From a virus, in the IMG/VR virus record IMGVR_UViG_3300047509_000085, positions 5,620 through 69,619 of that record: a stretch of 64,000 bases of DNA; one strand, given 5' to 3'. Every line of letters starts with the position of its first letter. Within the stretch, counting starts at the first letter, position 1. A model generated the notes under the pieces. It did no database searches, was not told where the DNA came from, and was given only the letters and a program-made list of their open reading frames with translations. A program made the translations under genes and the position numbers. Shown piece after piece: positions 1 to 64,000 of this stretch.

Positions 1-173
1 CGATCAGTGGTTGTCCGTCGAGTCGATCAAGCAGAACGCCTCTTAAACGTCCCGACGCGTTTGGTTTATAGGTCGGCTTCCCTGGCTCCAGTTTGACCGG
101 CGTTGATTCTGCACGGAGTTTGGCTGAAACGAGACTGTAATGTCTCAGCATGTCGCTGCCAAGATATGATCCA

Positions 174-362
174 TCACCCGTCATTGCTCGCGAGTTTCCC
201 GCGACCTGAGCACACGACGCAGGGACCAGGAAGGAACGGCTGCGCCTTCGGATCGGGATCAAGATTGGACACGAGTCCGCGTCCGGTGCCGTCGCAGTTC
301 CAGCACGAAACAAGCGGGGTTATGCTTGTCGTGTCGCCTATGATTTCAGGGTTTGACATCAA
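174..362 (-). CDS. small zinc-finger-like hypothetical protein
   Basis: CWNCDGTG...CVVCSGRG pair of CxxCxGxG motifs; last gene of the leftward operon. Confidence 0.45.
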   Translation of the reverse strand: MMSNPEIIGDTTSITPLVSCWNCDGTGRGLVSNLDPDPKAQPFLPGPCVVCSGRGKLASNDG

Positions 363-415
363 TGGGTTATACCAAATGTGACGGCTGGCGCATAACGCGC
401 GGTAAGCAATCTCGC

Positions 416-604
416 TCAGTCATTCAGTCGCTCCCACAGGTCGGAAACGGCCACGCGAGCGGCGGTCTCGGCGATCAAATACTCCCTTCCGGCCCACATC
501 CTCTCTCCTCGCGGTAGGGCGCTAACAGCCTCTGCTGCGGCCTCAATTCCGGCCTCGATGGCATCCTGTAGATCGTCTCGTCCTGGCTTCCGTAGCATTG
601 GCAT
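416..604 (-). CDS. hypothetical phage protein
   Basis: 62-aa ORF co-oriented with the leftward early operon. Confidence 0.45.
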   Translation of the reverse strand: MPMLRKPGRDDLQDAIEAGIEAAAEAVSALPRGERMWAGREYLIAETAARVAVSDLWERLND

Positions 605-633
605 TAGCGACGTTCCATCCTGTTACCAATGAA

Positions 634-1155
634 CTACCTGATTTTCGCTGGCTCACCCCCGGTGGCTGGTAATGGCGGAAGCGGCATCCAGAGTGTTGGC
701 GGCGGCGAGAGTTCCTGGAAGCCGCTGCCTGTCCAGTAGAACCACCCAGGACCGAACCGGGGTTGATCCTCCCCGCCACCGTGCGCGAAATGCACGATGA
801 GCACGCCCCTGCATCCGGCCCGATTGGGGACGTGCGCGATGATGTCCGTAGCATTGCGCGGGGCTGTCTCAATCGGCTGCCATGACTCGCTCATCCCGGC
901 CCCCTGCCCTATGGCGTTGCCCTGTCTACATCGGACCTCCTGGTTGTGAACGTCAACGGCCTGCGCCAGCAATTGAGCCGCCACGCGAGGATTGGCCGCT
1001 CTGTTGGCCATATCCGCTAGTTCAGCGGCCCGAGCGCAGCGGCAGGAATGATGTGTGCAGTGTTTCATTTGGTCGGCCACTCCATCAAACGGTCGTATTT
1101 GGACCCGCTTTTCTGCGTGTCGTATTAGGAATGATATGTTGTTGGAATCGCTCAA
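634..1155 (-). CDS. DUF551-like phage protein (domain begins about 894)
   Basis: WQPIETAP...PTLWMPLPPLP motifs typical of DUF551-like proteins; start uncertain. Confidence 0.6.
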   Translation of the reverse strand: MSDSNNISFLIRHAEKRVQIRPFDGVADQMKHCTHHSCRCARAAELADMANRAANPRVAAQLLAQAVDVHNQEVRCRQGNAIGQGAGMSESWQPIETAPRNATDIIAHVPNRAGCRGVLIVHFAHGGGEDQPRFGPGWFYWTGSGFQELSPPPTLWMPLPPLPATGGEPAKIR

Positions 1156-1170
1156 TTCCCATGTCTAAAC

Positions 1171-1356
1171 CTAAGGCGCGGTAAAACGCAGCTTCGACAG
1201 GCCGCTGAACCCCCCTGGCCCCTCGTATGAAAGGCGCAGCAATCCGGCCCGTATCAGAGCCTCATATTCCTCCGGCTTGCACATGCCCGTGTAGATGCCA
1301 TCGAAATTTCGAGCCTCGGCGATCATGCCTGGGGTCGGTTTTATGTCGTCATTCAT
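1171..1356 (-). CDS. hypothetical phage protein
   Basis: MNDDIKPTPG start after a GGAGG RBS. Confidence 0.45.
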   Translation of the reverse strand: MNDDIKPTPGMIAEARNFDGIYTGMCKPEEYEALIRAGLLRLSYEGPGGFSGLSKLRFTAP

Positions 1357-1708
1357 TGGTGTAATCCTCCATCGGACTGCCCCCTGGACTGACCGTAGGT
1401 AAAACGGCCGAAGGCGGAGCACGCCGAGGGCAGTCCTGGCGCTCGCATTCCTTGTTCGCTCCTGGCGGGCAGATGCAGCCGATCGGCACAAACATTGGAT
1501 ATGGCGGATATTGCAGCCATCCAGGGGGCAGAGGATTACTGGTGACCGACATTATGGCGCCTCGCATATCAGGCGTGGTAAAACGTTCTCTGACCCGGTA
1601 CCAACGGCTCGTATGAGCCCTGCAGGACCGAAGAAACCTGCGGGGCATAGGCTTTTCAGCAGCTTTTGCAAAGTCGCCAACTCCTGGTAACGGTCGTTTG
1701 CATGCACT

Positions 1709-2017
1709 TTATGCATCCGTGGAAACGAGGGATACCGCCCGGTAGTGCCCCGCCAACGCTTCGTCCCGCGTGGAATATCGCTCCTGATAGTCGTTGTGTT
1801 TGCCGGAAAAGATCATCGTCTCGTAGATCAGCGGCGGCCCTGATCCGAACGAGTGGTCGAGACCGAGGAACACCGTCGAGACCACGGCATCGCCAATCTC
1901 ATCGCGCGCCACGCGGCGGCGATCACCGCGAGCGTCCTGCATCCACTCGCCCCAGCGATACAGGTCCGGCTCCGGCACGGGATTGCCGTCGTCGTCGAGG
2001 ATGTATCGTTCGCTCAT
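1709..2017 (-). CDS. conserved hypothetical phage protein
   Basis: VSTVFLGLDHSFGSGPPLIYETMIF motif common in phage early regions; RBS GGAGG. Confidence 0.7.
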   Translation of the reverse strand: MSERYILDDDGNPVPEPDLYRWGEWMQDARGDRRRVARDEIGDAVVSTVFLGLDHSFGSGPPLIYETMIFSGKHNDYQERYSTRDEALAGHYRAVSLVSTDA

Positions 2018-2055
2018 CCCGGCCCCCTCCGCTCCGCAGCCGTTTCGCTCACGGC

Positions 2056-2313
2056 TCACGCCGCCCGCCCCATCGGTGCGCGTTCCGGCGGGTCCTCCTC
2101 CAGCCGCACCACGATCCGCACGTCCCCGCACCGGCTGATCGCCACGGCAGACCGGCTGCCGTCGCTGCGGGCGATGAACGCGCGGACGGCGTTGATCCCG
2201 GTCTCCAGGACCGCGGCGTCCATCTCCGCACGCCAAGCGGCGGTGTCGTCTGGCGGGTCGGGGTCGGCGAACGTGGGGATACGGCGGAGCATGGCGGGCC
2301 TCCCATCAAACAA
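2056..2313 (-). CDS. hypothetical phage protein
   Basis: overlaps the stop of the upstream gene in a tight operon. Confidence 0.45.
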   Translation of the reverse strand: MFDGRPAMLRRIPTFADPDPPDDTAAWRAEMDAAVLETGINAVRAFIARSDGSRSAVAISRCGDVRIVVRLEEDPPERAPMGRAA

Positions 2314-2671
2314 GGATTGCCGGCGGTCGAGGTAGTTCAGCGTCCACCAACCGCCACATATGAAGGCAGTTGGGATGGATGTTGATGTGATCCGTCACCG
2401 GGACATGGAACTGCACCCATGTTTCAGTCGGCTCGGCAAACATCTTCCTAACGTGCTCCATTTCCTGCCAGTTTGGCGTTCGGTTCTTGCGTGATACCGA
2501 CAGGTGCTCCCATGACGTTCCCTCGGCGCCCGACGCAATGACGCACAGCATGCCGCCGTCGATCGGTGATGGCAGAGCAAAGGCGCCGCAGGTTTCGTCG
2601 CCGTCCCAACCGTAGTACTTCACGGCATCGCCGCGCATGCGGTAGCGGTCGAGGGCCGTCAAATCACGCAT
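2306..2671 (-). CDS. conserved phage protein (WEHLSVS...RTPNWQEM...HINIHPNCLHMW family)
   Basis: recognisable conserved motif set. Confidence 0.7.
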   Translation of the reverse strand: MRDLTALDRYRMRGDAVKYYGWDGDETCGAFALPSPIDGGMLCVIASGAEGTSWEHLSVSRKNRTPNWQEMEHVRKMFAEPTETWVQFHVPVTDHINIHPNCLHMWRLVDAELPRPPAILV

Positions 2672-2675
2672 CTGG

Positions 2676-2921
2676 TCAGTTCTTGGCGCGATCTGTTACA
2701 TGCACGATGGTCTCCGGCCCGATGCCGTGCTTGATCTGGTCGTGCAGGTGCTCCTCCGTCTTGCCGCTGATGATCATCACGTCGAGCGGCAGACCAAGCT
2801 CCTCCGCCCTGATGCGGATGTAGGTATCGCCGGGTTTAGCCAGGAACTTTTCGAGGTTTCTGAACGACAGACCGATCAGCAGCATCTGCTTGCCTTCGGC
2901 CTTGATGATGGCTTTGATCAT
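2676..2921 (-). CDS. hypothetical phage protein
   Basis: MIKAIIKAEGKQ start overlapping the upstream stop (ATGA). Confidence 0.6.
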   Translation of the reverse strand: MIKAIIKAEGKQMLLIGLSFRNLEKFLAKPGDTYIRIRAEELGLPLDVMIISGKTEEHLHDQIKHGIGPETIVHVTDRAKN

Positions 2922-3169
2922 GGCGATGCGCCTTCCTGTTGCTGCGGCATTTCCCGCACGACCAGCCTGCCGCGCCGCGTCTCCAGCACCACACCGGCAT
3001 CGGCCATAGCGCCCCGTAGGTGCCGATGCGCGGCGGCGCGGTTGCAGCCCAGCGCAGGCGCCAGCGAGGGCGCGGAGGGCAGCACAGCCCCAACGTCGAG
3101 CGGCGGCAGCAGCGTGCGGACCACGGCGCGGACCTCGCGCGAGCGGGCGTGGTTCGGGTTTACTCCCAT
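2918..3169 (-). CDS. hypothetical protein, possible winged-HTH
   Basis: LPSAPSLAPALGCNRAAAHRHL resembles an HTH; operon packing. Confidence 0.45.
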   Translation of the reverse strand: MGVNPNHARSREVRAVVRTLLPPLDVGAVLPSAPSLAPALGCNRAAAHRHLRGAMADAGVVLETRRGRLVVREMPQQQEGASP

Positions 3170-3438
3170 GGTTCTTTCGGGAGGTTCGGGAAAGCGCCGC
3201 GGAACCTGTCGCGCATCGCCAGAACGTCATCCTCCAGCACAGGCAATTCCGGTAACGCCCCTAAGATACGGGCATCGCCTGGGATCGCCTGGGCGCAGAT
3301 GCGCAACGCATCGGCGTGGGAGTAGCGGCCGGCCCGCGATATCTCGCGGACATAGCCAGCCTCGCCCGGCCCCCACCATGCACGGTGCTCGTGCGACCAG
3401 ATCAGGTAAATCGGATTAGACACCGGCATACTGCTCAC
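3160..3438 (-). CDS. hypothetical phage protein
   Basis: YLIWSHEHRAWW...AGRY motif; operon packing. Confidence 0.6.
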   Translation of the reverse strand: MSSMPVSNPIYLIWSHEHRAWWGPGEAGYVREISRAGRYSHADALRICAQAIPGDARILGALPELPVLEDDVLAMRDRFRGAFPNLPKEPWE

Positions 3439-4330
3439 CCGCGATGCGCGGGCCGCCGTCCGGGTGGTCGCCGGCGCCGGGGTCGTTCAGGGGGTCGTTC
3501 TCGATCGGCGCGTCAGTCACCACGAACCGCGCGTAACCCTCTGCGAGTATGGCAGTGATGTCGCGCTTGATGACATCGGGCGTCGACGGGTCTGCCAGCG
3601 CATCAGCAACGGTGGGTCGGCGGGCGATCTCCTCGACTTCGGCCTGGGTGTGAACGACCCTGACGGCAGCCCCGAGCTTTGCCGTCCACACGTCCCACTG
3701 CTCCTTCGTGCGCGTCGCCGGGTGGCCGTTGCCGTTGGTCGGTTCCGATCTGCGCGGCGCGCGTTGGACGGATGCGGCGACGGCAGGACGGAACCCTTCG
3801 CCGTCGTCGTCATCGTCGGCCAGTACGGCATTCCAACACATGCCAAGAAGATAGCGGCGCAAGTAGGTGATTGTGCTGCCAATGGCTTGCACCGGGGTTA
3901 TCGCCATCCTGCCGCCCTGCGATCCTGTCGTGCTCACTGGCGCGTCGAGGTAGTTTTCCTCGAAATATCCAGCATCGTGCGCGACGGTGCAGGTGATCCG
4001 CATCCAACCCTCATGTGGACTTGGCGACGATCCATAGCGGACGCTAAAACCATGACCTGTGTAGATTGGACGAATTGCCGCATCTATCGTCTCAAGTTTG
4101 GCGTACTTGTTGTTTAGATGGCTGTTCTTGGCGTCCCGAACGATTGGCAACATTTCAGCCTGCGCTGCTGCCATCGCGCGATTGAAAGCCTTGCGCGCCT
4201 GGTCGTGCTCAACCTCACGCTGCATGCGAAGAAGCTCACCGAACTTCTGAACGTCGAAGTCGGGATTTATGGCGGCCCGCTCTATGAATGATACCAGTGG
4301 GCTGTTGGGCGCGGTTACGACTTCACTCAT
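3416..4330 (-). CDS. erf: ERF-family single-strand annealing protein
   Basis: KYAKLETID...QAIGSTITYLRRYLL...DDDDG ERF signature. Confidence 0.9.
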   Translation of the reverse strand: MSEVVTAPNSPLVSFIERAAINPDFDVQKFGELLRMQREVEHDQARKAFNRAMAAAQAEMLPIVRDAKNSHLNNKYAKLETIDAAIRPIYTGHGFSVRYGSSPSPHEGWMRITCTVAHDAGYFEENYLDAPVSTTGSQGGRMAITPVQAIGSTITYLRRYLLGMCWNAVLADDDDDGEGFRPAVAASVQRAPRRSEPTNGNGHPATRTKEQWDVWTAKLGAAVRVVHTQAEVEEIARRPTVADALADPSTPDVIKRDITAILAEGYARFVVTDAPIENDPLNDPGAGDHPDGGPRIAGEQYAGV

Positions 4331-4341
4331 TGTCTCAACTC

Positions 4342-4866
4342 CTAGCGTGTCCTGATACTGATGCCGGTCGAGGCATTGCCGAGTTGCGCGCCCTCGACAT
4401 CGCCGCCGGACGCCAGTTCCTTCCTAATCTCGGCTTTCATCGGCTCGCGTTTGGTTCTGAACCATTCCTCGCCGAGCGCTGCTTCATCCAAGATCAGAGG
4501 CGCGGGTATTTGCCGCAGGCTGGCGGTGTAGGCTGGGCGCTCCAGCTTGCGCATGTTCACGGCTTCAAGAACCGATTGAACGATGGCGCGCATTGAATCA
4601 CTGCGGCGCTTGAAGCGCGCTTGCCGTTCGGCAAGTTCCATCTTCCTTGCTTCAGCGGCGCGGGCCATGTTTTCGGTGTGAATAGACGCCTCAACAAGAC
4701 GGTCGATGATGTCGAATGCGTCTACCGTCTCACCTTCAAGCATGTCGGCAAGTAGCTGAGCGTCATCATCAATCGTCGGGTCTATGGCACGCAACCGTTC
4801 GCGCGCTTCCACCAACGCCGTCATGGCGTTCTGCATGGCCCAACCGGAAGGCGCTCCATTAGCCAT
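4342..4866 (-). CDS. siphovirus gp157-like protein
   Basis: coiled-coil then KAEIRKELASGGDVEGAQLG...ISIRTR; adjacent to erf. Confidence 0.8.
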   Translation of the reverse strand: MANGAPSGWAMQNAMTALVEARERLRAIDPTIDDDAQLLADMLEGETVDAFDIIDRLVEASIHTENMARAAEARKMELAERQARFKRRSDSMRAIVQSVLEAVNMRKLERPAYTASLRQIPAPLILDEAALGEEWFRTKREPMKAEIRKELASGGDVEGAQLGNASTGISIRTR

Positions 4867-6141
4867 GTGCCGGCTCCCGCGCGCTCGCCACCAAAGTCGC
4901 AGCTTCGAGCCTCGCGGCCATCCGCGCGTCGTCGTCGAGGATTTGCGCGAGCAACCGCAGGCGCGTCGCCATGGCGCGTGCGCGACGGTCGCCATTGAAA
5001 GCTGAGAGCTCGGTGGCGGCGATCTCCCGCAAGTGCGCCGCGGTGTTGGCGATGGCCGCCGCTATCATGACGCGGGCCCGTCGCTATCGATCAGCCACAC
5101 CACGTCGCCGTAGTCCTCGCCGGTATCATTGGCGACCATAGCCATCAGGCGCTCGGTCGAGATGTCCGGCTCGGCGTCCTCAATACGCTCCCACGCCTCG
5201 CGCACGCGGCGCTTGCGGTCGGCCATGTGGACGACATCGCGGCTGCGGCGGCGCGTCATGGCGCGTCCACCGCGCGCAGCGGATCGGGCAGCGGTCCCTG
5301 GCCGTCCGGCTTCAGGATGCCGCGCACGTCGTCTATCGCCTGCATGTTCCCTTTGCGGCGCTTTGCAACGCGCGAGCGGCCATCGCGCAGTTCGGCGAGC
5401 AGTTCCTGGTAGGCCGAGCGCCGCGCCTCCAGTACGAGTATGTCCGCGGCGAGCTTGTCTACGCGCTCCGTCAGCAGTTCGATCATCGGGTCAGTCGCGT
5501 CACTCATCGGTCGCGCCCCCTCTTTACGTTGTATGCCTCGAACAGCGCATCCTCGATCGCATCGGCGATCAAGCGGCGCGACTTCGGGAATATCGGCCGA
5601 GACGGCGCCTGCGGCCCCTCCGCGAACCGCCCGGCGCAACTCGTGCAGAGCGGGATTCGGTCGTAGTACTCGGCCTCGTCGGCCTTGCAGTAGACACACG
5701 ACGGCATCAGTCCCTCCTTGCCGAACCGCGGAACATCGTCGCCAGCAGCCGCAGCGCGGCTGGCGCATCCATCCATGGCGCCGCTTTTTCCAAATCGGCC
5801 GCCATCGCGTCGGCCTGATCGGCGCATAGCGCGAACGCATCGCGCGCAGCTCGTTTGAGCATCGCTAACGCGACCGCCTGCCGGTCGTCGGTTGCTAGAT
5901 CGCCCATCTATGCCGCCCTCCGTTGCCGCGCCTTGCTCGCTGCGACCGCGGCGCGGAATGCCGCAGCTTCCGGGATTAGGTGCCGCACTTTGAATTCCCG
6001 GATGCAGGCCAGGGCGTGACCGCGCCACCAACGACGCTCCGCCCCATGCGCGTCGCGATACTCGGCGATGGCCGCCAGCGCGTCCGCCAGTCGCTTGTCC
6101 CGCAGGATGCGCTGATGGTCGAGAACGTAGGGGCGGGTCAT
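4859..6141 (-). other. run of six small leftward early ORFs (4859-5068, 5065-5259, 5256-5507, 5504-5707, 5707-5907, 5908-6141)
   Basis: abutting or overlapping starts and stops; no function recognisable. Confidence 0.55.
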
Positions 6142-6755
6142 GGCGCGCTGTCCGTGGCTTTTTTAATTTGCCACCACTTGGTCATGGCCAGAGATTTCTT
6201 GGCTAGAGTTTCGGGGCTGTGCTTTCTTCCTTTGCCGTATGTTAGAGGCCCTGCTTCAAGTTTTAGCTTATTCTTAAACTTGCGGTCGGCTCGCTTTAGA
6301 CAGATACGGCAAATACGCCCCCCATCTGATGGCCGTATGAAGAAGTTGTCTCCAGAAAAAGGATGTCCGTTGTCACAGTGGGTTTTGCGCGCCTGTCGCG
6401 CTGCGAAACTCTCGCCACGCAGGACGTTTACTTTAAGGGTGACGGCCTCAAGATGGTCTGGATTAACGCAGCATCTCACGCGGCAAAGGTGATCGATGGT
6501 GAGACCGGACGGAATTCCCCCCTTAAAGGCAATATAGGATAGTCGGTGGGCTAATGTTGTGTGCCTCTTGAAGGTCGATCTACCGTAGCCGTCTCGGTCA
6601 ATGCGGGGTTCCCAGAGCCAGCAACCCGACCATGGAACGGGAATAACCCGCGCAAAAATTCTCTCTTGCATGGGAAGCGATCGCTCGGCCTTTAAGCTGT
6701 TCCGCCGCGCGCTCACAGTGCCCGCCCGGCGCCGCCGCAGATCGAGCAGCGCCAC
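6138..6755 (-). CDS. HNH homing endonuclease
   Basis: SGCWLW...AHRLSY...IDHLCRVRCCVNPDHLE, then HCDNGH zinc finger; lower GC. Confidence 0.9.
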   Translation of the reverse strand: MALLDLRRRRAGTVSARRNSLKAERSLPMQERIFARVIPVPWSGCWLWEPRIDRDGYGRSTFKRHTTLAHRLSYIAFKGGIPSGLTIDHLCRVRCCVNPDHLEAVTLKVNVLRGESFAARQARKTHCDNGHPFSGDNFFIRPSDGGRICRICLKRADRKFKNKLKLEAGPLTYGKGRKHSPETLAKKSLAMTKWWQIKKATDSAP

Positions 6756-6852
6756 ATCTCAGGCCAGTGGAAGTGCCGGCCGGTCCCGTCGCACGCGCCA
6801 CACCGCAGATCGGCCGCAAGTTGCGCGCCTTCGGCCGCGAGGCGGTCGTTGA

Positions 6853-7065
6853 TTACGGGCGCGTCCTGGGCGGGCGGCTTGCCGGACGCTTGGCCGCGAT
6901 CAGCGCCGGCTCGATCAGCGCCAGCAGCGCCTCGACCTCGATCCGCATCATCCGCGGTATCCGCCGCTGCGGCTCGACCATCACCCGTAGCCGCCGGGTC
7001 GTCTCTTCCAGCACTGCAATGAGTTCCGTCCAGGTCATCAGGGCCATCTCCCGCCATTGTATCAC
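6853..7065 (-). CDS. hypothetical protein, first gene of the leftward operon
   Basis: MALMTWTELI after a GGGAG RBS. Confidence 0.45.
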   Translation of the reverse strand: MIQWREMALMTWTELIAVLEETTRRLRVMVEPQRRIPRMMRIEVEALLALIEPALIAAKRPASRPPRTRP

Positions 7066-7411
7066 AAACCCGTGTTAATGGGGCGGATAAGCTGGTAGAT
7101 CGTTCCGGTTGTATGCGTGATTCGGAGCTATGTGTTTGATGGAACGAGCCTGTAACGCACAGAAGACGCAGAATTAACGGTTTTGCGTGTAATTGCAGCG
7201 GCGTTACACTTGCATCAGCCGACTTCGGAGGCGCCCACCCCCTCACGGCCGGCTCAGCCGTTCGTGCCGGTGCCGTGCCTTCGGACGAAGCCGAGGCTAA
7301 CGCAGTCGCCGATGCCGATGCTTCCGCCGGACAGACTGGGAATCCAGCAGTATGGGGAGACTTGCTATGGCAGGACTGCGGCATGTTGGCCCCCGTGGAA
7401 TACGGGGTATT

Positions 7412-7452
7412 GTTAAGCCGGACTATACGTAGCCGTCAAGTGTCTCTGGACG
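7412..7452. promoter_or_regulatory. OL-like repressor operators
   Basis: GTCAAGTGTCTCTGGACG (7435-7452) is the exact reverse complement of 7869-7886; weaker copy at 7412-7428. Confidence 0.7.
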
Positions 7453-7506
7453 AGAAATTGGTCCGCTTGACAAAAATAATGCGCGAGATCGCAAAAGCCA
7501 GCGCAA

Positions 7507-7845
7507 TCAATCGTCGGAGTCGGACCCGTCCCGCATCACCAGAAGAAGTCGCAAATAGGCTTCTTGCTGTTGCTCGTTCATTGAGCCGAATAGCTCGTGA
7601 AGCAAAATCTGCTGCTTGTCACGGATCGTCACCTCTCCGGCGGTTGCCGAGGGAGGCAGCAACTCAGTAATCGGCAACTCCAGGGCTTCGCTTAGCTTGA
7701 TCCGGTTCGCGACGGTAATGTTGGTGACGTGGCCATTTTCCCACTGATGAACCGCGCTCCGAGACACCCCGATCAGCCTGCCCAGGGCTTCCAGAGACAG
7801 GCCGCGGAATAGCCTAGCCCGCCTGATTTTAGCGCCTACTTCCAT
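7507..7845 (-). CDS. CI-like XRE/HTH phage repressor
   Basis: IRRARLFRGLSLEALGRLIGVSRSAVHQWENG HTH; divergent from the cro-like gene. Confidence 0.85.
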   Translation of the reverse strand: MEVGAKIRRARLFRGLSLEALGRLIGVSRSAVHQWENGHVTNITVANRIKLSEALELPITELLPPSATAGEVTIRDKQQILLHELFGSMNEQQQEAYLRLLLVMRDGSDSDD

Positions 7846-7868
7846 AGGCTTAATGGTAGCCCGTATCA

Positions 7869-7910
7869 CGTCCAGAGACACTTGACAAGTCGTGTCCAGC
7901 ATTGCTTTAC
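7869..7910. promoter_or_regulatory. OR-like operators and PR promoter
   Basis: GTCCAG-N5-CTTGAC (7870-7886) and GTCCAG-N5-CTTTAC (7894-7910); TTGACA at 7882-7887. Confidence 0.7.
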
Positions 7911-7918
7911 TGTCCTCC

Positions 7919-8143
7919 ATGGACGATCCAGGCATGTCACTCCTCAAGGGCGAAAGAGGGCGTATTCCCCGATTGGCGAAAGCTCTGGGCCTGACGCGCT
8001 CGGCCGTTCATCAGTGGGACCGAGTGCCGGCGGAGAGGGTGGTTGAGGTATCGCGGATCACCGGCATAAAGCGTGCGGACCTTCGGCCAGACCTGTATGC
8101 CGACGAACCAGAGCCGTGCCCCATGTCAGCGGCGGCGGCGTAG
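7919..8143 (+). CDS. Cro/YdaS-like regulator
   Basis: LAKALGLTRSAVHQW...RADLRPDLY signature. Confidence 0.85.
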   Translation: MDDPGMSLLKGERGRIPRLAKALGLTRSAVHQWDRVPAERVVEVSRITGIKRADLRPDLYADEPEPCPMSAAAA

Positions 8144-8145
8144 CT

Positions 8146-8664
8146 GTGCCGGTCTATATCGCGAGATTCGGCCTCGTCGGACCATGTAAGATTGGCTGCA
8201 CGTTCGATGTTGCGAGGCGGCTCGAAAATCTCGGCGCAAAGCTCTGGGATGATATCTATTTGCTGCGGCTGTTCGATGGCGGACGCGCTGACGAAGCAAG
8301 GCTGCATCGCCGCTTTATTCACCAACGCATCAAGCATGAGTGGTTCCATTATCACCCCGACATGATGGGTGATCTCGGATTGCCGGAGATCACCCGGCAG
8401 TTGGGGTTAGTGTTAAGCACGCTCGAACCCAGATTGCGCATCCATGCGCCGGAACGCGCCCTGGTCTCAGACCCGCTCCGTGCGTGGATGATACGTAACG
8501 ATTTGCGCGAGGACGAATTGGCGCCGCTTGTCGGGTGCTCGCGTGGCACGGTGAGCGATTGGCTCCGGTGCGGGCACCAGCCGCAATACAAGTTCCAGGA
8601 GAAACTGCGCGAGTTGAGTGAGGGCGAGTTATTCCCGAACGCCTCCCCTGAGGCCGCCGCCTGA
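8146..8664 (+). CDS. GIY-YIG/T5orf172-like nuclease domain fused to a C-terminal HTH
   Basis: VYIAR...KIGCTFDVARRL...EARLHRRF...EWF, then LAPLVGCSRGTVSDW; start uncertain. Confidence 0.65.
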   Translation: MPVYIARFGLVGPCKIGCTFDVARRLENLGAKLWDDIYLLRLFDGGRADEARLHRRFIHQRIKHEWFHYHPDMMGDLGLPEITRQLGLVLSTLEPRLRIHAPERALVSDPLRAWMIRNDLREDELAPLVGCSRGTVSDWLRCGHQPQYKFQEKLRELSEGELFPNASPEAAA

Positions 8665-9431
8665 TGACCGTGGCGCGCGAGGTGCAGATCGGGGACTGCC
8701 GGCTGATCCTGGCCGACTGCCGCGACGTGCTGCCGAGCCTGACGGGCGTCGATGCGGTCGTGACCGATCCGCCGTATGGTGCTGGCTTTGACACCGACAG
8801 TCGGCGCTTTTCCGGCAAGAACCTCGAAAAGCCGCGCGGACAAGGACGCTCTGACCGGCTGATTGCGGGCGATGACACACAGTTCGATCCGCTGCCATGG
8901 TTGCGGTTCCCGCGCGTCATCATGTGGGGCGCCAACTTCTATGCGGCGCGTCTGCCACTCGGTTCCACGCTCGTCTGGCTGAAGAAGTATGCCGAGCACT
9001 ACGGCACGTTTCTGTCGGATGCCGAGATCGGATGGCAGAAGGGTGGTTGTGGCGTCTATGCGTTCCACGCGCCTGACAGCAACGGTCGGCGACGGATGGA
9101 ACTGAGCGGCGATCCGTTCGGCGAGGAAACCGCGCATCCAACACAAAAGCCTCTGGCGCTGATGTCGTGGTGCATTGAACGTCTTGGGCTTTCCACCTGC
9201 AGCACGATCCTGGATCCCTACATGGGCAGCGGCAGCACAGGCGTTGCCGCCATCCAGCGCGGTCATCCGTTCGTTGGGATCGAGTGCGAGCCGCTGTACT
9301 TCGAGACCGCTGTTCGCAGGATCGAGCAGGCTGCGCGTCAGGCCGATCTGTTCCACGGCCCCGCTCACGCGCCGGCCCCGCGCGCCGAGACGCTGGATAT
9401 GTTCCCCGACATGGCGGCCACGGTGAGGTGA
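8664..9431 (+). CDS. DNA N6-A/N4-C methyltransferase
   Basis: DPPY catalytic motif, HPTQKP, DPYMGSGSTG SAM-binding motif. Confidence 0.9.
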   Translation: MTVAREVQIGDCRLILADCRDVLPSLTGVDAVVTDPPYGAGFDTDSRRFSGKNLEKPRGQGRSDRLIAGDDTQFDPLPWLRFPRVIMWGANFYAARLPLGSTLVWLKKYAEHYGTFLSDAEIGWQKGGCGVYAFHAPDSNGRRRMELSGDPFGEETAHPTQKPLALMSWCIERLGLSTCSTILDPYMGSGSTGVAAIQRGHPFVGIECEPLYFETAVRRIEQAARQADLFHGPAHAPAPRAETLDMFPDMAATVR

Positions 9432-9820
9432 AGCAGCGCCAGGTAAGGCCGCGTGCTGGAGAGCCGGTGGGGACCGGCGGTGGCGGGACTGCGACCCTTG
9501 ATGCCGAGCCTTGGGAAATCTGCACCATCGGATCGTGCCAGCGGCATCAAGCGTGCATGTATCGTCCGTGTCGCAACCCCACGGCGCGCAAGTCCGTAGA
9601 ACCACGTATTGCGGCTGACGATGCGCGCGACTGTACTGTGGTGAGCCATAGCGCGGTCCCTATCCGTGCGACGGTCCGGTCGCGTTCCGGGGCACAAACC
9701 CGGGCGCGGCCTCCGGCCAAGCATGGCCCGATCATGCCAGATTCGCAAGCACAGCCCGCGGCGGACGAGCCGCCATGGGATGGCCGGGGCTTTCCTCCGC
9801 CTTGGGCGTGGTGGCCGTAA
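9428..9820 (+). CDS. hypothetical protein
   Basis: GTG start overlapping the upstream stop; Cys cluster. Confidence 0.4.
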   Translation: MKQRQVRPRAGEPVGTGGGGTATLDAEPWEICTIGSCQRHQACMYRPCRNPTARKSVEPRIAADDARDCTVVSHSAVPIRATVRSRSGAQTRARPPAKHGPIMPDSQAQPAADEPPWDGRGFPPPWAWWP

Positions 9821-10833
9821 TGGTCGTCCGCATCATCCAAGGTGACGCCCGCCTCGTGCTCCCGACGCTGGCGAGCGGCAGCGTGCAGTGTGTCGTCACC
9901 TCGCCGCCCTACTATGGCCTGCGGGACTATGGCGTTGCCGGGCAGATCGGCATGGAGATGACCCCTGCCGAATACATCGGAGCGATGGTCGAAGTCTTCA
10001 GCGAAGTGCGGCGCGTTCTCGCCAACGACGGAACGTGCTGGCTGAACCTGGGAGACAGTTACGCCAACGATGGTAAATGGGGTGGCGAGACTGGAGGGAA
10101 GCAGGCTTACCTCGATGACGCCAACCGCAAGCGAGTCGGTCGAGAGAAGCGGATAACCGGCCTAAAGCCCAAAGACCTCCTGATGATCCCCGCGCGCGTC
10201 GCCCTCGCCCTCCAGGCTGACGGCTGGTGGCTGCGCAGCGAAATCGTGTGGGCGAAACCGAATCCTATGCCTGAGTCGGTGACTGATCGGCCGACCAGTT
10301 CGCACGAGAAGATATTTCTGCTGACCAAGAGCGCGCGGTATTTCTGGGATGCGGATGCGATTTGGGAAACTGCCGACAGACCTGAAGGCTCTGGCAATGT
10401 GGAGCGTAAATACCGAATAGATGCTGGGGGCAATCCAGGACACAACGGACACCAGGGTTTTAGCGTCCCTTGGCAAGGCACCACCCGCAACATCCGCAAC
10501 GTCTGGACGATCGCCACCGCGCCCTACGCCGAAGCACACTTTGCTACATTCCCGCCCGAGCTTGCCGAGCGATGCATCAAGGCTGGCAGCCGCCCAGGTG
10601 ACACGGTGCTTGATCCGTTCGCTGGCGCGTTCACGGCCCCGATGGTTGCTGATCGGCTGGGGCGTGATGCGATAGGCATCGAACTGTCGGAAGCCTACTG
10701 CGCGCTGGCCCGATCTCGCATCGCAGCCGATGCCGGTATGTTTGCTGACATCCGTGAGGGCGCCGCGCTTTCGCCGGTCACTGTGCAGCCGCCGCCGGAC
10801 CTGTTCACGCAGTTACCCGAGGCGGCCAACTGA
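9820..10833 (+). CDS. DNA N4-C/N6-A methyltransferase
   Basis: TSPPY, HFATFP, DPFAGA motifs. Confidence 0.9.
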   Translation: MVVRIIQGDARLVLPTLASGSVQCVVTSPPYYGLRDYGVAGQIGMEMTPAEYIGAMVEVFSEVRRVLANDGTCWLNLGDSYANDGKWGGETGGKQAYLDDANRKRVGREKRITGLKPKDLLMIPARVALALQADGWWLRSEIVWAKPNPMPESVTDRPTSSHEKIFLLTKSARYFWDADAIWETADRPEGSGNVERKYRIDAGGNPGHNGHQGFSVPWQGTTRNIRNVWTIATAPYAEAHFATFPPELAERCIKAGSRPGDTVLDPFAGAFTAPMVADRLGRDAIGIELSEAYCALARSRIAADAGMFADIREGAALSPVTVQPPPDLFTQLPEAAN

Positions 10834-11099
10834 TGCGCCCGCGCATCCCGCCCCGCTATCGCTGCGAGGTCTGCGGCGAGGCGTTCCGCGGCAAGGCGGA
10901 CAACGCCAACCGCTTCTGCTCGCGCGTCTGCGCGCGGTTCCGCAAGCACGCCCCCGAGGTGGTTGCGGCGGTGCGCGCCTTGTGGCACGGCCCGCTGTCG
11001 ACACGCGAGATCGCGCGGCGGTGCGGCCTGCCATCGCGATGGGCGGTCAACGCGCTGGCGCAGCGGCAGGGCTGGCCGAGCCGGGCGGCGGCGTCGTGA
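10833..11099 (+). CDS. zinc-finger plus HTH small protein
   Basis: CEVCG...FCSRVC then STREIARRCG. Confidence 0.55.
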   Translation: MRPRIPPRYRCEVCGEAFRGKADNANRFCSRVCARFRKHAPEVVAAVRALWHGPLSTREIARRCGLPSRWAVNALAQRQGWPSRAAAS

Positions 11100-11575
11100 T
11101 CGCCGCGCTCTATGTCCAGGCCGATAGATTTCGCAGCCGTTTCTTCGCGAAAACTGAACGCGACGAAAATACGGGCTGCCTTGTCTGGACTGCGAGCAAA
11201 AGCAAGAAAGGATACGGCCAGATAATGGCTGTCAGAAATCGGCCCGTTCTGGCTCACAGGGCCGCATGGGCACTCGTCCATGGCGTTTGGCCAAAGGATT
11301 GTCTGCTTCATATCTGTGACAACGCTTCGTGCGTCGAGATTACTCATCTCCGAGAGGGAAGTAGGGCTGATAACAACGCGGATATGGAACGGAAGGGTCG
11401 CGCCCGTAGGGTAGTCACCCGTGGCGAGCGTAATGGTTCCGCAAAGCTGAGTGTGGAGGCTGTTTTACACATTCGTTCTTCAACCGCCTCTGGACCTGTC
11501 TTAGCGAAGCAATTTGGTGTTGGCCGCTCTCTGATCAGCCAAATACGTCGTCGCCTCGGGTGGAGGCATATATGA
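11096..11575 (+). CDS. HNH homing endonuclease
   Basis: GCLVWT...AHRAAW...LHICDNASCVEITHLREGSRADNNADM; GERNGSAKL. Confidence 0.85.
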   Translation: MIAALYVQADRFRSRFFAKTERDENTGCLVWTASKSKKGYGQIMAVRNRPVLAHRAAWALVHGVWPKDCLLHICDNASCVEITHLREGSRADNNADMERKGRARRVVTRGERNGSAKLSVEAVLHIRSSTASGPVLAKQFGVGRSLISQIRRRLGWRHI

Positions 11576-12201
11576 CGATTGCTGCATTGTTTGTTGCCGC
11601 AAACGGAATCTATGCCGGGATGCCGGGCGTTGACCTCTGGCCGGAGGCCAGAGACGCGCGGCTATATGCCGGACCATGGCCATGCCTGGCGCACCCGCCC
11701 TGTCAGCGATGGGGACGCTACTGGCATGGCAGCCCGCGGAAGCCGCATCAGTTTGAGATGGGCGACGACAGCGGCTGCTTTGCCGCCGCGCTGGCCTCTG
11801 TGCGGGCCTGGGGCGGCGTGCTGGAGCACCCGGCCTACAGCCATGCGTGGCTTGCTCACGGCCTGCCGTGGCCGTCACCAACGGGCGGTTGGCAGCGTGA
11901 CATTGACGGCGGCTGGTGCTGTCAGGTCGAGCAGGGGCATTACGGGCACGCCTCGCGCAAGGCGACGTGGCTGTATGCGATCGGCACCGATCTGCCGGAG
12001 TTGACCTGGGGCGGTAGCGGGCAGCGCATCGATCCCGGTCTGCTGGCGCGCCGCGGCTACGAATACGCGCGCCGCTGCGGCATCGTCGGGTTGGCTGGCG
12101 GCAAGCACAAGCAGGAGATCAGGAACGCGACGCCGCTGCCGTTTGCCGAACTGCTGGTGTCGATCGCGCGGACGGCGCAGCCGCAGGCGGTGGCGGCGTG
12201 A
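11572..12201 (+). CDS. C5-cytosine methyltransferase-like phage protein
   Basis: AHPPCQ (PC motif), LEHP, RKATWLY. Confidence 0.6.
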   Translation: MTIAALFVAANGIYAGMPGVDLWPEARDARLYAGPWPCLAHPPCQRWGRYWHGSPRKPHQFEMGDDSGCFAAALASVRAWGGVLEHPAYSHAWLAHGLPWPSPTGGWQRDIDGGWCCQVEQGHYGHASRKATWLYAIGTDLPELTWGGSGQRIDPGLLARRGYEYARRCGIVGLAGGKHKQEIRNATPLPFAELLVSIARTAQPQAVAA

Positions 12202-12380
12202 TCTCCAGCACCACACCCATGCGCGCGACACTTTCCTTCCCGTCGCGCCGTCGGCTTCGTCGGCAGCCGCACGCCGCCGGCACGATCGGATCGTTACCCC
12301 ACACCTGCCGGGCGACGTGGCCGCCGCGTTGGCGTCGCCCGGTCCTTTTGGCGCGCGGGTAACGCGGTGAGGACGGCGCC

Positions 12381-14197
12381 ATGAGCAACGAGCAGCCCCG
12401 GTGCCTGTGCTGTCCGATCTGCGGGCGGGAGCTCGCGCTGTCGGCGCCAGTGCCGCGGCATTGGACGGCAGCGCATGTGTGGCTTGCGCGCAAGCTGCAC
12501 GGCCTGGGCATGAACGCGCCGGGCATTGCGCACGTCATGAGCACGACGCGCCGGGCGGTCGATGGGCAGGTCTGGCGCGATGCGCAGCGGGGGAGGCGGC
12601 ATTGAGCAACCGGCAACGCCCGTCCTGCGCGCACTGCGGCGGCCCACTCGACAAGCGGCAGCGCAAGTACTGCAACGCCATTTGCATGCGTGCGGCGCGG
12701 CTGATCGCGGAGGTGGCCGCATGAGACGCGCAGCCAAGCCCATCCGCGTGTTCTACAGCGAGCTCAGCCGTCGTTTCTACGCGACGCGCTCCTGGCGGGA
12801 GATCGCGCCGGGGCGGATCGAGGTCACGGGCGAGCAGTTCGACGTGACCAACGACATCGCGGCGCTGATCGAGCAGCACGGCATTACGTTCGCCAAGCGC
12901 GCGGACGAGGAGCAGGCCGCATGATCCGAACGCGCACTCTATGGGCGATCTTGCGGCGTTGCGACAACGTGCTCGACGGCGCGCGGCAATGGCTGGACGG
13001 CGATCCCGACCATGTTACGCGCACGAAGCTGTTTGAAACACGCAGGGCAGCGCGTGAGCACATCCAGTTGGCATACGGATACTTCGCAGAACGGCCGGAC
13101 CTGTATGCCGAGCCGCACGGGTGGCGGATGCCGCAGGCAGTACGTGTTGTGGTGTCGGTCGAGGCGTCGGTATGAGCGCCCGGTCCTACTGGCAGTCCTG
13201 CGCTGCCGACACCGACCGGGCCAGGGACGCCATCCGCTCGTGGTTCGCGCCGCTGTCGGACGGGATGACGCCGTACCAGGCGGAAATCCTCTGCGATGCA
13301 GCAACGGACGCCGAGAAGCGGCTGCGGGCGTTCATGACGGACGATAGCGGCGCGCGCTTTCAGTTCGAGCGTTCGCGCGGCAGGCGCAGCACGGCGATCT
13401 CGATGCGACGGATTGCGTCATGACCGCGCGTCTGGCCCTGCAATGCTCGACCTGCGGCGTCGAGGAGGTAACCATGAGCGCGATCAAAAGCAATACATCC
13501 GCCGAATATTACACAGTCGTTTACAGGGTCGAAGGCGACTGCGCGCAGCACAGCGAATGGTGGCACGGACTGCGCCCGCTGTTCCTGGCCGATGGTTCGC
13601 CACCAGTCAGTATCACCGTGATCGCCAGGGGTGATCTACTCGATCGGCTGGATCGCCTGGCCGATACGATTGCTAAGGCAACGCCGCCGTGACCGCGCGC
13701 CTGGCCCTGCGGTGCTCGACCTGCGGCGTGGCTGAAGCCGTGGTGATGGCCGTGACGCCGGGATCGGAGCCGGTGTGCATCCTTGGCTTCCCGATCGAGG
13801 CCGGTGAGCCGGAGCGACGTTACTGCTTAGGTTGCTGGTTGTCGCGCTTTGGCGATGGCCAGGCACGGGCGGCGGCAACGCTGGAGCGTGCGCCATGAAC
13901 GGCGGCAAGAAGGCTATACTGGCGTTCTTCCGGCAATACCTTGCGATGCCTGGTAATGCCGACATCGAGGTTAGCGTTGGCCATGCCCTCGATACCCCGA
14001 CCGAGCGGCTGCTGCTGATCTCGGTGTCCCATGCCGGCCACGAAACTGCTGCGCTGGCGATGCCGCCGGACGACGCGCGGGCGTTTGCCGACATCGCGGA
14101 GCAAACGATGCACCGCTATCCGGATGTCGATGGTCTGGCGAATCTGATCCTCGCATTGCGTGGCGGGGCGGATTTGCTGGAGCGCGGTGCGCCATGA
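12381..14197 (+). other. run of small middle-region ORFs (12381-12605, 12721-12924, 12921-13175, 13172-13423, 13420-13692, 13689-13898, 13895-14197)
   Basis: overlapping start/stop packing; no recognisable function. Confidence 0.5.
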
Positions 14198-14685
14198 GCG
14201 CGCCAGCCCCATCGACGCGGCGCGTGGGCGAAACGCGGGGGCGGCGGCCGTTCAGGCTGACGGAATACGTGGTGCCGGAGGACACGTTACAGGTGTCGTG
14301 CGCCGATCTGCTGTGGAAGCTGGTGATGCCACCGGCCGAGTGGGCAGCTTATCCCGCCGGCCACATCAAGCTCACCGGGCAGCAGAAGGCAAAGCTCTAC
14401 CGCATGGGCCTGAAGCCGAACTGGCCGGACTTCATGGTGAGCTACAACGGCATGCTCGGGATCGAATTGAAGACGGTCACCGGCCGGTTGTCGATAGAGC
14501 GCAACATCAAGGTGCGCGACCGGCGCGGCAACATCCGTATCAAGCGGGTGGAAGGCCAGCGCGAGGTATTCCCGCGCCTGGAGGCATCGGGCGGGTTCAC
14601 GCGCATTGTGGTGTGCCGGACGCTAGAGGAGGTCGAGGCCGAGTTGCGAGCGTTCGGTGTGCCGCTGCGCGGATCGGTGGCATGA
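14194..14685 (+). CDS. VRR-NUC-like PD-(D/E)xK nuclease
   Basis: GLKPNWPDF...GIELKT...Q...VVCRTLEEV. Confidence 0.75.
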   Translation: MSAPAPSTRRVGETRGRRPFRLTEYVVPEDTLQVSCADLLWKLVMPPAEWAAYPAGHIKLTGQQKAKLYRMGLKPNWPDFMVSYNGMLGIELKTVTGRLSIERNIKVRDRRGNIRIKRVEGQREVFPRLEASGGFTRIVVCRTLEEVEAELRAFGVPLRGSVA

Positions 14686-15014
14686 CCGGCGCGGGGCGCA
14701 GCGGGCGGTATGTCACCACCATGGTCGACGTGTGGGTTGACGTGGGTGCCGCTGTGCTGGCTGTGCCGCTCGTGGCAATCGGGCTGGCCGAGGGGCATCC
14801 GCTGGCAGCGGTCGGGATGGCATGGCTCGGCGGCGGTGCGGCGGTCTACGCGCTGTCGGACTACCGCGACGTGCTGCGCCATCGGGCGGGGCTGCTGCCA
14901 TGACCGGCGCGGCGCGCGGCGGGCGGGGTGATGGCGTTGCCCACAAGAGAAACCCCACTGATGCTGGGCGCATCGGTGGGGCTGTAACCAACACAAGGAA
15001 GGAACTGGAACGCT

Positions 15015-16079
15015 ATGGAACACGCTAGCACAAACACGACCGGGAATGGAACTGCCGGCAGCAAGTCGGCGCCCTATTCGGAGACACAGCTTGCCGGTCT
15101 GTCGTCGGAGCACCGGATGGTGACGCCGGCCGAGGCCAAGGCGCTGCGGGAAAGCTGCCTGTTCGCACGGCAGCGTTCGGTGAGGCCGGGCCATGTGCAT
15201 CGGCTGGCGTTCGAGATGGGGCGTGGCTGGTTTCTGCAAGGGACGCCGATCTGGTTCTGCGTGCTGCCGGACAGGTCCATGCTGCTGGTGAACGGCAACC
15301 ACACGCTTGAGGCGGTGGTTGAGGCCGGGGTTAGCGTGCCGCTGACGCTGATTTACCAGCAAGTCGCGGACGAGGAAGAAGCGGCGGCGGCATATGCGTG
15401 TTTCGACATTCAGAGGACACGCGGCTGGTCGGACGCTGCCCGGGCGATTGGTGCCGACCACGATCTTATCAATTCCGGTAAGGTCATTGCGGCGCTCACT
15501 CCGATTATGCTCGGCTTCGAGCGTCGGTCTGCTGGCACCTTGGCCCAGATGGATCTTCTTTCACGGCGGCGGCGTTTCGAGGTTCTGGAGGAATATCGCG
15601 GCGCAGCCGGTCTGTTGCATGCGGCGTGCCTGGGGTCGTCTGCGGTGAACCAGCGACTGATCCTCCGGGCTGGGGTTTACTCTGTCGCTCTGGTGACGGC
15701 GCGTTATCAGCCGTCGTCTGCGGAGGAGTTCTGGGGCGGCCTGGTGCATGATGACGGGTTACGGGTCAATGACCCGCGGAAGTCGCTGCTGAAATACCTC
15801 TCACTGCGGACTGTTGGAACGGCGGGAGAGGACCGTTACGACCTGACGATCGCGGCGGCGCAGGCGTGGAACGCGCACTTTGATGGCCGGACACTGAACA
15901 ACCCGCGCCCCGGTCAATCCGTGCGGTTTACGCTGCTCGGAACGCCCTGGGGCAAACCGTCGAGAGCCTCCGTCACGACCCCCGTGACGGGGGCTGTTAA
16001 GCTCGCCATCGGAACGAAAACGAACGGCGGCGGCGGTCGCGAATCGGTCGCGGTGTACGGGGCGCCAAGGGCTCGCTGA
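15015..16079 (+). CDS. ParB/Srx-like domain phage protein
   Basis: VTPAEAKAL...QRSV...LVNGNHTLEAV; strong RBS and upstream hairpin. Confidence 0.55.
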   Translation: MEHASTNTTGNGTAGSKSAPYSETQLAGLSSEHRMVTPAEAKALRESCLFARQRSVRPGHVHRLAFEMGRGWFLQGTPIWFCVLPDRSMLLVNGNHTLEAVVEAGVSVPLTLIYQQVADEEEAAAAYACFDIQRTRGWSDAARAIGADHDLINSGKVIAALTPIMLGFERRSAGTLAQMDLLSRRRRFEVLEEYRGAAGLLHAACLGSSAVNQRLILRAGVYSVALVTARYQPSSAEEFWGGLVHDDGLRVNDPRKSLLKYLSLRTVGTAGEDRYDLTIAAAQAWNAHFDGRTLNNPRPGQSVRFTLLGTPWGKPSRASVTTPVTGAVKLAIGTKTNGGGGRESVAVYGAPRAR

Positions 16080-16245
16080 TGGTTGCCCGACTCCCCTTGT
16101 TCATGCAGAATCAAAACGCCCCTGCCGTTGGAGCGGCAAGGGCGCTGTTCTTAACAGAACCGGCGGCGAGGCCGGATCGGGATATAGGGAGCCGTCAACC
16201 CCTGTTTCTCACAAAGCCTCCTGCTGGTCAAGGCGGAGCTTTGTC

Positions 16246-16587
16246 ATGAGCGATCACCCGACAATCGCGTGTGTCCAAGCTGTTGTCGCGCGGCATTTCC
16301 GAACGCGGCTGGTGGACATGTACTCGAGGCGGCGGGGGCGGGCGGTGGCCCGGCCGCGGCAGGTCGCGATGTGGGTGGCGCGATACACCACGATGGCGAC
16401 GCTGCTGGAGATCGGGCTGGAGTTCGGCGGGCGTCACCACACCACGGTCATGCAGGCGATCAGAGTGATCGACCACATCATGACCATGCGGCCGGAGTTC
16501 GCGGCCGAGGTATGGGCAGCGGTACAAGAGATTGATTCTGTGGAAAGCGTAGGGATGCGCCGCGCGCTGATAAGGTTGGTCGCGTGA
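16246..16587 (+). CDS. stand-alone DnaA C-terminal (domain IV) DNA-binding protein
   Basis: VARPRQVAMWVAR...LLEIGLEFGGRHHTTVMQAIRVI. Confidence 0.85.
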   Translation: MSDHPTIACVQAVVARHFRTRLVDMYSRRRGRAVARPRQVAMWVARYTTMATLLEIGLEFGGRHHTTVMQAIRVIDHIMTMRPEFAAEVWAAVQEIDSVESVGMRRALIRLVA

Positions 16588-16708
16588 TGATTACCCAGGT
16601 TATCCACATCAGTCACCAGGTACCACATCCATCCCCAGAGTCTGCGCGTACGGGGCGTAGATTGTGGTGTAAATGGTCTGTTCAACCCGAGCAGGAAAGG
16701 TTGGACAC

Positions 16709-17641
16709 ATGAGCGGTCTGCCAGCGCCCCTAACCACAGTTGATTGCGATCTGCGCGGGATGGAGTGGATGCCGTTGTTCGGAGGCCGATTGTTCATGTC
16801 GGTATTCGAGGCAAAGGCGAGCGACGAGGTGTTTCACGTTGCGCTGAAGCTGTGGTGGACCGCCTGGCAGCAGGTTCCTGCCGCAAGCCTGCCGAACGAC
16901 GACGCGTTGTTGTGCAAGTTCGCCGGGTTGAACAAGGACATCAAGGCGTGGCGCAAGCTGCGCGAGGCCGATGCCTTGCACGGTTTCGTAGAATGCTCGG
17001 ATGGCCGGCTGTATCACGCGCTGCTGGCCGAGCAGGCAATGGCTGCATGGGAGCGACGCTCGCGCGACCGGGAAAGGAAGGCTGTCTACCGCGCGAAACA
17101 GGCGAACGGATCAGCGCCTCCTGGGCAGGGCCAGAACGGTCCTGTCCCACATGAGGATAGTGGGGACAGAACGCGGATGTCCCACGGGACAGGACGCGGA
17201 CGGGACGCGGATGTCCCAAACAGGAACGACGGGGACGGGCGCGTTCTGTCCGCGCTGACAGGACAGGACAGGAAAAGAGAAGAAAGAAAGAGTTCCGAGG
17301 CTACGCCTCGGCCAGCGGCAGTCGCCGCCGGCCCGCCCCCAGCCGGCCAGCGAGCGCAACTTTTCTCCGAGGGATTGGCGATGCTGCGCGTCCTGACGGG
17401 GAAACCAGACCGCGCCGGTCGTGCCTCGATCGGCATGCTGCTTGGTAAGTGCGGAGATGATTGTGCCAAGGTTTTCAACGCCATATGGGACGCAGGCGAG
17501 GTGCGTCCAGCCGATCCGATGGCGTGGCTGGTCGCCGCCGTGCAACCCAGGAAAGCCGGATACAACCCGTTCCTAGACCCGGCTTTCGAGGATGAAAAAC
17601 CGCGCGAAATCAGCAGATTGGCGCTCGATCATGTCCATTAA
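16709..17641 (+). CDS. replication initiator (DUF1376/YdaU-like)
   Basis: PAPLTTVDCDLRGMEWMPL...QQVPAASLPNDD...DGRLYH; internal iterons. Confidence 0.8.
   Translation: MSGLPAPLTTVDCDLRGMEWMPLFGGRLFMSVFEAKASDEVFHVALKLWWTAWQQVPAASLPNDDALLCKFAGLNKDIKAWRKLREADALHGFVECSDGRLYHALLAEQAMAAWERRSRDRERKAVYRAKQANGSAPPGQGQNGPVPHEDSGDRTRMSHGTGRGRDADVPNRNDGDGRVLSALTGQDRKREERKSSEATPRPAAVAAGPPPAGQRAQLFSEGLAMLRVLTGKPDRAGRASIGMLLGKCGDDCAKVFNAIWDAGEVRPADPMAWLVAAVQPRKAGYNPFLDPAFEDEKPREISRLALDHVH
17140..17292. repeat. putative replication origin iterons
   Basis: TGTCCC/GGGACA repeats; ACGCGGATGTCCC at 17171 and 17205; palindrome TGTCCCACGGGACA; then a purine-rich tract. Confidence 0.65.
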
Positions 17642-18119
17642 CCCAAACAATCACCGTGACTGGCTGCGCGCCCTCGGTGCCCTCGTTGCAACCGGCGGTA
17701 TGTCGCTCGCCGATGCCAGGGAACGCCTGGTAGCCTATGCCGATCTGCTGGAATCCGAGTTCGATCAACGGTTTTTCACCATGGCAACGCTTGCCTTCGT
17801 CGGCAGACGTTGCCGGTTTTTCCCCACATTCCACGAGTTGTGTTTGGCGCTCTCCGAGTGGGGGCGCGACAATCCCATCGCCATCCCCAACCAGATCATT
17901 CGCCTGCCGGACAACGCCACATCGCTGTCCGCCAAAGATCGGCACTGGCTCGCCTACTACCACGGCAGAGAGCGGGAAAACTTCGCGCCATTGCGCGAGT
18001 CGGACGGCCGACTGAGTCGGCCCGATGTCGCCGACTGGCGCGGCCATACGCTGTCGCTGGTCAAGCAAATGTCGCGGCCGGCCTACGACTTCATCCGAGA
18101 CGAAGAAGCCCGCCGGTAA
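17631..18119 (+). CDS. replication-associated protein (helicase-loader position)
   Basis: follows the initiator; RFFPTFHEL motif. Confidence 0.55.
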   Translation: MSINPNNHRDWLRALGALVATGGMSLADARERLVAYADLLESEFDQRFFTMATLAFVGRRCRFFPTFHELCLALSEWGRDNPIAIPNQIIRLPDNATSLSAKDRHWLAYYHGRERENFAPLRESDGRLSRPDVADWRGHTLSLVKQMSRPAYDFIRDEEARR

Positions 18120-18592
18120 TGGTGAACGCCATCGCCGATCGCTTCGCTGCTGCCGAGCTAAGCTGGGCCACCATCACGCCGGCCCAGCTCCGCGCCAAGA
18201 TCGCCGACATCGAGGAGATCCGCGTCATGGCCATCCGCGAGTCCTGCCGCCGCATGCTGGCCCACGCCGTCGCCAGCCACGCGCCGCACCACCGCGGCCT
18301 GCTGCCGCCGGAATGGATCGCGCCATGACCGCCGCCGAACGCCAACTCCTCCTCGCCATCGCCGCCATGGTCGTGCAACTCGCCGACAGCAACGGCACCC
18401 TCACATCAGCCGATGGCCGGACGATCGACGCACGCGCCATCCACCATCTCGCCGACAAGGTCAGGGCTCAGACGTCACATGCCCCGCCAGCCCCGGAGGA
18501 CGCCCCGTAGCCGCCCCTGAACGCAGAAAGGGCGCCCACCTCCCGGCAGGACGCCCCCAACCCGCACAGCGCGCTCTACGGCCCGAATTGGG

Positions 18593-19958
18593 CTATCCGT
18601 CAGAGGCGGACTCCCATGGCGTTATCTTGCTGGTGAAGTCATCCACCGCCACACCAAGCCGGCCCGCATGCTGGTCAATCCAGTCGCGCGCCGATGCTTC
18701 CGCATGCGCCAGATCACCCCTCACCGCCAGCGTATCAATCCCGTATGCCAAGCCGGGCGACTTCCCCACGTAAACCACGATTTTCCACGTCCGAACGTCA
18801 CCCATCGCACTCACCCTCCATCCCGCCCCCGCCACACCACGCAGCAGGGGCACCGTTGCACATCACCAGCCGGCAGCCTCGTAAGCCGGCAACCCCGACA
18901 CAATGCAGTGCGCAATCTCACCAGCCGCCGCATCCAACGCCCGGTAACACTCCGACTGATCCACGTCCCCCTCCGAGCACTGGTAGATCAGGCACCGCAC
19001 CGCCTTGTAGCCATCTACCAACGTTCCCATCGGATTGATCTTCGCCCGATACGTCTGCGGCAGCACAGGAGCGTCATAACTCCCAGGCAGTTTGCCCGGC
19101 TTCTCCTCGCAATCAGGATACCGTTGCATCACCGCCTCGATGTTCAGCGTGAACAGCAACCGACCGATCCGCGTCGGTGCATCACGCTCCGATGTGTCAA
19201 TGCCCATGAACTTACGGATCACCTGCCCGTATCGGTTCTTGTGGCAGATCGCACGTACCACCCGGTTCATCGTTCCCTCGTCAATTACAAACGCACTCAT
19301 ATCCATACCCTCAGTTGCCGCTCGCTTCTCACCCGTTACAGGCCGCACACATCGCGGCCCGCATCCTCCCATCGCTCGTCCAAACCATCGCCCGCGTGAT
19401 CGTTCACCGCGCGCTGCTCCATCGCCTTCCGCTGATTGTTGAAGCATTCGAGACTGACCCGCTGCCCCTCGTCCCACGAATACGCGACGTGCACGATCAC
19501 GCCCTTGGCGTTCTCGCCATACGCACCCGGCGGGTAATACGTCGCCGTCTCCCCCACCTCGATCCGCGCGCCACAACACGCACACGGGGCAGCGTACTTC
19601 ACGGTCAACGTGCGCGGCTCGGGGCGGCGATTGCTGCGGTAGCTTCTGCGGTAACTCATGCCACCGCACTCCGCTTGCCGCGGTAGATCATGCCAACGCC
19701 GCACCCACGGCCCTTGTAAGTGACGCCACCCACGCGCGCCGTGATCGCCGACATCGTGGCGCTCATCCACGACCGAGGCAGCTTCCAGGTCGAGGTCGCG
19801 CGCCATGTGCCCAGCACTGCGCCGTGCCAATCGCACAGCACACCATCAGCCGCCGGATACGCGATGATGTGGTCCGGTGTGACGATCGCCCCGCCAGCTT
19901 CATAGCCGCGGCCCTCGTGGGTCCAGATGCAGTCGCGCTCGATGTAGATGTCCGCCAT
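18593..19958 (-). other. reverse-strand cassette of four ORFs (18593-18805, 18863-19300, 19336-19659, 19656-19958)
   Basis: coupled ORFs with RBSs, divergent from the RHH regulator. Confidence 0.6.
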
Positions 19959-20085
19959 CTCCGCCTCCTGTGCTGTGAGAAGGACAATGACAGACGATGT
20001 GTTGCAATGCTATGTATTACATTGCATGGCAGGGTGGTGCATTACGCATGGCAGGATCGTGCAATGTCGTGCTATATACTGCGGC

Positions 20086-20262
20086 ATGGCACAGACAACG
20101 CAATTCAGCTTCCGGCTGTCGGACGAGCTGCTCAATCAGATCAAGCAGCGCGCAACAGACGAGCGCCGCACAGTCTCGCAGTCGCTCGTCGTCACCCTAG
20201 AGGATGGCATCCGCGCTTGGCTCGCAACCCACAACACAACCGCGAAGGATGCCGCACCGTGA
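20086..20262 (+). CDS. Arc/ribbon-helix-helix regulator
   Basis: TQFSFRLSDELLNQIKQRATDERRTVSQ. Confidence 0.75.
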   Translation: MAQTTQFSFRLSDELLNQIKQRATDERRTVSQSLVVTLEDGIRAWLATHNTTAKDAAP

Positions 20263-20597
20263 TCAAGCGTCGCCTAGCCGTCGCCGCCGCTATCGCCGCG
20301 CTCACCCTCTCAGGCTGCGGACCAAACTGGCAATGGGACGGCAACATTAATCACAAGCCCTCAGTATGGGCCACTGACGCCGCATGGGAGGCCTACTACG
20401 ACGCCGATAGAGAGCAACGGCAGCAAGCCCAGAACAGAAGCAGAGAAGCCCAGAACGCCTATTTCCGCGCGTTGTGCAAGCATGGCTGCGCCATGGCTCC
20501 AGCCGCCCCAGAGGCGCCCTACGACACGTCAGAGCCCATCCATTCCAACTGCACCACATCACGCACGCCGTGGGGCTGGGATACCGATTGCTATTGA
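20259..20597 (+). CDS. putative lipoprotein
   Basis: KRR-hydrophobic-LSGC lipobox. Confidence 0.6.
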   Translation: MIKRRLAVAAAIAALTLSGCGPNWQWDGNINHKPSVWATDAAWEAYYDADREQRQQAQNRSREAQNAYFRALCKHGCAMAPAAPEAPYDTSEPIHSNCTTSRTPWGWDTDCY

Positions 20598-20636
20598 CCC
20601 TAGCGTTTTACGCATGAATGGCGCATTATTCATGCT

Positions 20637-21086
20637 ATGAGTGAGGCAGTCAGGACAGAGGTTCTTGATAGGCCGCCGCATTATCCACCCAGCGGCGGCG
20701 TTTTGCGGCCCTTTGTGAAGGGCCTGTCTGGCAATCCAGGGGGCCGTACAGCCGAGTATAAGGCGTGTATCCAGGCAGCACGCACAGCCAGCCCTGAAGC
20801 AATGCGTAAGCTGGTGCTGCTGGCCGATAGTGAAGATGAGCGCGTGGCCCTTATCGCTGTCCAAGCCATCCTAGATCGAGCATGGGGCAAGCCCAAGGAT
20901 TACGATCCACGCGAGGCTGACACTGGCGATCGGTTGGACTTTCGCAAGCTGCCCCCTGAATATCTCCGCATCATCCTCGAAATCTGCAAGCTCGGCATTG
21001 TCGCGCCAGCACAAGCCGATGATGCGCAGCAACCGACCGACAACACCGTTGCACCTGAAACTATCGAGGCAACGACATCGGAATGA
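20637..21086 (+). CDS. terminase small subunit-like protein (DUF5681 type)
   Basis: FVKGLSGNPGGR...ILDRAWGKP; upstream of the large terminase. Confidence 0.7.
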   Translation: MSEAVRTEVLDRPPHYPPSGGVLRPFVKGLSGNPGGRTAEYKACIQAARTASPEAMRKLVLLADSEDERVALIAVQAILDRAWGKPKDYDPREADTGDRLDFRKLPPEYLRIILEICKLGIVAPAQADDAQQPTDNTVAPETIEATTSE

Positions 21087-21376
21087 GTCAAATGGCGCAA
21101 TCCCCGACATTGACCAGCTCCGGCACCTGGACGTTCACCGAGTCGGGCCTGTCGTTCCGCCTCACCGCGGCGCTCCGCGTGCGCCACGACGCCACCGGCA
21201 CGACGCTCGAACAGGCGTGGCAGTGCTTCGAGACCCGCGCCGTGCGGTGGATCGCAGTGCCCGACGATCACCCGCCGGCATCACTTGTTCGTGATGCCAA
21301 TGAGGCGTTCGGCGGCACCATCGACCAGGAGGGCGTACCAGTTGTGGCCTCTGCAACCGGGCCGGATGTCGGCTGA
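21083..21376 (+). CDS. hypothetical protein
   Basis: coupled to the upstream stop; LEQAWQ...VRWIAVP. Confidence 0.5.
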   Translation: MSQMAQSPTLTSSGTWTFTESGLSFRLTAALRVRHDATGTTLEQAWQCFETRAVRWIAVPDDHPPASLVRDANEAFGGTIDQEGVPVVASATGPDVG

Positions 21377-21441
21377 TCGGCTCGGGAATGCGATCAAACG
21401 TCCGTTTTCTCCCCTATCTATACATCTGTAACTCTTTATTA

Positions 21442-22155
21442 TCAGTCGGTTAGCTCGGTATAGGGGTCTTTTAGTGGGATAGCCGACGGCGGGGTGTATA
21501 TACCGGCTTTTTCTGCCTTCCGAAGTAGATGCAGGATTGACGAAGCATGCCAGCGTGTTCCTCCGCGCGGGGTATGCTGCCCCATTACCTCAAGCTGACG
21601 GGCGATCTCTTGTAGCGTTCGGTCCTGGTTCGATGCTCGTATGCCAGCGATTACTCGTATCAGACGCTCATCGCTGTCTTTGCGAGCGGCACGGTCTAAG
21701 ACGGAAGCATCTGTCCAACCTTCGGCCACTAACCGCCGCACTGATCGCCGCAACCGTTCAACTGTCCATTTAGGCCCTGGTCGTAGGTTCAAGGTCTTGG
21801 TCACATCGGCCCATGGCCAGGCTGGACGCATACGCTCGACGGTTGGTAGCCAACGGCTCATACCATCAAGCAGCTTCTTACGCTCAACCGCGTCGCGTCC
21901 CTCACGCACCTTGCGGATTGCTTCCGGGTCTTTAGCTCGCAAGCCGGGATTACCGCCGATACGGCCCTGGGCTCGCGCTCGGGCAAGCCCAGCAATGGTG
22001 AGTGCGGTGTGTTCTGCATCCCAAACCGTGCCATGGATCAATCCATGGCATCGATTGCAGAGCCAGATCATGGGCGAACCAGAGCCGCCGATGTGGTGCT
22101 TGTCGTTGCCGACGTTGTGGCAGCCGATGACTGCGCATGTAGGGTTCTTTGCCAT
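21442..22155 (-). CDS. serine-recombinase-related protein lacking the catalytic domain, with an N-terminal HNH-like Zn finger
   Basis: LCNRCHGLIH; TIAGLARARAQGRIGGNP; TLQEIARQL...TPRGGTRWHASSI. Confidence 0.6.
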   Translation of the reverse strand: MAKNPTCAVIGCHNVGNDKHHIGGSGSPMIWLCNRCHGLIHGTVWDAEHTALTIAGLARARAQGRIGGNPGLRAKDPEAIRKVREGRDAVERKKLLDGMSRWLPTVERMRPAWPWADVTKTLNLRPGPKWTVERLRRSVRRLVAEGWTDASVLDRAARKDSDERLIRVIAGIRASNQDRTLQEIARQLEVMGQHTPRGGTRWHASSILHLLRKAEKAGIYTPPSAIPLKDPYTELTD

Positions 22156-22232
22156 GGCGCAGTGTGGACTATCAAACGCCGTTTGGTGATGCACTCTTAC
22201 GGATGATGCTCACAATCGTGCTAACCTGCGCC

Positions 22233-22505
22233 ATGCCTCGCGCACCGATCAGCCGCATACCGCGCCAGCTCGCCGACCTCCCCGACATGGATGGCTTATC
22301 CGACCTCGACGACCCCGTGCTGATGCAGGAGATCGCCGATGCAATTCTTGACGCCTTCTCGGAACTGCATCCAGACATCAAGATGAACCGCGCGCAGTGG
22401 GCCGACTTGTCCGAGATGATCCAGCGCGAGGTGGCGGGAATGCTGGGCAGTTCGGAGGCTAGACTGAACGGCACAGCCCCCTACGCCCGCGATCTGCTAT
22501 CGTAA
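22233..22505 (+). CDS. hypothetical protein
   Basis: ORF ending just before the terminase start. Confidence 0.45.
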   Translation: MPRAPISRIPRQLADLPDMDGLSDLDDPVLMQEIADAILDAFSELHPDIKMNRAQWADLSEMIQREVAGMLGSSEARLNGTAPYARDLLS

Positions 22506-22508
22506 CGC

Positions 22509-24149
22509 ATGACTGTGCCCGTCTTCACCCAGTCCGACCTCGACGCCATCGCCAGCGCGTGCGCCACGTTCCCCATCGCCGATATCGAGCGGGCGGCAAC
22601 GCGGGCGCTTTGTGAAGGCTCGCTGCTGGAGTTCATCCGGGCGCACTGGCATGTGGTCGAGCCTGGGCGGCCGTTCGTGGATAATTGGCATCTCCATGCG
22701 CTGTGCGAACACCTCGAAGCGGTCACTGACGGGCGCATATCGCGGGTGCTGTTCAACGTGCCACCTGGCGCGATGAAGTCACTCACCGTCAACGTGTTCT
22801 GGCCGGCGTGGGAGTGGGGTCCGCGCAATATGCCGTATCTTCGTTACCTCTCCGCGTCCTACTCGGAAGACCTGACCGTCCGCGACAATCGGCGATGCCG
22901 CGCCATCATCGGCAGCGAGCTTTACCAATCGCTATGGGCCGACCGGGTGAAGATCGACCCGAACCAGGACGCGACCGGCAACTATGCCACGATGGCGAAG
23001 GGCTGGCGCATTGCAACGTCGGTCGGGGGCGTGGGCACTGGCGAGCGAGCCGACCGCATCATTGTAGACGATCCGCATTCGGTGAAGACGGCAGACAGCG
23101 AGATCGTCCGCAAGGCGACGCTGTTGTGGTGGAATGAAGTGATGCCGACCCGACTCAACGATCCTGCAACCAGCGCCATGATCGTGATTATGCAGAGGGT
23201 GCATGAAGAGGATGTGGCCGGCTCCATCATCAGCGGCGAGCAGCCATGGGCGCATGTCATGGTGGAGATGCGCTTCGATCCGAGGCTGCCGCATCGCAAG
23301 ACGCTGATCGGCTGGCAGGATCCGCGAACGGAGGATGGCGAGCTTTACTGGCCGGAGCGGTTTCCCGAGTGGGTTGTCGACCGTGACGAGCGGATCATGG
23401 GGCCGTTCGCGGTGGCAGCGCAGCACCAGCAGTCGCCATCGCCACGGGGCGGCGGAATATTGCGCCTCGACTGGTGGCGCTGCTGGCCCGAGGAGAGCGA
23501 AGCCGATAGCTGGACGCGCGAGGTTGAGGATGAGAACGGGAAGGTAGTTCTACGTACGTTGTTTCCCGATTTCGAGTTCATCCTTGTGTCGATCGACACC
23601 GCGTATACCGAGCGTCAGGTCAATGACTGGAGTGCGTGCACGGTCTGGGGACTGTTCACCGATCGCGTGCGTCGGCCTCGCATTATGCTGGTTGAGGCAT
23701 GGCGAGAGCGTCTTGAACTTCACGAACTGGTCGAGCGGGTGCGGGCGACATGCACGCGGCGGAAGGCGGACGCGCTGCTGATCGAGGCGAAGGCGTCGGG
23801 GTTGTCCGTGATCCAGGAGGTTCGACGGCTGACGCGAGAGGACGAATACCAGGTGATCGGCATAGACCCGAAGGGTGACAAGGTGGCGCGGGTTCATGCC
23901 ATCGTGCCGATGTTCAGCGGCGGGCTGATCTTCGCGCCGAAGCGGCGTTGGGCTGACGTGGTGATGGAGGAATGCGCTCAGTTCCCGCGTGGGCGACACG
24001 ATGATTTTGTTGATGCCACATCACAAGCTCTCGGCTACATGAGACGGACAGGCTTGGCTCAGTTGGTGGGTGAAGTAGAACGCGACGAAGAAGAAGCGCT
24101 CACCTTTAGGGGACAGCGGCAGACCGTGGCCACGGCTTACGGCCTTTAG
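22509..24149 (+). CDS. terL: terminase large subunit
   Basis: Walker A NVPPGAMKS, Walker B IIVDDPH, nuclease SIDTA...IEAKASG...HDDFVDA. Confidence 0.95.
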   Translation: MTVPVFTQSDLDAIASACATFPIADIERAATRALCEGSLLEFIRAHWHVVEPGRPFVDNWHLHALCEHLEAVTDGRISRVLFNVPPGAMKSLTVNVFWPAWEWGPRNMPYLRYLSASYSEDLTVRDNRRCRAIIGSELYQSLWADRVKIDPNQDATGNYATMAKGWRIATSVGGVGTGERADRIIVDDPHSVKTADSEIVRKATLLWWNEVMPTRLNDPATSAMIVIMQRVHEEDVAGSIISGEQPWAHVMVEMRFDPRLPHRKTLIGWQDPRTEDGELYWPERFPEWVVDRDERIMGPFAVAAQHQQSPSPRGGGILRLDWWRCWPEESEADSWTREVEDENGKVVLRTLFPDFEFILVSIDTAYTERQVNDWSACTVWGLFTDRVRRPRIMLVEAWRERLELHELVERVRATCTRRKADALLIEAKASGLSVIQEVRRLTREDEYQVIGIDPKGDKVARVHAIVPMFSGGLIFAPKRRWADVVMEECAQFPRGRHDDFVDATSQALGYMRRTGLAQLVGEVERDEEEALTFRGQRQTVATAYGL

Positions 24150-24546
24150 AGTTCTGGCCTTTGACCCAATTACCAGCGTGCGGGAATGTGCCGTGTCGTC
24201 TGGCATCGTCGATGTTATCGGCTCTTGTGCCGTAGCAGAGATTGTCGAGCCTGGGGTTAGCGCGGTTGCCGTCACCATGCCGCACCTCGTGGCCGGGCGG
24301 AGGCGGACCGATGAACGTCAGCGCCACGAGAACATGGACATAGGTGTAGCGGGTTTTGCCGTCGCGCCGCAGCGAGACGCGAGGGTATCCGTCGCCTGGG
24401 TTGGGGGATGCTTTGAGCGGTTTCGCTTTGTGGAAGCGGACCTTGCCGTTGTGCTCTACGACTTGGCGCGCGAGGCTCCGCATGCGACCGAAGCTGGACA
24501 CCTCATAGCCGGGAAACCCTGCGGCAGCTCGCCAGATTTCGACCAT
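24106..24546 (-). CDS. NUMOD4-HNH homing endonuclease
   Basis: EIWRAAAGFPGYEVSSFGRMRS...VHVLVALTF...HGDGNRANPRLDNL. Confidence 0.9.
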   Translation of the reverse strand: MVEIWRAAAGFPGYEVSSFGRMRSLARQVVEHNGKVRFHKAKPLKASPNPGDGYPRVSLRRDGKTRYTYVHVLVALTFIGPPPPGHEVRHGDGNRANPRLDNLCYGTRADNIDDARRHGTFPHAGNWVKGQNSKGRKPWPRSAAVP

Positions 24547-24602
24547 TGCGCATAGTAGGGTGACGGCGCGATAGTGTCCACACAAGACTGATGAGGTGGG
24601 CT

Positions 24603-24962
24603 ATGACCGAGCCGGCATCGGATATGATTGAGCGAGTGGCGCGTGCGATCCACGATGCGGAGTGTTCGTGTGGCTGCTGGCGTGAGCCGAGCAAGGTGTG
24701 GCGCGAGCGTGGGCTTGTATCGCCATACGATCTGGCGGCGAACCTGTATCACAGTCCGGATCAGATAGAGGACTGGGTAGCGGCTGCGCGTGCTGCGATT
24801 GCAGCGATGCGCGAGCCGACTGAGGCGATGTTTATGAGAGGCGGGAATGTCGAGCCGTACAACCGGGCGCAGACTGGACGGATGCTCGGCAAGCGGATTG
24901 GAGACCTGCCGGCGCGGGACTGCTGGCGGATTATGATTGACTGGGCGTTAGCGCCCTACTGA
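24603..24962 (+). CDS. hypothetical phage protein
   Basis: MIERVARAI...ARAAIAAMREPTEAM family motif. Confidence 0.65.
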   Translation: MTEPASDMIERVARAIHDAECSCGCWREPSKVWRERGLVSPYDLAANLYHSPDQIEDWVAAARAAIAAMREPTEAMFMRGGNVEPYNRAQTGRMLGKRIGDLPARDCWRIMIDWALAPY

Positions 24963-24969
24963 ATCACCA

Positions 24970-24991
24970 AGGGCGCCATTGCTGGCGCCCT
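24970..24991. terminator. hairpin between convergent genes
   Basis: AGGGCGCCA-TTGC-TGGCGCCCT. Confidence 0.5.
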
Positions 24992-25023
24992 GGTGTAGCC
25001 TCGGTTACCGATAATTACCGTGC

Positions 25024-25428
25024 TCAGGCGTTCATGCGTGGCCCGGCGGCGGGTGGTGTGGGCGGCGGGGCAGGTGGCGGCATCCGCGTTGCTGCTGCGG
25101 GACCGGCTGCCGGCGCTGGTGCGTTGGCGCGTGCCTCGGCGATCGCGGTGTCTGCACTGGCGCGAGCGGCGGCCACGGCGGCATCGGCGTCAGCCTTCAC
25201 GCGCTCATTCTCGGCGGCCATGCGATCGGCTTCGGCCTTGGCGGAGGCTGCGGCGGCGTCGGCCATGATCTGCACGTCGGCGGCGTGAGCGTTGACCTTG
25301 GCCATGGCGTCCATGTGGGCGTTGGTAACGACGCCACCGGGCTTGTGGGACGTGACGATGGCTTTGACGTGGTTGGCGAGTTGGCCGGCGGCGGCGGAGA
25401 GTGCGTTGAGATCGTCGTGTAGGGGCAT
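25024..25428 (-). CDS. Ala-rich coiled-coil hypothetical protein
   Basis: RBS GGAGG; Pro-rich tail. Confidence 0.6.
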   Translation of the reverse strand: MPLHDDLNALSAAAGQLANHVKAIVTSHKPGGVVTNAHMDAMAKVNAHAADVQIMADAAAASAKAEADRMAAENERVKADADAAVAAARASADTAIAEARANAPAPAAGPAAATRMPPPAPPPTPPAAGPRMNA

Positions 25429-25460
25429 GGTGGTTTCCTCCTGCTATTGCAGCGCGCGGC

Positions 25461-25790
25461 TTACGCCTTGGCGACGGCCGGGCCGAGATTCAACGTCACG
25501 ACGGAGGCGAGGTTCGCGGGATCGACGGTGACGATGATATCTTCCGATACGCCTGTGATGGTGACGATGCCTGCGCCGAGGTCTGCATCGGCGGTGACGG
25601 TCAGGCGGGCGGTGCCGGGCGCGACGCAGGGAGCGACGGCGGACATGCCATCGGCGGCTGCGGTGACGTTGACGATGGTGGCGTCGGAGGTTGCCCAGAC
25701 GGGCACGCCGTCGACGGTGGCGGGGACGCCTGCCGCGTTGGTGATGGCGAGGGTGACGTTGAACTGCTGGGTGTTGAAGGCGTTGGCCAT
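25461..25790 (-). CDS. Ig-like (beta-sandwich) domain protein
   Basis: VWATSDATIVNV...GTARLTVTA Ig-like pattern; RBS AGGAG. Confidence 0.6.
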   Translation of the reverse strand: MANAFNTQQFNVTLAITNAAGVPATVDGVPVWATSDATIVNVTAAADGMSAVAPCVAPGTARLTVTADADLGAGIVTITGVSEDIIVTVDPANLASVVTLNLGPAVAKA

Positions 25791-25811
25791 GGGTGTGGCT
25801 CCTGTTGGTGG

Positions 25812-26210
25812 CTACGGCTGGGTCTTCGCAGTCGGTTCGCCGAGTGAGACCGACAGGGTTGTGGCTTGCTGCGCCGTGAACAGTGCCACGGCGGCGTCGA
25901 GATCGGTTTCCTCGCCCTGGAGTTCGGAGAACAGGGCGGGCGGGATGGGTGCGGAGGGGAGCGCCGGATATCCGTCGTTGGCGAGTGCGTTCAGGGCCTG
26001 GACGGCGCCGTCGAGCCATTGGATGACGGTGGATATGAGATCGCGGCGGCGTTCGCGTTCGGCGATCTGGGTGGCGATTTCGGCTTTGAGATCGGGGGAG
26101 ATGGAGACGGCGGCGAGATCGTGGAGGCCGCGGATCTGGGGAGCCAGAACCTGGAGCGCCGCGGTCAGTTCGGCGCGGAGTGCTGGGTTCGGATCGTCGG
26201 CCATGGGCAT
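25812..26210 (-). CDS. hypothetical protein
   Basis: first gene of the reverse trio. Confidence 0.6.
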   Translation of the reverse strand: MPMADDPNPALRAELTAALQVLAPQIRGLHDLAAVSISPDLKAEIATQIAERERRRDLISTVIQWLDGAVQALNALANDGYPALPSAPIPPALFSELQGEETDLDAAVALFTAQQATTLSVSLGEPTAKTQP

Positions 26211-26396
26211 CCCTTGAGGGTGTGCCGACCGACGCGGTGCGGGCTTGTGTCTCGCCTAGGTGGCAAGTCTCACGGACTATACAACCCGCGCATAAATTAT
26301 GCTAGTGTGACCAACGGCTTCTGCACCGCGTCGGTCGGGTAGCCACAACCAGCAACCTTCTCCGCGTCGGTGAGGTGGCAGACTGATCGGTGCGCA

Positions 26397-28763
26397 ATGC
26401 CCGACGGCATGTCTATCAGAAGCCGGCAGCTCAATCATTCGGCGAACCCGCGCGAGGGGTTCGGCATGGGCGCGGCGCCGCCGGGCGGCGAGCCGCTGAC
26501 GGCGGCGACGATTGAGATTGACGACGACGGCGGGGTGACGATCAAGGCGCCGGTGGCGGCGAAGGCGAACCGCCCGAAGCCCGACTCCTTCAGCAAGAAC
26601 CTGGCGATGGAGGAGGACATTGCGCTGGCGTCGCTGGCGGAGGAAATCCTGGCCGGCATTGAGGCGGACCAGCAATCGCGCAAAATGTGGATCGAGAACT
26701 ACAATGACGGCCTCGATCTGCTGGGCCTGACGATTGAGGACGCCAAGAGCACCAAGAGCGGGCCGGCGAGCAAGATTGGGCATCCGCTGTTGTTGGGTGC
26801 TGTCATCAAGGCGCAGTCGGCGGCATCGGCGGAACTGCTGCCATCGGGCGGCCCGTGCAAGATCGCAACGCGGGATGGTGACGACCAGGGCAGCGACGAA
26901 CTGGCGCAGGCGCTGGAGTCGGATCTCAACTGGTACATCACGACGGGCAGCCCGGAGTTCTATCCCAATCTGGATCGTGGGCTGTTCGGGTTGTTTCTGA
27001 ACGGGAACTTGTTTCGCAAGGTCTATGAGCACCCGGTGAAGCGCCGGCCGGTGGCGGAGACGGTCGAGGTATCGGACCTGATCGTATCAGAGGATGCGGA
27101 CGATCTGGAAACTGCGGTGCGGGTGACGCATCGGGCGGAGATGTCGCGGTCGGCTGTGAAGCGGATGCAATGGAAGGGGGTATGGCGGGACATTGATCTC
27201 GCGTATCCGATGCCGATTGCGTCGAGCGAACAGAAGAAGCGCCAAGAGGTGCAGGGCACCACGAGTATCAGCCTGCGCCCGCAGGACATGAGTTACACGA
27301 TATTGGAGACCACGACGGACCTCGATCTATCCGATTACGGGTATGAGGACCCGCACGCGCCGGATGATTTGCCGGTGAGCTACATTGTGACGATCGACAA
27401 GGACAGCCGGCAGGTATTGGACATTCGGCGGGGCTGGAAGGCGGACGACGAGGAGTTTCAGCGCAAGCAGCGTTTCGTGCATTACATGATGATCCCGGCG
27501 CTGGGTTTTCTGTGCCTGGGTCATTTGCACCTGCTGGGCAACCAGACGAAGGCGTTGCGGGCCATCTGGCGCATCCTCGTCACCCTTGGGATGTACGGTT
27601 CGGCCCCGGCCGGTATCAAGGCGAAGAGCCTGCGGATGGGCACGAACGAGATCAACCCGCAGCCGGGTGAGTTCGTGGACATCGACGTGGGTCCGTTCGA
27701 CGACATATCCAAAGCGATCATGCCGTTTCCGTATAAGGACTTGTCGCAGGTGTTCGTGGCGTTTGCGGACAGCATCGGCAAGGAGAGCGGGAACCTGAGC
27801 AGTGCGGCTGATATGCCGGTTGGCGAGTCGCGTGTGGACATTCCGGTCGGCACGATCCTGGCGATGATCGAGCAGGCGACGCAGATGGCGAGCGCCATCC
27901 ATAAGCGGCTGTATCGGGCGCAGGCTAGAGAGCTACAACTCCTCAAAGAATGTTTCGCTGAAAACCCGGAGGCGTTGTGGAAATTGAACCGGAAGCCGGC
28001 GCGGAAGTGGCAGAGTGCCGAGGAGTTTGCTGACACCGACCTGGTGCCGGCGAGCGACCCGAATGTGCCGTCACAGATCCACCGGATCATGCTGGCGACG
28101 GCGATGGTGACGCTGGCGGGGCAGAACCCGGACATCTACGACCGGGTGAAGGTGCATGACCGCGCGTGGAAGAGCATTGGGGTGAATGATGCGGACACGT
28201 TCCTGCATGAGCCGGACCCGAATGCGGGCGGTGGCAAGCCCGGGCCGGCGCCGCCTGATCCGCTGATCGGGCAGGCGCGGATGCTGGAGGCGCAGGCGAA
28301 GATCCAGTCGGCGCAGAACGCGCAGACGGACAGCCAGCGGAAGGCGGCGACGGAGGCGATTGAGGCGCAGCACAGCGGGCAGGCGTTGGCGCAGGAGGGT
28401 CAGACGCGGGCGGCGGAGTTGGCGTCGGAGCGTCAGATCGAGGCGGCGCGTCTGGCGGTGGAGCAGGAGCGGTTGCGGATTGAGCAGGTGCGGGCGGGCG
28501 CGCAGCATGACCTGGCGACACGACAGGCGGCGCACGGTGCGGCGATGGATGTTGCGGGGCACCACCTCGCGGTAGCGCAGCACGGCCTCGACGTGGGGCA
28601 GGCGGCGGCGGAGCACCAGCGGGCGACGGACCAGCAGGAGCAGGACGCGACGAACGCCGAGCGCGAGCACGGGCGGGCGAAAGAGGAGCTCGGGATCAAG
28701 CGGAAGGTTGCGAACAAGCCGGTGCCGAAGCCGGCGGCGGCAAGACCGAGGGCGAAGAAATGA
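26397..28763 (+). CDS. portal protein
   Basis: size, position after terL, podovirus portal motifs (PVGTILAMIEQ...SAIHKRL), C-terminal coiled-coil barrel. Confidence 0.9.
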   Translation: MPDGMSIRSRQLNHSANPREGFGMGAAPPGGEPLTAATIEIDDDGGVTIKAPVAAKANRPKPDSFSKNLAMEEDIALASLAEEILAGIEADQQSRKMWIENYNDGLDLLGLTIEDAKSTKSGPASKIGHPLLLGAVIKAQSAASAELLPSGGPCKIATRDGDDQGSDELAQALESDLNWYITTGSPEFYPNLDRGLFGLFLNGNLFRKVYEHPVKRRPVAETVEVSDLIVSEDADDLETAVRVTHRAEMSRSAVKRMQWKGVWRDIDLAYPMPIASSEQKKRQEVQGTTSISLRPQDMSYTILETTTDLDLSDYGYEDPHAPDDLPVSYIVTIDKDSRQVLDIRRGWKADDEEFQRKQRFVHYMMIPALGFLCLGHLHLLGNQTKALRAIWRILVTLGMYGSAPAGIKAKSLRMGTNEINPQPGEFVDIDVGPFDDISKAIMPFPYKDLSQVFVAFADSIGKESGNLSSAADMPVGESRVDIPVGTILAMIEQATQMASAIHKRLYRAQARELQLLKECFAENPEALWKLNRKPARKWQSAEEFADTDLVPASDPNVPSQIHRIMLATAMVTLAGQNPDIYDRVKVHDRAWKSIGVNDADTFLHEPDPNAGGGKPGPAPPDPLIGQARMLEAQAKIQSAQNAQTDSQRKAATEAIEAQHSGQALAQEGQTRAAELASERQIEAARLAVEQERLRIEQVRAGAQHDLATRQAAHGAAMDVAGHHLAVAQHGLDVGQAAAEHQRATDQQEQDATNAEREHGRAKEELGIKRKVANKPVPKPAAARPRAKK

Positions 28764-28946
28764 GCGCCGCGAATCACACGTCTGCATACTCAGCCAGCCT
28801 GTCGCGCTCGGCTGTTAGCCAGTCCTCAACCGCATCCTGGATGTGCTGTGCCAGTTCCGCCTTGAGCAGGGCAGATGCCGCGGTTGGCAGAAAATACTCG
28901 GCAAGTTCATGGCACCTTGGATCATGACCGGACATTGTTTTCCCTT

Positions 28947-29243
28947 TCAATCCATTCGCGGAGTCTTGTTTCGGTTTTCGAGGCGAACTATAGCGTTAAT
29001 AGTAGTATCTCGGAGAGCGATTAAATCGTGCATCTTTAGAGCGTATGCGGTCATGTCTTCTCCGCCTGAGAATATCGTAAGGTCAAATGTGCCATTTCCA
29101 CAGTCCTTCATCTCAATGGCGATTTCGCCATCTTTGATGGTGGCAACGACTGCTCCATACCGCTGTGTTTCAAAGGCTGCCATGATGCGTTCCACCGACT
29201 GTGGTTTGCTTGATATAACCTTACGCAATGAGAGTAGTCGCAT
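28947..29243 (-). CDS. hypothetical protein (low-GC insert)
   Basis: antisense AT-richer ORF. Confidence 0.4.
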   Translation of the reverse strand: MRLLSLRKVISSKPQSVERIMAAFETQRYGAVVATIKDGEIAIEMKDCGNGTFDLTIFSGGEDMTAYALKMHDLIALRDTTINAIVRLENRNKTPRMD

Positions 29244-29278
29244 CGATGGAGGACTGCCAACCGAAGGAGCTGGCCATT

Positions 29279-29638
29279 ATGGCTGCTCGCCATAAAGCCA
29301 AAGCGATTGCGGCACTGAAGCGCGCCGGATATGCCGGCGGTGGTAGCGTTTATGCCGCTGACACCGGAACTGGTCTATCTGGCGATCCATTGTCCGAGAT
29401 GGACATGCCGGAGACTGTCCGGCAGGCAGCTATTGCGCGGGGTAGCTATCTAACACCCGAGCAATCCCGCCGATACGAAGCTGCGCGCAATGCTAAGATT
29501 TCCGCGCAAGAGAACATGAATCAGGCGCACGGCAGCGGCGGCCAGCGTTATACAGCGCCGGAACAAGCGACTGGCTATCCCGCGTTTCGACGTGGCGGCA
29601 AGCCGGTGCCGAAGCCGGCGGCGAGGAAGAAGCCATGA
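29279..29638 (+). CDS. small basic GG-motif protein (chimeric)
   Basis: AALKRAGYAGGG N-terminus shared with 30080; C-terminus shared with the portal. Confidence 0.6.
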   Translation: MAARHKAKAIAALKRAGYAGGGSVYAADTGTGLSGDPLSEMDMPETVRQAAIARGSYLTPEQSRRYEAARNAKISAQENMNQAHGSGGQRYTAPEQATGYPAFRRGGKPVPKPAARKKP

Positions 29639-30079
29639 TGCCGTGGCCGCTGTTCAATCGGTTTCTGGCGAACGGCCGGCAACTGAGGGCGGCGATAGCG
29701 GCTGGAACTGACACCAGGGAGATACTGGCAGAGCAGGCGGCGATCATGCGGGAATGGGATGAGGCTACTCCCGATGCGTGTGAGTCGACATGGAAAGGCG
29801 CGTTGCCACGGTGATCCCTGGCACACCATCGTTGACGGCGAGCGGCACGTATTGGCCGACGGTTCGGGTGTGGGCGCAGTTGGACAGCGGCGCGTGGATC
29901 ACGGTCGACAGCATGGATCGGCTGGACCCGTTGGGCGATGTGTCGCGGGCGATCTCGAACGTGGTGCAGGTGCGGCTGGAGCCGCCGGAGGGCATCCATG
30001 CTTAACCTGGAATTTTTCCAGGTAGAACCTGGAATGTGTTTGATAACAGTGCGTTGTACCTGGAAAAGTGAGAACTGAC

Positions 30080-30673
30080 ATGGCGACATCGAAGCATCGG
30101 GCCAAGGCTGACGCGGCACTGAAGCGTGCGGGCTACGCGACGGGCGGGGCGGTTGGTGCGGCCTCGCAGTGGCTGGGCGATGCGGCGCGGCGCAAGGTGG
30201 TGGCGGCGGAACCGGGCGGCTATGCGCGCGGCGGGGCGACGAAGCACAGTGACGCGGCGGAGGACCGGGCCATGGTCAAGAGCATGGTGAAGCCGGGGGC
30301 GCTGGAGGGCAGGGCCAGAGGCGGGGCAACGCGCGGGAAGCATTCGACTCATGTGAATGTTTTGGTCGCGCCGCAGGGCGGGCAGCAACCGCCGCCGCGA
30401 CCTGTCCCGGTGCCCGTACCTGCCGGCGGTCCTCCTGGCGCTGGCCTCGGTGCACCGCCCGGGATGCCGCCTGGCGGGCCACCGGGAATGCCGCCGCCTG
30501 GGTTGCGTCCACCGATGGGAGGGCCACCACCGGGGCTTGCTGGCGGTCTGCCACCGGGCGCTGGGCTGCCGATGGGGCGCAAGCGCGGCGGCAAGGTGGG
30601 CTATCCGCTCGACGACGGTGCCGGTGGTGGCGCGGGGCGGCTCGAGAAGATCAAGGCGTATGGCGGCCGGTAG
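30080..30673 (+). CDS. GG-motif, Pro/Gly-rich probable internal head protein
   Basis: YATGGAV, YARGGAT, RARGGAT, RKRGGKV. Confidence 0.7.
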   Translation: MATSKHRAKADAALKRAGYATGGAVGAASQWLGDAARRKVVAAEPGGYARGGATKHSDAAEDRAMVKSMVKPGALEGRARGGATRGKHSTHVNVLVAPQGGQQPPPRPVPVPVPAGGPPGAGLGAPPGMPPGGPPGMPPPGLRPPMGGPPPGLAGGLPPGAGLPMGRKRGGKVGYPLDDGAGGGAGRLEKIKAYGGR

Positions 30674-30675
30674 CG

Positions 30676-30918
30676 GTGGCGATCGCGGATGATCTGCGGC
30701 TGAGCTACCGGGATCCGGCACTCTGGAACCGGCTGGGGCCGCGGGTTGCGGCGCATGCGGCGGAGACCTCGGAGGGGATACTGACGCACAAGGCGAAGAC
30801 CTACGAGGACTACCGCGACCAGCTTGGCTACCTGCGGGCGCTGCGCTGGGTGATTGCCGAGGCGCGGGAGATGCAGCGGGCCGACGATGACGGGCGACCA
30901 ATGGGTGAGGACTGCTGA
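30676..30918 (+). CDS. hypothetical protein preceding GroES
   Basis: YEDYRDQLGYLRAL; operon packing. Confidence 0.65.
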   Translation: MAIADDLRLSYRDPALWNRLGPRVAAHAAETSEGILTHKAKTYEDYRDQLGYLRALRWVIAEAREMQRADDDGRPMGEDC

Positions 30919-31322
30919 TGGCGACGGCGATGCAGATGGTACATGCGAAGGACCCGAAGGCCGAGATACTCGACGAGGTGGGGCCGTTCCTGAAGGACGT
31001 GCAGCCGTTGGGGACAGGGGTGCTGATCGGCGTCTACATCCGGCCGAACAAGACGGCCGGCGGCATTATGCTGGTCGATACGGTCGGCGCGCGGCGTGAA
31101 GATGCGTTTCAGGGCAAAACGGCTTTGGTGCTCGCAATGGGCGAGATGGCGTTTACCGAGGATGCGAACCATCGCTGGGGCGGCGTGATCCCGAAGGTGG
31201 GCGACTGGGTGGCGATCAACGTCGGCGATACCTGGGCGTTTGAGTTGGGCAGCCGAAGATGCCGGGTTGTCGAGGACGTTGACGTGAAACTGGTTCTGCA
31301 ACGACCTGACATCGTGTGGTAG
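30918..31322 (+). CDS. groES: GroES/Cpn10-like co-chaperonin
   Basis: QPLGTGVLI...KTAGGIML...VLAMG...KVGDWV. Confidence 0.8.
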   Translation: MATAMQMVHAKDPKAEILDEVGPFLKDVQPLGTGVLIGVYIRPNKTAGGIMLVDTVGARREDAFQGKTALVLAMGEMAFTEDANHRWGGVIPKVGDWVAINVGDTWAFELGSRRCRVVEDVDVKLVLQRPDIVW

Positions 31323-31330
31323 CCGTAACC

Positions 31331-31635
31331 ATGAAACCCCGCCGTAAACGACCGGGCTTTCTTGTCCCTGGCGCCAGCTCCCTACGCAACGGAGCCGTCC
31401 GAGACCTTAGCTCCTTCACCTCGGTTTCCCTACAATACCGAGCAGAGCGATTTGGCCGGGTTACGCGGGTGACAAACCCGCCTGGGTTCACCAGGGGCGG
31501 CCCGATCTTGCCAGCGCTCGTTTGTCCAGTGAGGTCCGGCAAGACCGCAGGATGTTGGTCCGAAGTGTATCACGCTGCGCATGGTCCGCTATCCCTCCTC
31601 GGCCTGAAGGCCGAGGTTTCCCGCGGAGTTTACCG
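31331..31635 (-). mobile_element. non-autonomous IS200/IS605-like element (MITE) with a probable TnpB-type RNA scaffold
   Basis: subterminal hairpins at both ends (CCTCGGCCTGAAGGCCGAGG; CCCCGCCGTAAACGACCGGG), ATGA at both boundaries, structured interior, no credible ORF. Confidence 0.6.
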
Positions 31636-32340
31636 ATGACGAATTTCCCCTTGATTCCAATGCCGCGTGTCTACGCCGATACCGAGACGATCGACAGCCT
31701 GCGGCGGATGCTTGCGGCGGCGAACGAGCTGCTGGGCGTTCGCGATCTCCAACTCACCGCGCTCCGCCAGGCGCTGCACGAGGCGACGACGGAGCGAGAT
31801 GCGCTGGCGCATGCCTCTGCACTCGTGCTGACCGACGCCACGGACCCTGGCCCGGCGCTGGTGGCGGAAACTGCGGCGACCATCCGCGCCACTGAGTTCA
31901 GCTTCAGCGATGACTGCTGGAAGTACGCGCTTTCGGACGGCACGATCGCGAAGGGTAATCCAGGCGATGCGCGCATGCCATGTGGGATGCCTTTCAGCGA
32001 ACGGTCGCAGTGGGGGGCGAACCAGGTAGCTCGAACCGACGACGGCAGCGATGCCCACGAGCCGCAGGCGATGATGGCGCGTCTCGGTGGCATCATGGAC
32101 CGCGCATTGCGCGATAGCGTTACGATCCTGCCAACCGACTCCGACGATCCGCAGTCGCCAGCGCCAGAGACCGCCATCGACACCGTGGTCGATGCGCTGG
32201 GCAAGCGGCTGGTGGGGGCGCCGGATCGGCAGCGTCTCGGCCGTGCGCTGGACGTGGCGAACGCGCCGGACGCGACGGATGACCGGCGGGAGCAGGACGC
32301 GGCGGTGAACCGGGCGTTCACGGGGCGCGTGCTGCCGTGA
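31636..32340 (+). CDS. hypothetical protein
   Basis: MTNFPLIP start restored by removing the element. Confidence 0.55.
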   Translation: MTNFPLIPMPRVYADTETIDSLRRMLAAANELLGVRDLQLTALRQALHEATTERDALAHASALVLTDATDPGPALVAETAATIRATEFSFSDDCWKYALSDGTIAKGNPGDARMPCGMPFSERSQWGANQVARTDDGSDAHEPQAMMARLGGIMDRALRDSVTILPTDSDDPQSPAPETAIDTVVDALGKRLVGAPDRQRLGRALDVANAPDATDDRREQDAAVNRAFTGRVLP

Positions 32341-33008
32341 TAACCGCGCTCGACCGCGTGACCCGCACGCTGGATCGCACCGGCTCGTGGGCAGCCTGGC
32401 GCATCGATGCGGCGCAGCACGCGGCGATGGTGGTGGAACTGCGGGAACTACGGATGCGCCAGGGGCTGCACGTCATTGAGGAGCCGGACGGTTCCGTGTG
32501 GGTGCAGGGGCGCAGGATCGGGGTGTGGCGGGAGGCTGAATGACGCCCTCTGCAAAGACAGCGCGGGAGTGGTGCACGCTGGAAGCGATCATGGAGCGGC
32601 GCGCGATAGCGGCAACCGCCTGCATGTTCCCGCCGGAACCGCCGCAGCGTTTTCAGGATCGGTTATGGGGGGTGTTTCTGGCGGACATGCCGGAACCGGC
32701 CATGCGGCTTCAGATCAGGCGAGTGCGTGGGCGCATTCGATGGCGTCACAAGAAGCGCCAGTTTTATGCCCGACGCTGACGCGCCCCCCAAGCTCGACGA
32801 CCTGCTCGCGGTCTGCGCGCGGCAGTCGGGGTTACGGGAGCACGCGATGACACCGAGCCACGACACGCTGCGCGCAGCACTGGTGGCGTATCCGGCGCTG
32901 GCGGACGAAGCGCGGCAGCGGCTGGCGACGATCGATGCCAGCGTGCTGCTGCGGGATCACATCAGCCGATGGCTGAAGGCGACATTGGAGGCCACGTTGG
33001 CCGGATGA
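32337..33008 (+). other. three small ORFs (32337-32543, 32540-32779, 32766-33008)
   Basis: overlapping start/stop packing. Confidence 0.45.
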
Positions 33009-33403
33009 AGATCGAGGAACTACCCATCTCGGTTCGGCTACTGAACGCGCTTAGGACGGCAGGGGTGCGGACGACGGATGAGATATGCGCCAGAAGTCGC
33101 ACGGAACTTCTAAGAATACGCAACCTTGGTCGAAAGAGCGCTAACGAGTTGACCGAGGTATTGCAGGAACTTGGATTGAAGCTGGCGGCCGAACCGCTCG
33201 AAGCAGACCCATTGAAGTGGCCGGCATATACGCTCGATCCAAGAGCCGCCGAACGACGAGAGCGTGCCGGCGCCATGCGTCAGCGCGGGATGACGTTCCG
33301 AGAGATCGGAGCAAAGCTGAACGTAAGTACGGGGCGAGCACGCGCGATCGTCGTCAAATACGAACGGTCCCTGCGATATCCCGAGGGAGCAACCAGGACA
33401 TGA
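33005..33403 (+). CDS. RNA polymerase alpha-CTD-like domain fused to a sigma70 region-4-like HTH
   Basis: IEELPISVRLLNALRTAGV...LLRIRNLGRKSANEL; GMTFREIGAKLNVSTGRARAI. Confidence 0.85.
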   Translation: MKIEELPISVRLLNALRTAGVRTTDEICARSRTELLRIRNLGRKSANELTEVLQELGLKLAAEPLEADPLKWPAYTLDPRAAERRERAGAMRQRGMTFREIGAKLNVSTGRARAIVVKYERSLRYPEGATRT

Positions 33404-34341
33404 GCGGCGTAGTAGACGACGACGAGACCGGCACGCAGGGCAACGGCCATGCGGCGGTATCGGACGACGACCTTCGCGAACTGCTGGCGCAGGAAAAGCG
33501 CGCACGGACCACGGCGGAGCAGCGGGCGGCAACGGAGCGCGAAGCCCGCGCCCGGGCCGAACGGGACCGCGACGAAGCCCGCGGCCAGGCGACATCGGCC
33601 ACCGATCAGCGCTGGGTGGCGGAGGAGCAGAGCCTGGAGGCGGGGCTGGCGGCGGCCGAAAGCGAAGCCGAGGCGCTGGAACACCGCATTGCGCAACTGA
33701 ACGCCGACGGCTCGTTTGCCGAGGCGGCCAAGGCGTCGCGGGCGCTGGCGCGGGCCGAGGCGACAATCGGGCTGATCGGGCAGAAGAAGGAATGGCTCGC
33801 CCAGGCCAAGGAGATGGCAAAGCAGCCGCCACCGCCGGAACGGACGGAGCGGCGTGCGGGTCTCGACCTGTCGGGCTACTCGGCCAAGCAGCGCCGCTGG
33901 ATCGAGGATCACCCGGAATACACGCAGATGGACGCGGCCGGCGAGCGGTTCCGCGCCCGAGTCGCTGCGGCGCACTACTCCGCCATGGCTGACAACATCC
34001 CCATCGATTCGGAGGATTACTTCTCTCACATCGAAAGTCAGAGTGCGACGGGATCACGGCGCCAGCGCGAGGTGGATGTTGATGAGGGCGACGATCCGCC
34101 GCCGCGCGTGCAGCGGCGCGATGCTGGCGGAGCATTGCCGGTAACTCGACGCGCTCCTGGTGGCAACGGTGCGAGGTCAGGAGAAGTTAGACTGAGCCCG
34201 GAACAAAGGGAGGCCGCCGATTTTACGATGCCTGATGTTCCGATCGACGATTACGAACTGAATGGCATCCGCCAGCCGGGACGTTATCGAAAGTATGCCC
34301 AGCTTCATGCGAAACTCAAAGGAGAGGGACGCTTGAACTAA
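33400..34341 (+). CDS. capsid scaffolding protein
   Basis: acidic coiled-coil, AAHY...DSEDYF, VRLSPEQREAA; position before capsid genes. Confidence 0.75.
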   Translation: MSGVVDDDETGTQGNGHAAVSDDDLRELLAQEKRARTTAEQRAATEREARARAERDRDEARGQATSATDQRWVAEEQSLEAGLAAAESEAEALEHRIAQLNADGSFAEAAKASRALARAEATIGLIGQKKEWLAQAKEMAKQPPPPERTERRAGLDLSGYSAKQRRWIEDHPEYTQMDAAGERFRARVAAAHYSAMADNIPIDSEDYFSHIESQSATGSRRQREVDVDEGDDPPPRVQRRDAGGALPVTRRAPGGNGARSGEVRLSPEQREAADFTMPDVPIDDYELNGIRQPGRYRKYAQLHAKLKGEGRLN

Positions 34342-34364
34342 TGTATCAGCATGGTAGAGTTGAG

Positions 34365-34482
34365 TCTGTGGTGCGGCGCGGTGCGGTCAGGTTAGGTGAG
34401 GCGCGCTGTGGTGGGGTGAGCCGAGGCATGGTGCGGCAATGTATGGAGAGTGGCGGCAGGGGTTATGCTCTTGCCGCCATTC
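34365..34482 (+). ncRNA. orphan GGY-NN pentamer array with 3' hairpin (putative gapped guide RNA)
   Basis: 15 in-phase pentamers 34370-34444, 12 starting GGC/GGT; hairpin 34448-34482. Confidence 0.8.
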
Positions 34483-34503
34483 GCATTTTAGGAGCTTGAA
34501 CTG

Positions 34504-34965
34504 ATGGCCATCACACTCCAACGCAGCGATCAGCGCAGCGAGCAGAGGCCGAGGCAAAGATTGCAAATCCGCACGCCCGGCAATCGCTTCGACATCGACC
34601 AGAGCCGTATACCGCAGGGGATGGCGTACGAGTGGAAGCGCAAGAACTTCATGGGCGCCGAGGACATCGAGCATCTGGTGAATTTGGATGCGAACGGCTG
34701 GACCGCGGTGCCGGCCGAGCGCCATCCGGAACTGAGCGGCACGCGGTTGCAGTCCGGTTCCGAGATCGTGCGCGGCGGCCTGATGCTGATGGAGCGCCCG
34801 GTCGAGATCACCGAGGAGGCGCGCGAGCTGGACGGCTTCGCGGCGAAGAACGCGGTGGCAAGCCAGGTGCAGCGGCTTGGCCTGAGCGCGCGCACGGTGA
34901 AGGGCGGGATCAAGAGGAGCTACGCTCCGCCGCCAGAGGATGCGATGGTGGCAGAGGATGAATAG
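34504..34965 (+). CDS. conserved head-module protein
   Basis: IPQGMAYEWKR...GWTAVPAERHPEL...GGLMLMERP. Confidence 0.75.
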   Translation: MAITLQRSDQRSEQRPRQRLQIRTPGNRFDIDQSRIPQGMAYEWKRKNFMGAEDIEHLVNLDANGWTAVPAERHPELSGTRLQSGSEIVRGGLMLMERPVEITEEARELDGFAAKNAVASQVQRLGLSARTVKGGIKRSYAPPPEDAMVAEDE

Positions 34966-35306
34966 GGGTATCCTGCGGCCTCGCATGGCGCAGCGTGTTT
35001 CTATGCAGCGTGTACCTGGTTCGGCAGCCCGGCAAGCGTGTCGCATAGGAATGATCGGATGACCTGCTGCCGACTGATTCCGGTGCCTCGCCGCCATGCG
35101 CCTTGCTTTTCCCACGAATACAGCGCGATAGTGCGCCTAGCCGCCCGATCAGATGTAGCGCTCTACCGCTTTCCCTGATCTGAGCCGCCTCCCCGCGTCG
35201 GGGAACATACGGAACCTGGGAGGTGGCACCGCGTCGGTCCACCTCCCGCCAGAACCTCAACCAGAGCCTCGCCGCGTCGGTGGGCCGCACATAGCGGAGC
35301 ACGACG

Positions 35307-35927
35307 ATGGCAGCCAATCCCCTGGCGCCTTCCGGTTTCAGCACTGCCAGGCAATTCGCCGGCGGTGTGCCGAACTACGGCAACCGCGAAGCACGCATTG
35401 CCTACAACTACACCGCCGCCCAGATCGCCTACGGTGATCCGGTCATCCTGTTCACCGACGGGACAATCCGCCTCTACACCAAGGGGCTCACCACCTGCTT
35501 CGGCATCTTCCGCGGCTGCAAGTACCTCAACCCGAACTCCGGGCGAATGGACTGGTTCGCCGGCTGGACCGCGCCCACGCTGCCGTCAACCACGGTGGTC
35601 GAGTGCTCAATCGACGCCGATCCGCTGATGACGCTGCAATGCCAGATGCGCGGCACGGCGCTCACCCAGGCATCGGTCGGGCTGAACGTCGATATCTTCA
35701 CCGGCACGTCCGGCGTCCCGACGCTGGCCCCGGCACTCATCTCCACCTGCGCGCTGGATGGCACCGCAGCCAACACCGCGACGCTGCCGTTCCGGCTGCT
35801 GCGCCTGGTGCCGGCGCCCGTCAACAGCGGGCCGTTTGGCTACAACGAACTGAACGACAACCAAATCTGGGAAGTCGCCATCAACACCAGTCCGAACCCG
35901 ACTGGCACGCGAACCGGCCAGGCATAG
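35307..35927 (+). CDS. putative capsid decoration/cement protein
   Basis: beta-rich, immediately upstream of the MCP. Confidence 0.65.
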   Translation: MAANPLAPSGFSTARQFAGGVPNYGNREARIAYNYTAAQIAYGDPVILFTDGTIRLYTKGLTTCFGIFRGCKYLNPNSGRMDWFAGWTAPTLPSTTVVECSIDADPLMTLQCQMRGTALTQASVGLNVDIFTGTSGVPTLAPALISTCALDGTAANTATLPFRLLRLVPAPVNSGPFGYNELNDNQIWEVAINTSPNPTGTRTGQA

Positions 35928-35939
35928 GGAGCAGCGGAC

Positions 35940-36848
35940 ATGGCAATCAACAGATCCCAAATCCGTGACTTCCTGCTGCCGGGTCTGGCAGACATCGAAG
36001 GCAAGTATCCGCAGATACCCACGCGCTGGCGCGAGTTCCTGGCGACGGGGACGAGTAAGATGGCGCTCGAACGCATCGCCGAGGCCCGCTACACGGGTCT
36101 CGCGCAGCTCAAGAGCGAGGGCAGCGCCACGACGTTCGACAATGCGCCGGGCGAGCGGTTTGTCTGGAACATCGAGCACAAGACCATCGGGCTCGGGTTC
36201 GCGATCACGGCGGAAGCGCTGGAGGACAATCTCTACAAGGACCAGTTCAATCCGCAGAGCATGGGGTTGCTGGAGTCCTTCGCGCAGACCAAGGAGATTT
36301 TGAACCATCAGTTGCTGAACAGCGCCGGCACATTCAATCCACTGTTCGGCGGCGATGGGCAGGCGTTGCTGTCGACTGCGCATCCGATCGACAACGGCAC
36401 CTACGCCAACCGGCCGGCGGTGGACCTGGACTTCAACGAGGCGGCCGTGGAAACCGCGCTGAACCAGATCAGGCAGTTCCCCGATCAGGCTGGGCTGCTG
36501 TCGATGAGCCGCGGGCTAAAGGTCATCGTGCCGCTGGCGCTGCAGTGGCAGGCGGAACGGCTGTTCAAGACAGAACTGCGGGTTGGCACGGCGAACAACG
36601 ATGTGTCGGCGATCCTTTCGTCAGGAGCCTTGCCCGAAGGGTTCGCAGTCAGCGAATTTCTGACGAGCAACTTCAGCTGGTTTATTACCACTAACGTTAA
36701 GGGGTTAGTGTACTACGAACGCGCGGCGTATGAAATGGACCTCCAAGTCGATCCCACAACCGGCAACCTACTCGTTATTGGACGGGAACGATATGGAAGC
36801 GGAATAAAGAACCCTCGCGGAATTTGGGGAACAATGCCGACTTCGTGA
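35940..36848 (+). CDS. major capsid protein
   Basis: MAINRSQIRDFLLPGL...GDGQALLSTAHP...RERYG..PRGIWG, resembling HTVC010P-like podovirus MCPs. Confidence 0.9.
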   Translation: MAINRSQIRDFLLPGLADIEGKYPQIPTRWREFLATGTSKMALERIAEARYTGLAQLKSEGSATTFDNAPGERFVWNIEHKTIGLGFAITAEALEDNLYKDQFNPQSMGLLESFAQTKEILNHQLLNSAGTFNPLFGGDGQALLSTAHPIDNGTYANRPAVDLDFNEAAVETALNQIRQFPDQAGLLSMSRGLKVIVPLALQWQAERLFKTELRVGTANNDVSAILSSGALPEGFAVSEFLTSNFSWFITTNVKGLVYYERAAYEMDLQVDPTTGNLLVIGRERYGSGIKNPRGIWGTMPTS

Positions 36849-36869
36849 TTACGGAACAGGAATAACCCC

Positions 36870-37316
36870 ATGGCAGGACCAGGAACCAACGTCGGCGGCC
36901 CGCTGCTTGTCGGCTCGACCGCCGCCAACTCCGGCAGCACGCTGCTCAACCAGACGGTGACGCTCGTCGCCAGCACCACCAATGCGGTGTCGGCGACCAT
37001 GACCGTGCCGCCCAACACGCAGATCGTGGATTTCACCATCGACACGACGACCGCCTGGAACAGCGCCACGTCCGACACGCTCACCATCGGCACCGTGGCC
37101 GGCGGCACGCAGTACGTCGGGGCCATCGACACCAAGGCGGCTGCCAGCAGGCTTCGCCCGACCTACACCGGGCCGCAACTGCTCGCGATGTCGAACACCG
37201 CCGGCAACACGGCGGTTGTCGTCACGGTGACGCCGGTCGGTAGCGCGGCGGCCGGCAACACCATCGTCACGATGTTCTACGACATGAACGTCACGCAGTT
37301 GGACAGCAACTTCTAG
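36870..37316 (+). CDS. virion structural protein
   Basis: Thr/Val-rich beta protein after the MCP. Confidence 0.7.
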   Translation: MAGPGTNVGGPLLVGSTAANSGSTLLNQTVTLVASTTNAVSATMTVPPNTQIVDFTIDTTTAWNSATSDTLTIGTVAGGTQYVGAIDTKAAASRLRPTYTGPQLLAMSNTAGNTAVVVTVTPVGSAAAGNTIVTMFYDMNVTQLDSNF

Positions 37317-37318
37317 CC

Positions 37319-37657
37319 ATGGTCGCGCCGATCACCCTGACACAGACCGGCGTCGGGTCCAGCGTCTGGAAAGTGCCAGCGCATAATATGGACCCGTTCT
37401 CGCTGCGGATCGAGATGTCCGTGACCGGCACGGTGGGATTCGCGCTTGAATACACCATGAGCGATGTGACCTCTGTCGGCGGATGGTTCGCCGCGGCACC
37501 TCCTGCGCCGATTGTTCGGCCAACAGCGGTTGCCGGGGCAGCCGGCGCGGCCGATTTTGTCTTCGATTCCCCGATCCGCGCCTGGCGCATCACCGTGGCA
37601 TCCGGCACCGGGACAGTGACCGCCGAGGCCATCCAAGCCGGCATCGGCAACATCTAA
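37319..37657 (+). CDS. virion structural protein
   Basis: operon packing; PIRAWRITVASGTG. Confidence 0.65.
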   Translation: MVAPITLTQTGVGSSVWKVPAHNMDPFSLRIEMSVTGTVGFALEYTMSDVTSVGGWFAAAPPAPIVRPTAVAGAAGAADFVFDSPIRAWRITVASGTGTVTAEAIQAGIGNI

Positions 37658-37670
37658 AGGAGCACGACAC

Positions 37671-38027
37671 ATGGCACGCAAGCGTAAGCGCAGCTACGGC
37701 GGACGGACGGGGTCCGGCGACGCCTACAACGCCGTCGGCACGCCGGCCATGGCCCGCGCCAAGGCCACGACATCCAGCGGCTTCGCCTCCGGCGGCGCCA
37801 CCACCGGGCGCAAGCGCGGCGGAATGATTGAAGGCAGCCCATCGGAAGAACGAGCCGATAAACGAGCGCGGGGCGGTTCTATTCCCGGTCGCGCCCATGG
37901 CGGAGCGGTTCGCGGATTGAAGAGTTCCGGCGGCAGCCCGTTTTCGTCAGCCCGTAGCCTGACCGGAGCATCCGGCAAGAGCGGGGCGGGCATGGAGGGA
38001 AGCGAAGAAGCCCCTGGCGAGCCCTGA
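37671..38027 (+). CDS. basic GG-motif protein
   Basis: FASGGAT, RKRGGMI, RARGGSI, RAHGGAV; RBS AAGGAG. Confidence 0.65.
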   Translation: MARKRKRSYGGRTGSGDAYNAVGTPAMARAKATTSSGFASGGATTGRKRGGMIEGSPSEERADKRARGGSIPGRAHGGAVRGLKSSGGSPFSSARSLTGASGKSGAGMEGSEEAPGEP

Positions 38028-38029
38028 AA

Positions 38030-38878
38030 CTACAAGAGAAATCCGCGCTCCCGCATGAACTCTATTGGGTCTTTTGCGCCCTTCTTAGCATTGCACCTTC
38101 GGCACAATATCTGAATGTTCTGCCGGACGTGCGGACCCCCTTTCTTGAGGGGTATGATATGATCGACCTGGAACGCGGTAAGACGCTCCCGACAGACCGC
38201 ACATTTGCCGCGTTGGGCGGCGAATATGGCTTTCACTTCCTTTGCCGTGATCCTGCCGGACGATCGCTTGGCTTGGGTCCGCTTCTCTTCGTTGAGCCGC
38301 TTGATGGTGACGAGTTTCTGCGGGTCGGTAGCGCGCAGATTAGCGAACCATGCTCGGTTGTACTTCCTGACGTGATCGCCGTTCAGTATGCGCCACTCCC
38401 GCATGTACAGCTTTTGCTGTGGTTTCGCTCTTTCCCTATAGGCTGGCTTTTTGGCCTTTACATAATCTCGTTGGTGATAGGCGGCTGCATAGGCTTTTAC
38501 ATGTTCCTTATTAGACTGACGCCATTTGTCGATCTTGGTCTTGCGCTTCTCTTTGTTGTTCTCGCGCCACTCGCGCTGAGTGGCCTTCTCCTTTTCGATA
38601 TTGGCTACGCGGTAAGCCTTTCTGTACGCCAGGAGCTTCGGTCTGTCTTTTGCGTATCGAGCCTTCTGGTAGCCCTTAACTTTTTCTATGTTCTTTTCGC
38701 GGTATTCTTTCGCGTAAGCCTTGACGTGCTCTTTGTTCTCAGCGCGCCAGTCCGACATGCTGAACTTGCGCGTCTCGCTTTCGCCAAGGGTGCGATACTT
38801 GCGCATGTAGGCAGCACGTTTGGCGCGATGCGCGGCCTTGCGCGCAGCTTCAATGTCATGGTCAAAGAGATCAGCCAT
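38030..38878 (-). CDS. HNH endonuclease with a long repetitive basic N-terminus
   Basis: CAVC...VDHIIPLKKGGPH...NIQILCRRCNAKKG. Confidence 0.85.
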   Translation of the reverse strand: MADLFDHDIEAARKAAHRAKRAAYMRKYRTLGESETRKFSMSDWRAENKEHVKAYAKEYREKNIEKVKGYQKARYAKDRPKLLAYRKAYRVANIEKEKATQREWRENNKEKRKTKIDKWRQSNKEHVKAYAAAYHQRDYVKAKKPAYRERAKPQQKLYMREWRILNGDHVRKYNRAWFANLRATDPQKLVTIKRLNEEKRTQAKRSSGRITAKEVKAIFAAQRGKCAVCRERLTAFQVDHIIPLKKGGPHVRQNIQILCRRCNAKKGAKDPIEFMRERGFLL

Positions 38879-38979
38879 CGGTTCCTCTCACACAGGGCCA
38901 TGGTCAGGGGCGGCAAACGGCGTTCGAGCGCCTTTGCCGTTCCGATTGTATCATGCCTCTCTAACGGGGCAATGGTGTA

Positions 38980-40032
38980 ATGGCATCATCGCCGGGATGG
39001 GTTCAAGGCTACGTCCCTACGGCGAATGAGTGGAACGCCGCCTTCGCCGCCAAGCTCGATGTCGCGACCGTCGTCACCAGCTTCAACACCCGCACCGGCC
39101 CGATCACCCTCGGGCCGACCGATGTCACCACCGCGCTCGCCTTCACGCCCTACGACGCCGCCAACCCCGCCGGCTACGTCACGGGCGCCGACGCAGCCGC
39201 CACCTACCTCACCATCACCAACGCCACCGCGACCTATCTGACGCAGGCCGCGGCGGCTGCCACCTACCTCCCCGCCACGTCCGTCCTGCCGTCGCTGCAA
39301 GGCTTCCTGGGCGGCCTCAACGTGGCGCAGAACATCGCCACGCCGCTGACCTCGCTGGACATCGCAGCAGGCGGCGCGACCGACAGCTTCAACGCCTCGG
39401 TCATCATTCTCCCCTTCGGCCTCACCAAGAGCATCGCCGCGACATGGGCCGCCGGCACCGCCGCGGGCGGCATGGGAACCGGGCTCACCGTCGCCGCCTC
39501 CACCTGGTATCACGTCTACCTCGCCACCATCGGCGGCAATACCGATGTGTTCTTCGACACCACGTTCGGTCCGACACATGCGCCGGTCGGCACCACGGCC
39601 GTCCGCCGCATCCGCAGCTTCAAGACGGACGGCGCTTCGCACATCATACCCGACGCGCAGAACGGCGACCGGATAGATTGGCTGACTCCCATCAGCGAAT
39701 TTGTCGGTATTCCAGGCGTCACAACCGCTATCGTCCAGACCTTGTCAGCCGTGCCAACCGGCGTTTCCGTTGCAGCCATATTGTACTCTGAAGGCAGCGA
39801 CGGTACTCCGGCTGCTGGCACATCTTATCTGTCATCACTTGCCCAGACAGACGTTCCATCCGGGTTTCCAGCGGCAACGGTGCATTGGACGGCGTCTGTC
39901 CTTAACCTGTCCACCGGGGTCGCAACCATTATGACCAACTCGGGTGCTAACATCAGACGGCGCGTCAGCACGACCACTGCGACCGTCAGCATCGCAACGC
40001 TTGGCTACATCGACACGCGCGGGCGCGGATGA
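38980..40032 (+). CDS. tail fibre-like protein
   Basis: VTSFNTRTGPITL, AAATYL repeats, WYHVYL. Confidence 0.7.
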   Translation: MASSPGWVQGYVPTANEWNAAFAAKLDVATVVTSFNTRTGPITLGPTDVTTALAFTPYDAANPAGYVTGADAAATYLTITNATATYLTQAAAAATYLPATSVLPSLQGFLGGLNVAQNIATPLTSLDIAAGGATDSFNASVIILPFGLTKSIAATWAAGTAAGGMGTGLTVAASTWYHVYLATIGGNTDVFFDTTFGPTHAPVGTTAVRRIRSFKTDGASHIIPDAQNGDRIDWLTPISEFVGIPGVTTAIVQTLSAVPTGVSVAAILYSEGSDGTPAAGTSYLSSLAQTDVPSGFPAATVHWTASVLNLSTGVATIMTNSGANIRRRVSTTTATVSIATLGYIDTRGRG

Positions 40033-40376
40033 TGGCGTGGGTGCAGATCGACGGTGGCGGCAAGGTGACGGGCATCTATGGCGGCCCGCAGCCGAACATC
40101 GCAGGCGTGACCAGCATCCCCGACAACGATGCGCGCGTGGTGGCGTTCCTGACCCCCGGCAAGCCGCAGCGTATCACGTCGACACAGTTCTTGAACCGGC
40201 TGCCGCCTGCTGTGCTGCCAGGGCTCACTGCCAACCCGCAGACCTTGATTATGCTCATCACGCTCGCCGCTGCCGGGGACATCGATCTGACCGATCCTGC
40301 CGTGGCCGCCGGGATCAACGCGCTCGTGCCGTCAGTGCTGACCGCCGCGCAGGCAGCGGCGGCGTTGGATCACTGA
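40029..40376 (+). CDS. tail-fibre-associated protein
   Basis: coupled to the fibre gene. Confidence 0.55.
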   Translation: MMAWVQIDGGGKVTGIYGGPQPNIAGVTSIPDNDARVVAFLTPGKPQRITSTQFLNRLPPAVLPGLTANPQTLIMLITLAAAGDIDLTDPAVAAGINALVPSVLTAAQAAAALDH

Positions 40377-40383
40377 GGCACCC

Positions 40384-41157
40384 ATGAGCGGCACCACATT
40401 CCCCTCCGACATCGGTGACTTCGACATCGGCCTCTCGCCCATCGGCGCCGCCGTGCCAGGCGGGACCAACCTGTTCGGGCCGCCGCTGTCCGACATGATG
40501 GTCGACATAATGGAAAGGGTCGGCATCGATCTGGCGAAGGTCGAAACGCGCCATGTAATTAGTTGCAGACGTAGTATGAATCTGGTCCAGTCGGATCTTG
40601 CCAACATAGGCATCAATGCATGGACCGTGCGGCTGTTCTCCACGGTGCTTGTGCAGGGGCAGGCTGCCTACCCGGTAGCCGCCGGCACGATCGATCTCTT
40701 GGACGCTTATTTGACGCTTCCCGGAACCGGCGGCGGCAATGTGCCGGTCGATATCGGTATGGCGAAGCTATCGCGCTCTGATTACGCGAATATCCCCCAG
40801 AAATTACAGGCTGGCCGCCCCACGAGTTTGTTCTACTTTGACGCTCCGTCTCGTGGTCCAAAGGCTGTCTACACATGGCCAGTTGCGGACGGTAACGGGC
40901 CATACATCCTCAACTGGTACGGCTTTATGCAGATGTATCAGGCCGATCCCATGTCGGGCGCCATCGCTGATGTGCCGGCGCGGTTCTATCGGGCCTATGT
41001 AAGTGCGGTTTCTGCCGACTTGTCGCTAAAATACGCTCCCGAAAAATACCAGATGCTCGCTGGCATTGCCGCCGATAGCATGCAGCGCGCGGCCGATGGG
41101 GACACTGAGAAGGTCAACCTCAATCTGGCGCCGTCGCTCGATGATTACTTCAGGTGA
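40384..41157 (+). CDS. head-tail adaptor/tail protein
   Basis: RRSMNL...GINAWTV...SRSDYANIPQK...GRPT...WPV. Confidence 0.7.
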   Translation: MSGTTFPSDIGDFDIGLSPIGAAVPGGTNLFGPPLSDMMVDIMERVGIDLAKVETRHVISCRRSMNLVQSDLANIGINAWTVRLFSTVLVQGQAAYPVAAGTIDLLDAYLTLPGTGGGNVPVDIGMAKLSRSDYANIPQKLQAGRPTSLFYFDAPSRGPKAVYTWPVADGNGPYILNWYGFMQMYQADPMSGAIADVPARFYRAYVSAVSADLSLKYAPEKYQMLAGIAADSMQRAADGDTEKVNLNLAPSLDDYFR

Positions 41158-41163
41158 TGCGCG

Positions 41164-41925
41164 ATGCAGTACCCTGATGTCCTCGCCGCTGTGCAGATTT
41201 ACTGCCAGCAAGTAGCTCCCAATACGGGGATTGATTTCGCCGCCATCACGCCGGTTCTGCTGAACGCAGCGGAACTGCGCATCTACCGGGACATGCCGCT
41301 GCTCGCGGCCGAGGGGCAGAACACGACCTTGATATGTGTGCCCGGCAATCCTCTGTTGTCGCTTGCCGCGTTGCCGGGTCAGGTGACGGCGCCTGTGGTA
41401 CTGCAAGGTGGCGCGCTGGCATATCCCAACCCCCTCACCGTGCGCCGTGTCGCGCTGCTGGTACCCGGCATTCCGCCCGCGCTCAATGGCTGGGTGGAGT
41501 TCCTGCGAGTCAGCCTCGACCTGTTGCAGAACATCTGGCCACAACCGACCGAGGTGCAGGTGCCGGTCATCGGCAGTTCCTACTGGGCCATGCAGGACGA
41601 CGTTTCAATCTATGTGGCCCCCACGCCACCGCAACCCTATCAGGTCCGCGTCATCGGCCTGTGGCGGCCCGCGCCAATGTCCGGGACTAACCCCGAGACG
41701 TATCTGGGGGACGTGCTGCCCGATCTCCTGGTCGCGAGTCTGATGCTTGAGGCAAGTGGCTACATGCAAAACTATGGCTCGCAGGCTGATGATCCCAAGA
41801 TGGCGGTATCTTGGCTGCAAATGTACCAATCGAAGCTGGAAGCGGCGAAGCGCGAAGAACGAATGCGCCGCGGCCTCGCCCCGGAACCGCCAGCACCGCA
41901 AGCCGCAGCGGCAGGAGCGCCGTAA
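41164..41925 (+). CDS. head-tail adaptor protein
   Basis: AELRIYRD...VAPTP...PDLLVASLMLEA. Confidence 0.65.
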   Translation: MQYPDVLAAVQIYCQQVAPNTGIDFAAITPVLLNAAELRIYRDMPLLAAEGQNTTLICVPGNPLLSLAALPGQVTAPVVLQGGALAYPNPLTVRRVALLVPGIPPALNGWVEFLRVSLDLLQNIWPQPTEVQVPVIGSSYWAMQDDVSIYVAPTPPQPYQVRVIGLWRPAPMSGTNPETYLGDVLPDLLVASLMLEASGYMQNYGSQADDPKMAVSWLQMYQSKLEAAKREERMRRGLAPEPPAPQAAAAGAP

Positions 41926-41928
41926 GTC

Positions 41929-42972
41929 ATGGCAACGACCTTCACGCCGATCAGCCGAAGTATCGTGATTCAAAGTCTTGATCCCGCCTGGCGTAATCGC
42001 TGGGGCGGCAGCGACGCGGTTGACGCATGGCCGGTGCTGCTGGAGCAAGTCGCGGCCGGCATCACCATCATCCCGATTGGCGGCCTTACCGCGAAAACAC
42101 TGTCCGTCGCCAACAACGCGCCGGACCAGTCGCGGGCGAACCTGTTGCAGTTCAACGGTGCGCTCACCGGCGACTGCACCGTCACCATACCCGGCATTGC
42201 GCGCACCGGCTGGGCGGCGAACTTCACCTCTGGCGGCCACAACGTCATCCTGACGACCGGCGCCGGGCTCAGGCTGACGATGGGCGCCGGCACCTACCGC
42301 TATCGCTGCGACGGCGTGAACGTCGTGTCGGATGGCATGGGGCCAGTGCCGGTCAGCGCCACCACCGTCACCGGCACCACTGGGACGTTCTCCGGCAACA
42401 TCAGCAGCGGCAGCGCAAACCCGACGGCGACCGCGACAAACGGCGCGCTGATAACGCCAGCCGGTGGCGTGTCGATCTACACGGCCGGCTTCCAGGCGCT
42501 CACCATCGGCACCGGCAACGGCGCCGCCGTGGGGTTCCAGTTCGGGCTCACGCCGGTCGGCTCGATCACCACCAACAGCACCACCACGTTTTTCAACACC
42601 GCCTCTGATGCGCGGCTGAAGGTGACTTACGGCCCGGCCGACTGCGGCGCGCTGATCGACGCGGTGTCGGTGTGGGACGCGGCATTCAAGGCAACGCCGG
42701 ACCAGCGCCGCCCGATGGTGCTGGCACACGAGCTACAGGCTGTCTGTCCGTGGGCAGTAACGGGAGAGCGGTACGCAGTAGACATCACCGGAGACGTGCT
42801 GCCGCAGATGGTGGATCACAGCATGCTTGTTCCCATGCTGCTCGCCGAGATCAAGGCATTGCGGGCGCGCGTTGCGGCCCTGGAAGGCGTCCAGCCGGCT
42901 GCCGATACCGCCCATCCGAACATCCGCGCACTGGCGGCCGAAATCGCCAAGACGCAGGACCGGACGCGGTAG
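41929..42972 (+). CDS. tail fibre with a C-terminal S74-type intramolecular chaperone
   Basis: SDARLK...AHELQAVCPWAV...VDHSMLVPMLLAEIKAL. Confidence 0.8.
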   Translation: MATTFTPISRSIVIQSLDPAWRNRWGGSDAVDAWPVLLEQVAAGITIIPIGGLTAKTLSVANNAPDQSRANLLQFNGALTGDCTVTIPGIARTGWAANFTSGGHNVILTTGAGLRLTMGAGTYRYRCDGVNVVSDGMGPVPVSATTVTGTTGTFSGNISSGSANPTATATNGALITPAGGVSIYTAGFQALTIGTGNGAAVGFQFGLTPVGSITTNSTTTFFNTASDARLKVTYGPADCGALIDAVSVWDAAFKATPDQRRPMVLAHELQAVCPWAVTGERYAVDITGDVLPQMVDHSMLVPMLLAEIKALRARVAALEGVQPAADTAHPNIRALAAEIAKTQDRTR

Positions 42973-42974
42973 CC

Positions 42975-45047
42975 ATGCCGACCAGAAGGATGGTGGTGAC
43001 GCCAGGCGTGAACCTGGAGAAGACGCCGACCTTGAACAGTGGCGGATTGTCCGATGGTAATTTGATCCGCTTTTTTGCGAAGTTGGTCGAAAAGTTAGGA
43101 GGCTGGCAGCGTCTCACCAACCAGCTATTCGTCGGTACCGCGCGCTCACTTTTCGGCTGGGGCGCATTCGACGGGGTGCCTTATCTCGCCATCGGCACCG
43201 AACAACGCCTCGAAATCTTCGCCGGCGGCACGCTGTCCGACATCACACCCGTCATCGCCACCACCAACCCAGCCGTTTCGTTCTCGACCGTGCTCGGGTC
43301 CTCCATCGTCACGATCCAGGATCCCGTGGTCTCGCCTGGCATCGGCGACTGGATCCAGCTTGTTAACCGCGTCTCCGTCGGGGGCGTTGTGCTGCAAGGC
43401 TTCTACAAGGTTGTCGCCATCGTCGACGGCACGCACTACACAGTCGATGCTGGCACCGGAAACCTCGCCAACATCGCGGTCGTCGGCGGTGGCGTCACGG
43501 TGAATTATATCACCACCAACGGCTCCGCGACCGTTACCGTGCAGCTTCCGAACCACGGTTTTGCTGTCGGCGACCTGTTCAAGACGGGGCTTCCCACGAC
43601 CGCCGCCGGCATCCTCATAGACGGTATTTACAGCGTGGTATCCGTTCTTCCGACCGTAGGGCCGCCGGATCAATTCACCATCATCGCCGGGACGGCGGCC
43701 AACGCCAGCGGGATTTTCCCCTCGAACGGCGGCAACGCCCGCATCCAGTACCTGCTGCCGTCGGGCGTCGCCGTGAACACGCCTGGCGGCGGATGGGGTT
43801 CGGGGGACTGGGGCGCGTTCGACTGGGGCGGTGCCAATGACGGAACCAACGGCGGCCCCGGCGTGCCGTCGGTCATCCACCTGCGCAACTGGTCGCTCGA
43901 TCATTGGGGCGAGGACCTGATCGCCTCGCCATGCGACGGCAAAATCTACACATGGTCGCCGCCGACCATAGTGCCGGCCGCGGTGCTGGCCGGAGCGCCC
44001 GTCATCAACGAGTTCGTCTTCGCCCTCGCGCAGGCGCAGATCCTGGTGGCCTGCGGCACCGAGACCGGCGGCGTGAAGTTTCCGACGCTGATCCGCTGGT
44101 GCGACTCGGGCAACCGCACCGCTTGGGTCGCCAGCGCCATCAACCAGGCGGGCAGCTTCCAGTTGCCGTCGGGGTCCAGGATCGTCGCGGGCCTGACCGT
44201 CGGGCTCGGCGCGCTGATCTGGACCGACGCCGATCTGTGGTCGATGGTCTACCAGGGCCTGCCGTTCGTATTCGGGTTCAACCGCATCGCGGTGAACTGC
44301 GAGGCGATCAGCGTCAAGGCGCCGCTGGTGGTCGGCGGCAGCGTCGTGTGGCCGTCCGATCGCGGGTTCTTCCGCTATGACGGCGGCGGCGTGTCGCCGC
44401 TGGATTGCACGGTCTACGATTTTTTCTTTGACAACCTCGACGAAAACCAGACCGAGCAGGTGTTTGGCGCGCTCAACACGCTGTTCAACGAGGCAGCGTG
44501 GGGGTTCCCGGTCAGCACATCATCGCCACTTTATGACCCGGCCATCGGTAGCATGGCGTTCGTGAAGTGGAATTTTTCAGAAAACTCATGGGACAAAATC
44601 TACAGCGCGCAATACCAGCGTTCGGCATGGACGGACCACTCGCCGGTCGGCAATCCTATTGGCGCGGACTTTGCCGGGCTGCTGCAAGAGCACGAACGCG
44701 GCGCGGATGCCGACGGAGACCCGATGGTATGGTTCTGGCGGACGGGCGATTCTGACCTGGGTGAGTCCGGAGATTTTGCTCGCCTCGACCGTATCGCGCC
44801 TGATTTTGTGACGAAGCTGGAAGGCGGGGCAACGACCGTTCAGACGCGGATTACCGTGCTAGGACGCGATTTTGCGAACCAGCCCTACAGTCACTATGGG
44901 CCTTTCACGGTTACATCCGAAAGCCCCATGATCAACTGCAATATTCGGAACCGGCAGATCGCGTTGGAGGTGGGCGGCAGCGATCGTGGCACGTCAGAAA
45001 GATTAGGGGCGTTTAATCTGCGGATAGCATCGGCCGGACGCCGATGA
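42975..45047 (+). CDS. tail nozzle/packaged-DNA stabilisation protein
   Basis: size, beta-propeller character, EKLGGW, WSLDHWGEDLIA, IRWCD. Confidence 0.75.
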   Translation: MPTRRMVVTPGVNLEKTPTLNSGGLSDGNLIRFFAKLVEKLGGWQRLTNQLFVGTARSLFGWGAFDGVPYLAIGTEQRLEIFAGGTLSDITPVIATTNPAVSFSTVLGSSIVTIQDPVVSPGIGDWIQLVNRVSVGGVVLQGFYKVVAIVDGTHYTVDAGTGNLANIAVVGGGVTVNYITTNGSATVTVQLPNHGFAVGDLFKTGLPTTAAGILIDGIYSVVSVLPTVGPPDQFTIIAGTAANASGIFPSNGGNARIQYLLPSGVAVNTPGGGWGSGDWGAFDWGGANDGTNGGPGVPSVIHLRNWSLDHWGEDLIASPCDGKIYTWSPPTIVPAAVLAGAPVINEFVFALAQAQILVACGTETGGVKFPTLIRWCDSGNRTAWVASAINQAGSFQLPSGSRIVAGLTVGLGALIWTDADLWSMVYQGLPFVFGFNRIAVNCEAISVKAPLVVGGSVVWPSDRGFFRYDGGGVSPLDCTVYDFFFDNLDENQTEQVFGALNTLFNEAAWGFPVSTSSPLYDPAIGSMAFVKWNFSENSWDKIYSAQYQRSAWTDHSPVGNPIGADFAGLLQEHERGADADGDPMVWFWRTGDSDLGESGDFARLDRIAPDFVTKLEGGATTVQTRITVLGRDFANQPYSHYGPFTVTSESPMINCNIRNRQIALEVGGSDRGTSERLGAFNLRIASAGRR

Positions 45048-45059
45048 TATACTTTTGAT

Positions 45060-45776
45060 ATGGCAGAGGAAATCTGGCGGCCAGTCCCCGGTTTTGAAAG
45101 CTACTACGAGGTCAGCGATCTTGGCCGCGTGAAGTCATGCGCCCGCTCTGTGCTCCGTGTGCGTCAGGGGGTTGACGGCGAACTGAAGATACCTGAACGC
45201 ATTCTAAAACCACGCAAAAGTGGGAGTGGGTATTTTTCAGTCCACCTTTACAAGGACGGGTTGGGTAAGAATCACGATTTACATAGGCTAGTCCTCTTAG
45301 CGTTTATGGGCCATTCACATGCCGGAGAAGAGGGTTGCCATAACGATAGGGATAAGTCGAATAACCGCCTTAGCAATCTACGATACGACACGCCCAAGAA
45401 CAACCATGCCGATAAGTACAGGCATGGCACCGCGCTCTTTGGAGAGAAGAACCATCTCGCTGGCCTCAACGATGAGGTTGTTATGGCGATTCGCGCATTA
45501 AAGGGTCGCAAGACCATGAAAGAAATTGGTGAAATGTTTGGCGTAAGACCGCTGAATATTGCAAATATTTTGGCGGGGAGAACGTGGTCTCATCTTGGCG
45601 GCTTCGGGCCGCCGCCTAAACGATGGAAGATTTCAGACGAGCAGGCAGAGGCGATCAGGCAACTCACCGGCAAAGAAGTGCGTAGCGTGACGGCCAAGAG
45701 GTATGGCGTCACTAAAAGCTGCATCCAGCACATCCAACATGGTCGTGTCCGAATGCCGCCGGCTCAGGTGCCATGA
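45060..45776 (+). CDS. NUMOD4-HNH homing endonuclease
   Basis: EIWRPVPGFESYYEVSDLGRVKS...LHRLVLLAF...CHNDRDKSNNRLSNL. Confidence 0.9.
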   Translation: MAEEIWRPVPGFESYYEVSDLGRVKSCARSVLRVRQGVDGELKIPERILKPRKSGSGYFSVHLYKDGLGKNHDLHRLVLLAFMGHSHAGEEGCHNDRDKSNNRLSNLRYDTPKNNHADKYRHGTALFGEKNHLAGLNDEVVMAIRALKGRKTMKEIGEMFGVRPLNIANILAGRTWSHLGGFGPPPKRWKISDEQAEAIRQLTGKEVRSVTAKRYGVTKSCIQHIQHGRVRMPPAQVP

Positions 45777-46015
45777 GTGGCACTTTTGGAGGGGCGGCGG
45801 CTGGCGTTGGCGACGTAGGCCGCATCGTCGATGCGTTGCAGCAGATGATCAAGCTGCAAGGGTTGGTCTACCAGTTGCTGCTCACCGGGCCGTCCACGGT
45901 GACGGTGCGGCCGTTGCTGACGGCAGCGGCGAATGATGCGGCAGCGGCTGCGGCGGGTGTCGCCATTGGCGGGCTTTACCAGAACGCGGGTGCAGTTCGT
46001 CAGAGATTGGTGTAG
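45773..46015 (+). CDS. small virion-module protein
   Basis: coupled start; ANDAAAAAAGVAIGGLY. Confidence 0.55.
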   Translation: MSGTFGGAAAGVGDVGRIVDALQQMIKLQGLVYQLLLTGPSTVTVRPLLTAAANDAAAAAAGVAIGGLYQNAGAVRQRLV

Positions 46016-46027
46016 GGTATTGATCTT

Positions 46028-46372
46028 GTGCAATTCATTCCCGCCATAGATGACCTTCTGACCGTCTCGCTGCCCGGTGAAATCCTGCGGATGCCGGTCA
46101 TCCGTGTCGTCGACCGCGATACCGTGTTCTGCGAACTGGATGGCAATCCGCTCAATCCCTCGAAGCAGCACAGTTACCGCAAGGGTGACGTGGTTGCCGT
46201 GCGCCGCAGGAAAGGCGCGCTTGGCGAGACCTGGCAGGCGGTGGACGACCGGGTGCTCTACGCGCGCCAGCCCGAGGAGACCGAGCCGCCACTGCCGCCA
46301 AAGCGCAAGACGCGGGCGAAGGTGAAGGCGAAGCCGACGGTGGTGAAGCGGAAAGCGAAGGGACGACGCTGA
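46028..46372 (+). CDS. hypothetical protein
   Basis: operon packing. Confidence 0.6.
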   Translation: MQFIPAIDDLLTVSLPGEILRMPVIRVVDRDTVFCELDGNPLNPSKQHSYRKGDVVAVRRRKGALGETWQAVDDRVLYARQPEETEPPLPPKRKTRAKVKAKPTVVKRKAKGRR

Positions 46373-47448
46373 TGCCGAGCACGAGTCAGGCACAACATCG
46401 GTTCATGGAAGCCATCGCCCACAACTCGGCGTTCGCCAAGAAGGCCGGAGTTCCGCAGCGCGTCGGCAAGGATTTCGCCGCAGCGGACCTGAAGGCAGGC
46501 ATCACCAAGACGCACAACGGCAAGCCGATCAAGCGGGCGGACGGCGGCAGCGTCGACGATCCGAACGCCATCGGCGGCATTGCTCCCACGCAGGCAACCG
46601 CCTCGCCGCAGGTGCAGGACATGATGCAGCGGTTCGCCGGCATGCCCGCCGAGCAACTGCAAGAGGCGGTGATCCGCATGGGGCCGACCTCGCCGATGGG
46701 TGCGCTCGCATCGCGCGTGCTCGCGCAGAAGCGGATGATGCCGACCAGCCAGCAACAGGGATTCGCCAACCCTGGCCAGCGTGGAATGCCGCGCGCACCG
46801 ACACCCGCCGCGCAACCGAACCTGCAACCAGGCGCCACCGCCGAGCAGCAGACCGGCCAGGGGCTCGCCAAGTCGCTCGGGCAGATCATGGGGAACGACA
46901 CGGAGACGCCAGCCACGCAGCCGCAGGGGTTCGCGCTGGGCGGGATGCCCATGATGTCGATGTCGCAGGCCGATCCGCCATGGTCGCGCGGGGCGTCCCG
47001 GTCGATGGGCGCTCCGATGCCGACGCGCGGGTTCCTGGCAGGGCCGACGCCAGGACGCGCCGATGCTATCCGTGGTGCGCCGGCTGTTGGTTCCTACGTG
47101 CTCCCGGCCGATATTGTTTCGCACTTCGGGTCCGGCAGTAGTCTCGCAGGTGCACACGCGCTATCGGCAGCGTTCTCCAGCGGACCCTATGGTACGTCGA
47201 TCCCGCATGGTGGCGGACGTGGGCCGCCTCGCGCACCGGCTCCGTTCCACATGACGCGAGGCGGAGCGACGGACACCGTGCCGGTTGAACTTTCGGATGG
47301 CGAGTACGTCATCCCGCCGGAGATCGTAAGCCAGATCGGGCACGGCGATGTGTCCCGAGGTCACAAAGTGCTCGATAAGTTCGTGGAACATACGCGCAAG
47401 AAACTTATATCGACCTTGAAGAAATTACCGGGACCAGTTCGCTCATGA
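46372..47448 (+). CDS. probable internal virion protein with GG motifs
   Basis: MPSTSQAQHRFM, RADGGSV, GRADAI...YVLPADIVS, LSDGEYVIPPE. Confidence 0.7.
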   Translation: MPSTSQAQHRFMEAIAHNSAFAKKAGVPQRVGKDFAAADLKAGITKTHNGKPIKRADGGSVDDPNAIGGIAPTQATASPQVQDMMQRFAGMPAEQLQEAVIRMGPTSPMGALASRVLAQKRMMPTSQQQGFANPGQRGMPRAPTPAAQPNLQPGATAEQQTGQGLAKSLGQIMGNDTETPATQPQGFALGGMPMMSMSQADPPWSRGASRSMGAPMPTRGFLAGPTPGRADAIRGAPAVGSYVLPADIVSHFGSGSSLAGAHALSAAFSSGPYGTSIPHGGGRGPPRAPAPFHMTRGGATDTVPVELSDGEYVIPPEIVSQIGHGDVSRGHKVLDKFVEHTRKKLISTLKKLPGPVRS

Positions 47449-47984
47449 TCGAAAACCCACAGGGCATCCGCAAGGCTGGCATCCATGATTTGCTGCCGCT
47501 GATCGGATCGGCCTCCATCATCCTTGGCGAAAGTGCGCTGCAAGCGTTGTCGCCAGAGAAAGTCGCGGCCCTGGTACAGAGATGCGTGGAGTTTGATCGC
47601 GCGCTAGCGGGTATCATTTCCGGACCAACAGGCATCGAAGCATCAATCGGTCTTGTGATTGAATCCTTCGATTATAGCGACGAGCAACATCTGAGCGTGA
47701 AGTGGCTCGGGGTTCATCCAGAATTTCAGCGGAAGAATCATGGTGCCACGCTGATGAGCTTCGCCAAGTGGGCGCAGGAAATGGTCGGCGTTCCGTTGTT
47801 CATGGGCCTCTCTACGCTCGAAGCGCTGCAAGCGAAGCTGCACTTGTTCGTAAGAAGCGCGCCGCAGGTCGGAGCGCTGTTCTCTTTCGGAGGAGCGCCG
47901 CACGGGGCGTTTAACCAACGCGCTCCGGGGCATGATCCGTTCATGGAACACAAGAAGTCGCGTGCCAGACCGCAAGCCGCCTAG
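47445..47984 (+). CDS. GNAT-fold acetyltransferase-like protein
   Basis: WLGVHPEFQRKNHGATLMSFAK (motif A). Confidence 0.7.
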   Translation: MIENPQGIRKAGIHDLLPLIGSASIILGESALQALSPEKVAALVQRCVEFDRALAGIISGPTGIEASIGLVIESFDYSDEQHLSVKWLGVHPEFQRKNHGATLMSFAKWAQEMVGVPLFMGLSTLEALQAKLHLFVRSAPQVGALFSFGGAPHGAFNQRAPGHDPFMEHKKSRARPQAA

Positions 47985-48435
47985 CTTCCCGGCCGGCGTT
48001 CGCTTCTGCCAAGAGGGCGATTGCCCAGCGTTGTTCGACATTTTCATGGAAGCGCATCGGCTTGGCGGCTGGATGAACGTCAACGAGGATATTGTCCGTG
48101 ACGTGATTGCCCGCGCGACTAGGCGAGACACATTCGCCATTGCGGTCATTCCTGGGCCAACGTGCGTTGAAGGTGTTATCGCTTTTCAGCCGGTCAGGCA
48201 ATGGTACGGGAACCAAGATAGCTGGTATTGGAGCGAGCTTTTGCTATTTGTCAGGGTAGAATACCGAAAGTCTCGCCATGCTTGGAAGTTGCTGCAATTT
48301 GCTAAATGGTTCCAGCATGCAGTGAATGCGCCGGTGATGGTGTCTCTGATGCCAAAAGAGGATTTTGACAGAAAGGAACGCTTGCTGGGGCGCTTCGGTA
48401 AGCGCGTCGCCAGTAGCTTCCTGATCAATGTGTAA
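47932..48435 (+). CDS. GNAT-fold acetyltransferase-like protein (paralog of 47445)
   Basis: LFVRVEYRKSRHAWKLLQFAK; start uncertain; lower GC. Confidence 0.7.
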   Translation: MIRSWNTRSRVPDRKPPSFPAGVRFCQEGDCPALFDIFMEAHRLGGWMNVNEDIVRDVIARATRRDTFAIAVIPGPTCVEGVIAFQPVRQWYGNQDSWYWSELLLFVRVEYRKSRHAWKLLQFAKWFQHAVNAPVMVSLMPKEDFDRKERLLGRFGKRVASSFLINV

Positions 48436-48438
48436 AGC

Positions 48439-48655
48439 GGAGACGGCTGAGATAGCCGCCTCCTCCCTGCCTTACCGCACCACGGCTCGCCTCGCCCCGG
48501 CTAACCCAGCCTTGGCTTGCCACGCCGGACCTGACCAAGCCCGCCATGCCGCGCCACGCCTCACCATGCCAGTCCTAGCCCGGCCACGCCTCACATTGCC
48601 ATGCCTCGCCTCGCCCAGCCCGGCCTCACCGTGCCTTACCCCGCCTAGCCCTGCC
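48439..48655 (-). ncRNA. GGY-NN pentamer array with 3' hairpin (putative gapped guide RNA array)
   Basis: 37 pentamers plus one 4-nt unit from 48655 to 48467, 32 starting GGC/GGT; 10-bp hairpin 48439-48463; begins just after the stop of the RAMP-like gene. Confidence 0.85.
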
Positions 48656-48657
48656 TG

Positions 48658-49260
48658 TTACGCCACTTTACGCAGAGTTGGCTTCTTCCCAGCCAACTCC
48701 GCCCAACGAACCAAAGCAAAACGCCCAAACGGCCCACCGCGTTCTGGCCGATAGTCGCCAAGTCCTAACCGCTTGCCAGATTCTTCCAGTAACTGATGCA
48801 CCGTGTCGGACTCAATCATTGATAAATCTATGTCGATGTTAATGTCGGCGCCCCACGAATTTAGCCGTGGACGGTGACGCATGATCCTGCCCTTGGTGCT
48901 TGGAATGACCACTGGCCTTGAATCCACTTCAAAAGTGCGTAACGGGTTCCCGTCATCATCAATAAGACTGATTTCCTCATCCAACACGAGCACCGCTGCT
49001 GGGACAACAAACTTGAGGGACTTCCGACTGCCGCGCTGCTTGTGACTGCCGCCGGCCTCACGCAACATCCGAGCTACTGAACTTCCCGGAATAAACAGCG
49101 TTCCGTCTGTTCGCTGATAGGCAACTTTTGTCGCTTCCTCGCGCGGATCGCCACGTTTGATGTGGATGGCTCGCGTTGTTTCTTCGACCTCTGATGCCTC
49201 CGCCCAGCGGTGCATCAGCATTGCCGACGTGCCGGATATACTAGCTACGAAAATTGCCAT
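48658..49260 (-). CDS. stand-alone RAMP/Cas7-like RNA-binding protein (Vipr-like)
   Basis: N-terminal strand ISGTSAMLMH, LFIPGSSVARMLREA, C-terminal Gly-rich loop GLGDYRPERGGPFGRF; RBS upstream of ATG 49260; 200 aa. Confidence 0.8.
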   Translation of the reverse strand: MAIFVASISGTSAMLMHRWAEASEVEETTRAIHIKRGDPREEATKVAYQRTDGTLFIPGSSVARMLREAGGSHKQRGSRKSLKFVVPAAVLVLDEEISLIDDDGNPLRTFEVDSRPVVIPSTKGRIMRHRPRLNSWGADINIDIDLSMIESDTVHQLLEESGKRLGLGDYRPERGGPFGRFALVRWAELAGKKPTLRKVA

Positions 49261-49486
49261 GCCTCTTGTCCTTGTGCTTGGATTGATGCCACTGGACACA
49301 GACATGGATGCTGTATGATGTTCGATAAGCCATCGCGAGGTCTGATCTCCGGTGGTCAGGGTGGCCATCACCTCCGCACGAGGTGGTGGTCTCCCGCATC
49401 CTAGCATGACAATCGGCCACGTCTAGCCTATAGTGGCCTCATTCGATCATTCTCGCGCGTCGCGAGCCTCACGTGGAAGGCTCTAG

Positions 49487-52400
49487 ATGCGTGGCATCCT
49501 GCACTCGGAAGATTTCGGTTGGGCAAGCGCACCGCGCGGCAAGGGCGGTGGCGGCACAAACACCTCCACCACGGTACAAAACACGACCCCTCCGCCGGCC
49601 TTTACGCAAGCGTTACAGGGCGCGCTAACCCAAGGCCAAAACGCGGCATCCGCGCCGTTCACACAATACCCCGGCCAGCTTCAGGCGCCGTTCGCGCCGC
49701 AGCAGTTGCAAGGCTTCGGCATGGTGGGCAGCACGCCCGGCATCGCCGCGCCGTATGTCAATGCGGCAGCGCAGCACTACGACGCCGCGACCAATCCCTT
49801 GTGGCAGAACGTCCAGCAGTTCTCGCCGCAGGCCATCAGCCAGTACTCAAACCCCTACACGCAGAACGTCATCAACGCGACGCAGGCGCATTTCAACGAC
49901 CAGAACGCGCAGGCCGCGAACCGTCTTCAGGGCGACGCTGCTTCACGTGGAGCATTGGGCGGCGACCGGGCTGGCGTGGCGCAGGCGGTGCTGCAAGGCC
50001 AGGAGGATTTCGCGCAGGCCCCGGTGATTGCCGGCTTGCAGAACCAGGGCTATGCGCAGGCGTTGCAGGAGTTCAACCAGCAGCAGGGCACGCAGCTTGG
50101 TGCCGATCAGGCGAATGCGTGGCTCAACAGCCAGGCGGCAGCCGGTTTTGGCGGTCTCGGCACCGAGGCGCTGAATACGACGCTTGGTTCCGCCAATGCG
50201 CTGATGGGCGCGGGCGCGCAGCAGCAGGCGCAGGCGCAGCAGGGGCTCAACATCCCGTTCGCGCAGTTCCAGGCGCAGCAGGCGTATCCGTTCCAGACGG
50301 CGGGATGGTTGTCGGGGCTGACGAGCCAGCTTGCCAACGCGGCGGGCGGCACGGCGTCGACCACATCGCCTGGACCATCGCCGTTCTCGCAGGGGGTTGG
50401 TGCGCTGACGGCTGGCGCGGGCGCCATTGGCGCGCTGAACAAGGCAGGGGTGTTCAACAGCACGCCGTCGACCGGCTTCGGCTCGCCCGGCATCGGCGAC
50501 ATCAACTCCACCATCCTGCCGAGCGAGCAGGCGGCAGCAGATGCAGCGGGAGGATTTGGAGCGGGCGCGTCCAACATAGGAGACTTCATACCAGGCGGTG
50601 CCCGTGGTGGCGCCATCCCGCATCGCGCACCTGGCGGCATGGTGCCGGGGAACGACCCGATGGGCATGGGCAACCCGGGCGGTGCTCCGCCTGGCATCGC
50701 GCCCGGGCTCGGGGCCGGCGTCCCGATGGGCTTCAACGGCGGCGTGCCAATGGGCGGCGACACCCTCGCCGGCATGGGTGTGCCGGATGTGTCGGTCTCC
50801 GTCGTGCCGGACGCGCCGCCAGCCGGCCTGCCGTCGGGCGCCAAGACATCCACCAGCGTTACATCGGGCGGTGGTGGCGGCAAGGACAGCATCTTCGGCA
50901 CGCTGCTCAAGACGGCCGGCAACATTGCGGCCGGCGTGTTCGGCGGTCCCGCCGGTGGTCTCGCGGCGAGTGCGCTCGGCTCGCAGGTGCATTTCGGCCA
51001 TGGCGGCGGCGTTCCCAACCGCGCCCCTGGCGGTTCCATCGCCGTGCCGCAGATGCCCTCTGTGGCTGGCGGTGCCGGCCCGGTCAGCGTGAGCAGCTCA
51101 CCGTCCTCGCTGACCGGGTTCGCGCTCCCCCAGATGACCGTGAACGCGGGCGGTAGCGGATCCGGCTCGCCCGACGAGGTGAATGCGTTCCTCGACAGTG
51201 TGGCGAAGGGGCAGTTCCACATTCCGGCCAAGCCCGCGCCGACTGCCGCAGCGCCACCGCCGGTCGCTGCACCAGTGACGCCGCCGCCCCCGCTGATCGA
51301 TCCGTTCTTCGCCGAGCAGGCGGGGCAGTCGAACACCGGCGGGGCGCAGAGCGAGGGCGGCGGCGATCAGGGCGGCGCGCAGGCGCGTGGCGGCCCGGTG
51401 CACGGCTTTGCCATGGGCGGGATGCCGCTGCGCGGGTTCGCGGATGCCGGCGCGGTGACGGATGACCTGACGCCAGATGACACCTACGATACGGAGCCTG
51501 GCGGGCCACCACGGCAGACCATCGCAAATCCGCACGGGCTGCCGACCGTCAGCGATCCATGGGATACGTCGGGGGGCAAAGCTCCGTCCAGCATGGGGAA
51601 TCCGCCACCAGCCAGCGACTCTGCCAAGGAGCGCTTCTTGCAGGGCGTTGTCACGCGCGAGAGCGGCAACCGGAATGTCCCCAATCAGCAGGGGCCAGGC
51701 GGCACGCCGCTTAGCTCTTCGTCTGGATACTTCCAGATAACCGACCCGACGTGGCGCGAAAACGCCAGGCTAGCCGGTGTGGACACGGACAAATACCCGA
51801 CCGCCATGTCTGCGCCGAGGGAGGTGCAGCACCAGGTCGCCGGCCTGCTCTACGACCGGGAAGGCGAGCGACCGTGGGCGGCTTCCGCTCCGGGCGCAAC
51901 CGGCACCGCCGGCCTCGGCAATCCCCCCGACCTTCCTCCGGCACCGGATCGTCAGGTGTCCGACTGGACGCCAGCCGAGCGCAAATACGGCCCCGACGAC
52001 ATCCACATGCCAGCCAAGCCGAACGGGTGGCTCTCGCTGATGGAAGCCGGCTTCGGCATGATGGGCGGCACCAGCCCGTTCGCCGCGGTGAACATCGGCC
52101 GCGGCGCCGAACAGGGCGTGCGCAGCTACCAGAACTACGACCTCGCGGCGCAGAAGCTCGCCACCAACGTCGAGGAAGCCCGGGCGCGCATCAGCGAGAA
52201 CCAGGCGTACCACGACGACACGATCAACACGCGCCGGTTCGGCATCGACACACGCAGCGCCGACCGGCAGCAGCAATTCGCCAACCAGATGTCCATCGCG
52301 CAGTTGCGAATCCAGGCGCAGCAGGCCGCCGCCGCAGCGCGCGGCGCTGGCCACATGACTGAGGCGGAGGCGGAACAGACGCGGGTGCAGCAACTGATGC

Positions 52401-52816
52401 TGCCGACCGAACAAGGCGGCATGGGCATGACGATGCCCGACGCCATCGAGGCAGCGAAGGGATTTGCCGGTCGAGCGGCGCGGGCCGGGCGCACAGCCGA
52501 CCAGGGCGATCGACGCTTGGATCAAGGCGATGCGCGGTTGCAGCAGGGTTGGCAGAGGCTTCAGCAGTCAGCCGACACCGCCGAAGCAAACCAGCAGATC
52601 AGGCGTGATGCGTTGACGCAGGCGCGCACCGAGCACGAAAAGACACTGCTGAACACGGCGACGAACGCGGAGGTTTCGGCGGCGGCGCGGATGTCGTTCA
52701 GCGCCGACGGGTTCCCGGCCGCGCTGGAGAAGGTGATTGCCGGACGCAAGACGGCAGCGCCAGCATCGGCTGCACCTGCGACGGCGGCACCGCCTGATCC
52801 TCTCGGCATTCGCTGA
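49487..52816 (+). CDS. DNA-ejection/internal virion protein with a lytic transglycosylase (Rpf-like) domain
   Basis: Gln-rich N-terminus (YSNPYTQNVI); RESG...SGYFQITDPTW...Q...PW near 51630-51880. Confidence 0.8.
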   Translation: MRGILHSEDFGWASAPRGKGGGGTNTSTTVQNTTPPPAFTQALQGALTQGQNAASAPFTQYPGQLQAPFAPQQLQGFGMVGSTPGIAAPYVNAAAQHYDAATNPLWQNVQQFSPQAISQYSNPYTQNVINATQAHFNDQNAQAANRLQGDAASRGALGGDRAGVAQAVLQGQEDFAQAPVIAGLQNQGYAQALQEFNQQQGTQLGADQANAWLNSQAAAGFGGLGTEALNTTLGSANALMGAGAQQQAQAQQGLNIPFAQFQAQQAYPFQTAGWLSGLTSQLANAAGGTASTTSPGPSPFSQGVGALTAGAGAIGALNKAGVFNSTPSTGFGSPGIGDINSTILPSEQAAADAAGGFGAGASNIGDFIPGGARGGAIPHRAPGGMVPGNDPMGMGNPGGAPPGIAPGLGAGVPMGFNGGVPMGGDTLAGMGVPDVSVSVVPDAPPAGLPSGAKTSTSVTSGGGGGKDSIFGTLLKTAGNIAAGVFGGPAGGLAASALGSQVHFGHGGGVPNRAPGGSIAVPQMPSVAGGAGPVSVSSSPSSLTGFALPQMTVNAGGSGSGSPDEVNAFLDSVAKGQFHIPAKPAPTAAAPPPVAAPVTPPPPLIDPFFAEQAGQSNTGGAQSEGGGDQGGAQARGGPVHGFAMGGMPLRGFADAGAVTDDLTPDDTYDTEPGGPPRQTIANPHGLPTVSDPWDTSGGKAPSSMGNPPPASDSAKERFLQGVVTRESGNRNVPNQQGPGGTPLSSSSGYFQITDPTWRENARLAGVDTDKYPTAMSAPREVQHQVAGLLYDREGERPWAASAPGATGTAGLGNPPDLPPAPDRQVSDWTPAERKYGPDDIHMPAKPNGWLSLMEAGFGMMGGTSPFAAVNIGRGAEQGVRSYQNYDLAAQKLATNVEEARARISENQAYHDDTINTRRFGIDTRSADRQQQFANQMSIAQLRIQAQQAAAAARGAGHMTEAEAEQTRVQQLMLPTEQGGMGMTMPDAIEAAKGFAGRAARAGRTADQGDRRLDQGDARLQQGWQRLQQSADTAEANQQIRRDALTQARTEHEKTLLNTATNAEVSAAARMSFSADGFPAALEKVIAGRKTAAPASAAPATAAPPDPLGIR

Positions 52817-55800
52817 TGCCGCCGCTGGACGACACGACGCAGGCCGTCACCGATGACATGGTGCCGCAGGGGGCGGTTCCGCCTGTTGTCGCGCCACAGC
52901 CACCGTCAGAACCAGTCGCCGCGCCGTCGCCGGCCCCTGCGGCTCCTGCCATCACGCTTGGTGCCATTCGCCAAAAGTACCCGCAGTATCAGGACCTCTC
53001 CGACGAGCAACTGGCGCAGGGACTGCACCGCAAGTTCTACAGCGACATGCCGTTCGACGTGTTCTCCGGCAAGATCGGCTACCCGCCGCGCATTCCCGAA
53101 ACCGGCGGCCGGCCCATGTCGAACAGTGCGTCGGTGCGAAAGTTGCCGATGGCGCAGACCGGATCGGACGAACCCGTCACGACCGGCATGGACCCCGCGG
53201 CGATTGCCGCCCCAGCACTGACGCCAGTTGTGGGGCGTGCGCTCGATACCGCGCGACAGGGCATCACCGATGCGCTGCACCCGAAGGCCGGGCAACCGTC
53301 CGTCGCTGAGACCGCCGGCATGGACCCGGCAGCCATCGCTGCACCCGCACTGACAGAACCGTTCGGAAGGGTCCTGAGCGCCGGAGCGGAAGCGTTCGGT
53401 GATGAGCCGCTCGGGTTGTCGGACAAGTCAGCCGGCGCATTGCGGCGCGCTGGGGTATTCCCCCAACCAGGGCAGGGCTTGCAGCCGCTGCGGCAGATCA
53501 ACGAAGCATTGCTGCGGCCCGTTGCGGCGCTCGCCGACCTATTCTGGCGTGGGAGCGGAGCGGGCTTTGCTGGCTTGCAGCAGACGCTGCACGACACCGC
53601 GCTGCAACTCGGCATGCCGGAAGAAATGGCGCGCGATATCGCGGCATCGCCGGAAGCGTTCTTTGGCTCGCCACAGCTTGCGCACATCCGGCCGGTCGAG
53701 ACAGTGCGCAACGCGGTTCAAACACTGCAAGACAGGCAGACACTCCGTGCGCAGACGATGCTGGCGCCAGAGCATTCGCCGCTTATGCCCGGCGAGGTGG
53801 ATACATCGTATGCCGCAGCGGAGGCGGCGCGTCAGCCTCGGCAGGCGCCACCACCAGAAGCACCACCGGAACCACCGGGTTCTGCTGCGACCCCGGAGAC
53901 GCCGCCCGGAACGCCCCCTGGTGGGGGCGATGCTACCGTAGCACAGCCGTCGCCAGCACCGGCAGCGGACCCCGCCGCCGCGGCGCACGCGGACCTTGCG
54001 GCAATCGCCGCGGGCCAGCCGCCGTCGGGCACCGCGCTGCCGACGCTGGAGGCCATGGCGGCACGGGCAAAGCCGCCGGAGGTGCCGCCGGAGCAAGCGC
54101 CCGCCATCGCAATGCCTGGACCGACACCGGAAACGCCGCGCAGTGAGGCCGCGGAAAGTGCGGCCGGTCCATCCGGTGGAAAGTCCGACACCGGACCTCC
54201 GGCCGGGGGGCAGGCATCTACGCTACCAGAGTCCACACCCCGCACTTGGCAACAGATCATGGAGCAGGAAGGCGTCTCAGCCGGGGACGCGATCAAGATC
54301 AGGGACGCAGAGGCGCGACAGGCACAGGAAGCGCAGGCCGATCCGCCACCATCCACGGTCTCCCCGTTCCTGCCTCTGCCGCGTGAACCGGAGCGTCTCG
54401 CGTCGTTCCTGAAGCGCATGGGCGGCGTGCGCGATCCTGGCGGCGATGTGCGTTCGTCCATCGGTGCTGCCCGCTATCGCCCCGGCCTCATAAACCAGCG
54501 CGGCCGAACGCTCGATGACGCTGCGCAACTTGCGCACGAAGCGGGCTATTTCCCAGAGCTTGGGCCGGGTGAGCGTCCGTCGATCAACGATCTACTCGAC
54601 CGCCTGGACGACGATCTGAAAAGCCGCCCGGTCTACTCCCACGCCGACGATGCTGCTGTGACGGCGCTTGAAGCGGTGCGCGACCGCAATCGCGAGATCA
54701 CCCTGCTGGGCGACCAGTACGGCATCCCGACGGCCGGCATCACCCATGCGCAGTTCATGGACCAACTGAACGCCGCGCAGTTGCGGCAGGTCCATGGCAA
54801 GCATGGCGATACCGCAGACGCGGCTATGCGCGATGCGGAGCGTGACGCCCGCGGAGACATCGCGCCGCTTGAATGGTCCAACACCGACGCCTACGGTAGA
54901 AACCAGTTGCGGTCGCTGGAGGAGCTTGAGCGTGAGCGTGAGTCAGAAGCGACTGCTGACCATCTTCCTCAACGCGCGGCGGGGGATGCACAACGAGGCG
55001 TTCTCCCAAGCGACACGGGAGAAGTTCCGCAAGGCGGCGGAACACGCGGAGGTGGCGCTGGAGGCGCGGGCAGCCCTTACCCGCAAGGCACAGGCCGGCC
55101 GGACACCGGGACAGGCGTAGGGCCGCAGGGCTTTGCGGAGGACCGCCGACCGCTAGGTGCGGTTGATGTCCGCGACATGGTTCCGGCGCTGAAGATTGCG
55201 CCGCCTGGGCGCCGCCCCACCGTCTTCCAAGGCAAGCGCGGCGAACTCCATGAGCATGTGATTTCGCGCGCCGCAGACGATCATCCCGCTCTCTACGACA
55301 ACCCGAAGAACGTCAAGGAACTCGGTTTCGTTGATGAGACGACGGGGCGGTGGTATTCGCGAGACGATGCTGCAAAGGTAGCCGGCATCTGGGAAGCCTC
55401 GATGTTGCCGGGCGGTTCCGGCTTCGCCGAGAGCGGCACGCCGATCCCGCTCTACTCCGCCGTCTCGCGCGCGGTGGATGCGCTGAAGCAGGCCAAGGGC
55501 ACCGGCCCGCAGATGCTCGCCATGATCCAGAAGACGCCCGGCGTGAAGCCGGAGGAGGTGAAATGGATCGGGCTCGACGATTGGCTGAAGTCGCAAGGTC
55601 ATGTGACCAAGGCGCAGATCGCCGACTACGTGCGCGCCAACTCGCTGGATGTGCGGGAGGTGCATCGAGGCACGGTTGATCCTGCGACCGAGCAGCGTCT
55701 TGCTGACATGGACGCTGAGATCAGGCGCCTAGAAGCGGCGGGCGATCTACGATGGCGCGAACTATCACGAGAACGCGGCGCGCTGATAAGGCAGTCGCCG

Positions 55801-58800
55801 AAAGAGACCAAGTTCGGCCAGTGGCGTCTCGGCAATGGCGCAGGCGGCTCCAACTACCGCGAGGTGCTGATTACGCTGCCGGGCAAGCCGCGCGCCGTGA
55901 ATATCGATGAAGCATCGCAGAGGCTATTCGGCAAGCCGTTTGAACAACTGACCATGGCCGAAAGGGTGAAGGCGCAGCACGAGTTATCCTACAACCCATC
56001 GGAATACCGCAGCTCTCACTGGGACGAGCCGAACGTGCTGGCGCATCTGCGCATGGACGAACGTGTTGCGCCCGATGGGGCAAGAGTGCTGTTGGTCGAT
56101 GAGGTGCAGAGCGATTGGCACCAGTCTGGGCGGAGAGCCGGCTACGGTCCCGGTACAAAGGAATACACCGTTGTCGATGGCAATGGCGACCAGCGCGGAA
56201 CCTTTGCGACGCGAGAGGATGCGCAGGCATGGCTCGATCATCCGCCGGATTGGTTTACGAGAGAGCGCGCCAGGGTTGCCGAAGTAGAGGGCCAACCCGG
56301 CGTGCCATCCGCCCCGTTCAAAACCACATGGCCGCAACTGGTCATGCGCCGCGCCATCAAATACGCGGTGGATAACGGGTTCGACAGGATCGCGTGGACC
56401 CCGGGGGATGTGCAGGCGGCACGGTATGATCTGAGCAAGCAGATCAGCAGCGTTACGCTGCATGATGGCGCGTACGAGAAGAACTGGCTGATTGCAACGG
56501 ATCACTCAGGCCGAAGGGTCATTGACGAGAGGCTGCCGGATCAAAGCAAACTGGTTGATTATGTCGGCAAGGACGTGGCCGACAAGCTGCTCGCGCAACC
56601 GTTTGAGGAGAGCAAAAGAGACGGCATTCCGACGCGCGCCCGTTCGCTTTCTGGCCTTGATCTAAAGGTTCCGCATGAAGGCATGCGCGCGTTCTACGAC
56701 CGCATGCTCCCCAACGAGGTGCAGAAGATCGTCGGCAAGTTCGGCGCGAAGGTGGGTATGAGCGAGGTGGGGACGGGTAAGCCAGCGCGCGATACGCTGA
56801 AACCGGATGAACAGGCCGCTCGCGATCATGGTTCTCTGTGGCAGCAACTGGTCGATGAACGAAGGGCCGCCGAGAACCGATCTATGGCCGCTGGCGTCTA
56901 TGACTACACGCGCGATGCACACATACAGGCCATCGACCGCCGCATGGATGATCTACATGCTCGCATGGTCGACGAGACCCTAGCCCGCGCGCAGCCGACG
57001 CAGACCGTCCACAGCGTCGATCTGGTCCCGAGCCTCGTCCACGCTGTCTCGACCGAGGGCCTCGCGCTGTTCCAACCGCGTCGCCTGCCGATCCCGCGCC
57101 CGACCGGCACCGACCTGTTCGGCGGCGAGCGCGCCGCGCCCGCACCGCGGCCTGCACCAGAACCGACGATCAAGGGCGACCCGCGCCAAGTCGATATGTT
57201 CGGCAAGCAGGATGTCGCCGTGCAGGCGCAGGCAGCGGCGGACCAGGCAGGCGGCGGACGCGGCACGCTCACCGGCAAGGGCGAGCAGAAGCCGGCCGAC
57301 ATGGGCCTGTTCACGCCCAAGCCTCCCAACCAACCCGGCCTGTTCGGTGTCGAGCCGCCAAAGCGACCGGGGGCACCGCCGCGCGTCTCTCGCTGGCTCA
57401 CCGACCACGGGTTCGTCGACCACCTCGCCAGTTTCCCCGAGATCCGCCCAGGCCAGGACCCGCACGCGGTCGCCGCCGACTGGGTGTTCCAGAAGGGCCG
57501 CGAGACGGGCCACGAATACATCGCTGTGGTCGACAACCGCACGGGCGAGGTGGTGCATGCGGGGACGGCCAATCTGACGAGCCAGATCCCGTTTACTGCC
57601 GAGAACGTCGCCGGCCATACCGACGCATTCACCATCCACCACAACCATCCTGGTGGCCGCGCGCTGTCGCCCGAGGACGTGTCCATGCTGGGCAACCGCG
57701 GTATCGGTCACGTTGTCGCCCACGGCCACGGCGGCGATACCTACACGGCATCGCTTGGCGCGGCGCATAAAGGCGATACTCCCCCGCCGCGCGATCTGCT
57801 CATTGCCGCGATTGCAGCAAAACAGGCTGCGCAAGACATGGTGCAGAGGCTGATTGACGCCGGGAAGATCACATATCAGCAGGGCAACGATACCTTCCAC
57901 GATGTCGCCAACCGGATTTTGCAGGCCCATGGGGTCATCGACTACACCTCGACCAACAAGATGCCGGCGGCGGTCGAGGCCGCGTTGCGTGAGGCGCTGG
58001 CAAAAGGCGGAGTAAATGCAGACCATATTGATCGATCCACCGTCGCCGTTCGCCCCGAGGAGCGAGTTGCTGGCCTTCCTGCGCGAGTGCGAGGCCAGCA
58101 AGTCCAAGGACCGGCCGGAGGTGCAGCGGGCAATGGCCGAGGTGCGCGGCTACCTGGCACGCCGGAAGGCCGACTCTTAGAGCCGCAGGGGTTCGCGGAG
58201 GACGCGACCACACCGCTGACGCCGCCGGAGCAACGGCGGTTCGCACCGCTGCGGCGGGCGATGGGCGCTGCCACTGAAGCTGCGCGCGATCTCGGAACCT
58301 CCATCGCCAGAGGCTTTGTGCCGATGCGGACGGGCACGGTTCGCTCGCAGGCATTCGCGGCCGACTTCGCCAACAAGCTACGTGGGGTGCAATACCGCTA
58401 CGGCGAAATCGACCGGGAGATCACCCGACAGTTCAAGCCGGCCGAGCGCGAGAAGATGGGCCGCGCGATGGACGCGCAGTCGGTCCACGAGCAACTGCTG
58501 CGCGACATGCCGGCGGCCCAGCGTCCAGCCGCTCGGGCAGCGTTCGATGCCACGCGCGAGGGATTGGCCGGACTCGAACCGATACAGCGAGCAACGCTGG
58601 GAATGCTGGACCGGCTGTCGGGCGATGTCTGGCGCAGAATGCAGGAGCGCGGGATGGTGCAGCCCAACGCCCGGCCGCTACCGTTCTATTTCGCGCGCCA
58701 GATCATCCAGTATTCTAAGGAGACAGGGTTCTCCAAGGTCCGCGGCCGGGGCGCATCCGGTCGCGGGCTCGACCAACGCGGTGCGAACCTGACGACGCAG

Positions 58801-60792
58801 GGGCCGATGCACCGTGAGCATCTGACGCCGGAGGAAACCGAGGCGGCAGCACGGGCCAAGTTCGGACCAGGCGCGTTGCTGCTGCGCGACATCCGCAGCC
58901 TGCCGGCACGGCTCGCATACATGGAACGCGCCATTGCCGGTGTTGATCTGATGGATGGCATCGAGCAGGTGGGCCGGGAGACCGGCGTCGATATGGTCAT
59001 CCGCGGCGATCTGCCAGGTTTGCTGGACCCGGGCGAGTATTTCACCTTGTCGGATCATCCGTCGTTCCGACGCTGGCGCGGCAACGGCTGGCAGCCAATC
59101 CACGTCTCCAATGAGTTCGAGGGGCCGCTGAAGGCCGTTCTGACGCTGCCAAGCCCGACATGGTATCGCGCGGCGATGGTGGCGAAAGGTGGCGTGATGA
59201 ATGCCATCATGTTCAGCCCGTTCATCCATCTTGCCGTAGAGCTTGGTCGCTCGCTGCCAATCATGCCAGGTCGCATCGTGACGCTGCGCGCTCTGCGCGA
59301 CGGCAACAGATTGCGGCGCAATCTCGACTACATGGATCAGGCGACAACCGACGGACTGGCGCCACTTGGCCACGGCGGCGGATGGCGCACCGATCCGGTG
59401 TCGCTTGCCGATCAAGCGAACGTCGAAGGACGCAACGCATTCCTTCGCGCGCTCGGCAACATGCGTGACACTGCCGCGAATGCGGCCGGCGCCGTCGGTG
59501 GCCGCTTCGCCCATGATGTCTTGCAGCATCCTTATCAGACGCTGCTCTGGGACCAGGTTTTCAATCTCCAGGTCGGCATCTACGACACGATGCGAAGCCG
59601 CTATATCGCCAAGGGCTTCGCGCCGGATGTCGCCGGCACGATGGCGGCGCATATCGCCAACCGCTACGCGGGCGCGCTTCCGTCCGAGCATCTGAGCAAA
59701 GCTGCCAACATGGCAGCAAATCTAGTGCTGTTTTCACGGTCGTTCACGCTCGGCAATCTGGGCGTGATGAAGGACATGCTAAATGGCGCCCCCGCTCATG
59801 TGCTCGCCCGCATCGAGCAGATGGCAGGGCCGGATGTCGCCAAGTCTGCGCAGTCGCAACTGCGGCGCAAGGCTATCTCGGCCTTCACGATGGACATTGG
59901 CCTGTTCCTGCTGGCCAACGGATTGTTGCAACTCGGGTTGCAAACGCTGCGGCAATCGCCGGAACAAGGGCTTCCGAGCGCGGCGCAACAGACATTCCAA
60001 AGCTGGTTGGACGAAGCCGGATCAGCCGTTCGTGGCGTGTCCGACAATCCCCTGTCGATTTTCAAGGTGTTGCCGCAGCAATGGAACGAGCCGGGGAAGG
60101 AGAGCCGCGTCTATGCCGGCGTAGATTCGCACGGCCGCGCCATCTATCTACGACTGCCGCCGGGGAAGGTGGGCGAGGAGTTCCTGGGGTGGTGGCTGCA
60201 TTCCGCGACGATGATCGAGAACAAGATGTCGCCGTTGGTCCGCCCGATCATTGAAACAATCTTCGGCAAGGACACGCTCGGGCGCCCCATCTACAAGCCG
60301 AACCCGCAAACGATCGGCGATCACTTCCGCATAGCGGGCGATGTCGTGAAGCATTTCGGAGAGGGGCTGGGACCGACATCGTTCATCCAGGGTCTCTACG
60401 AGATGTACCAGCAGCATGTCGCCGGCAAGCCAACGCAGGCCGATCCGTATGTGTCTGCCGCGAAGGTGCTGGGGCCATTGACCGGCCTGGCACAGATCAG
60501 TTCCGGTTACCCTGGCGGCCCCGCAGCGGGCGAGATGCACGCGCTCGGCGAGAGCCAGCGGTATGATCTTCAGAAGGAACTGCCGGCCATCCGCGACAAG
60601 ATCAGGTCGGGCGATATGGCCGGAGCCGAGGCCGACTTCCAGCGGCTCAGGGTGCCGGTTCCCCTAGCGAAATACTATGTGCGTCAGACGCTTCATCCGG
60701 GGATAATGAGCAAGGGGTCTCTGCTGCGGCTCCAAGGGGCGCCCCCAGAGACCCAGGAGCGTGTGCGACGCGATCTCGGAACGCCACCATAG
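52816..60792 (+). CDS. giant (2658-aa) internal virion/ejection polyvalent protein
   Basis: single long ORF; SSHWDEPNVLAHLR...DEVQSDWHQ block; JAB-like HNHP motif; helical C-terminal half. Confidence 0.8.
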   Translation: MPPLDDTTQAVTDDMVPQGAVPPVVAPQPPSEPVAAPSPAPAAPAITLGAIRQKYPQYQDLSDEQLAQGLHRKFYSDMPFDVFSGKIGYPPRIPETGGRPMSNSASVRKLPMAQTGSDEPVTTGMDPAAIAAPALTPVVGRALDTARQGITDALHPKAGQPSVAETAGMDPAAIAAPALTEPFGRVLSAGAEAFGDEPLGLSDKSAGALRRAGVFPQPGQGLQPLRQINEALLRPVAALADLFWRGSGAGFAGLQQTLHDTALQLGMPEEMARDIAASPEAFFGSPQLAHIRPVETVRNAVQTLQDRQTLRAQTMLAPEHSPLMPGEVDTSYAAAEAARQPRQAPPPEAPPEPPGSAATPETPPGTPPGGGDATVAQPSPAPAADPAAAAHADLAAIAAGQPPSGTALPTLEAMAARAKPPEVPPEQAPAIAMPGPTPETPRSEAAESAAGPSGGKSDTGPPAGGQASTLPESTPRTWQQIMEQEGVSAGDAIKIRDAEARQAQEAQADPPPSTVSPFLPLPREPERLASFLKRMGGVRDPGGDVRSSIGAARYRPGLINQRGRTLDDAAQLAHEAGYFPELGPGERPSINDLLDRLDDDLKSRPVYSHADDAAVTALEAVRDRNREITLLGDQYGIPTAGITHAQFMDQLNAAQLRQVHGKHGDTADAAMRDAERDARGDIAPLEWSNTDAYGRNQLRSLEELERERESEATADHLPQRAAGDAQRGVLPSDTGEVPQGGGTRGGGAGGAGSPYPQGTGRPDTGTGVGPQGFAEDRRPLGAVDVRDMVPALKIAPPGRRPTVFQGKRGELHEHVISRAADDHPALYDNPKNVKELGFVDETTGRWYSRDDAAKVAGIWEASMLPGGSGFAESGTPIPLYSAVSRAVDALKQAKGTGPQMLAMIQKTPGVKPEEVKWIGLDDWLKSQGHVTKAQIADYVRANSLDVREVHRGTVDPATEQRLADMDAEIRRLEAAGDLRWRELSRERGALIRQSPKETKFGQWRLGNGAGGSNYREVLITLPGKPRAVNIDEASQRLFGKPFEQLTMAERVKAQHELSYNPSEYRSSHWDEPNVLAHLRMDERVAPDGARVLLVDEVQSDWHQSGRRAGYGPGTKEYTVVDGNGDQRGTFATREDAQAWLDHPPDWFTRERARVAEVEGQPGVPSAPFKTTWPQLVMRRAIKYAVDNGFDRIAWTPGDVQAARYDLSKQISSVTLHDGAYEKNWLIATDHSGRRVIDERLPDQSKLVDYVGKDVADKLLAQPFEESKRDGIPTRARSLSGLDLKVPHEGMRAFYDRMLPNEVQKIVGKFGAKVGMSEVGTGKPARDTLKPDEQAARDHGSLWQQLVDERRAAENRSMAAGVYDYTRDAHIQAIDRRMDDLHARMVDETLARAQPTQTVHSVDLVPSLVHAVSTEGLALFQPRRLPIPRPTGTDLFGGERAAPAPRPAPEPTIKGDPRQVDMFGKQDVAVQAQAAADQAGGGRGTLTGKGEQKPADMGLFTPKPPNQPGLFGVEPPKRPGAPPRVSRWLTDHGFVDHLASFPEIRPGQDPHAVAADWVFQKGRETGHEYIAVVDNRTGEVVHAGTANLTSQIPFTAENVAGHTDAFTIHHNHPGGRALSPEDVSMLGNRGIGHVVAHGHGGDTYTASLGAAHKGDTPPPRDLLIAAIAAKQAAQDMVQRLIDAGKITYQQGNDTFHDVANRILQAHGVIDYTSTNKMPAAVEAALREALAKGGVNADHIDRSTVAVRPEERVAGLPARVRGQQVQGPAGGAAGNGRGARLPGTPEGRLLEPQGFAEDATTPLTPPEQRRFAPLRRAMGAATEAARDLGTSIARGFVPMRTGTVRSQAFAADFANKLRGVQYRYGEIDREITRQFKPAEREKMGRAMDAQSVHEQLLRDMPAAQRPAARAAFDATREGLAGLEPIQRATLGMLDRLSGDVWRRMQERGMVQPNARPLPFYFARQIIQYSKETGFSKVRGRGASGRGLDQRGANLTTQGPMHREHLTPEETEAAARAKFGPGALLLRDIRSLPARLAYMERAIAGVDLMDGIEQVGRETGVDMVIRGDLPGLLDPGEYFTLSDHPSFRRWRGNGWQPIHVSNEFEGPLKAVLTLPSPTWYRAAMVAKGGVMNAIMFSPFIHLAVELGRSLPIMPGRIVTLRALRDGNRLRRNLDYMDQATTDGLAPLGHGGGWRTDPVSLADQANVEGRNAFLRALGNMRDTAANAAGAVGGRFAHDVLQHPYQTLLWDQVFNLQVGIYDTMRSRYIAKGFAPDVAGTMAAHIANRYAGALPSEHLSKAANMAANLVLFSRSFTLGNLGVMKDMLNGAPAHVLARIEQMAGPDVAKSAQSQLRRKAISAFTMDIGLFLLANGLLQLGLQTLRQSPEQGLPSAAQQTFQSWLDEAGSAVRGVSDNPLSIFKVLPQQWNEPGKESRVYAGVDSHGRAIYLRLPPGKVGEEFLGWWLHSATMIENKMSPLVRPIIETIFGKDTLGRPIYKPNPQTIGDHFRIAGDVVKHFGEGLGPTSFIQGLYEMYQQHVAGKPTQADPYVSAAKVLGPLTGLAQISSGYPGGPAAGEMHALGESQRYDLQKELPAIRDKIRSGDMAGAEADFQRLRVPVPLAKYYVRQTLHPGIMSKGSLLRLQGAPPETQERVRRDLGTPP

Positions 60793-60974
60793 AGGCGATT
60801 GTGCTGGCAATCGTGGTCATCTGGCACCTGCTTGCGACCCTGCTTTAGCGGAAAGCGACAAAGGCCGCAGGAAAGCGTATAACCGCCCCAGCCAGGCGCG
60901 GCGCGTCGCCCGCCGGACAGCCACACACAGCCTTCTCCGCGTCGGTGAGGCCACAGCCCAGCGAGGCCGTGCCC

Positions 60975-61514
60975 ATGTCCGCCGCCGCACGCAGCTACCT
61001 CCGCACTATCGCCGCCATCGGCGCGCTTCTGGCGCTGTCCGCCGGCATCGGCGCCATCAAGGCCCATGCGCAGGCACCAACCGTGGCGTCAGTTGTCGCG
61101 ACGTGTGGAACCCCCAATTCGGCTAGTCAATACGCTGCCGGATCAACAGCCCCAATCACCGTCAATACTGCCGGGGTCCTCTGCCAGACCGGCACTGGCG
61201 GCGGTGCTGCCAGCAATGTGACGCTGGTCCCGCCGACGGGCACGCCGAACGAGACGACAGTTACATGCGGCGTGACCACCACGACGCTGCTGGCGGCGGC
61301 GAGCGCCACGAATTTTATCCTCGTGAAAGTGCCTTCGGGTGGCGGGACCGTGTGGGTGAACGCGGCTGGCGTCGCTGCGGTTGCCGCCCCGCCCTCCATC
61401 GACATCGTGGGAGGAGGCACGCTGCTGTGGTCCCCGGTTCAAGGGTTCGTGCCATCAAGCGCGCTGAACTGTATCGCTGCCGTGGCTCAGGCCGTGACCT
61501 TGGTGTGGAAGTAG
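60975..61514 (+). CDS. secreted or virion protein with an N-terminal hydrophobic segment
   Basis: signal-like N-terminus ending AHAQA; beta-rich. Confidence 0.6.
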   Translation: MSAAARSYLRTIAAIGALLALSAGIGAIKAHAQAPTVASVVATCGTPNSASQYAAGSTAPITVNTAGVLCQTGTGGGAASNVTLVPPTGTPNETTVTCGVTTTTLLAAASATNFILVKVPSGGGTVWVNAAGVAAVAAPPSIDIVGGGTLLWSPVQGFVPSSALNCIAAVAQAVTLVWK

Positions 61515-61517
61515 CCC

Positions 61518-61952
61518 GTGGTCGCGTTCTCCTCGCCACACGCGCCCGTCTCGCTCCGGCATCCGAAGACGACTATTCCGGCGATCTGCGACTTGTGCGG
61601 CTTCAAATATTTACACCGCAAACTGGAATGGCAGAAGATTTGGGCCGGCAGCGCGCTGGTGAAAACAGGCTTCCTCCGGTGCCCTAGCTGCTTGGACGTA
61701 CCGAACCCGAACGGGCGCAAGGTGATTCGCATAGGGCCGGATCCTGTTCCGGTGAAGGACCCTCGTCCCGGCTTCCTGCAAGCCGAGCAGCAACGCGGAG
61801 CCGGCTTCACCACCGACAGCGGCTGGCAGACCGTCACCGACAGCGGGCTTCAGTTCGTCGATGACGACAGTCTGCATGTCTGGGGCAACAACCCGCCGGG
61901 CGACTTCATGCTCGATGGCAGCCTGCTCGATGGCCCCGATGTTCTCGGTTAG
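61518..61952 (+). CDS. zinc-ribbon podovirus structural-module protein
   Basis: AICDLCGFKY...CPSCLD...DPVPVKDPRP. Confidence 0.65.
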   Translation: MVAFSSPHAPVSLRHPKTTIPAICDLCGFKYLHRKLEWQKIWAGSALVKTGFLRCPSCLDVPNPNGRKVIRIGPDPVPVKDPRPGFLQAEQQRGAGFTTDSGWQTVTDSGLQFVDDDSLHVWGNNPPGDFMLDGSLLDGPDVLG

Positions 61953-61967
61953 CGGGGAGCAACGCTG

Positions 61968-63911
61968 ATGGTAGGCACGGTTTCCGATGTAGACGGCACG
62001 AACCGCTACCAGCCGCCACCGGGCGGGGGCGAGCTGATCGGCAATGCCAACCCCGCCGACAACCTGTCGCTGCAAGACACGCTGCTGGGGTGGCAACCGG
62101 GCAAGCCGCAGGGGTTTCGCACCCGCGGCTTTACGCTCGCGCAGATACTCGACGAGTTGCTGGTCAGCATCGGCGGCCCGTATGTGCCTGCGGCCGGCGG
62201 CGCCCTCACCGGCCCGCTCACCGGCAACGGCCTCGGTGCCTCCGCCTTCACCGCCACCGGCAGCACCACGGCACGCACGCTGGCCGACCGGGCGGCGAGC
62301 GTCGCCAACGTGCTGGACTTCGGCCCAGGCGGCGCCGCAGTCGATCGCACCGGCGTCACCGATGTCACAGCCGCGATCCAGGCCGCTGCCGCCGCCATCC
62401 CGTCAACCGGCGGCACGCTCTACTTCCCCGCCGGCACCTATCTCGTCTCCTCGCCGATCCGGTTGCATTCCAACACGCGCGCTTGCGGCGACGGGCCGGG
62501 GTCGCTCGTCATCGCCGCGTCGTCCGCCGCATGGGTTGATACAGGCCATGTCGGCGCCGATCCTTATTGCATCTTCACCAACCTGAACTACGGCACGTTC
62601 CCGGTTGCCGATCACGACATCACGGTGAGCGACCTCGCGATGTCGTGGGTCAACCACAACACAGGAGACGTGCATTCCGTCCGCTTCTTCGCGGCACGGG
62701 CCGTCAAGGTGCTGCGCTGCGTCTCATCTTTCGGCGGCGACCATACGGCATTCCTAGGCGTCATCGATGGCGTCATGGAGGGCAACACCACTTACAATGT
62801 GCTGAACTGCCCGTACGACTGCTGGCACGGCAGCACAGACATTCGCATCATCAACAACTACGCCTTGTGCGACGACACGGCGCAGCTGGTGAACTTCAAC
62901 GCGGCCGGCGGCGCATCGGGCGGCGATCCGCAGACGGCATCCCGCGCGGTCATCAGCGGCAACACGCTCATCAACCTCGGCCTTTCCGGTCATCTCGGCA
63001 CGATCAACCTATCCACGCTCGGCGCCGCCGGAGTGAACACGGTTTCCGACGTAACGGTCTCGAACAACCTCATCGTCGGCGGCATCATCAACGGCCGCGG
63101 CGACATTCGCGATGTGCAGGTGTTCGGCAACAAGATGCTCGGTGTGCTGGCCAGTTCAGCGATCGGCTTCACGACCGATACCTCGGTTGCACCGCAGAAC
63201 ATCAACGTCATTGGCAACACCATTGTCGATCCGCAGACCGTTGCGGGTAATCTCGGTGTCATCCGCGTCGAGGCAGACAACTACAACATATCCGGCAACA
63301 CGGTAACGGGAGCGGCGCACTTTCGTTCATGCTACATCGGGGCGTCGGTCGGTGTCATCGGGCCGAATAATTTTTCGGCTGGAACCGCTGGCGGTACAAC
63401 GGCTTATGTGGGAGGGACCGCAGCGTGGCGAACCCAACCATATCCCGTGCAGTTGCCACTCGATATCCCGGTCTTGTGGCCCGACACGTCCGGCGCTCCG
63501 GTCACGATGGCAGTCCTGTCGGGCGATAACACATTCCATTTTCGTGGCACGACCAGCACCGGGGCATTCCGCGAGATATTCACTATCCCGATGCACAGCG
63601 ATGTTTCCGGCATGAGCATCAACATCACGACAAACATCGGCACGGGATCGACTGACTCGGTGCGGGTCACCGGTGGCACGGGTTCCGTAAATGTCCAAGC
63701 CAACCCCAATTCAGGCAGCGCCAACGTCCTGCTGTCCCTCTTCGGCAAGGGCAATCTCGGCGTGCAGACCAGCGTGACCACAAGCGCAGTCGTGCCGACA
63801 GTTTCGACAATAGGCGCCGGCTTCGCGCAGCTTTGGAAAAACACGGGAGACGGCACGTTGAAGCTCTACGCCAATGACGGCGGCGTTCTCAAATCGGTGA
63901 CACTCGCATGA
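61968..63911 (+). CDS. tailspike with a pectate-lyase-like right-handed beta-helix
   Basis: NVLDFG...DVTAAIQAA...LYFPAGTY and repeated ISGN/VSNN/IGN turns. Confidence 0.85.
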   Translation: MVGTVSDVDGTNRYQPPPGGGELIGNANPADNLSLQDTLLGWQPGKPQGFRTRGFTLAQILDELLVSIGGPYVPAAGGALTGPLTGNGLGASAFTATGSTTARTLADRAASVANVLDFGPGGAAVDRTGVTDVTAAIQAAAAAIPSTGGTLYFPAGTYLVSSPIRLHSNTRACGDGPGSLVIAASSAAWVDTGHVGADPYCIFTNLNYGTFPVADHDITVSDLAMSWVNHNTGDVHSVRFFAARAVKVLRCVSSFGGDHTAFLGVIDGVMEGNTTYNVLNCPYDCWHGSTDIRIINNYALCDDTAQLVNFNAAGGASGGDPQTASRAVISGNTLINLGLSGHLGTINLSTLGAAGVNTVSDVTVSNNLIVGGIINGRGDIRDVQVFGNKMLGVLASSAIGFTTDTSVAPQNINVIGNTIVDPQTVAGNLGVIRVEADNYNISGNTVTGAAHFRSCYIGASVGVIGPNNFSAGTAGGTTAYVGGTAAWRTQPYPVQLPLDIPVLWPDTSGAPVTMAVLSGDNTFHFRGTTSTGAFREIFTIPMHSDVSGMSINITTNIGTGSTDSVRVTGGTGSVNVQANPNSGSANVLLSLFGKGNLGVQTSVTTSAVVPTVSTIGAGFAQLWKNTGDGTLKLYANDGGVLKSVTLA

Positions 63912-64000
63912 TAAAAGCATTCTTCCTGGCACTGTCGCTCGCCGTCCTTTCGCTATGCGCTCACGCGCAGAAAGTGGAGCAAGGCCCCTCCGGCTTCCAG

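What the first reader, a model, noticed from the sequence alone, without database searches (positions are those of the whole stretch)
33961..34482. Second, orphan GGY-NN array 14 kb away independently encodes its own neighbour, the scaffold gene
Seen: just after the scaffold stop, (TCTGT) GGTGC GGCGC GGTGC GGTCA GGTTA GGTGA GGCGC GCTGT GGTGG GGTGA GCCGA GGCAT GGTGC GGCAA TGTAT, then a long hairpin (34448-34482). NN = GT GC GC GC CA TA GA GC GT GG GA GA AT. The scaffold at 33961-33999 reads GTc GCt GCg GCg CAc TAc TCc GCc ATg GCt GAc AAc ATc (VAAAHYSAMADNI): the first 6 match consecutively, 9/13 in total, 21/26 nt. The code, sense-strand polarity, wobble skipping and 3' hairpin are the same as in the array at 48.5 kb, so the rule is replicated within one genome. 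Inference: a trans-acting guide for the RAMP protein, directed at an allele like VAAAHY(D/E)AVG(D/E)(D/E)I. Each guide sits beside the resistant allele it favours, like a homing-type drive.
Basis: partly seen in the sequence, partly recalled or inferred. Interest (0 to 1): 0.93.

Follow-up and report, generated by a model that had tools for sequence, protein, structure and literature searches.

The report
Detached VIPR guide RNA beside its target
This five-base repeat is a stand-alone guide-RNA gene of the phage's VIPR system, a CRISPR-like DNA silencer published in 2026, and it spells the neighbouring head-assembly gene as related rival phages write it, so it is a real but already known kind of element with an interesting layout.

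Summary
Window 34370-34439 (+) holds 14 GGYNN units, 12 of them strict GGY. A 16-pair hairpin follows at 34448-34482.

Read two bases in three, the variable dinucleotides match the neighbouring gene at 33961 in 21 of 26 bases. No other position on either strand of the window reaches 21.

The system is already in print. Three 2026 bioRxiv preprints describe VIPR: a Cas7-like Vipr protein plus GGY/NN vrRNAs that read double-stranded DNA with a one-base skip at the codon wobble position.

The phage (69.6 kb, terminal repeats) encodes a Vipr-like protein at 49260-48658. Its fold model matches CRISPR Csm chains.

Three loci from related, syntenic phages lack the array. Their allele, VAAAHYDAAAEGI, matches the guide at 23/26 (25/28 with a 14th unit); 0 of 500 shuffled guides reach this on the two loci tested. 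In the whole viral collection, a 20-base gapped pattern from the guide hits only that site.

The guide is therefore most likely aimed at rivals' scaffold-like gene. The resident copy scores lower by only 2-3 bases.

In my survey of 199 other loci, 7 of 50 solitary arrays had such a near-match within 1 kb. The reversed control gave 0 and shuffles averaged 0.3.

Expression and loading onto Vipr are untested. This scan has noted the same layout before on other DNA.

Verdict: new member of a known kind.

The parts
33400..34341 (+). 313-aa scaffold-like gene. It is the resident homologue of the guide's predicted target. The function is inferred from position only.
   Evidence: ORF, with an ATG at 33400 that overlaps the stop of the upstream ORF. 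No Pfam or PHROG family. 8 homologue clusters including itself. Lies between portal (26370-28763) and major capsid (35940-36848).
33961..33999 (+). Resident near-target site: codons V188-I200 (VAAAHYSAMADNI), read by the guide at codon positions 1-2.
   Evidence: 21/26 bases and 9/13 pairs match. It is the best site on either strand of the window. 4 of 500 shuffled guides do as well anywhere in the window.
34365..34444 (+). Repeat tract of the vrRNA. A leading TCTGT supplies the first NN. Then come 14 GGYNN units (34370-34439) and a degenerate TGTAT.
   Evidence: 12 of 14 units are strict GGY. The phased pattern is enriched 18 against 0.54 expected.
34445..34493 (+). 3' tail: GGAGA, a 16-pair hairpin at 34448-34482, then ATTCGCATTTT. 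It could serve as the vrRNA tail, as a terminator of the scaffold-gene transcript, or both.
   Evidence: -31 kcal/mol, z = -3.2. The simple terminator scan did not flag it.
48658..49260 (-). vipr: 200-aa Cas7-like RAMP protein, the presumed partner of the guide, 14 kb away.
   Evidence: phrog_4652, E = 5e-15. 1435 homologues, none with a Pfam domain among the best 120 listed. AlphaFold model with pLDDT 86 and pTM 0.80. Best Foldseek matches are chains of type III-A Csm and type VII CRISPR complexes, E = 1.3e-6, with 104 matches at E <= 0.001.
48467..48655 (-). Main vrRNA array: 37 five-base units plus one 4-base unit that shifts the register. It starts 2 bases after the vipr stop.
   Evidence: 32 of 37 units are strict GGY.
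48439..48463 (-). Hairpin that closes the main array.
   Evidence: 10-pair stem; the 76-nt stretch folds at -35.2 kcal/mol, z = -2.5.

Best explanation
The tract at 34365-34493 is a single guide-RNA gene (vrRNA) of the phage's VIPR system. It is detached from the vipr gene by 14 kb and sits in the 3' flank of a scaffold-like head gene.

Mechanism, by analogy with the published systems and inferred here, not shown:
1. The RNA is made as the tail of the scaffold-gene transcript or from its own start.
2. One Vipr protomer binds each GGY.
3. The filament presents the 13-14 NN dinucleotides.
4. These pair with the template strand of double-stranded DNA, skipping every third base (the codon wobble).
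5. An R-loop triplex forms and blocks transcription.

The sequence it spells is the conserved block VAAAHY(D/E)A... of the scaffold-like gene as related, syntenic phages carry it. It is therefore most likely a weapon against co-infecting relatives. The phage's own copy is mismatched at 5 of 26 read bases, including both bases of unit 7, and may thereby be spared.

Keeping the guide next to the resident allele would stop recombination from separating weapon and immunity.
For: Form:
- 14 GGYNN units plus a hairpin tail. This fits the published 9-16 repeats followed by a structured tail.

Partner:
- A Cas7-like protein is encoded in the same genome, with an array directly after its stop.
- The two arrays are the only ones in the genome.
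- The best local alignment of array 1's last 36 bases elsewhere in the window is a tie between the 3' end of array 2 and one unrelated site. These are 2 distinct places (3 of 1273 overlapping chunks, two of them over array 2's 3' end), so this is weak support for a shared handle.

Target:
- The resident site is the window-wide best match.
- Loci L131, L133 and L134 from related phages match at the homologous site. L131 and L133 are syntenic: terminase 47-49%, portal 64%, capsid 88% amino-acid identity.
- Their match is 23/26, or 25/28 with a 14th unit. It is by far the best hit in each locus (next best 19-20).
- 0 of 500 shuffled guides reach this on L131 or L133.
- A 20-base gapped pattern (units 1-8, 11 and 13) has exactly one hit in the whole viral collection, and it is that site.
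- 3 of the 7 non-resident homologue clusters are inferred to match at 23/26, against 21/26 for the resident.
- L131 and L133 lack the array; a 43-codon ORF fills the slot.

Generality (the window itself was left out of these counts):
- In 199 other loci with 698 distinct array runs, 11 runs have a near-match (score at least 12) within 1 kb. The reversed-order control gives 1; 30 shuffles give 3.2 +/- 1.9, maximum 9. Distant hits show no excess: 20 observed, 18 reversed, 15.1 shuffled.
- Among solitary arrays, 7 of 50 have such a near-match. The reversed control gives 0; 100 shuffles give a mean of 0.3 and a maximum of 3. Clustered arrays give 4 of 648.

Mechanism from the literature:
- Preprints 10.64898/2026.04.26.720920 and 10.64898/2026.04.26.720927 (Results read).
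- Solo vrRNAs, and self-match scores lower than non-self scores, in 10.64898/2026.10.15.759431 (sections 7-9 read).
Against: - The margin between rival and resident alleles is only 2-3 read bases.
- If all 16 possible units are counted, the rivals score 25/32 = 0.78. That is below the preprints' 0.8 cut-off.
- With 13 units the resident itself scores 0.81, above that cut-off.
- Unit 10 of the guide (GG) mismatches an alanine codon invariant in all 8 homologue clusters, so no sampled allele is a perfect target.
- Clusters P0125 and P0127 (20/26) and P0128 (15/26) are inferred to match worse than the resident.
- An exact search for units 5-13 found only a chance hit in a non-coding repeat.
- Tail similarity to array 2 is weak.
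- The two arrays differ in GGT/GGC use: 8:4 against 8:24, p = 0.016. So loading by the resident Vipr is not assured.
- My first survey, with fixed 10-unit frames, showed no excess of near-self matches (418 frames; real, reversed and shuffled distributions alike).
- The 'solitary' class was defined after I had seen the first hits.
- For the one other solitary case with a homologue at hand (L187), the homologue matched 23/30 and the resident 24/30.
- A silenced scaffold gene might be complemented in trans by the resident protein during co-infection.
- The gene's function as a scaffold is not established.
Confidence: 0.68

Rival explanations
1. Self-regulation. The guide acts on the phage's own scaffold-like gene. 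The imperfect match (21/26, first six pairs perfect) gives tuned feedback repression of the very transcript that carries the guide in its 3' end.
For: - The resident site is the best match in the whole window.
- It scores 0.81 with 13 units, above the preprints' 0.8 cut-off.
- The guide lies directly downstream of that gene on the same strand.
- In 5 of 8 solitary cases (this window included), the near-match lies in the gene just upstream on the same strand.
Against: - Rival alleles match better. Selection for self-pairing should give the best match to self.
- Unit 7 is mismatched at both bases.
- Both preprints that checked reported no self-targets at 0.8 or above, or self scores lower than non-self scores.
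Confidence: 0.12
2. A genuine vrRNA whose resemblance to the neighbour is coincidental or a relic. Its real target lies elsewhere (host, satellite, unrelated phage), or the guide has decayed.
For: - No perfect target was found in any collection.
- Unit 10 fits no known allele.
- 4 of 500 shuffled guides do as well somewhere in the window.
- The fixed-frame survey was negative.
Against: - The best site falls in the adjacent gene, about 1% of the search space.
- The same holds for the second array and its neighbour: best hit at 48184, score 13.0 against 12.0 for the next.
- Rival homologues score 23-25, with 0 of 500 shuffles reaching that.
- The only hit of the 20-base pattern in the viral collection is the homologous site.
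- Solitary arrays show the excess: 7 of 50 against 0.3 expected.
Confidence: 0.1
3. A guide for someone else's protein. The RNA is loaded by the Vipr of a rival phage and turns it on the rival's own head gene, or it acts as a decoy that soaks up rival Vipr. This is what the October 2026 preprint describes for satellites and VIPR-null phages.
For: - Solo vrRNAs that redirect a foreign Vipr are described experimentally in 10.64898/2026.10.15.759431 (section 7 read).
- The tail of array 1 resembles that of array 2 only loosely.
- Its GGT/GGC use differs from array 2.
Against: - The phage has its own vipr.
- The rival record that could be searched (22.7 kb, estimated 34% complete) shows no vipr and no array, though it is a fragment.
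- Both arrays share GGTGCGGYAA, then GGAGR and GGCGGC, at the start of the tail.
Confidence: 0.07
4. Not an RNA guide at all. Either the 52-codon ORF at 34341-34499 is a small protein gene, or the tract is a DNA-level repeat such as a G-quadruplex run or a protein-binding site.
For: An ORF does span the tract. GG runs every five bases could in principle stack.
Against: - A five-base period is incompatible with codon structure.
- The same unit is found next to Vipr-like genes in many phage contigs: at least 120 pattern hits, 48 of them with a Vipr homologue by tblastn. In addition, 189 Vipr relatives were found, and in most of the 40 of the 80 fetched loci that I printed, arrays lie directly beside the gene.
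- Rfam holds no family for it, which says nothing either way.
Confidence: 0.03

Closest known systems
VIPR systems (Vipr RAMP protein + vrRNA +/- vap), type examples Escherichia phage SUSP1 and a Pseudomonas fulva prophage; bioRxiv 10.64898/2026.04.26.720920 and 10.64898/2026.04.26.720927
   Same: - GGY/NN five-base repeats, 9-16 per guide, followed by a structured 3' tail.
- A roughly 20-kD Cas7-like protein encoded by the phage.
- NN dinucleotides match the target with one skipped base that falls on the codon wobble position.
- Targets lie in rival mobile elements.
- No match at 0.8 or above to self, unless only 13 units are counted.
   Different: - The guide lies 14 kb from vipr. That is outside the 20-kb windows centred on vipr that the preprint examined.
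- No accessory vap gene was recognised next to vipr here; the neighbours are two GNAT-like ORFs.
- The tail is a plain hairpin, not the pseudoknot described for the SUSP1 clade.
- The Vipr shares no detectable sequence similarity with any record of the phage collection beyond 32% identity. SUSP1 was not among the 11 hits.
- The VIPR type could not be assigned, because the supplements are closed.
Solo / orphan vrRNAs of F5 satellites and VIPR-null SUSP1-like phages; bioRxiv 10.64898/2026.10.15.759431
   Same: - A vrRNA standing without vipr beside it.
- A self-match score lower than the match to rivals.
- Wobble-aligned targeting of a conserved coding block.
   Different: - Those elements lack vipr altogether, and the solo guides sit where vipr-vap1 was deleted or in a satellite. 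Here the genome keeps vipr and the guide is dispersed into the head-gene module.
- Their predicted targets are vipr, other vrRNAs, satellites or host REP elements. Here the target is a structural gene of related phages, whose resident homologue is the guide's immediate neighbour.
- The words allele, homing and orphan/distal do not occur in the relevant senses in the main texts I searched. The supplements were not visible.
Free-standing homing endonuclease genes of T4-like phages (seg/mob genes); recalled from general knowledge, no call
   Same: A selfish cassette lies next to the gene that it attacks in cassette-less relatives. The resident copy is protected by sequence differences, so weapon and immunity are inherited together.
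   Different: No nuclease is known here. Published VIPRs of this kind repress transcription. Copying of the cassette into the rival by repair has not been shown. The resemblance is one of layout only.
Class 1 CRISPR crRNA-Cas7 filaments (type III Csm3)
   Same: A RAMP fold. One protomer per RNA repeat, with periodic flipped bases (from the preprint).
   Different: - No CRISPR repeats, cas1/cas2 or spacers.
- The period is 5 with 2 read bases, instead of 6 with 5.
- The target is double-stranded DNA, without a PAM.

Membership tests
VIPR vrRNA | Tandem five-base units with conserved GGY and variable NN, 9-16 units per guide | tested here: met
   14 units at 34370-34439, 12 of them strict GGY. 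The phased pattern occurs 18 times against 0.54 expected.
VIPR vrRNA | Structured 3' tail, conserved among the vrRNAs of one system | tested here: inconclusive
   A stable hairpin is present in both arrays. Both show GGTGCGGYAA, GGAGR and GGCGGC at the junction. In a window-wide local alignment, however, the 3' end of array 2 only ties with an unrelated site.
VIPR vrRNA | A Vipr (minimal RAMP) gene in the same element | tested here: met
   49260-48658 (-). The model has pLDDT 86. Best Foldseek matches are Csm and type VII complex chains, E = 1.3e-6. An array starts 2 bases after its stop. That the matched chains are the Cas7 subunits is recalled, not stated by the tool.
VIPR vrRNA | NN dinucleotides match a natural target under the 1-nt skip rule at 0.8 or above, with skips on the codon wobble position | tested here: met
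   L131, L133 and L134 match at 23/26 (0.88), 25/28 (0.89) or 23/28 (0.82), depending on the frame. The matches are in codon register, and 0 of 500 shuffles reach them on L131 or L133. With 16 units the score is 0.78, below the cut-off.
VIPR vrRNA | Expressed as a small RNA that co-purifies with Vipr | not testable with these tools
   No RNA run is listed for this DNA. This needs small-RNA sequencing and a pull-down.
VIPR system (whole locus) | Accessory vap gene beside vipr | tested here: inconclusive
   Only two GNAT-like ORFs (47445-47984, 47932-48435) lie beside the array, convergent with vipr. The vap families are defined in supplements that I could not open. The preprint also says loci 'typically', not always, include vap.
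Solo vrRNA in the sense of 10.64898/2026.10.15.759431 | The element carrying the vrRNA lacks vipr and vap (VIPR-null) | tested here: not met
   The same 69.6-kb genome carries vipr. The guide is detached, not orphaned.
CRISPR array | Identical direct repeats of 20-40 bases separated by unique spacers, with cas genes | tested here: not met
   Tandem Repeats Finder reports no array at 34.3-34.5 kb, and at 48.5 kb only weak 10- to 35-base periods that are all multiples of 5. Rfam gives no match.

The most novel reading that the evidence does not exclude
Detached vrRNAs are not scattered at random. They are kept within a few hundred bases of the phage's own mismatched copy of the sequence they attack in relatives. 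This forms a two-part 'weapon plus immunity allele' cassette.

A rival that escapes silencing by recombining in the resident allele would acquire the guide along with it. The cassette would then spread like a homing element, but without a nuclease.

This would also explain why single guides leave the vipr locus and colonise conserved core genes. I did not find the layout in the main texts of the three VIPR preprints (word searches; supplements not visible). Earlier notes of this scan report it in several other genomes.
Probability: 0.35. Interest if true: 0.7.

Novelty: new member of a known kind. Interest (0 to 1): 0.42.

Why it matters
The finding shows that the published VIPR code can be read straight off an uncultured soil phage. 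It names a concrete predicted target: a conserved block of a head-assembly gene in sister phages.

It adds two points that the preprints' main texts do not cover, as far as my searches go. First, a VIPR-bearing phage can park a single guide 14 kb from vipr, beyond the 20-kb windows used to define the systems. Published guide counts and target maps may therefore be incomplete. Second, solitary guides tend to sit next to the resident near-copy of their target (7 of 50, against 0.3 expected). This suggests selection for linkage between weapon and immunity.

If that holds, VIPR guides would behave as selfish, recombining cassettes. That bears on how guide repertoires evolve without a Cas1-like acquisition machine.

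Tried and rejected
Before the literature search I considered three other readings: an RNA track for a ring or filament protein (triplet plus 2-base spacer, as in TRAP), G-quadruplex runs, and a Rho-loading site on the opposite strand. All were dropped once the VIPR preprints and the Cas7-like fold fitted.

Searches that gave nothing useful:
- Rfam at gathering thresholds: 0 matches in the window.
- Promoter and terminator scan of 33000-36000: 0 promoters and 0 terminators, so the hairpin is not flagged by that rule.
- The search for related loci with the scaffold-like protein alone in viral contigs: 10 pattern hits, none a relative. With the alignment: 2 loci in viral contigs, 2 in metagenome contigs, 0 in genome contigs.
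- L132 and L134 are cut. L132 stops before the target site.
- Exact gapped search for guide units 5-13 in viral contigs: one locus, a non-coding repeat, so a chance hit.
- The 20-base pattern in genome contigs: one hit, in a 709-codon open frame of a Kiloniellales MAG (..SRVAAAHYEAHQEQM..). It scores 21/26 and none of the free units fits. About one chance hit is my own rough expectation for 596 billion bases.
- Array 2 guides against L131-L134: nothing at score 10.5 or above.

Sequencing runs. No RNA holder is listed. I laid 4 DNA runs. Only X1, which may be the source of this DNA, covers the array. X2-X4 gave short low-depth pieces, none over 34354-34459. Nothing can be said from that.

Surveys. 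The first one, with fixed non-overlapping 10-unit frames (418 frames from the 120 pattern-hit loci plus the window itself), showed no excess of near-self matches over reversed or shuffled guides. The excess appears only with local scoring and when distance to the array is taken into account. From then on, identical arrays were counted once. L001-L010 (copies of the window) and L131-L135 were left out, and the window itself was left out.

Other solitary guides. For L187, an exact search of units 1-11 in viral contigs gave 0 hits. Its one homologue at hand (L180) matched 23/30, against 24/30 for the resident. For the remaining solitary cases, the held loci contained either no homologue or only a poorly matching one: L045 and L081 are each other's homologues, at 15/28 and 16/30.

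Tail comparison: tied with an unrelated site.

The genome search on the rival records: L133's record is not held. L131's record is a 22.7-kb fragment without vipr or array.

Their data files (target lists, type tables, solo-vrRNA tables) may already contain this clade, detached guides or the linked layout.
Full report
WHAT IS THERE

The window is bases 5620-69619 of a 69,619-base IMG/VR virus record with direct terminal repeats.

Directly after the stop of a 313-codon gene (33400-34341, +) the plus strand reads TCTGT. Then come 14 five-base units at 34370-34439: GGTGC GGCGC GGTGC GGTCA GGTTA GGTGA GGCGC GCTGT GGTGG GGTGA GCCGA GGCAT GGTGC GGCAA. After that come TGTAT and GGAGA, a 16-pair hairpin at 34448-34482, and ATTCGCATTTT.

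Twelve of the 14 units are strict GGY.

Four phased GGYNN units occur 18 times in the window, against 0.54 expected (largest 4 in 100 shuffles). All 18 fall in this tract (4) or in a second, longer tract on the minus strand at 48655-48467 (14). No other place in the window has 6 or more GGY in ten phased units. A six-unit pattern finds nothing else in the whole genome.

The second tract has 37 units plus one four-base unit. It begins two bases after the stop of a 200-codon gene (49260-48658, -) and also ends in a hairpin.

Take the last two bases of each unit and lay them on DNA with one base skipped. The 13 dinucleotides GT GC GC GC CA TA GA GC GT GG GA GA AT then match 33961-33999 of the neighbouring gene (codons VAAAHYSAMADNI) at 21 of 26 bases and 9 of 13 pairs. 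The first six pairs match in a row, and the skipped base falls on the wobble position.

I expected this to be numerology, and it is not:
- The site is the only position on either strand of the 64-kb window that reaches 21; the next best is 20.
- 0 of 2000 order-permuted guides reach 21 in the gene.
- 4 of 500 shuffled guides reach 21 anywhere in the window.
- With an ungapped local score the site ranks first: 13.5, then 11.5 and 10.0.
- The same scan with the distal part of the second array puts its window-wide best hit (13.0; next 12.0) in that array's own neighbour, the convergent GNAT-like gene at 48184.

IT IS A KNOWN SYSTEM

A full-text search for 'pentanucleotide repeat', 'phage' and 'noncoding RNA' returned bioRxiv 10.64898/2026.04.26.720920, dated 2026-06-25. 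I read its Results, Discussion and four Methods sections. It describes VIPR as follows:
- a roughly 20-kD RAMP protein (Vipr);
- vrRNAs of 9-16 YNNGG repeats with a structured 3' tail;
- recognition of double-stranded DNA by the NN dinucleotides with a one-base skip that mostly falls on the codon wobble position;
- either strand can be targeted, with no PAM;
- the effect is transcriptional repression;
- natural targets lie in rival phages, satellites and prophages, called at 0.8 NN identity or above;
- no self hits reach that level.

A companion preprint (10.64898/2026.04.26.720927; Results part 1 read) gives cryo-EM structures. One protomer binds per repeat, the GGY is sequestered, and the NN pair with the target strand inside an R-loop triplex.

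A third preprint (10.64898/2026.10.15.759431; abstract and sections 7-9 read) describes solo or orphan vrRNAs in satellites and in phages that have lost vipr. It notes that some guides score lower on self than on rivals.

A search for 'vrRNA' or 'Vipr' found these three preprints plus one language-model paper that mentions vrRNA once.

THE PARTNER PROTEIN

The 200-residue protein matches phrog_4652, function unknown, at E = 5e-15. It has 1435 homologues at E <= 0.001. None of the best 120 listed has a Pfam domain, and any source name is 'hypothetical protein'.

A model built from a 38-sequence alignment has mean pLDDT 86 and pTM 0.80. Foldseek against the PDB returns chains of type III-A Csm complexes and type VII complexes at the top (best E = 1.3e-6; 104 matches at E <= 0.001).

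Of these, 48 of 120 show a homologue of this protein by tblastn. A profile search found 189 relatives. Of the 80 loci fetched from it I printed 40, and in most of them arrays lie directly before and/or after the gene on its strand.

WHAT THE GUIDE IS AIMED AT

The scaffold-like protein has only 7 other homologue clusters. I could fetch DNA for one allele type, from three contigs (L131, L133, L134).

L131 and L133 are collinear relatives of this phage. Amino-acid identities are terminase 47-49%, portal 64%, scaffold-like 52-54% and major capsid 88%.

At the homologous site they read VAAAHYDAAAEGI. They match the guide as follows:

| Units counted | Rival alleles | Resident allele |
|---|---|---|
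| 14 (YNNGG frame) | 25/28 | 22/28 |
| 14 (strict GGYNN frame) | 23/28 | 21/28 |
| 16 (all possible) | 25/32 | 23/32 |

In each locus this is the best hit by a wide margin (next best 19-20). On L131 and L133, the two loci tested, 0 of 500 shuffled guides reach it.

The wobble bases differ among the three contigs while the read bases stay the same.

A 20-base gapped pattern (units 1-8, 11 and 13) has exactly one hit in the 2.9 million viral contigs, and it is L131's site.

From the protein alignment, 3 of 7 non-resident clusters are inferred to match at 23/26. One is at 21-22, two at 20 and one at 15. The resident, at 21, is therefore mid-range rather than the worst.

Unit 10 of the guide (GG) faces an alanine codon that is invariant in all eight clusters. 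No sampled allele is perfect. An exact search for units 5-13 found only a chance hit.

The relatives L131 and L133 have no array after the gene. A 43-codon ORF fills the slot, followed by the homologue of the window's next gene.

IS THE GUIDE-BESIDE-TARGET LAYOUT GENERAL?

I scored every in-register array run in 199 other loci against its own locus. These were 120 loci from the pattern scan and 79 from the Vipr profile scan. Identical arrays were counted once, which left 698 runs.

A first test with fixed ten-unit frames was negative. It covered only the 120 pattern-scan loci plus the window, 418 frames in all.

With local scoring and distance, the counts of runs with a hit scoring at least 12 are:

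| Set | Observed | Reversed-order control | Shuffled guides |
|---|---|---|---|
| All runs, hit within 1 kb | 11 | 1 | 3.2 +/- 1.9 (max 9 of 30) |
| All runs, hit beyond 1.5 kb | 20 | 18 | 15.1 |
| Solitary arrays, hit within 1 kb | 7 of 50 | 0 | mean 0.3, max 3 (100 shuffles) |
| Clustered runs, hit within 1 kb | 4 of 648 | 1 | not run |

Solitary arrays were defined as 11-18 units with no other array within 300 bases.

I drew the solitary class after seeing the first hits, so the size of that effect needs an independent repeat. Most of the near-matches lie in long open frames in codon register. In 5 of 8 solitary cases, this window included, the near-match is in the gene just upstream on the same strand.

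Their full-length identities are 0.63-0.80. That is below or at the preprints' cut-off, which would explain why a 0.8 self-target filter does not see them.

Earlier notes of this scan report the same layout in several other genomes. I treat those as leads, not as evidence.

MECHANISM AND WHAT REMAINS INFERRED

Shown here:
- the form of the array;
- the Cas7-like partner in the same genome;
- the codon-phased match to the neighbour, and the better match to sister alleles.

Taken from the preprints:
- filament assembly;
- gapped pairing;
- repression.

Inferred:
- that this RNA is made, and that the resident Vipr loads it;
- that 23-25 matched bases suffice for silencing while 21-22 do not;
- that silencing a rival's scaffold-like gene pays off during co-infection, although the resident protein might complement it.

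The tail gives only weak support for a common handle. The two arrays share GGTGCGGYAA, then GGAGR and GGCGGC, at the junction, but a window-wide alignment ties with an unrelated site. The arrays also differ in GGT/GGC use.

No RNA data exist for this DNA.

COMPARISON AND VERDICT

The tract meets the sequence-level criteria of a VIPR vrRNA. It is not a 'solo' vrRNA in the published sense, because the genome keeps vipr.

Two things are new relative to the main texts I read:
- The guide lies 14 kb from vipr, while the defining survey used 20-kb windows centred on vipr.
- The guide stands next to the resident near-copy of its target.

The words orphan, distal and allele are absent from the first preprint. 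Homing is absent from the third, and linkage and neighbo* occur there only in unrelated senses. The supplements were closed.

I file the finding as a new member of a known kind, with a modestly supported and potentially interesting layout.

DNA for four further allele types could therefore not be fetched.

Noticed in passing
window 48184-48210 (+) and array 48541-48467 (-): The distal 15 units of the main array have their window-wide best NN-skip hit in the convergent GNAT-like gene next door. The score is 13.0 (next 12.0, at 7515), with 16/18 bases matched over 9 units, in codon register. This is the same layout as for array 1. The low GC content of this neighbourhood is a possible confounder.
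   Followed up: partly
window 48655-48467 (-): The main array has 37 five-base units and one four-base unit (GGCG) that shifts the register. No internal tail is visible, so it may be a 'staggered' multi-guide array. It uses GGC 24 : GGT 8, whereas array 1 uses GGC 4 : GGT 8 (Fisher p = 0.016).
   Followed up: partly
L136 9560-10005: In a relative (Vipr 62% identical), the spacer between two arrays upstream of vipr contains a tRNA-like T-arm and acceptor piece (GGTTCGACTCC). This suggests guide processing by tRNA-maturing enzymes. An earlier scan note (e1-5841719) reports mini-tRNA tails elsewhere.
   Followed up: no
L013 560-1280 (-): Five modules, each of about 16 GGYNN units followed by the same ~52-base structured spacer. 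They sit between a vipr-like gene and a RuvC-like gene. The repeat-and-spacer look resembles CRISPR, but with the roles inverted.
   Followed up: no
window 32969-33403 (+): A 144-codon ORF just upstream of the scaffold-like gene carries an RNA polymerase alpha C-terminal domain (PF03118, E = 3e-17) and a sigma-70 region-4-like helix-turn-helix. This is an unusual phage transcription factor candidate. The relatives L131 and L133 keep only part of this region.
   Followed up: no
window 30918-31322 (+): GroES-like co-chaperonin gene (phrog_3188, E = 3e-6) inside the head module.
   Followed up: no
L131 9333-9560 and L133 10912-11140: Sister phages carry a 43-codon ORF (MQDDYARAQAMEMAL...) in the slot where this phage has the guide. 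The slot is a swap site for small cargo.
   Followed up: partly
window 34341-34499 (+): A 52-codon ORF spans the whole guide tract. It is most likely a by-product of the G-rich repeat, not a gene.
   Followed up: no
L216 5606-5643 (-): A Kiloniellales MAG contig holds a 709-codon open frame with ..SRVAAAHYEAHQEQM.. that matches 10 chosen guide units exactly but none of the others. It is probably chance. A distant relative of the same conserved block is not excluded.
   Followed up: partly

Follow-up and report, generated by a model that had tools for sequence, protein, structure and literature searches.

The window considered in the current analysis is a stretch of 64,000 nucleotides (positions 5,620 to 69,619 of the IMG/VR virus record IMGVR_UViG_3300047509_000085), and all coordinates given here refer to it. 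The region of interest belongs to the virion block of a soil phage contig of 69.6 kb, which carries terminase, portal, Erf and methyltransferase genes. Within this block a small gene and an array of pentamer repeats, assigned below to the VIPR (Viral Interference Programmable Repeat) systems, are situated alone on the minus strand, between two small paralogous genes and the DNA-ejection genes, all of which are encoded on the plus strand. The features of the locus are the following.

47445..47984, plus strand: upstream paralogue of the target gene (BLASTP 27% identity, E-value 2e-12), with a weak GNAT-like signal
48031..48435, plus strand: target gene of 134 amino acids with a TTG start, in a frame open from 47932; member of an unnamed family, convergent with vipr
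48166..48216, plus strand: near-target of 17 codons in the resident gene, with its core at 48184-48209; best one-skip match on the contig
48439..48463, minus strand: GC-rich hairpin of 10 bp directly after the last unit, a candidate vrRNA 3' tail or terminator
48467..48655, minus strand: vrRNA array, parsed by coordinate into 38 GGY-NN pentamers among which 15 different NN words occur
48487..48570, minus strand: units 18-34, the guide segment of the array, whose words decode to the motif of the target family
48541..48545, minus strand: one-base slip at units 23/24, read as a 4-base unit or as two 5-base units with a common G
48658..49260, minus strand: vipr gene of 200 amino acids, in a frame open to 49407; its homologues begin at the Met at 49260

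A weak promoter-like site is located inside vipr (48842-48815). The virion block also contains a gene similar to HNH homing endonucleases (45060-45776; NUMOD4, E-value 2.4e-16, and HNH_3) three genes upstream of the VIPR locus.

VIPR is a CRISPR-like DNA silencer that was first described in 2026 (bioRxiv 10.64898/2026.04.26.720920, 10.64898/2026.04.26.720927 and 10.64898/2026.10.15.759431). According to the available text of these preprints, Vipr, a stand-alone RAMP of about 20 kDa with an RRM core, a G-loop and a thumb, forms a polymer along a vrRNA built from GGY and NN elements. In this complex the GGY is hidden and the NN pairs with DNA, of which every third base is passed over, in most cases the wobble base of a codon. 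The natural targets are rival phages and satellites, whose transcription is silenced on binding.

The product of the vipr gene matches the PHROG family phrog_4652, of unknown function, with an E-value of 8.4e-15 over residues 51-231 of the 249-residue frame. No Pfam family could be assigned to it, and no Pfam domain was found in any of the 120 homologues listed. Homologues number 1435 among 1913 candidates and all the named ones are referred to as hypothetical. A profile built from 36 homologues matches one solved structure, PDB 36pp_D ('SUSP1 Vipr protein', E-value 2.4e-8), in the thumb and G-loop region. The predicted fold (pLDDT 84.4) is similar to the Csm3/Cas7 backbone subunits of type III and type VII CRISPR systems (Foldseek E-value 5e-7, probability 1.00), the library used (up to April 2026) being without a Vipr entry and the comparison thus one with Csm3/Cas7 and not with Vipr. 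The residues of SUSP1 Vipr that hold the GGY are given in the available text of bioRxiv 10.64898/2026.04.26.720927 as H17, R138, D177, W178 and R179, and they align to H17, R130, D169, Y170 and R171 of the present protein. Among the 36 homologues R130 and R171 are invariant, while H17 and D169 are at least 90% conserved, the alignment of H17 lying in a weak N-terminal stretch. Y170 keeps the aromatic nature of W178 of SUSP1 and is not among the conserved columns listed.

The association of gene and array is conserved. Of 85 other homologue loci, 55 have a GGC array of period 5 on the strand of the gene and 2 have one on the opposite strand; the detector recognises GGC only, and the 29 loci without an array may use other scaffolds. 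By the listed coordinates the array abuts the gene match in all 55 same-strand loci, and the sequences of L001, LESphi2, Trine and UmaThurman have been inspected. Phages of Gordonia and Pseudomonas are among the loci with this pairing. On the basis of the profile match to SUSP1 Vipr and the predicted Cas7/Csm3-like fold, the locus is classified as a VIPR system. It comprises a Vipr-like RAMP with the GGY-contact residues, a GGY-NN array on the same strand and a computed target with a one-base skip. A vap accessory gene is not found on the strand of vipr, and there is no other minus-strand gene in 47445-52816. The absence of vap does not exclude membership, since the available text of bioRxiv 10.64898/2026.04.26.720920 states that VIPR loci 'typically' have two genes.

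Some observations on other loci were made in the course of these comparisons. The GGY-NN arrays of an IMG/VR phage (L001, 2800-2850) and of Gordonia phage Trine (L004, 3560-3615 and 3690-3735) are broken up by elements resembling a tRNA acceptor/T-arm minihelix with a GGTTCGACTCC-type loop. Judged from their sequence, these tRNA-like elements might be processing signals between vrRNAs; the VIPR preprint text, as far as available, mentions hammerhead-interspersed arrays and carries no mention of 'tRNA'. In Gordonia phage UmaThurman (L005, 3583-3906) the interval annotated as 'hypothetical protein' gp40 falls entirely within a GGY-NN array that follows the Vipr homologue gp39, and gp40 is probably not a gene. 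A blastn comparison of 44001-52000 with 50,697 phage records gave array-to-array matches only, in 24 records (23 Mycobacterium phages and one Stenotrophomonas phage) with identities of 69-73%. VIPR-type arrays thus appear to be present in these 24 records, some of them under 'hypothetical protein' annotations.

The array begins 3 bases past the stop codon of vipr, on the same strand. Its scaffold is well preserved, with an exact GGY in 33 of the 38 units and two of the three bases in the remaining 5. Tandem Repeats Finder reports periods of 10, 15, 20 and 35 for the tract. The run of 38 units with one slip (23 + 15) and a stable hairpin compares with published vrRNAs of 9-16 repeats that end in a structured 3' tail conserved among them. 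The slip at units 23/24 is the probable boundary of a 'staggered' vrRNA array, such arrays with a 1-nt overlap being described in the legend of fig. S18 of bioRxiv 10.64898/2026.04.26.720920, a source available in part. As unit 23 is counted here as a 4-base unit, the unit numbers used are one higher than those of the earlier note on this DNA from unit 23 onward.

Downstream of the last unit, the minus-strand RNA of 48395-48480 folds with -36.2 kcal/mol (z -3.2); a terminator scan made no call at the hairpin 48439-48463. In Rfam no family corresponds to the array, none was found in the window, and in five loci there were 3 matches below the gathering score. A search of sequencing runs gave no RNA dataset listed as holding the locus. 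Several readings of the array that preceded the PDB match, namely a pentapeptide-coding repeat, a Rho-utilisation tract, two-layer G-quadruplexes and an RNA binding a TRAP-like ring, have been dropped.

Some other stretches of the array show features of their own. Guides made from units 1-12 and from units 14-23 (48546-48655) reach best identities on their own contig of only 0.625 and 0.65, which are below those of all 200 unit-order shuffles of each. This low self-identity may be a trace of selection against self-matches. The last six units, 33-38, situated next to the 3' hairpin, agree in all 12 of their read bases with the plus strand of the window at 7542-7558 when one base is skipped. The site is at the 3' end of the phage's own gene for a HTH_3/cI-like repressor (7507-7947, minus strand; Pfam HTH_3, E-value 5.8e-12). 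The match is without wobble alignment, about 0.25 such scores are expected per scan of the window, and it may be due to chance; repressor genes are known as VIPR targets from the available text of the published work.

The gene that converges on the array had been referred to as a GNAT gene in the earlier note. This label is weak: neither of its frames (47932-48435 and 48031-48435) has a Pfam family, and the GNAT matches occur in the paralogue 47445-47984 only, where Acetyltransf_7 (21.4 bits) and Acetyltransf_1 (18.4 bits) are both below the cut-off. No relatives of this upstream paralogue were found in IMG/VR.

The earlier note had claimed that the NN words of the array spell this neighbouring gene with a one-base skip aligned to codons, and every count given in it is reproduced. 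Units 24-32 agree with 48184-48209 in 16 of 18 read bases, which are codon positions 1 and 2 of nine successive codons. Over a longer stretch the agreement is 23/28 for units 19-32 against 48169-48209 and 26/34 for units 18-34. At every site that had been quoted the skip falls on codon position 3, as was claimed. The 17 units on one side of the matched run and the 4 on the other read nothing in the target gene or its family.

The significance of this match was assessed by the shuffle test that had been proposed, on both strands and with skips of 0-3, and only the one-base skip stands out. With this skip the match has the highest local score in the window, both strands included, at 15.5, and the runner-up has 12.0; the other skips (0, 2 and 3) do not exceed 11.5, self-matches of the array excepted. 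A single unit-order shuffle among 250 equals the match window-wide. Within 2.5 kb on either side it is reached by 0 of 3000 shuffles when the array is treated as one run; dividing the array at the 4-base unit raises this to 8 of 3000. The best score of the array is 17.0 on its own contig against 13.0 in 850 kb of decoy phage DNA. When the arrays of 48 other VIPR loci were compared with their own flanks, the maximum was 12.0 and the shuffle ranks were unremarkable; near-self matches are therefore no general property of VIPR arrays. By full-length ungapped scoring, as employed by the VIPR authors, units 24-38 agree with the resident gene in 19 of 30 bases, a value equalled on the contig by 85 of 200 shuffles.

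Two further matches had been put forward from the sequence, and for both the counts hold and the significance does not. Units 2-8 against 48205-48225 give 11/14, as do 129 of 500 shuffles or better, and 100 of 100 residue-level shuffles are as good. Units 14-22 against 48094-48120 give 12/18, and 20 sites of the contig have at least 12/18. Both are at chance level and have been rejected as real targets.

The target gene has relatives that permit the guide to be compared with more than the resident copy. A full HMMER pass over 1.84 billion representatives identified 144 homologues of the target protein, the best with 57% identity. A word-based protein search returned only the target protein itself, with none among shorter proteins. 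In IMG/VR no true relative of the protein was found; there is one match of 44 residues (E-value 8e-5), and none with the alignment A3. The family consensus at the target site is R-I-E-A-V-I-G-L-Q-P-x-K-x-W-Y-G-D-D. For a comparison at the level of residues rather than bases, each NN word of the guide was converted to the residues that it can encode, and units 18-34 were scored against the homologues. The homologue P0122 is compatible with 12 of the 17 units and P0126, P0127 and P0135 with 11 each, as against 9 for the resident protein. In the controls, comprising 113 slid registers and 2000 unit shuffles, no homologue exceeded 7, and none of the 2000 shuffles reached 12. This residue-level fit to the family is independent evidence against a chance match.

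The guide and the resident gene disagree at eight units. At units 18, 23, 33 and 34 the guide has the commonest residue of the family (Ile, Gly, Asp and Asp), unit 23 being read as GG when it is taken as a 5-base unit. At unit 28, where the resident protein has Arg and the majority of the closest homologues Lys, the guide stands for Lys or Asn. Unit 27 fits the resident protein and not P0122. None of the homologues compared fits perfectly, the best remaining at 12/17, and the four best ones are singletons from short contigs. Judged by these comparisons, the guide corresponds to a variant of the gene that is nearer to the family consensus than the resident copy is. A diverged copy of the gene from another soil run (X5) has 21 differences over 48183-48329 (147 bases); 8 of the 8 differences listed are at wobble positions, the listing covering the copy without 30 bases at the ends of the pieces, among them the target site.

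The earlier note had further suggested that such a gapped guide is blind to synonymous change, and this property corresponds to the '1 nt skip rule' in the available text of bioRxiv 10.64898/2026.04.26.720920 and 10.64898/2026.04.26.720927. Precedents for wobble-aligned targeting, and for phage vrRNAs whose match to self is below their match to a rival, are found in the available part of bioRxiv 10.64898/2026.10.15.759431. The suggestion that the guide is tuned to a diverged allele is borne out at the residue level by the four homologues with 11-12 of 17 units against 9 of 17 for the resident; no better-matching DNA has been found. The database search that had been recommended for a perfect-match target yielded no perfect or near-perfect DNA in viral, metagenome or genome contigs. 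An inclusive 16-base pattern gave 5 matches in viral contigs, none of them homologous and all with extensions at chance. The guide-perfect 18-base pattern gave 15 matches in metagenome contigs and 11 in genome contigs, all extending at chance (1-7 of 17 bases upstream and 0-6 of 12 downstream). The pattern of the last nine units had no exact match in viral contigs. The absence of a target is weak evidence, since the collections hold almost no relatives of this phage.

Based on these observations the following mode of action is proposed. The minus-strand gene 48658-49260 would encode Vipr, a small Cas7-like RAMP, and by analogy with the published systems the array would be transcribed with or after vipr. 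Vipr would polymerise along the 38-unit transcript such that the GGY is hidden, the NN is presented and every third DNA base is skipped. Units 18-34 would serve as a guide directed at a conserved segment in the small protein family that includes 48031-48435. As in the published systems, the complex would bind the template strand of a matching gene and block its transcription. We consider it rather probable that this is a VIPR locus with a guide aimed at the relatives' version of the neighbouring gene. Silencing of that gene in related, competing phages or elements, the presumed carriers of the true target, is suggested as the most likely role, since the guide fits the versions of relatives better than the resident one. 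The resident copy would be spared, its match being 76% over units 18-34 and 63% over units 24-38, both below the 80% that the VIPR authors use to call a target (bioRxiv 10.64898/2026.04.26.720920, available in part).

The proximity of the site to the array raises the question whether the resident gene itself is the target. The complex could bind its own site at 48166-48216 and either silence the gene or block convergent transcription into the array and vipr, the imperfect match giving a partial or timed repression. The site is about 260 bases from the array and in a convergent gene. Working natural targets of a six-unit guide, which is functional in SUSP1, have a match of 89.2% on average (bioRxiv 10.64898/2026.10.15.759431), and either DNA strand can be targeted (bioRxiv 10.64898/2026.04.26.720920), as given in the available texts. 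The 16/18 (89%) over nine units is equal to this mean, and on this analysis the complex might bind the resident gene after all. If the site were regulatory and under selection, the best match to the guide would be expected in the resident copy, whereas four relatives fit better; the 48 other loci have no excess of array matches to their own flanks; and the available text of bioRxiv 10.64898/2026.04.26.720920 reports no self-targets of 80% or more. Formation of the R-loop in SUSP1 starts at the 3' end of the vrRNA (bioRxiv 10.64898/2026.04.26.720927, available in part), and the six units nearest to the 3' hairpin match the resident gene in only 3 of 12 read bases. Self-regulation is for these reasons regarded as unlikely. 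A coincidental likeness of a real VIPR array to its neighbour, out of many windows compared, is less likely by far. Units 24-38 are indeed not significant when scored at full length, and the two other matches that had been proposed are at chance level. Against coincidence, 0 of 3000 local shuffles reach the match, which is the best on the whole contig and above 850 kb of decoys, and the fit to the family is not approached by the 2000 shuffles or the 113 slid registers. We therefore regard this explanation as very improbable.

The guide segment could also be a relic or a trace of its own birth: it may have arisen from an earlier form of the gene, or have been directed at one in the past, both having since drifted with no present target remaining. 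No perfect target is present in any of the collections searched, the flanking 17 and 4 units read nothing in the gene or the family, and the matched run crosses the one-base slip. The exact GGY in 33 of 38 units and an intact vipr are difficult to reconcile with decay, the departures of the guide from the resident gene go towards the family consensus and are not random, and the missing target carries little weight for the reason given above. Such an origin is considered improbable, to about the same degree as self-regulation. The course of the matched run is relevant here: its 17 units continue unbroken across the slip, so that the units before and after it read neighbouring codons of a single target. 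If two vrRNAs were cut at units 23/24, neither would carry the whole match, and the arrangement may amount to a tiling of the target by two guides. The run may alternatively reflect templated acquisition of a guide from a contiguous stretch of target, or a single Vipr filament that reads through the slip, which we put forward as a doubtful proposal, slightly less probable still than a relic. We know of no description of templated guide acquisition by VIPR arrays. The available text of the three 2026 preprints does not address how the arrays are written. Silencing of the relatives' version of the gene thus remains the preferred reading.

Among the known systems the type II VIPR of the Escherichia phage SUSP1, comprising Vipr, vrRNAs and vap1, is the natural reference. 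Both are phage-borne and have a small RAMP with the same GGY-contact residues and, next to its gene and on the same strand, a GGY-NN guide of which two bases are read and the wobble is skipped. The sequence likeness is limited to the C-terminal 60 residues (E-value 2.4e-8). SUSP1 has 9-16 units and a pseudoknot tail, whereas the present array is one run of 38 units that ends in a plain hairpin, and the present locus has no same-strand vap and stands by itself within the virion gene block, on the strand opposite to it. The staggered vrRNA arrays of fig. S18 share the one-base overlap of consecutive guides seen at units 23/24. They differ from the present array, in which there is a single slip in 38 units and adjacent codons of one target are read across it, an arrangement not described in the available text of the discovery preprint.

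The solo and anti-vipr vrRNAs of SUSP1-like phages (bioRxiv 10.64898/2026.10.15.759431, available in part) are similar in that the guide resembles a gene carried by the phage, is aligned to the wobble position and fits others better. The target in the present case is a small accessory gene beside the array and not vipr or a vrRNA, and of the versions that fit better only the proteins, encoded on short contigs, are known. The Cas7/Csm3 filament that forms the backbone of Class 1 CRISPR systems has in common the RAMP fold and a guide filament with bases flipped out at regular intervals. Class 1 CRISPR has a period of 6 with 5 bases read, while the array described here has a period of 5 with 2 read; a repeat-spacer array is absent, and no Cas-family match was obtained among the proteins scanned.

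The VIPR code is already published, and the locus is a further member of these systems and no discovery of a mechanism; the two-read, wobble-skipped code had been derived in the earlier note from the raw sequence. What the locus contributes is a clear natural case from beyond the SUSP1 and Pseudomonas fulva groups studied so far, in a soil phage for which hardly any relatives have been sequenced. The matched units across the stagger provide a small lead on the organisation or the birth of arrays, and if either templated acquisition or read-through of the slip is true, it would bear on how VIPR arrays are written. The resident site and its consensus-like counterpart form a concrete pair for the measurement of self/non-self discrimination and of mismatch tolerance. 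A guide situated beside a gene of the family that it reads, and fitting the relatives of this gene better, is the pattern expected if VIPR hits kin and spares self.

What the first reader, a model, noticed from the sequence alone, without database searches (positions are those of the whole stretch)
48439..49260. Stand-alone RAMP/Cas7-like gene fused to a non-CRISPR GGY-NN pentamer array: candidate RNA-guided system
Seen: a lower-GC antisense cassette in the ejection-gene region encodes a 200-aa protein, and two nt after its stop the minus strand reads GGCAG GGCTA GGCGG GGTAA GGCAC GGTGA GGCCG GGCTG GGCGA GGCGA GGCAT GGCAA TGTGA GGCGT GGCCG GGCTA GGACT GGCAT GGTGA GGCGT GGCGC GGCAT GGCG GGCTT GGTCA GGTCC GGCGT GGCAA GCCAA GGCTG GGTTA GCCGG GGCGA GGCGA GCCGT GGTGC GGTAA GGCAG, then a 10-bp hairpin. 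The trinucleotide is near-constant and the dinucleotide is variable. No cas1/cas2, nuclease or CRISPR repeats are visible in the window. Known: IPGSS-like and C-terminal G-rich loop motifs are hallmarks of RAMP/Cas7 proteins, which polymerise along RNA with a fixed period. Inference: one protomer binds each GGY and the NN bases form a discontinuous guide. This matches my recollection of recently described phage VIPR systems, which I cannot verify here.
Basis: partly seen in the sequence, partly recalled or inferred. Interest (0 to 1): 0.97.

Follow-up and report, generated by a model that had tools for sequence, protein, structure and literature searches.

The report
Phage VIPR locus, kin-aimed guide RNAs
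A complete soil phage genome carries a member of the VIPR family of RNA-guided DNA silencers described in 2026: a small Cas7-like protein plus five-letter-repeat guide RNAs, two of which best match sister phages' versions of the genes beside them.

Summary
A 200-aa ORF (49260..48658, minus strand) is followed 2 nt after its stop by 38 pentamers, 33 of them GGY-NN, then GGAGG and a 10-bp hairpin.

The interpretation also holds. The protein has a Cas7/Csm3 fold and matches the solved SUSP1 Vipr protein by sequence. It keeps the published GGY-contact residues. In 85 of 90 homologous loci a same-strand GGY-NN array lies within 150 nt of the gene.

This is a VIPR system, in print since April 2026, so it is a new member of a known kind. 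This scan has already noted VIPR 517 times in at least 385 genomes.

Additional findings:
- The host record is a complete circular 69.5-kb phage, and the cassette is an antisense, lower-GC insertion before the ejection genes.
- No cas1, CRISPR repeats, ribozymes or conserved accessory gene were found.
- A second, solo guide RNA lies 14 kb away (34370-34482, plus strand).
- Decoded by the published skip rule, array units 19-32 match the adjacent GNAT gene (23/28).
- The solo guide matches a sister phage's scaffold gene (23/28) better than this phage's own (21/28). This suggests guides aimed at relatives, each linked to a mismatched own allele. That reading is inferred, not shown.

No RNA data exist.

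The parts
48658..49260 (-). vipr gene: 200-aa stand-alone RAMP/Cas7-like protein (P0001)
   Evidence: Translation. ATG at 49260 is the likely start because homologs are about 200 aa and share the same N-terminus. RAMP fold. Sequence match to SUSP1 Vipr, PDB 36pp_D. H17, R130, D169, Y170 and R171 align with the published GGY-contact residues H17, R138, D177, W178 and R179.
48467..48655 (-). vrRNA array: 38 pentamer units (33 GGY-NN), starting 2 nt after the vipr stop, with a 4-nt unit (GGCG, 48545-48542) that shifts the register by one
   Evidence: Internal vrRNA boundaries are unknown. Candidates are GGACT (unit 17, 48575-48571) and the 4-nt junction at unit 23.
48439..48466 (-). 3' end of the array: GGAGG unit plus a 10-bp GC-rich hairpin (tail or terminator)
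   Evidence: Fold. In the family, GGA is the commonest trinucleotide that ends a perfect run: 56 of 249 runs are followed by it, against 12 of 249 preceded by it.
49261..49486 (.). Non-coding stretch upstream of vipr, inside the lower-GC insert. It holds a plus-strand sigma-70-like site at 49406-49434, facing the ejection gene.
   Evidence: 10 of 12 consensus matches; a consensus match only. GC profile. No minus-strand promoter-like site was found upstream of vipr. One weak site lies inside vipr at 48842-48815.
34370..34482 (+). Solo vrRNA 14 kb from vipr: 14 units (12 GGY; 34370-34439), then TGTAT, GGAGA and a 16-bp hairpin (34448-34482). It lies in the gap between the scaffold-like gene and the next gene.
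   Evidence: (-33.1 kcal/mol, z -3.95). It has the same GGAG-plus-hairpin ending as the main array.
48169..48209 (+). Own-genome site best matched by array units 19-32 under the 1-nt-skip rule (23 of 28). It is in frame in the adjacent GNAT gene (EGVIAFQPVRQWYG), with the skipped base at the wobble position.
   Evidence: 2 of 400 or 0 of 400 guide shuffles reach it. It lies about 260 nt from the array.
33964..34005 (+). Own-genome site best matched by the solo guide (21 of 28), in frame in the scaffold-like gene. The homologous site of sister phage L114 matches 23 of 28.
47932..48435 (+). Context: GNAT-fold gene g167, convergent with the array. It belongs to the phage backbone, not the cassette, and is a tandem paralog of g179 (47445-47984).
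   Evidence: Model pLDDT 92.7. Foldseek E 5.5e-07 to acetyltransferases. 18 of 40 family members hit Pfam GNAT models. Paralogy: BLASTP E 2e-12. A distant relative, L113, has one such gene directly before its ejection gene and no vipr.

Best explanation
This is a VIPR (Viral Interference Programmable Repeat) locus in a complete phage genome.

Shown here:
- A stand-alone Vipr RAMP protein that keeps the residues holding GGY in the solved SUSP1 complex.
- A GGY-NN array placed 2 nt after its stop codon.
- A second, solo array elsewhere in the genome.
- Near-universal linkage between this protein family and same-strand arrays.

Inferred from the published SUSP1 work:
- The array is transcribed with or just after vipr and cut into vrRNAs.
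- One Vipr protomer binds each GGY, flipping it out and presenting the NN pairs.
- The filament reads double-stranded DNA as NN-x-NN-x, skipping one base per unit.
- Because no nuclease partner is present, it silences transcription rather than cutting.

Inferred from my decoding:
- At least two guides are aimed at sister phages' alleles of structural-module genes. One target is the GNAT gene just upstream of the ejection genes and the other is the scaffold gene.
- The phage's own alleles, which sit next to the guides, carry mismatches.
- In a mixed infection the system would then silence a relative's late genes while sparing its own.
For: Protein:
- The model has pLDDT 85.6. Top Foldseek hits are all Csm3/Cas7-type subunits (E 7.8e-07). 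The 34 top VIA-align rows, down to Z 7.1, are all CRISPR RAMP proteins, the best at Z 11.8.
- It matches PDB 36pp_D 'SUSP1 Vipr protein' at E 2.5e-4 alone and 2.3e-8 as a profile.
- H17, R130, D169, an aromatic at 170, and R171 are invariant or nearly so in 53 homologs. They align with the published contacts.

Array:
- 33 of 38 units are GGY, far above the Markov nulls.

Family:
- 1435 homologs at E<=0.001.
- 85 of 90 fetched loci have a same-strand array within 150 nt, and there are 303 same-strand arrays against 2 on the opposite strand in 842 kb.
- All 16 NN dinucleotides are used.
- The homolog in cultured Pseudomonas phage LESphi2 has three upstream arrays of 9-11 GGY units.

No cas1, CRISPR repeats or Rfam RNA families were found.

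Targets:
- Units 19-32 match the adjacent GNAT gene 23/28; 2 of 400 or 0 of 400 shuffles reach this.
- At own-gene mismatches, homologs mostly carry the guide-coded residue: G in 17 of 22 and K in 13 of 22 (my hand counts).
- The solo guide matches sister phage L114 (capsid protein 88% identical) at 23/26 locally and 23/28 overall, and 0 of 2000 shuffles reach this. It matches the phage's own gene at 21/28.
- A published precedent exists for self-match scores lower than scores to rivals.
Against: - No RNA evidence exists: expression, processing and vrRNA ends are unknown.
- At 38 contiguous units the array is longer than the 9-16 units per vrRNA given in the preprint's main text. Five of the 38 units are not GGY.
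- The sequence match to SUSP1 Vipr covers only residues 123-184.
- No accessory (vap) gene is present or conserved in this clade, so the VIPR type cannot be assigned. The supplements that list the types were closed.
- Targets:
  - Units 1-18 have no match above chance.
  - Exact 9-unit seed scans of the viral and metagenome collections gave only seed-level hits.
  - The sister-phage match exceeds the self match by only 2 of 28 positions.
  - The self matches (75-82%) straddle the 80% calling threshold used in the papers, so self-regulation is not excluded.
  - Over 200 family arrays, self-locus matches were no more frequent than chance overall (11 of 200 at p<=0.05).
Confidence: 0.9

Rival explanations
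1. The guides act on the phage's own genome. The filament binds the adjacent GNAT gene and the scaffold gene with partial complementarity and tunes the phage's own late transcription (autoregulation), rather than attacking relatives.
For: - The best matches in the whole 69.5-kb genome are the genes next to each array: 23/28 and 21/28.
- In the family, 6 of the 14 top-scoring self hits lie within 500 nt of their array, against about 1.5 expected (the expectation is my arithmetic).
- 23/28 is 82%, above the 80% calling threshold used in the papers.
Against: - The published systems showed no self-targeting hits at 80% or more.
- The guide fits homolog consensus residues better than the phage's own at several mismatches, and fits a sister phage's DNA better than its own.
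- Silencing one's own scaffold gene would be costly.
- Self matches are not enriched overall in 200 family arrays.
Confidence: 0.2
2. The locus is a decayed or inactive VIPR remnant. The long array, with degenerate units and a register slip, no longer yields working guides, and the neighbour matches are chance.
For: - 5 of 38 units are not GGY and there is one 4-nt unit.
- No external perfect target was found.
- Units 1-18 match nothing above chance.
Against: - The ORF is intact, with all contact residues conserved.
- TGY and GGA variant units and register slips are common in the arrays of intact family loci.
- Long arrays are the norm in this clade: the median largest array is 21 units and the maximum is 85.
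- The two neighbour matches beat the shuffles.
Confidence: 0.08
3. The pentamer tract is not a guide RNA at all. It could instead be a DNA-level element (G-rich structure, protein-binding repeats, a packaging or replication signal) that merely neighbours a RAMP-like gene.
For: The tract is G-rich with strong GC skew. No RNA data are available.
Against: - The strand-specific linkage to the gene family is near-universal (303 same-strand against 2 opposite-strand arrays).
- GGY is constant while all 16 NN dinucleotides are used.
- The identical architecture is experimentally shown to be guide RNA in SUSP1.
- The protein keeps the GGY-binding residues.
Confidence: 0.02

Closest known systems
VIPR type II of Escherichia phage SUSP1 (Vipr + vap1 + vrRNAs; bioRxiv 10.64898/2026.04.26.720920 and .720927; PDB 36pp)
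   Same: - A small (about 200-aa) stand-alone RAMP protein with the same GGY-contact residues.
- GGY-NN pentamer RNA genes next to the gene.
- Phage-borne, with no cas genes or CRISPR array.
- Guide matches fall in frame, with the skipped base at the wobble position.
   Different: - The sequence match covers only the C-terminal third (E 2.3e-8).
- No vap gene is present.
- The array is 38 contiguous units, against 9-16 units per vrRNA.
- The tail is a plain GC hairpin after a GGAG unit; a pseudoknot was not examined.
- The predicted targets are sister phages' structural-module genes, not a satellite.
Pseudomonas prophage VIPRs (P. fulva clade in the preprint; here the homolog in phage vB_Pae_LESphi2)
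   Same: This is the closest homolog in a cultured phage (31.8% identity, E 1e-15). Arrays lie on the same strand as the gene.
   Different: LESphi2 has three separate upstream arrays of 9-11 GGY units, each with its own tail. It sits by the CI/Cro switch with two downstream genes. That LESphi2 belongs to the P. fulva clade is my assumption and was not tested.
Staggered vrRNA arrays (preprint fig. S18 legend; example seen here: Mycobacterium phage Philus)
   Same: The window's array matches Philus-type arrays at about 70% DNA identity. It contains one 4-nt unit that shifts the register by one, like the 4-nt junctions between the Philus sub-arrays.
   Different: Philus has regular junctions every 10-11 units, whereas the window has a single one after unit 22. 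In this clade both +1 and -1 slips occur irregularly, so the slip may be decay rather than a processing mark. The figure itself could not be seen.
Class 1 CRISPR backbone subunits (Cas7 family: Csm3, Cmr4)
   Same: The RRM core, thumb hairpin and glycine-rich loop fold (Z 10.6-11.8). One protomer binds per fixed RNA period.
   Different: No CRISPR repeats, cas1/cas2 or other cas genes. The period is 5 nt rather than 6. The guide is non-contiguous. The protein stands alone.

Membership tests
VIPR system | Vipr protein: RAMP fold with RRM core, thumb and glycine-rich loop | tested here: met
   AF2 model pLDDT 85.6. Foldseek top hits are Csm3, E 7.8e-07. VIA-align Z 11.8 to Csm/Cmr subunits over residues 1-198. 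The G-rich loop GLGDYRPERGGPFGRF lies at 166-181.
VIPR system | Sequence homology to an experimentally characterised Vipr | tested here: met
   PDB 36pp_D 'SUSP1 Vipr protein': phmmer E 2.5e-4 and family profile E 2.3e-8. Only residues 123-184 align significantly.
VIPR system | Residues that hold GGY in the SUSP1 structure (H17, R138, D177, W178, R179) | tested here: met
   These align to H17, R130, D169, Y170 and R171 (with the residue list). R130 and R171 are invariant. H17 and D169 are at least 90% conserved in 53 homologs. Position 170 is Y or F (pattern). K33 could not be aligned.
VIPR system | Adjacent tandem GGY-NN pentamer array with constant GGY and variable NN | tested here: met
   33 of 38 units are GGY, starting 2 nt after the stop codon. 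In family arrays all 16 NN dinucleotides occur.
VIPR system | Homologs of the protein are likewise flanked by such arrays | tested here: met
   85 of 90 loci have a same-strand array within 150 nt. The misses are L008 (cut at the contig end), L014, L016, L035 and L090.
VIPR system | No CRISPR array and no cas adaptation genes | tested here: met
   No Cas1 (PF01867) in the genome, with positive controls. No interspaced repeats outside the array. Cas2 and other cas families were not searched one by one.
VIPR system | vrRNAs are expressed and co-purify with Vipr | not testable with these tools
   Only one DNA run holds the stretch and no RNA holder is listed.
VIPR system | Guides recognise DNA by the 1-nt-skip (NN-x) rule | tested here: inconclusive
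   In-register matches beat shuffles for two guides: 23/28 to the own GNAT gene and 23/26 to the sister-phage scaffold gene. Both are in frame with the skip at the wobble position. No perfect target was found, and binding was not tested.
VIPR type II (SUSP1 / P. fulva) | Accessory gene vap1 next to vipr; separate vrRNAs of 9-16 units, each with a conserved tail | tested here: not met
   No neighbouring gene family is shared by more than 16 of 91 loci, and none includes the window. The window's array is 38 contiguous units. The type definitions are in supplements that were closed.
Ribozyme-interspersed VIPR arrays (types I and V in the fig. S19 legend) | Hammerhead ribozymes between vrRNAs | tested here: inconclusive
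   No Rfam family reached its gathering score in the window, and no hammerhead was found in the 13 loci scanned (11 family loci plus LESphi2 and Philus). Divergent ribozymes could be missed.
CRISPR-Cas class 1 | CRISPR repeat-spacer array plus several cas genes | tested here: not met
   There is a single RAMP gene with no partner genes.

The most novel reading that the evidence does not exclude
Each guide sits next to the phage's own mismatched ('immune') allele of the gene it targets in relatives. Guide and immune allele would then form a linked poison-antidote pair. In mixed infections the VIPR filament silences the sister phage's scaffold gene, and its GNAT gene with the ejection genes downstream of it. 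Only recombinants that inherit the linked guide-plus-allele block escape, which would amount to an RNA-guided form of marker exclusion or gene drive among phages. My family scan adds that high-scoring self matches cluster near arrays (6 of 14 within 500 nt). Two earlier notes of this scan on other genomes report neighbour-allele guides.
Probability: 0.3. Interest if true: 0.7.

Novelty: new member of a known kind. Interest (0 to 1): 0.4.

Why it matters
As a VIPR locus it is ordinary. The class, its code and its role in conflict between phages are in print, and this scan has met it hundreds of times.

Its value lies in three details.
- It is a clean, complete, non-enterobacterial example from a large, unannotated clade (1435 homologs). 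The clade has no accessory gene and has arrays far longer than the characterised 9-16 units, which raises the question of how long arrays are processed or loaded.
- It shows a VIPR-positive phage that also keeps a distant solo guide inside its late operon.
- Both decodable guides point at relatives' alleles of the genes beside them.

If that linkage is general, VIPR cassettes behave as selfish, recombination-linked exclusion modules. This can be tested with reporter assays and co-infections.

Tried and rejected
Family libraries
- Pfam and PADLOC have no model for the protein. PHROGs gives only an unnamed family (phrog_4652, E 4.9e-15).

Searches for targets
- Full-length guides against the own genome gave nothing above shuffles.
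- Guides against the 90 family loci gave nothing above the null.
- Exact 9-unit seeds:
  - Solo-guide units 6-14 in viral contigs gave 5 hits that match the seed only (19-22 of 28).
  - Array units 1-9 gave 0 hits.
  - Array units 24-32 gave 0 hits in viral contigs and 15 in metagenome contigs, all seed-only.
- Single-protein locus searches with g167 and with the scaffold protein found no relatives.
- The word-index protein search found no homolog of g167 except itself. The exhaustive HMMER search then found 213.
- The sister record behind L114 is a 34%-complete fragment with no vipr or g167 match, which shows nothing.
- The scaffold protein has no match in the cultured-phage collection.

General test of self-matching in the family
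- Overall this was negative: 11 of 200 arrays at p<=0.05.
- Best hits within 500 nt of the array numbered 29 of 200, against 21.2 expected.
- Only the top-score subset is enriched, and that split was chosen after seeing the data.

RNA evidence
- No RNA holder is listed; one DNA run is listed that may be the source sample.
- No Rfam family was found in the window. In the 13 loci scanned there was only an unrelated int-alpA hit.

Promoters and terminators
- No minus-strand promoter-like site was found upstream of vipr, and no canonical terminator call was made at either hairpin.

Other points
- I considered GGA units or the 4-nt unit as vrRNA boundaries. The family data support GGA as a run-ender, but boundaries cannot be set without RNA ends.
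- Complex prediction was not run, because a filament that needs RNA is a poor case for it.
- The VIPR type could not be assigned because supplements are closed. They may list this clade, its type and its targets.
Full report
Observation.
- An ORF from ATG 49260 to TAA 48660-48658 gives 200 residues.
- Two bases later, 38 units begin. Units 1-22 are pentamers (48655-48546), unit 23 is the 4-nt GGCG (48545-48542), and units 24-38 are pentamers in a register shifted by one (48541-48467).
- 33 of the 38 units start with GGY. The others are TGTGA, GGACT, GCCAA, GCCGG and GCCGT.
- A GGAGG unit and a 10-bp hairpin with a 5-nt loop follow (48466-48439).
- The best strict-register 38-unit window holds 22 GGY. 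The maximum was 10 in 30 Markov simulations of the window and 14 in 200 simulations with the array's own composition.
- Tandem Repeats Finder sees only multiples of 5 (periods 10, 15, 20 and 35).
- The stretch from about 47300 to 49550 has GC 0.53-0.60 (vipr and the sequence upstream of it 0.53-0.58), against 0.65-0.74 around it.

Context.
- The window lies in a 69,619-base virus record whose last 127 bases repeat its first 127. The record is classed as having direct terminal repeats and as 100% complete.
- The genome encodes terminase, portal, major head protein, a virion structural protein and an HNH homing endonuclease. These are followed by two tandem GNAT-like paralogs, g179 and g167.
- After the antisense cassette come a DNA-ejection protein and a 2658-aa protein.
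- g167 has a GNAT fold: model pLDDT 92.7, Foldseek E 5.5e-07, and 18 of 40 family members hit Pfam GNAT models.
- A distant relative, L113, has the order virion protein, g358 homolog, a single GNAT-like gene, ejection gene. It has no vipr and no array. The cassette is therefore an insertion between backbone genes.
- The capsid protein's nearest cultured relatives infect Pelagibacter, Roseobacter and Caulobacter, at 37-42% identity for the listed Pelagibacter and Roseobacter phages. The host is not known.

The protein.
- Pfam and PADLOC have nothing for it. PHROGs has an unnamed family.
- An alignment of 53 homologs gave a model with pLDDT 85.6.
- Foldseek's best matches are Csm3/Cas7 subunits of type III and VII complexes, from E 7.8e-07.
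- An independent aligner gives Z 11.8-9 to Csm, Cmr, Cas7-11 and type IV and type I backbone subunits over residues 1-198.
- By sequence it matches PDB 36pp_D, 'SUSP1 Vipr protein': E 2.5e-4 alone and 2.3e-8 as a profile, over residues 123-184.
- The cryo-EM preprint (section read) names H17, R138, D177, W178 and R179 as the GGY contacts. These align with H17, R130, D169, Y170 and R171 here, all invariant or nearly so in the family.

What is in print. I read three bioRxiv preprints.
- 10.64898/2026.04.26.720920: Results, Discussion, two Methods sections and figure legends.
- 10.64898/2026.04.26.720927: outline and two Results sections.
- 10.64898/2026.10.15.759431: outline, one Results section, one Methods section and passages.
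Together they describe Vipr proteins with GGY/NN vrRNAs, one protomer per repeat, recognition of double-stranded DNA with one skipped base per unit, and transcriptional silencing. They also describe seven types, six vap genes, staggered and ribozyme-interspersed arrays, solo vrRNAs, and guides whose self-match is lower than their match to rivals. Supplements were closed, so I cannot say whether this clade or its type is listed.

The family.
- 1435 homologs score E<=0.001, almost all unnamed.
- Ten loci came from genome contigs (MAGs of Chthoniobacterales, Opitutaceae, Phycisphaerae, Hyphomicrobium and a Woesearchaeote). Eighty came from viral contigs, kept from 266 confirmed.
- In 85 of the 90 loci a same-strand array of at least 8 GGY units lies within 150 nt of the gene: 64 downstream, 38 upstream and 17 both. 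There are 303 same-strand arrays against 2 on the opposite strand.
- The median largest array is 21 units and the maximum is 85.
- All 16 NN dinucleotides occur. Perfect runs are most often ended by GGA (56 of 249 after a run against 12 of 249 before it), and TGY units are common variants. Both arrays in the window end in GGAG followed by a hairpin.
- No neighbouring gene family is shared by more than 16 of 91 loci, and none includes the window. This clade therefore has no conserved accessory gene.
- No hammerhead was found.
- In cultured phages, the LESphi2 homolog (31.8% identity) has three upstream arrays of 9-11 GGY units.
- The window's array matches staggered arrays in Mycobacterium phages such as Philus at DNA level, and there 4-nt junctions separate sub-arrays of 6 to 11 GGY units.

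A second array.
- My scan for 5-nt-periodic GGY found one more site, at 34370-34439 on the plus strand. It has 14 units, followed by TGTAT, GGAGA and a 16-bp hairpin at 34448-34482.
- It sits between the scaffold-like gene and the next gene.

Targets.
- Full-length guides find nothing above shuffles in the phage's own genome.
- Read through the register slip, units 19-32 match 48169-48209 in g167 at 23/28. The match is in frame with the skipped base at the wobble position. It is the best hit in the genome and is reached by 0 of 200, 2 of 400 or 0 of 400 guide shuffles, depending on the run and mismatch penalty.
- Units 24-32 alone match 16/18, and 1% of 200 shuffles reach this.
- At four own-gene mismatches, homologs often carry the guide-coded residue: G in 17 of 22, K in 13 of 22, and D or E at the residue just after WYG in 7 of 22 (hand counts); at the fourth site, the next residue, D or E occurs in several homologs (not counted).
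- The solo guide's best self hit is the scaffold gene at 21/28. On its own this is not significant (70% of shuffles reach it).
- Sister phage L114 has a capsid protein 88% identical and no array at that place. Its homologous site matches 23/26 locally and 23/28 overall, which 0 of 2000 shuffles reach.
- Scaffold homologs carry the guide-coded residue at own-gene mismatches in 4 of 9, 4 of 9 and 1 of 9 cases (hand counts).
- Against this reading:
  - Units 1-18 match nothing.
  - Exact-seed scans of two collections gave only seed-level hits.
  - The sister match beats the self match by only two positions.
  - Over 200 family arrays, self-locus matches are at chance overall (11 of 200 at p<=0.05).
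  - Six of the 14 highest-scoring self hits lie within 500 nt of their array, where about 1.5 are expected (the expectation and the cut-off are mine and were chosen after seeing the data).

Verdict. The locus is a VIPR system: a new member of a known kind, from a clade with long arrays and no accessory gene, with one solo guide elsewhere in the same genome. Its working mechanism is inferred from SUSP1. The reading that its guides are aimed at relatives' alleles of the neighbouring genes is supported by modest statistics and one sister phage. It agrees with a published precedent and with two earlier notes of this scan. It needs the experiments listed under next steps.

Noticed in passing
window 34370-34482 (+): A solo GGY-NN array (14 units, then GGAGA and a 16-bp hairpin) lies 14 kb from vipr, between the scaffold-like gene and the next late gene.
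   Followed up: yes
window 45060-45776 (+) and 38030-38878 (-): Two HNH endonuclease genes sit in the virion module. The first has NUMOD4 + HNH_3 domains and hits the PADLOC homing-endonuclease model; the second has an HNH/Endonuclease_7 domain. Neither adjoins the VIPR cassette, and their relation to it, if any, is unknown.
   Followed up: partly
window 47445-48435 (+): Two tandem GNAT-fold paralogs (27% identical, E 2e-12) occupy the place where a distant relative (L113) has a single gene. Only the second paralog is matched by the guide.
   Followed up: partly
window 49406-49434 (+): A sigma-70-like site (ATGACA-17-TATAGT, 10 of 12) lies inside the inserted lower-GC stretch and faces the ejection gene. 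It might restart late transcription after the antisense cassette. This is a consensus match only.
   Followed up: no
G000 ends (genome 1-127 and 69493-69619): A 127-base terminal overlap marks the record as a complete, circularly closed assembly.
   Followed up: yes
L075 (1810-12123), L060 (3394-3947): Some family loci are extreme. L075 carries 13 arrays spread over 10 kb, the largest with 74 GGY units. L060 has a run of 99 GGY units (slip-tolerant caller).
   Followed up: no
L112 (Mycobacterium phage Philus, record 36664-37596): The annotated 'hypothetical protein' gene 52 covers a staggered GGY-NN array at its 5' end, so the deposited gene call probably starts too early.
   Followed up: no
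L111 (Pseudomonas phage vB_Pae_LESphi2, locus 2063-3064): A clinical-isolate prophage of P. aeruginosa carries a Vipr homolog with three upstream GGY-NN arrays of 9-11 GGY units, next to its CI/Cro region. All of these genes are annotated as hypothetical.
   Followed up: partly
L063 5567-5607 versus array 5897-5966: Another family locus has a 14-unit array that matches, at score 15.5, the 197-aa ORF ending at the array's start, in frame. This is the same pattern as in the window.
   Followed up: partly
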